Shown here piece by piece: positions 1-13,684 of a stretch of 13,684 nt of DNA. The stretch is from Trichoplax adhaerens (taxonomy: Eukaryota; Animalia; Placozoa). The stretch is from assembly GCF_000150275.1 (NCBI RefSeq), contig NW_002061064.1:1-13684 (forward strand), given 5' to 3'. The translations under genes were made by a program, and so were the position numbers. The stretch's first letter is position 1. Each line of letters opens with the position of its first letter. The notes below the pieces were generated by a model, which was given only the letters and a program-made list of their open reading frames with translations, was not told the DNA's origin and did not search any database.

Positions 1-405
1 AAATCTAGTATATACGATCATATAGTATGTACATTGTACACTAAATGTACAGTCGATGTATGATCTAATACCATAGTCTGAGAAAAAGCATATCTGCGTT
101 GCAGGTACAACCATTGTTACCTGGATCAAGTATTTGGATCCTATCGCATTGTAGTAAAATGACCTGAGCAACTAACAAGTATGATTTAGTGAGCCCATTC
201 ATTATTGCGTCGGCTAATCTTCTAACTGAAACTTATCACAGCTAGTGCAGTACGTACTGTAGTATACTGTAATGACGGAGCATTAGCTCCTTGCAATTGA
301 AGTAAAATTCAATTTTGCTTATCATTTCTATCTAGCCGTGCTAGTTATTGGAGGTATCAAACATAAACATTACTACTGCTTGCCTATATTCCAGTCAGTT
401 GACTT

Positions 406-693
406 TCATTCAATCATGACTAGAAATGCAACATAGCGAGATTGCAGAGATAGTACATCAACGATCTCATCCTTTACGTTCGTACCTTCTTTCAATAACA
501 AATTTTCGCACAGTTTGAGCTTTTGCTCTCTTGGCTTTGAGTTTCTTGGTAGTACTAACACCATTAGCTGCTTTATGAAGGGCTGAATTTTTGCCTTTTT
601 CCCCTCGTAGTGCCATCTTGGTAGTCTAGCCTTAACCAATTTATACGCACGAGCAGCTCTTGTGCTCTCATTTGCTTTGCTAATAGGAATCAA
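406..693 (-). pseudogene. Possible retroelement-derived coding relic
   Basis: 95-codon ORF. LVKARLPRWHYEG ... REQKLKLCENLLLKEG.NVKDEIVDVLS loosely recalls the pre-RT region of CRE-like non-LTR elements, by eye only. Confidence 0.18.
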
Positions 694-702
694 TATCGTC
701 TT

Positions 703-869
703 TACTGTACTGTACCGTACAGTACAGTACCTTACAGTACGTAAAAGGATTCATGTAATGGATTTGCAGCAATACTGTGCGTCAGGCTGTCCGTACGTAC
801 AGTACCGTACATGGACAATTGGACATGGTACACTAAGTACTGTACTGTACACTGTACAGTACAGTGTAC
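703..869. repeat. GTAC/(TACTG)-rich simple-repeat cluster with perfect palindromes
   Basis: tactgtactgtac-c-gtacagtacagta at 703-729 (13-bp arms) and gtacactgtac-a-gtacagtgtac at 847-869 (11-bp arms). Confidence 0.85.
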
Positions 870-1073
870 TAAGTGCGTATCTGATTGACAGCAACAGCAA
901 AACAGGATAATCGGGAACGAATTATGGATTCATTATGCCTTCTCTTCCAAGACATTCAAATTCTCGCACTTCCTATTGACTTGATGCGATAAGTATCTGT
1001 CAAAAATAAAACAACAGCTACAGTTTCTTGTCATCTTCACTTTGTTATCTAAGTAAGGTTCGTTTCAGCACTA

Positions 1074-1147
1074 CTAGTACAAACTCCCGTCGCTTTGCTG
1101 AAGGTTTACGATAATGTACCCATTTGTTAATATTTAACAGATAGTAT
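1074..1147 (-). mobile_element. Dispersed repeat copy 1, with a Helitron-like 3' terminus on the minus strand
   Basis: 1077-1147 matches 1464-1534 (71 nt, 2 mismatches). The minus strand reads ccttcagcaaagcgacgg-gagtttgta-CTAG|T, i.e. a GC hairpin about 9 nt before CTAG followed by T. Confidence 0.5.
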
Positions 1148-1463
1148 AGCAACATTATTTTCGTATTAGATATTTTAGTAAAGGTATAAATGAAATTTAT
1201 CGGTAGATATTGGTATAGTACACTGTAGAGTCATGGACTACTCAATTAATGAAAAATTTATTGCTAGATATGGGTATAAACTACTGTATTCGCACATTAC
1301 AAAATCATCGATTGTTGCTATCGAGTCAATATCACCTAATCTTCCTATTCGATGTAATTGGCGATGATGATAGTTTCTCCTAAGATTACCTGCTGACTGA
1401 TTCTGATCTCTGGAAGTACTATCTACTTCAGAATTCCTGATATTACTTACAAATTGATTTAAT

Positions 1464-1572
1464 GTACAAACTCCCGTCGCTTTGCTGACGGTTTACGATA
1501 ATGTACCCATTTGTTAATAATTAACAGATAGTATTACCATTCGACATTATACATATCCCGGTAATAGCCGGG
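1464..1572 (-). repeat. Dispersed repeat copy 2 (intact hairpin, no CTAG end)
   Basis: Direct repeat of 1077-1147 at offset 387. It has hairpin ccgtcgc-ttt-gc(t)gacgg at 1474-1491 and a second hairpin cccgg-taatag-ccggg at 1557-1572. Confidence 0.85.
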
Positions 1573-1991
1573 CACTACTATATTCACAACAGATTGATTT
1601 TATGTACGCACTGATCGTGCATTTCTACGTTGTTCACTTCGCTTTCGCCTATCAGATCGCTGACTAACTGACATTATCCTCTTAGAAACACTTTTTGTTA
1701 TATGACATATAGCAATCAAAAATAACCGGGACAGGGGAACTACAGTAGGGTAACACTACCAATTGCATGAGAGCAATAGAACTAATAGTACTTACTGATG
1801 TGTATCAATCGCTTATACCTTCTCAATAATATTTATATAAACCCTAGAGATCATTCATTTCTATACCAATTCGAATTTCCTTGAGTAACTGTCGTATTAG
1901 TATGTTTACCGAATAAGGATGGTTACTATATACAGCATTAATGCTATGTTAAGGTTGGCTAGCGAAACTGTCAAATATACGTTTATGCTCA

Positions 1992-2054
1992 ATTTGTTAA
2001 TTAAATTAACAGATAATATTATCATTCGATATTATATATATATCCCGGTAATAG
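1992..2054 (+). repeat. Partial, more diverged third copy of the same repeat
   Basis: atttgttaattaaattaacagataatattatcattcgatattatatatatatcccggtaatag aligns to 1509-1567 atttgttaataattaacagatagtattaccattcgacattatacatatcccggtaatag. Confidence 0.8.
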
Positions 2055-2399
2055 TAATATACTCTGCTATATTAAGATTAGTTAATGGTCCAAGCACATT
2101 ATGATAACTAATGTACTGTGATGGACATACCAAGTTCAGATTAGCAGGTACTGTAAGATATCGACAGTGCGGTACAATGTCCTTAGTGCTGTGGTCAATT
2201 CTATGCCAATCGTGATAATGTGTCTAAGGATCGCTTGCGTACGCAAGCAAAGATTGCTCTGTCGATAACAACCGTTATAAGAAAATGTAACAATCAAAAT
2301 GGCTGTGTAGAAAACTCTATAAAGATTCTATGTTTATTCAATTTTCATCTGAGTATTACATCAAATCAAAATTTAAAGGCCCAGAGGCCACCCTTAGCT

Positions 2400-2420
2400 C
2401 TAACCCTAACCCTAACCCTA
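2400..2420 (-). repeat. Short interstitial telomere-like tract, (TTAGGG)x3.5 on the minus strand
   Basis: ctaaccctaaccctaacccta, preceded by degenerate cccttagct. Confidence 0.75.
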
Positions 2421-2799
2421 TCAACGACTATTTCTAGACTAGTACTGTACTATGGCCGCAGTGAGCCGGGTCATATTTCCCGTTATACTGTACAGTCTCA
2501 CGCGGAATTCATCTACACGCGTACAATTTTACGCAATCTGACTTTTAGAAAGACGGTACTGGCCCTCTATTACACTTAGTTCAATATTGCAGTAGATAGG
2601 AATTTAGGATATTTTAGGTGATGATAATCCTATCTAAGAATAACCAGCAGTACAATACTTCAGCGATTGGATAGCTATTCTTTTGGACATTCATTATCTT
2701 ATGTTCGAGTAGTGCGCGTGCGATTCCCAGTCCATCATGGTTTCATTCGCATATTGTACTGTATTGTATCCCATATTACCCATATATCTAAAATATCAA

Positions 2800-3287
2800 G
2801 AAAGGTTGTAGACGTTTCTCCTTTAATATATGGCGGATTGAACGCTAGCCCAACAATGTTGAGACCCAATTAATGGATGAAACTTTTGAAATTGTAACTT
2901 CCTTTACGATGTGAAAGAAAGTAAGGGCAGCGAACACATTTAGAACACATAGCAGATCTGAATAAAGGTGCACAGGGAATTATTAATGGCATGGTTAGAA
3001 ACAAATAAGCATAGATATTTAAATGGCTAGTTCGGTATTCATCTGGGTTCACGATGGGTCAGAGTTGATTAATTGGGACCTCTAATGACGATAATATAGT
3101 CAATATCGTCTTAATTCTTGAAGAAGTTGATAATACATAGATGACAAATAAAGCAAGATAATATCGAAATTATGTCATAAACCAGAATGCATACATTGAA
3201 TTAAGACAAGATAGAGAAGACCTTCTATCTAAGACATTGAGTCGTATCAAAACATTAGTTGCAAGAAAGAAGTATTTAAATGTGTGA
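2800..3287 (+). pseudogene. Possible decayed TIR-like domain
   Basis: Reading through stops from 2925 gives GQRTHLEHIADLNKGAQGIINGMVRNK*A*IFKWLVRYSSGFTMGQS*LIGTSNDDNIVNIVLILEEVDNT*MTNKAR*YRNYVINQNAYIELRQDREDLLSKTLSRIKTLV. By eye, the motif order and spacing resemble TIR alphaB/betaC/alphaC/betaD/betaE. There are five internal stops. Confidence 0.25.
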
Positions 3288-3846
3288 TCTGTACGATACC
3301 TGAATGGATCAAAATTTTATGATATAATTATAGATAGTAATACGGATAGAAATTGAAAGTAAAGCATAAAATATTGAAAGTATAATAAAGTATTTTGACC
3401 GAAACATGGTGATGCAAAGGATCTCACGCTTATTCTCACGTCAATAATCTCAGAGTCTAAATTTCCAGTTAGTGGATACGTGGTAGCAGTTTGATTGCCG
3501 CTTAAAGCTACTTGCACTCTATGATAAAGTCCACAATTTATTTATCCTTTTCGATTGCACCTCACTTTGTTTTTTAATAGTTATGTTGTTTATTATTTTT
3601 TATAAGTACTAGCAAATTACCCATTCAAATCAAGGGAGTACGCTCGTATTCTGTATAAGACAAGACATTAAAGTACGCTGGCTCCAAATGCGTTAACGAA
3701 ATTTGAACTTATCCTTGCAAAAGAGTAACGTAATAACTTGTAACCTGCAATATCTTGTAGGATTCAGTCTTCACTATGAACTGAGCCCAGCCGAATTACA
3801 GTATTCAAGTCAATTAATCCTTGAATCTCTTTAATGGTGATGCTAG

Positions 3847-4071
3847 CGACTACTAAAAGAAAGAAGCGAGACCCCTCTTTTCTTTCTTTTAGTACAATGT
3901 CTCCAAATACAATCGTCAATGAAATTTGAGTTTATTCACGTAAAAATAGTAACGCCAATCGACCACAATATGGTAGTTGACTTCGATAAGAACGCTATAT
4001 CTGCTAAAATAGTACAATGAACGCCATCGACTACTAAAAGAAAGGAGAGGGGTCAATCTCCTCTCTCCTTT
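3847..4071. repeat. Inverted/direct repeat cluster, MITE-like
   Basis: Perfect 15-bp stem between 3851-3865 and 3880-3894. cgactactaaaagaaag occurs at both 3847 and 4028. 3870-3894 (gacccctcttttctttcttttagta) is a near reverse complement of 4032-4054 (tactaaaagaaaggagaggggtc). A 9-bp stem joins 4041-4049 and 4063-4071. Confidence 0.65.
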
Positions 4072-4246
4072 AACTGTCGCTTTATCCATTTGCTTTCGTA
4101 GGAGCGCCGCATAGTAGTCTAGTAGACTTGCAAACTGTTGCAGTTATCATGTAATGACCCTTTGTATTATCGCAACTTTGAATCTATTTAGTTGAATAAT
4201 CTAAATTAGATATTTAAGCGCTGTCTAGATTATTATTATATACTGA

Positions 4247-4561
4247 AATTATTTGGTTGTTGGACACAAAATGAAATAAGTAGAAGAATTGATTGAAAAT
4301 ATGAAATATGGAGAGTTGGATAGCATTGAGGAAGAAAACCTGATGGAACTAGAACAGTTCTTGGATAAATCTCCAGAAGAAGGCAAAATGAAAATAGTAG
4401 ATTTATTTGATAAGGAATATATAAAGGGAATGCACCTTATACCAAAAGAAGTGACAAAGAAGTCATTTGTTATAGATTCGGATAGAAAAAATTTGTGCAC
4501 ACTTCGACTAAAATACATCCCGAGTTGCGACATGTGTGGTTTTTGTTCACTACTACAGTAA
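4247..4561 (+). pseudogene. Coding-like fragment of unknown identity (isolated exon or decayed gene)
   Basis: Purine- and GAA-rich frame of ~100 codons (LVVGHKMK*VEELIENMKYGELDSIEEENLMELEQFLDKSPEEGKMKIVDLFDKEYIKG...) with a single TAA at 4277. No recognisable domain. Confidence 0.25.
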
Positions 4562-6020
4562 TCGATAGATAACGGTCCTAACTGAAGCTGAAAATTAAGT
4601 TAGATTTAACGAATAAAATATCGAAAGGTAACTGACTGAATTGACCAAATTAGGCTGTTTAATTAACTGAACCCAAGTAAACAGGAGGTAGGTCAGGTTT
4701 TCGCACTGCGTAAGATTGTGATTGATATATACCAATCACGAGATTCTAAATTTTAGAAAAATAAGGGCTTTATTGAATCTTATACAAAGATTAACTACTC
4801 ACAGCTCTACTCTAGCCGAATACTACTACTAAAGACTTCTACAACGAACTAACAGAATAATCTAAAGTTGCATGCTTTTATACTTTTCGTAGCATTCGCA
4901 GCTACATTCCACATGGCAATCTTTTACCTTATTTTACACATAGTTAAATTATTCTTAGTAAGACTATTCTACTGCGGACCATCATTAATCCAATATGGAT
5001 ACGACTACAGTACTTAAGTAGACATTATTCACACCAGCCAAAGTACAATGAATTAACCATATCCTAATATATGATTTACAGTTCTATTTTTACCTATAGC
5101 CTTATTAGTAACTCAACAGCTTACTGTATATAGTCATCTGTACTCTAGCATTGAGTCTCTACCACTACATTCTATAGTTATAGCTACCAAATATCTCCTA
5201 GGATAAATATCTACCGTACATTATACTTAACATGGCTAACAGTCTACAATCACAATACTAGTTACATTACAAAGATGTTAGTTAACGTTGTAGCTTTTCT
5301 TTTTCATCAGCCATCTTTTCGTTGATTCCAATACAAATTTTATGGCACACTGGCCGGACTTGGTAATCTATTCATAATGGGGTAAGATCGCGCATAAAAT
5401 AGTACAAGTCATATTAATAGTAGATATCAATAACGAGCTTAAGGTTAAGATAGACGTAGATTCTGTATCAGTGTTAAATCGCCTAACCTTAAAGAATAGG
5501 TAATAACGAGCCTTAAGTTTCAGAGCAAACGTTATTGTTGATTCAACTCGCTCTGTCTTTCCGCCTAATAAAACAGTCGAAAACATCTAAAAAGATAAAC
5601 AGGATAATTTACTCTTTCACTCTCTACAACAAAAATTTCATAAAATTGCATACAGTACCGCAAGTTATACCAGAATAGTTATCATACTATTAATATTACA
5701 GTGCGGTAGAATATATCACCGTTTCATCATCAGCTACGGCCTACTAACATAGAGCAAAGTTATTTTCGTATCCAATATATTGATAAAGTATAAATGAACT
5801 TTAGTACTATCTATACAAGCATTTTTATGCATACTATAAACTTAAAGATTAGTAAATGTGTCCGTAACGTTAATTTATGATAATAAATATTCTGCAAAAA
5901 CTAAAAAACTGCTTTGACCTTTAAAAACAAAATTTTACTTTTACTAAAACAGAAGTTGTCTTTACTTCAACATTTCATTATGGATATTACGTAAAACGTA
6001 ATTCTATATTATATTTAAAT

Positions 6021-6498
6021 ATTTCTCCTTCATACTGAAGCCAAATCATTTGAAATCAATATACATTTTGCACAATCAATTCGGATTGATTAAACAGAAT
6101 TGGTATAGATAGAATCAGATTAAGTTAAAGTAATTTAAGTACCGTATGAATAGCAAGCTGTACTAGCTTGAACCCACGCCGATTTCTCTTTCATATTCAA
6201 AATCGAATCATTGCAAATCAGTTAGCGTTTATAACTATCAAATCGCCTTGGACCATATATACTATATAATTGGTATAAATAGAATCAGTTGAAAATTATG
6301 GTAAATGGAGATAGGACGGACCAGCTAGCTGCAGTTTCATAAATCCTTCTCTTTCATATTTGAATTAAATTATTGGAAATCGCCTAACATTTTAACAATC
6401 CAACCACGTATGATTATACTTAAATAGGTATGGTATAGACAGAATCGATTTAAATTAAAGGCACATTTAGGTAGGCGAGAGTAGCAATCTGTGGTTAG
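6021..6498 (+). repeat. Three diverged tandem copies of a ~162-bp non-coding unit
   Basis: Collinear anchors: ttctcYttcataYt at 6023/6184/6347, then aatYatt..aaatc, then tggtataRaYagaatc at 6101/6271/6431, then agcWaKctg near each unit end. Confidence 0.8.
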
Positions 6499-7677
6499 TA
6501 TAAAATTTATAAATCAGTTTAAATTGAGACAAATCAAAGTACGAATAGAATAGATTAGAAAGAAGTCCTTGCAGGCAAGCATAGACTGTATTTTTAAGCA
6601 AGAGCATAGTAAAAGGCTTTTTGTGATGTTCTATAATTTCGTAGGCAGCCGAGAGTGTAGTATCAGCTATACTGTATTGTATATTACGTTAATAAGAAAT
6701 GCCAATCAACTACCGCTCATCTAGGCTTTTATATTTTGACTCTCTAGCTTAATGTATAGCTAACCCATCGTTAAAGTAGCATTACTACGTGTAATAATAG
6801 TGTCTCATAATAACTATCTTAGTCAAATGGTATTTTTCTAAAAGGTATTTATAACAAGGTATTAGGAATAGTAGAGCAATAACTAATTAAGAAAAGAATG
6901 TAGTCTAAAATCTAAAGTATTCCGGGCGCAAATCGAAGTGAAGTTTCTTCTTCTTGTGAGCTCATCTCTGCAATTCTTATAAGAGCATACATTTCGTTAA
7001 ATTCATTTATGACAACTTGATTAATCTACAATCTGACATGAGTCATCAAACAAAATACTTTTCTCTAATAGTACATCATTATCTTCTACAATCTAAATCA
7101 TTCTATTTAAGAGGTTACTTCTCTTCTATTAATGTCTTGCCCCTTTCTCCAAAGGGCATCTTAAAAACTACAGTGTTTCTAGCCACATAAATCTTGTACC
7201 ATAATTAGTCAACTGGCTAGTATTAGTCATCAACAATTTCTAATATAGTAGTTAGCAATCATCTAATATTAGCTTCATGATAATATCTATTCAGAATAAC
7301 CTAACTATATCAAATATAGCTATTAACTCAATCAAATATAGCTATCCTTATGACCAAATATGGGTGCATCTCGACACCGCGCTATACTTCAAGCCATAAA
7401 CCTTACAGTTTAATGATAGTAAATTACTGTAGTTCATTTGAAAACTCTCTTTATCCTACATGATATCGAGTTTGTCGACATTGATCATCTTGTAAATTTG
7501 GCATTCTAATATCAGCTAATAAAGGGTAAATCGATCGCTTTCGGTACTAATCAGCTGATAACTTGTGCGTATGAAAATTCAAATTGCTCTGTAATACCTA
7601 CGTGCTAGCAGTAGTAATAAATATGCTAAGATTATCCTACGTTATGTGTTGATTGATTATGTTATTAATTAGATTCG

Positions 7678-8038
7678 NNNNNNNNNNNNNNNNNNNNNNN
7701 NNNNNNNNNNNNNNNNNNNNNNNNNNNNNNNNNNNNNNNNNNNNNNNNNNNNNNNNNNNNNNNNNNNNNNNNNNNNNNNNNNNNNNNNNNNNNNNNNNNN
7801 NNNNNNNNNNNNNNNNNNNNNNNNNNNNNNNNNNNNNNNNNNNNNNNNNNNNNNNNNNNNNNNNNNNNNNNNNNNNNNNNNNNNNNNNNNNNNNNNNNNN
7901 NNNNNNNNNNNNNNNNNNNNNNNNNNNNNNNNNNNNNNNNNNNNNNNNNNNNNNNNNNNNNNNNNNNNNNNNNNNNNNNNNNNNNNNNNNNNNNNNNNNN
8001 NNNNNNNNNNNNNNNNNNNNNNNNNNNNNNNNNNNNNN
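7678..8038. other. Assembly gap (361 N)
   Basis: Run of N characters. Confidence 1.
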
Positions 8039-9721
8039 GTATAGTATCTTTAAGGTTTACCTTGCCAAATCATGATGTCGCTATCTTTTCTTCTTCACTA
8101 TTTTACATGATTTTGTATAGATTACTATAGGAATGACTTAAGAGCAATTGCCTATTCTAAAGTAAGGGCGTTTGATAGTCTATTGAGATTGTAAATGAGT
8201 TTGAATACATCAACTGTTAGTACTAACGTCAGAAAACTAGTCATAGTTGTCATATAAAATGTTTCGATAAGCAAATATGTGATTTTATTAAAGTTCGGAT
8301 ATTTTGGATTTAGTTTCCGTCGACCGAGAGGGCTCTGCGAGGCCGTGACTATAAATGATAGTGCAATAAGAAAATTTAAAGTAGAGAGTAAAAGAAGATG
8401 TTTTTGAAGAACTTGTTGAATTTTAAAGACCTTCGGGGTCGAACTGTTGTAAGTGAAAACGTTCTTCTTTTGTTAGGTTGTTCAGTTGTCGACAGCTTTG
8501 ATTCTGTCGTTTTTTCATTATTTCTTCACTAACAATACTAGGATTAAGTATCTGAAAGGTTGTTTGATCTATCTCTCTCGCATTTATTAATAATTTGTTG
8601 TTCGGTTGTTTCTCCAATTTTTATTTGGTATCATAGTTTCGTTAAGTCGACCAGAGGCCAAGAAAGTAGAATCAAAGTTTGTTAAAAGTTTTGTAGCTTG
8701 ATTTCTACGTTTTATATTTCACAACAAATCCATTTGCATGCAATATTCCTATCTTATCTCTATATTATCGCGATATTAGTCTTTCCATATTATTGTGACA
8801 CAGACCAGTTCTATAACAAAATAACGAGAAGGCTGAATGAACAAATCTTATCCCTGAGCCACGTATCAGGGCACTAAATCTCTTTAAGTAACTCTTAAGA
8901 ACACTTATCCCTAATTTTACGAATTGATAATAATTCGTCCCTCTCCTTCATCCTCGATTTCACGTTATATAGAAGACAGCTATCTCGGATGGTAAAGTAG
9001 AACAACTTCATTAATGAATAATGATGAATGATTATATTGTAGTTATAGCATGTATTATGCCCAAAACTGAAAAATGAGCAATATGCCGCCAAATCGACTA
9101 TCGACGCAAAAATAAATCAACATATGCAGGATTATAATAAAATGATGTTGATTATACTTAGTAGAATTATAAGGCAATGATCGCAAATAATTGAAGATAC
9201 CCAATATTCTTTGCGTAGAATTTCTGTAATTGATGAACTGCATAACAAAAGTGTTTAACATTAGTTTATCAAGCCATTAAGCCAATTTGCGAAGTTATTA
9301 ATATGATAGCAAACCTCTTTTATGCTTAACACTGTATTTTACTTATTCATTACTATTGTTGTGTTAATGAGTAAGCTTCTATTTATAATAATAGCGATGA
9401 CGCAGATTATTGATATTGAAAATAAATAAAGAGAAGTAAGGTATGGAAAGAATGTCTTCGCGTTTTCAATCTATTACGGCTTCGTTAATATCAAAAAAAT
9501 GATTAACCAATAATTAGAATTGATGACCGTCGACTTCTTAGGGCGTATCCAATTTCGCCGATTTGAGCATGCTGTGAACTAGCATAGACTTTGAAATCTT
9601 GACATTAAATAGAAGGCATCAGTTTGGCTCAATCATATACTGTGAAGCGATTGCGATAATCAATCGTATTTCTATTAAAGTTGCGACCTCTATCGATTAG
9701 AGTACTGGTGTTTATTTCCCC

Positions 9722-9767
9722 CAAATTACTGTGTATGCTTTCAGTCTTGTTATTAACTGAAACATGG
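9722..9767 (+). promoter_or_regulatory. Possible 3' splice acceptor in the 5' UTR, plus Kozak start of the TPR gene
   Basis: tgctttcAG (AG at 9743-9744) lies 19 nt before aacATGG. The matching donor site cannot be identified. Confidence 0.4.
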
Positions 9768-12700
9768 CGGCATATGAGTCCACAAATTTGACTATCCTCG
9801 ATGAAACTGAATCTATCCACAAAAAAGGTATGAAATGCTTTGAAGAAGGCAATTATGAACAAGCTCTATTACATTACAAAGAAGCTGTTACTCAAATCCA
9901 ATCTATGTCCAAGAATAGTAATAATAATCATCACCATCAACTTGAATACGATATTTATCTCGACGTAGCCGATTGCTATTTAAGTCAATATAAACTGATA
10001 GAAGCCGATAAATGGATAAGAAATGCGAAGAAATTAGCCAAGCAACTACAAGATGGAGTGAGAATTGCAAAGTGCTTTGATAGGCAAGGGTGCATTAAAC
10101 AATTACGTGGTGATTTGAATGGAGCTTTAAAAGATTTTAACAAATCACTTAGAATAAAATCAGAATTGTCAGAAAGTGAAGATATCAATATTAGTGAGTC
10201 TTATCTTAACATTGCAAGTATTTATGATAATCAAGGCAAGTATAATGACGCTCTATCGATGTATAACAAATCACTGAGAATTCAACTAACACAACTTGGT
10301 GACAATCATCCAAGTATTGCTACGACATATCACAACATTGGTAGTGTCTATAATCATCAAGGCAAGTATGACGACGCTTTATCAATGTTTAACAAATCAC
10401 TGAAGATTGAACTAACACAACTTGCTGACAATCATCCGAGTATTGCTACGACATATCACAACATCGGTGGTGTGCATAAAGATCAAGGCAAGTATAACGA
10501 CGCTTTATCAATGTTTAACAAATCTCTGAAAATTCAACTAACACAACTTGGTGACAATCATCCAAGTATGGCTGCGACATATCACAACATTGGTAGTATC
10601 TATAATCATCAAGGCAAGTATGACGACGCTCTATCGACGTATTACAAATCACTGAAGATTAAACTAACACAACTTGGTGACAATCATCCAAGTATTGCTA
10701 CGACATATCACAACATTGGTAGTGTCTATAAAGATCAAGGCAAGTATGACGATGCTCTATCGATGTATAACAAATCACTGAAGATTATACTAACTCAGCT
10801 TGGCGACAATCATCCAAGTATTGCTGTAAGTTATAGCAATATTGGGCTAGTCTATAATGATCAAGGTAAGTATGACGACGCTCTATCGATGTATAACAAA
10901 TCACTGAAGATTAAACTAACACAACTTGGTGACAATCATCCAAGTATTGCTGCGACATATCACAACATTGGTAGTGTCTATAATCACCAAGGCAAGTATG
11001 GCGACGCTCTATCGATGTATAACAAATCTCTGAAGATTCAACTAACACAACTTGGTAACAATCATCCAAGTATTGCTGTGACATATCACAACATTGGTAG
11101 TGTCTGTAGTCATCAAGGCAAATATGACGACGCTTTATCGATGTATAACAAATCACTGAAGATTCTACAAACACAACTTGGTGACAATCATCCAAGTATT
11201 GCTGTCAGTTATGGCAATATTGGGCAAGTCTATAATGATCAAGGTAAGTATGACGACGCTCTATCGACGTATAACAAATCACTGAAGATTCTACAAACAC
11301 AACTTGGTGACAATCATCCAAGTATTGCTACGACATATCACAACATTGGTAGTGTCTATAAAGATCAAGGCAAGTATGATCACGCTCTATCAATGTATAA
11401 CAAATCACTGAAGATTAACCAAACACAACTTGGTGACAATCATCCAAGTATTGCTACGACATATCACAACATTGGTAGTGTCTATAAAGATCAAGGCAAG
11501 TATGACGACGCTCTATCAATGCAAAACAAATCACTGAAGATTCAACTAACACAACTTGGTGACAATCATCCAAGTATTGCTGTGATATATCACAACATTG
11601 GTAGTGTCTATGAAGATCAAGGCAAGTATGACAACGCTTTATCAATGTATAACAAATCACTGCAGATTCAATTATCACAACTTGGTGACAATCATCCAAG
11701 TATTGCTACGACGTATCACAACTTTGGTAGTGTCTATGAAGATCAAGGCAAGTATGACGACGCTTTGTCAATGTTTAACAAATCTCTTAAGATTAAACAA
11801 ACTCAACTTGGTAACAATCATCCAAGTATTGCTGCGAAATATCACAACATTAGTGGTGTCAATAATCATCAAGGCAACTATGATGATGCTCTATCGATGT
11901 ATAACAAATCTCTGAAGATTAACCAAACACAACTTGGTGACAATCATCCAAGTATTGCTACGACATATCACAACATTGGTAGTGTCACAAAAGATCAAGA
12001 CAAGAATGATGACGCTGTATCGATGTATAAAAAATCATTGAAGATTGACCTAACACAACTTGGTGACAATCATCCAAGTATTGCTGCGACATATCACAAC
12101 ATTGCTGGTGTCTATAATGATCAAGGCAAGCATGACAACGCTTTAGCGATGTATAACAAATCACTGAAGATTAAACTAACAAAACTTGGTGACAACCATC
12201 TAAGTATTGCTACGACATATCACAGCATTGGTAGTGTCTATAGTCATCAAGGCAAGTATGATGACGCTTTGTCGATGCATAACAAATCACTGAAGATTCA
12301 ACTAACACAACTTGGTGACAATCATCCAAGTATTGCTGTAACTTATAGCTATATTGGGCAAGTCTATAATGATCACGGTAAGTATGACGACGCTCTATCG
12401 ATGTATAACAAATCACTGAAGATTCAACTAACACAACTTGGCGACAATCATCCAAGTATCGCTATGACATATCACAATATTGGTAGTGTCTATAATTATC
12501 AAGGCAAGTATGACGACGCTCTATCAATGTATAACAAATCACTGAAGATTAAACTAACACAACTTGGTGACAATCATCCAAGTATTGCTACGACATATCA
12601 CAACATTGGTAGTGTCTATAAAGATCGAAGCAAGTATGACGACGCTCTATCGATGTATTATAAATCTCTGAAGATTAAACGATCACAACTTGGTGACAAT

Positions 12701-13684
12701 CATCCAAGTATTGCTATAACTTATAGCAATATTGGGCAAGTCTATCATCATCAAGGCAAATATGACGACGCTCTATCGATGTATAACAAATCTTTGAAGA
12801 TTCAACTAACACAACTTGGTGACAATCATCCAAGTATTGCTGCGACATATCACAACATTGGTGATACCTATTATCATCAAGGCAAGTATGACGACGCTTT
12901 ATCGATGTTTAACAAATCACTTAAGATTAACCAAACACAACTTGGTGACAATCATCCAAGTATTGCTTCGACATATCACAACATTGGTAGTGTCTATGAA
13001 GATCAAGGCAAGTATGACGCCGCTCTTTCGATGTATTACAAATCACTGAAGATTAAACTAACACAACTTGGTGACAATCATCCAAATATTGCTACGACAT
13101 ATCACAACCTTGCTGGTGTCTATTATCATCAAGGCAAGTATGACGACGCTCTATTGATGTATAACAAATCTCTGAAGATTAACCTAACACAACTTGGTGA
13201 CAATCATCCTACTATTGCTACGACATATCACAACATTGGTGGTGTCTATAATCATCAAGGCAAGTATGACGACACTGTATCGATGTATAAAAAATCACTG
13301 AAGATTCTACTAACACAACTTGGCGACAATCATCTAAGTATTGCTGCGATATATCACAGCTTTGGTAGTGTCTATAATAATCAAGGCAAGTATGACGACG
13401 CTCTATCGGTGTATTACAAATCTCTGAAGATTAAACTAACAAAACTTGGTGACAATCATCTAAGTATTGCTACGACATATCACAACATTGGTGGTGTGCA
13501 TAGTCATCAAGGCAAGTATGATGACGCTCTATTGATGTTTAACAAATCTCTGAAGATTGAACTAACACAACTTGGTAACAATCATCCAAGTATTGCTGTA
13601 ACTTATAGCAGTATTGCTGGCGTCTATAACTATCAAGGCAAGTATGACGACGCTTTATCGATGTTTTACAAATCACTGAAGATG
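9764..13684 (+). CDS. Large all-TPR solenoid protein with 42-aa TPR repeats (kinesin light chain / nephrocystin-3-like type), 3'-truncated by the window end
   Basis: ATG at 9764 lies in a good Kozak context (aacATGG) with an in-frame TGA just upstream (9758-9760). The frame is open for 3921 nt (1307 codons) to the end. It begins MAAYESTNLTILDETESIHKKGMKCFEEGNYEQALLHYKEAV...IYLDVADCYLSQYKLIEADKWIRNA...AKCFDRQGCIKQLRGDLNGALKDFNKSLRI. It then continues as repeats carrying the TPR signature Y4-I7-G8-Y11-G15-Y17-A20-Y24-S27-L28 and the KLC-type linker LGDNHPS. Frame was confirmed by locating the QGKY-position codon at 10232+126n for n=0..27. Confidence 0.95.
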   Translation, partial: MAAYESTNLTILDETESIHKKGMKCFEEGNYEQALLHYKEAVTQIQSMSKNSNNNHHHQLEYDIYLDVADCYLSQYKLIEADKWIRNAKKLAKQLQDGVRIAKCFDRQGCIKQLRGDLNGALKDFNKSLRIKSELSESEDINISESYLNIASIYDNQGKYNDALSMYNKSLRIQLTQLGDNHPSIATTYHNIGSVYNHQGKYDDALSMFNKSLKIELTQLADNHPSIATTYHNIGGVHKDQGKYNDALSMFNKSLKIQLTQLGDNHPSMAATYHNIGSIYNHQGKYDDALSTYYKSLKIKLTQLGDNHPSIATTYHNIGSVYKDQGKYDDALSMYNKSLKIILTQLGDNHPSIAVSYSNIGLVYNDQGKYDDALSMYNKSLKIKLTQLGDNHPSIAATYHNIGSVYNHQGKYGDALSMYNKSLKIQLTQLGNNHPSIAVTYHNIGSVCSHQGKYDDALSMYNKSLKILQTQLGDNHPSIAVSYGNIGQVYNDQGKYDDALSTYNKSLKILQTQLGDNHPSIATTYHNIGSVYKDQGKYDHALSMYNKSLKINQTQLGDNHPSIATTYHNIGSVYKDQGKYDDALSMQNKSLKIQLTQLGDNHPSIAVIYHNIGSVYEDQGKYDNALSMYNKSLQIQLSQLGDNHPSIATTYHNFGSVYEDQGKYDDALSMFNKSLKIKQTQLGNNHPSIAAKYHNISGVNNHQGNYDDALSMYNKSLKINQTQLGDNHPSIATTYHNIGSVTKDQDKNDDAVSMYKKSLKIDLTQLGDNHPSIAATYHNIAGVYNDQGKHDNALAMYNKSLKIKLTKLGDNHLSIATTYHSIGSVYSHQGKYDDALSMHNKSLKIQLTQLGDNHPSIAVTYSYIGQVYNDHGKYDDALSMYNKSLKIQLTQLGDNHPSIAMTYHNIGSVYNYQGKYDDALSMYNKSLKIKLTQLGDNHPSIATTYHNIGSVYKDRSKYDDALSMYYKSLKIKRSQLGDNHPSIAITYSNIGQVYHHQGKYDDALSMYNKSLKIQLTQLGDNHPSIAATYHNIGDTYYHQGKYDDALSMFNKSLKINQTQLGDNHPSIASTYHNIGSVYEDQGKYDAALSMYYKSLKIKLTQLGDNHPNIATTYHNLAGVYYHQGKYDDALLMYNKSLKINLTQLGDNHPTIATTYHNIGGVYNHQGKYDDTVSMYKKSLKILLTQLGDNHLSIAAIYHSFGSVYNNQGKYDDALSVYYKSLKIKLTKLGDNHLSIATTYHNIGGVHSHQGKYDDALLMFNKSLKIELTQLGNNHPSIAVTYSSIAGVYNYQGKYDDALSMFYKSLKM
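10190..13684 (+). repeat. Coding tandem array of 28 units of exactly 126 bp (first unit partly diverged, last truncated)
   Basis: The anchor caaggcaagtat (or a close variant) occurs at 10232, 10358, 10484 ... 13508, 13634, with a constant 126-nt spacing and no indels. Confidence 0.98.

What the first reader, a model, noticed from the sequence alone, without database searches (positions are those of the whole stretch)
10190..13684. Candidate variable-specificity receptor: invariant 42-aa TPR scaffold with code-like hypervariable residues on the binding face
Seen in sequence: the framework (QGKYDDALSM.NKSLKI.LTQLGDNHPSIA) is nearly constant across 28 units, mostly even at synonymous sites, while a few positions change repeatedly and non-synonymously. 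In canonical TPR numbering these are position 2 (T/A/V/M/I/S), 5 (H/S/G), 9 (S/G/Q/L/D), 12-13, 24 (Y/F/Q/H) and 31 (Q/K/N/L/E/I/D). The 12-13 dyads read in order DN NH KD NH KD ND NH SH ND KD KD ED ED NH KD ND SH ND NY KD HH YH ED YH NH NN SH NY, a small reused vocabulary (KD x6, NH x5, ND x4, ED x3, SH x3, NY x2, YH x2). All six KD units have T at position 2. Established knowledge: helix-A positions 2/5/9/12/13 line the concave ligand groove of TPRs. High internal identity with hypervariable groove residues typifies the sensor domains of fungal NLRs (HET-E/HNWD WD40 and TPR/ANK arrays), and a per-repeat residue code underlies TALE and PPR recognition. Inference: this gene may belong to an animal (likely placozoan) cytosolic non-self recognition system whose specificity is rewritten by repeat shuffling, possibly reading an extended peptide or polymer one repeat at a time.
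Basis: partly seen in the sequence, partly recalled or inferred. Interest (0 to 1): 0.8.

Follow-up and report, generated by a model that had tools for sequence, protein, structure and literature searches.

The report
Diversifying TPR sensor of placozoan Roco
A gene, likely from the simple animal Trichoplax, carries at least 28 near-identical 42-residue repeats that vary mostly at five positions predicted to line a peptide-binding groove; it is likely the fast-evolving sensor of a GTP-switch cell-death receptor, a pattern known from fungal immune receptors, and no TALE-like code is supported.

Summary
The cap's four closest relatives are Trichoplax TPR-Roc-COR(-Death) Roco proteins (8 of 20 cap-bearing genes have Roc-COR; none has NACHT/NB-ARC). 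Variation peaks at positions 2, 9, 12, 13 and 31, which align with cargo-contact residues of kinesin light chain 1. The same five positions lead in 11 unrelated 42-aa arrays. A tree-free test with recombination supports diversifying selection there (piN 2.1x piS; 2 of 2748 neutral simulations reach it). The codon-model test is weaker: 4 of 60 null runs reach it. The 'code' is not supported: dyads are linked adjacent codons, 25 of 27 units have distinct groove signatures, and PPR's Lys13 is absent. No two units are identical and linkage decays within a unit, so change comes from short conversion tracts rather than visible whole-repeat duplication. Verdict: likely a diversifying peptide sensor of an already-noted Roco family, evolving like fungal NLR repeats. 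The ligand and the C-terminus are unknown.

The parts
9764..10192 (+). ATG and 143-aa N-terminal helical cap, shared with Trichoplax TPR-Roc-COR proteins
   Evidence: Its Met aligns within one residue of the Met of P0001, P0082 and P0086; 48, 44 and 47% identity over 143 columns. The four best genes for the first 100 aa all carry Roc-COR.
10193..10318 (+). Unit 1, divergent first 42-aa TPR
   Evidence: longest branch in the unit tree
10319..13594 (+). Units 2-27: homogeneous 42-aa (42PR, kinesin-light-chain-like) TPR array, hypervariable at positions 2, 9, 12, 13, 31
   Evidence: Pfam TPR_12 and TPR_10; predicted superhelix for the modelled units
13595..13684 (+). Unit 28, cut by the window end; the rest of the array and any Roc-COR-Death part lie outside the window
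9532..9763 (+). Possible 5' untranslated region (weak hint)
   Evidence: Contigs of two RNA-type runs from two studies begin at 9532 and 9534 and run through the ATG, while DNA runs continue upstream. They differ by 18 and 36 letters (close paralogs or alleles), one run is only guessed to be RNA, and the loose-end table was cut.

Best explanation
This is likely the N-terminal ligand-sensing domain of a placozoan TPR-Roc-COR(-Death) Roco protein: a long 42-aa TPR array whose five predicted groove positions show diversifying selection while sequence exchange keeps the scaffold uniform. Shown here: cap, array, variable positions, excess amino-acid diversity, recombination inside units. Predicted: a superhelix in which His5/Asn6 of each unit hold the backbone of an extended polypeptide while positions 2, 9, 12, 13 and 31 of two or three neighbouring units jointly form side-chain pockets, as in kinesin light chain 1. 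This is a combinatorial surface, not one repeat per ligand unit. Inferred: Roc-COR and Death/CARD-like domains follow the array; binding of a foreign (or damaged-self) protein would switch the Roc-COR unit and expose the death domain to adaptors and caspases. Inferred: short gene-conversion tracts from a large pool of similar units rewrite the groove.
For: The 4 best genes for the cap all have Roc-COR, as do 8 of 20 cap-bearing genes; Death domains in P0001, P0082, P0086, P0286, P0319. The cap tree leaves the window outside the 96%-supported clade of more distant caps, beside four Roc-COR genes and one short model. Structural alignment to KLC1 has offset 69 (7aie_D Z 24.3, rmsd 3.4, 205 aligned; 6fuz_A Z 22.8, rmsd 2.6, 239 aligned). 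It puts the published cargo contacts K340; N259/N301/N343; N302/N344/N386; V305/L347; R266; K309/N351; R327 (PMC6214655 passages) on positions 2; 5; 6; 9; 12; 13; 31. The top structural matches are LGN TPR complexes (4wnd_A Z 32.9, rmsd 2.4, 317 aligned). piN at the five sites is 2.10x piS with 28 amino-acid states; 2 and 0 of 2748 neutral recombining simulations reach these values; ten polar helix-B/loop positions give 0.39x. M2a vs M1a LRT 24.1, sites 2 and 31. In four public runs 13 of 15 non-synonymous variants listed for related units fall on positions 2, 5, 6, 9, 12, 13 (mapped by hand). No stop among about 103 derived alleles where 4.6 are expected without selection. Linkage r2 falls from 0.27 (<=6 nt) to 0.03 (>60 nt), p 0.0005.
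Against: The C-terminus is not in the window and no genome is held, so Roc-COR is inferred; 12 of 20 cap-bearing genes lack it, though some may be fragments. Annotated TPR-Roco paralogs have only 5-14 units at 37-45% internal identity, unlike this array. The codon-model signal is reached by 4 of 60 null runs with recombination and does not flag 9, 12 or 13. Between two ortholog pairs of the diverged paralogs only 2 of 9 TPR differences fall on the five sites, both at 31. No ligand, induction or death activity is shown; expression evidence is weak. Kamm et al. judged TPR/WD40 placozoan NLRs unlikely to recognise pathogens (PMC6321704 passage).
Confidence: 0.55

Rival explanations
1. Same diversifying sensor, but a stand-alone TPR protein (or TPR-Death) without Roc-COR, acting as a helper, decoy or donor copy for the Roco receptors.
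For: 12 of 20 cap-bearing genes have no Roc-COR; P0185 is TPR-Death only and P0346 is a 1011-aa TPR-only protein. The terminal-unit-like loose end seen in RNA runs resembles the last unit of both Roco and short paralogs.
Against: The four closest caps all belong to Roc-COR genes; several short models lie next to Roco genes by accession and may be split models.
Confidence: 0.22
2. Self/non-self matching between placozoan individuals, or guarding of a polymorphic host protein (HET-like allorecognition), rather than direct detection of microbial proteins.
For: The best-studied arrays with this evolutionary regime are fungal NLRs, some of which act in allorecognition (PMC4986451 passages; listing abstracts).
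Against: No partner locus was found or tested; a long surface that differs at nearly every unit suggests many ligands rather than one partner (inference).
Confidence: 0.1
3. No adaptive sensor: a coding minisatellite spread by unequal exchange, in which groove positions vary only because they are unconstrained.
For: The same five positions vary in 11 of 11 unrelated arrays taken together, as any tolerant site would; the codon-model test is not robust to recombination; the unit looks very abundant in the runs.
Against: piN exceeds piS 2.1-fold, outside neutral simulations; synonymous diversity in these codons is not raised; polar outer positions stay conserved (0.39x); no stops or indels in 3.9 kb.
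Confidence: 0.09
4. A TALE/PPR-like code in which each repeat's 12-13 dyad reads one unit of a nucleic acid or other polymer.
For: Only 9 dyads among 27 units where 12.4 are expected if 12 and 13 were independent (p 0.0014). A weak Pfam PPR match with no stretch significant on its own.
Against: KD is always the same codon pair, and the 12-13 association fits linkage of adjacent codons; 25 distinct six-site signatures in 27 units. The position matching PPR Lys13, essential for RNA binding (PMC4837458 passage), is Asp or His. The groove has 14 K/R against 20 D/E. In KLC1 one ligand residue is read by two adjacent repeats.
Confidence: 0.04

Closest known systems
Trichoplax TPR-Roc-COR(-Death) Roco proteins, e.g. 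TRIADDRAFT_61714 / RDD37154, RDD40155, RDD39303 (family noted by Civiero et al. 2014, PMC4104024, passages read)
   Same: Same N-terminal cap starting at the same Met; 42-aa TPR units up to 71-76% identical to this array's consensus.
   Different: Those have 5-14 diverged units (37-45% internal identity); this has 28 or more at 78%. Roc-COR is not visible here.
Fungal NLR TPR arrays with high internal conservation, e.g. Podospora Pa_2_10340 (Dyrka et al. 2014, PMC4986451, passages read)
   Same: KLC-like TPR units, high internal identity, selected and polymorphic sites on the concave face.
   Different: There the repeats are C-terminal to NB-ARC/NACHT; here they are N-terminal and no STAND domain is present. 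Repeat-number polymorphism was shown there and not here.
[quoted passage not shown] 2012, PMC3341825; PMC11378527; passages read)
   Same: Roco GTPases with an N-terminal repeat domain under diversifying selection on the concave face, proposed as immune receptors.
   Different: LRR rather than TPR on the Roco, one exon per repeat with exon shuffling and splicing; here one uninterrupted frame with exchange inside units.
Kinesin light chain 42PR domain (PMC5642895, PMC6214655, PMC3314626, passages read; class named by Marold et al. 2015, not held, seen only as cited)
   Same: 42-residue period, gap-free alignment, same groove positions, Asn at position 6.
   Different: Six conserved, non-homogenised repeats binding fixed cargo motifs; about 30% identity.
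TALE and PPR proteins
   Same: Near-identical helical repeats with a few variable residues; TALE's variable pair is also numbered 12-13 (recalled), a coincidence of numbering.
   Different: Different repeat length; five or more variable sites here; PPR's Lys13 and last-position code residue are not matched.

Membership tests
42PR (kinesin-light-chain-like TPR) | 42-residue repeat period | tested here: met
   All 26 spacings between 27 anchors are 42
42PR (kinesin-light-chain-like TPR) | Helix-pair superhelix in register with KLC | tested here: met
   Gap-free phmmer alignments to KLC1/2; model vs 7aie_D Z 24.3, rmsd 3.4, 205 aligned. The model covers the cap and 8 units only.
High-internal-conservation repeat sensors (Dyrka 2014) | Over 85% internal identity across 100 aa or more | tested here: inconclusive
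   78% mean pairwise; 86% to consensus (153 departures in 1092); depends on the definition
High-internal-conservation repeat sensors (Dyrka 2014) | Positive selection at concave-face sites | tested here: met
   Tree-free test; codon models give only partial support; the face is assigned through KLC1
High-internal-conservation repeat sensors (Dyrka 2014) | Repeat-number polymorphism between alleles | not testable with these tools
   Only short-read contigs were available; none spans the array
NLR / STAND (NACHT or NB-ARC) | Nucleotide-binding domain N-terminal to the repeats | tested here: not met
   The Met aligns with paralog starts; 0 of 20 cap-bearing genes show NACHT/NB-ARC in Pfam (P0197 from the precomputed list)
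Roco proteins | Roc GTPase plus COR in the same chain | not testable with these tools
   The window ends in unit 28 and no genome is held; inferred from the 4 closest caps and 8 of 20 overall
Trichoplax TPR-Roco subfamily | Shared N-terminal cap | tested here: met
   E 4e-27 to P0001/P0215 for the first 100 aa within the 360 proteins held
PPR | 35-aa repeat, code residues at 5 and 35, Lys13 on the phosphate (PMC4837458) | tested here: not met
   42-aa period; position 13 is D or H in 24 of 26 units; the last position is nearly invariant Ile. The register comes from the Pfam PPR match plus a recalled Pfam consensus.
TALE | 33-35-aa repeat with variation confined to one di-residue (recalled) | tested here: not met
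   42-aa TPR; positions 31 and 2 vary as much as 12; 25 signatures in 27 units

The most novel reading that the evidence does not exclude
Placozoans keep a genome-wide library of near-identical 126-bp TPR units that act as conversion donors and rewrite the binding groove of Roco death-domain receptors in short patches, fast enough that clonal animals, or cells of one animal, differ: a VLR/VSG-like anticipatory repertoire built on TPR plus a LRRK2-type GTP switch in one of the simplest animals.
Probability: 0.1. Interest if true: 0.85.

Novelty: new variant of a known kind. Interest (0 to 1): 0.45.

Why it matters
Placozoans lack LRR-type NLRs, RIG-I and cGAS-STING (PMC6321704 passage), so what senses intracellular invaders is open. 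This locus joins two known things, the Trichoplax TPR-Roco family and the fungal pattern of homogenised repeats with a selected groove, and names a testable candidate sensor with five defined specificity positions. It also suggests that positions 2, 9, 12, 13 and 31 are the general specificity set of homogenised 42-aa TPR arrays across a fungus, a rotifer, Hydra and unnamed metagenomic proteins, which is useful for binder design. It is not a new code, and the ligand is unknown.

Tried and rejected
Whole-genome retrieval: none held, so the 3' end could not be read. No database protein matches this gene closely: best 55-57% over 353 aa. The searches covered 718-2286, 619-2000 and 194-618 aa, so a full-length product above about 2300 aa could not appear. 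Codon site models alone were rejected as proof: the LRT of 18-24 is reached by 4 of 60 recombining null data sets, and those simulated trees were less star-like (terminal fraction 0.45-0.57) than the real one (0.81). Block duplication inside the array: none found; mean differences at unit spacing 1-9 are 16-18 and the longest exact shared stretch is 93 nt, under one unit. This also argues against a collapsed-repeat artefact, though long reads are needed to exclude mis-assembly. 'All KD have T2': the 2-12 association has p 0.017 uncorrected among 28 pairs tested, in line with linkage. Position 24 as a groove site: not supported. Summed contig depth on the unit (up to 112,000 against 15-21 on single flank contigs in run X1) is not a copy number by the tool's own warning; I use it only as a sign of many copies. 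Both RNA-type runs also cover upstream non-coding DNA, so expression is not shown. Position 31 lay near the edge of the stretch and was not assessed there. Marold et al. 2015 is not held. Literature searches returned no paper on homogenised or selected TPR arrays in placozoan Roco genes; subscription papers and supplements (e.g. Dataset S3D of PMC6321704, Fig. 7 positions of PMC4986451) were not seen and may bear on novelty. No complex was predicted, as there is no candidate ligand. Four small upstream frames gave no Pfam family above cut-off (a fifth).
Full report
Observation. The window holds one long open frame, 9761-13684 on the + strand, with no stop before the end. From ATG 9764 it encodes 143 residues and then 28 units of exactly 42 residues starting at 10193, the last cut at residue 30; TRF gives period 126, 27.6 copies, no indels. 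Units 2-27 are 86.8% identical in DNA and 77.9% in protein. Positions 2, 9, 12, 13 and 31 hold 71 of 153 departures from consensus; identity is 30% there and 84% elsewhere. Synonymous sites do vary (piS 0.197). About 103 derived alleles include no stop, where 4.6 are expected without selection.

What gene it is. Searching with residues 1-200 gave three Trichoplax proteins among the top four hits, all with Roc and COR domains. Further searches added more. With the first 100 residues as query against the 360 proteins held, 24 hits collapse to 20 genes after merging four near-identical pairs; 8 carry Roc-COR, including the four best. Death domains occur in P0001, P0082, P0086, P0286, P0319 and in the Roc-less P0185. 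None of the 20 shows NACHT or NB-ARC (P0197 from the list). The window's Met aligns within one residue of the Met of P0001, P0082 and P0086, so no nucleotide-binding domain lies upstream. The organism is inferred from these relatives; several of the 20 are unnamed. At least 17 Trichoplax Roco genes, some with TPR, CARD and death domains, are already noted (PMC4104024, passages; repeated in PMC11378527, passages). No genome is held, so Roc-COR after this array is an inference; I put it near two in three. Annotated Roco paralogs differ in having 5-14 diverged units of 37-45% internal identity. In the two RNA-type runs a contig leaves a near-identical unit into a stretch that reads, by hand, 7 of 10 identical to the terminal unit of P0001. 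So some array of this type ends as the family's arrays do, but short paralogs end that way too.

Where the variable residues sit. The units align without gaps to kinesin light chains, the 42PR class (PMC5642895, passages). A single-sequence model of the cap plus 8 units has pLDDT mostly 82-96 over the repeats and below 50 over most of the cap. It matches LGN TPR complexes best (4wnd_A Z 32.9, rmsd 2.4, 317 aligned) and KLC1 with a constant offset of 69 (7aie_D Z 24.3, rmsd 3.4, 205 aligned). With that offset, the KLC1 residues reported to contact JIP1 and TorsinA peptides (PMC6214655, passages) fall on unit positions 2 (K340), 5 (N259, N301, N343), 6 (N302, N344, N386), 9 (V305, L347), 10 (L348), 12 (R266), 13 (K309, N351), 17 (Y313) and 31 (R327). 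All five hypervariable positions are therefore predicted groove contacts, flanking a conserved Asn6 (23 of 26 units); in KLC1, Asn pairs at 5/6 hydrogen-bond the peptide main chain. Position 24 is not on that list. In KLC1 a single ligand tyrosine sits in a pocket built by two adjacent repeats, which argues for combinatorial pockets. I could not inspect the model's coordinates; the face assignment rests on this alignment.

Selection. My GY94 implementation gives M2a vs M1a LRT 24.1 and M8 vs M8a 22.6, with sites 2 and 31 at posterior 1.0 and 32 at 0.9. With FastTree trees the LRT is 18.0, and 4 of 60 data sets simulated with recombination and no omega above 1 reach it, so this test is only suggestive. 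A tree-free test is stronger: at 2/9/12/13/31 piN is 2.10 times piS, with 28 amino-acid states in total. Of 3838 simulations with omega 1 at those sites, 2748 had matching piS; 2 reached the ratio and none the number of states. Ten polar helix-B and loop positions give 0.39. Caveats: the set was taken from other arrays but equals the window's own top five, the null assumes neutral synonymous sites and even mutation rates, and units may be drawn from many loci. Independently, in four public runs 23 variants at 5% or more were listed over a 151-base stretch; by hand 15 are non-synonymous, 13 of them at positions 2, 5, 6, 9, 12 and 13, and the best-covered framework parts show only synonymous ones. 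Against: in two ortholog pairs of diverged paralogs only 2 of 9 TPR differences fall on the five sites.

Not unique. Of 218 proteins then held, 58 had homogeneous arrays of 8 or more units, 11 after removing similar consensuses (named ones: the fungus Orbilia, the rotifer Rotaria, Hydra). Their mean entropy ranks 12, 31, 9, 13, 2 highest, the same five as here; these were in the top six in 10, 6, 9, 8 and 7 of 11 arrays. These arrays were fetched with this gene as query. Dyrka et al. report positive selection and polymorphism on the concave face of Podospora TPR repeats modelled on KLC2, with repeat-number polymorphism (PMC4986451, passages). [quoted passage not shown]

No code. Nine dyads occur among 27 units against 12.4 expected under independence (p 0.0014), but KD is always one codon pair, and linkage between all polymorphic sites decays with distance: r2 0.27, 0.17, 0.09, 0.05 and 0.03 from <=6 to >60 nt (p 0.0005), with four-gamete violations rising from 38% to 66%. 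The vocabulary is what adjacent codons inherited together produce. Over six groove sites there are 25 signatures in 27 units. PPR binding needs Lys13 and code residues at 5 and 35 (PMC4837458, passages); here 13 is Asp or His, the last position is nearly fixed, and the groove has 14 basic against 20 acidic residues.

How it changes. Neighbouring units are no more alike than distant ones, and the longest exact shared stretch is 93 nt. The array looks like a patchwork of sub-repeat tracts, best explained (inference) by short gene conversion among many units. Summed contig depth on the unit is thousands of times that of single flank contigs, and the cap has several close copies, but the tool warns this is no copy number. 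Expression is a weak hint only: contigs of two RNA-type runs start at 9532-9534 and cross the ATG, one run has an exact piece over 10056-10274, yet both also cover upstream non-coding DNA.

Mechanism and verdict. Most likely (0.55) this is the diversifying peptide-binding sensor of a TPR-Roc-COR-Death receptor, whose ligand would switch Roc-COR and recruit death-fold adaptors; those last steps are untested. Rivals: a stand-alone sensor or donor copy (0.22), allorecognition or guarding (0.10), neutral coding minisatellite (0.09), per-repeat code (0.04). Two earlier AI notes from other windows reach similar readings; they are unchecked and not independent support. My searches found no paper on homogenised, selected TPR arrays in placozoan Roco genes, within a library that lacks most subscription papers. 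It is a new variant of a known kind; interest 0.45.

Noticed in passing
P0001 vs P0215, residues 1554-1675: These near-identical Trichoplax Roco orthologs differ at 16 positions in the first 1550 residues but at 40 in the C-terminal death-domain region, which looks like a swapped cassette.
   Followed up: no
P0238 (385 aa): Carries the cap, nearly as in P0004, joined to a short C-terminal region with the TPR array and Roc-COR missing; a deleted derivative or a faulty gene model.
   Followed up: partly
P0074 and P0080: Unnamed long proteins with a lipase-like motif and a P-loop (read by eye) before a homogeneous 42-aa array that varies at 9, 12, 13 and 31; a fungal-NLR-like layout.
   Followed up: partly
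window 406-750, - strand: A 114-aa open stretch that reads like a real exon; only a weak Pfam PEP5/VPS11 N-terminal match (E 0.009, below cut-off).
   Followed up: partly
window 8340-8750: Dispersed repeat upstream of the gene: summed depth up to thousands in DNA runs against tens on the flanks.
   Followed up: no
window 3845-3894 and 4032-4081: A 50-nt inverted pair, each arm itself a hairpin, 137 nt apart; possible small non-autonomous element.
   Followed up: no
window 1077-1147 and 1464-1534: A 71-nt direct repeat at 97% identity, 387 nt apart.
   Followed up: no
window 2401-2419: Three tandem telomere-type hexamers inside the sequence (read by eye).
   Followed up: no
window 7678-8038: A 361-base run of N, an assembly gap 1.7 kb upstream of the gene.
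   Followed up: no
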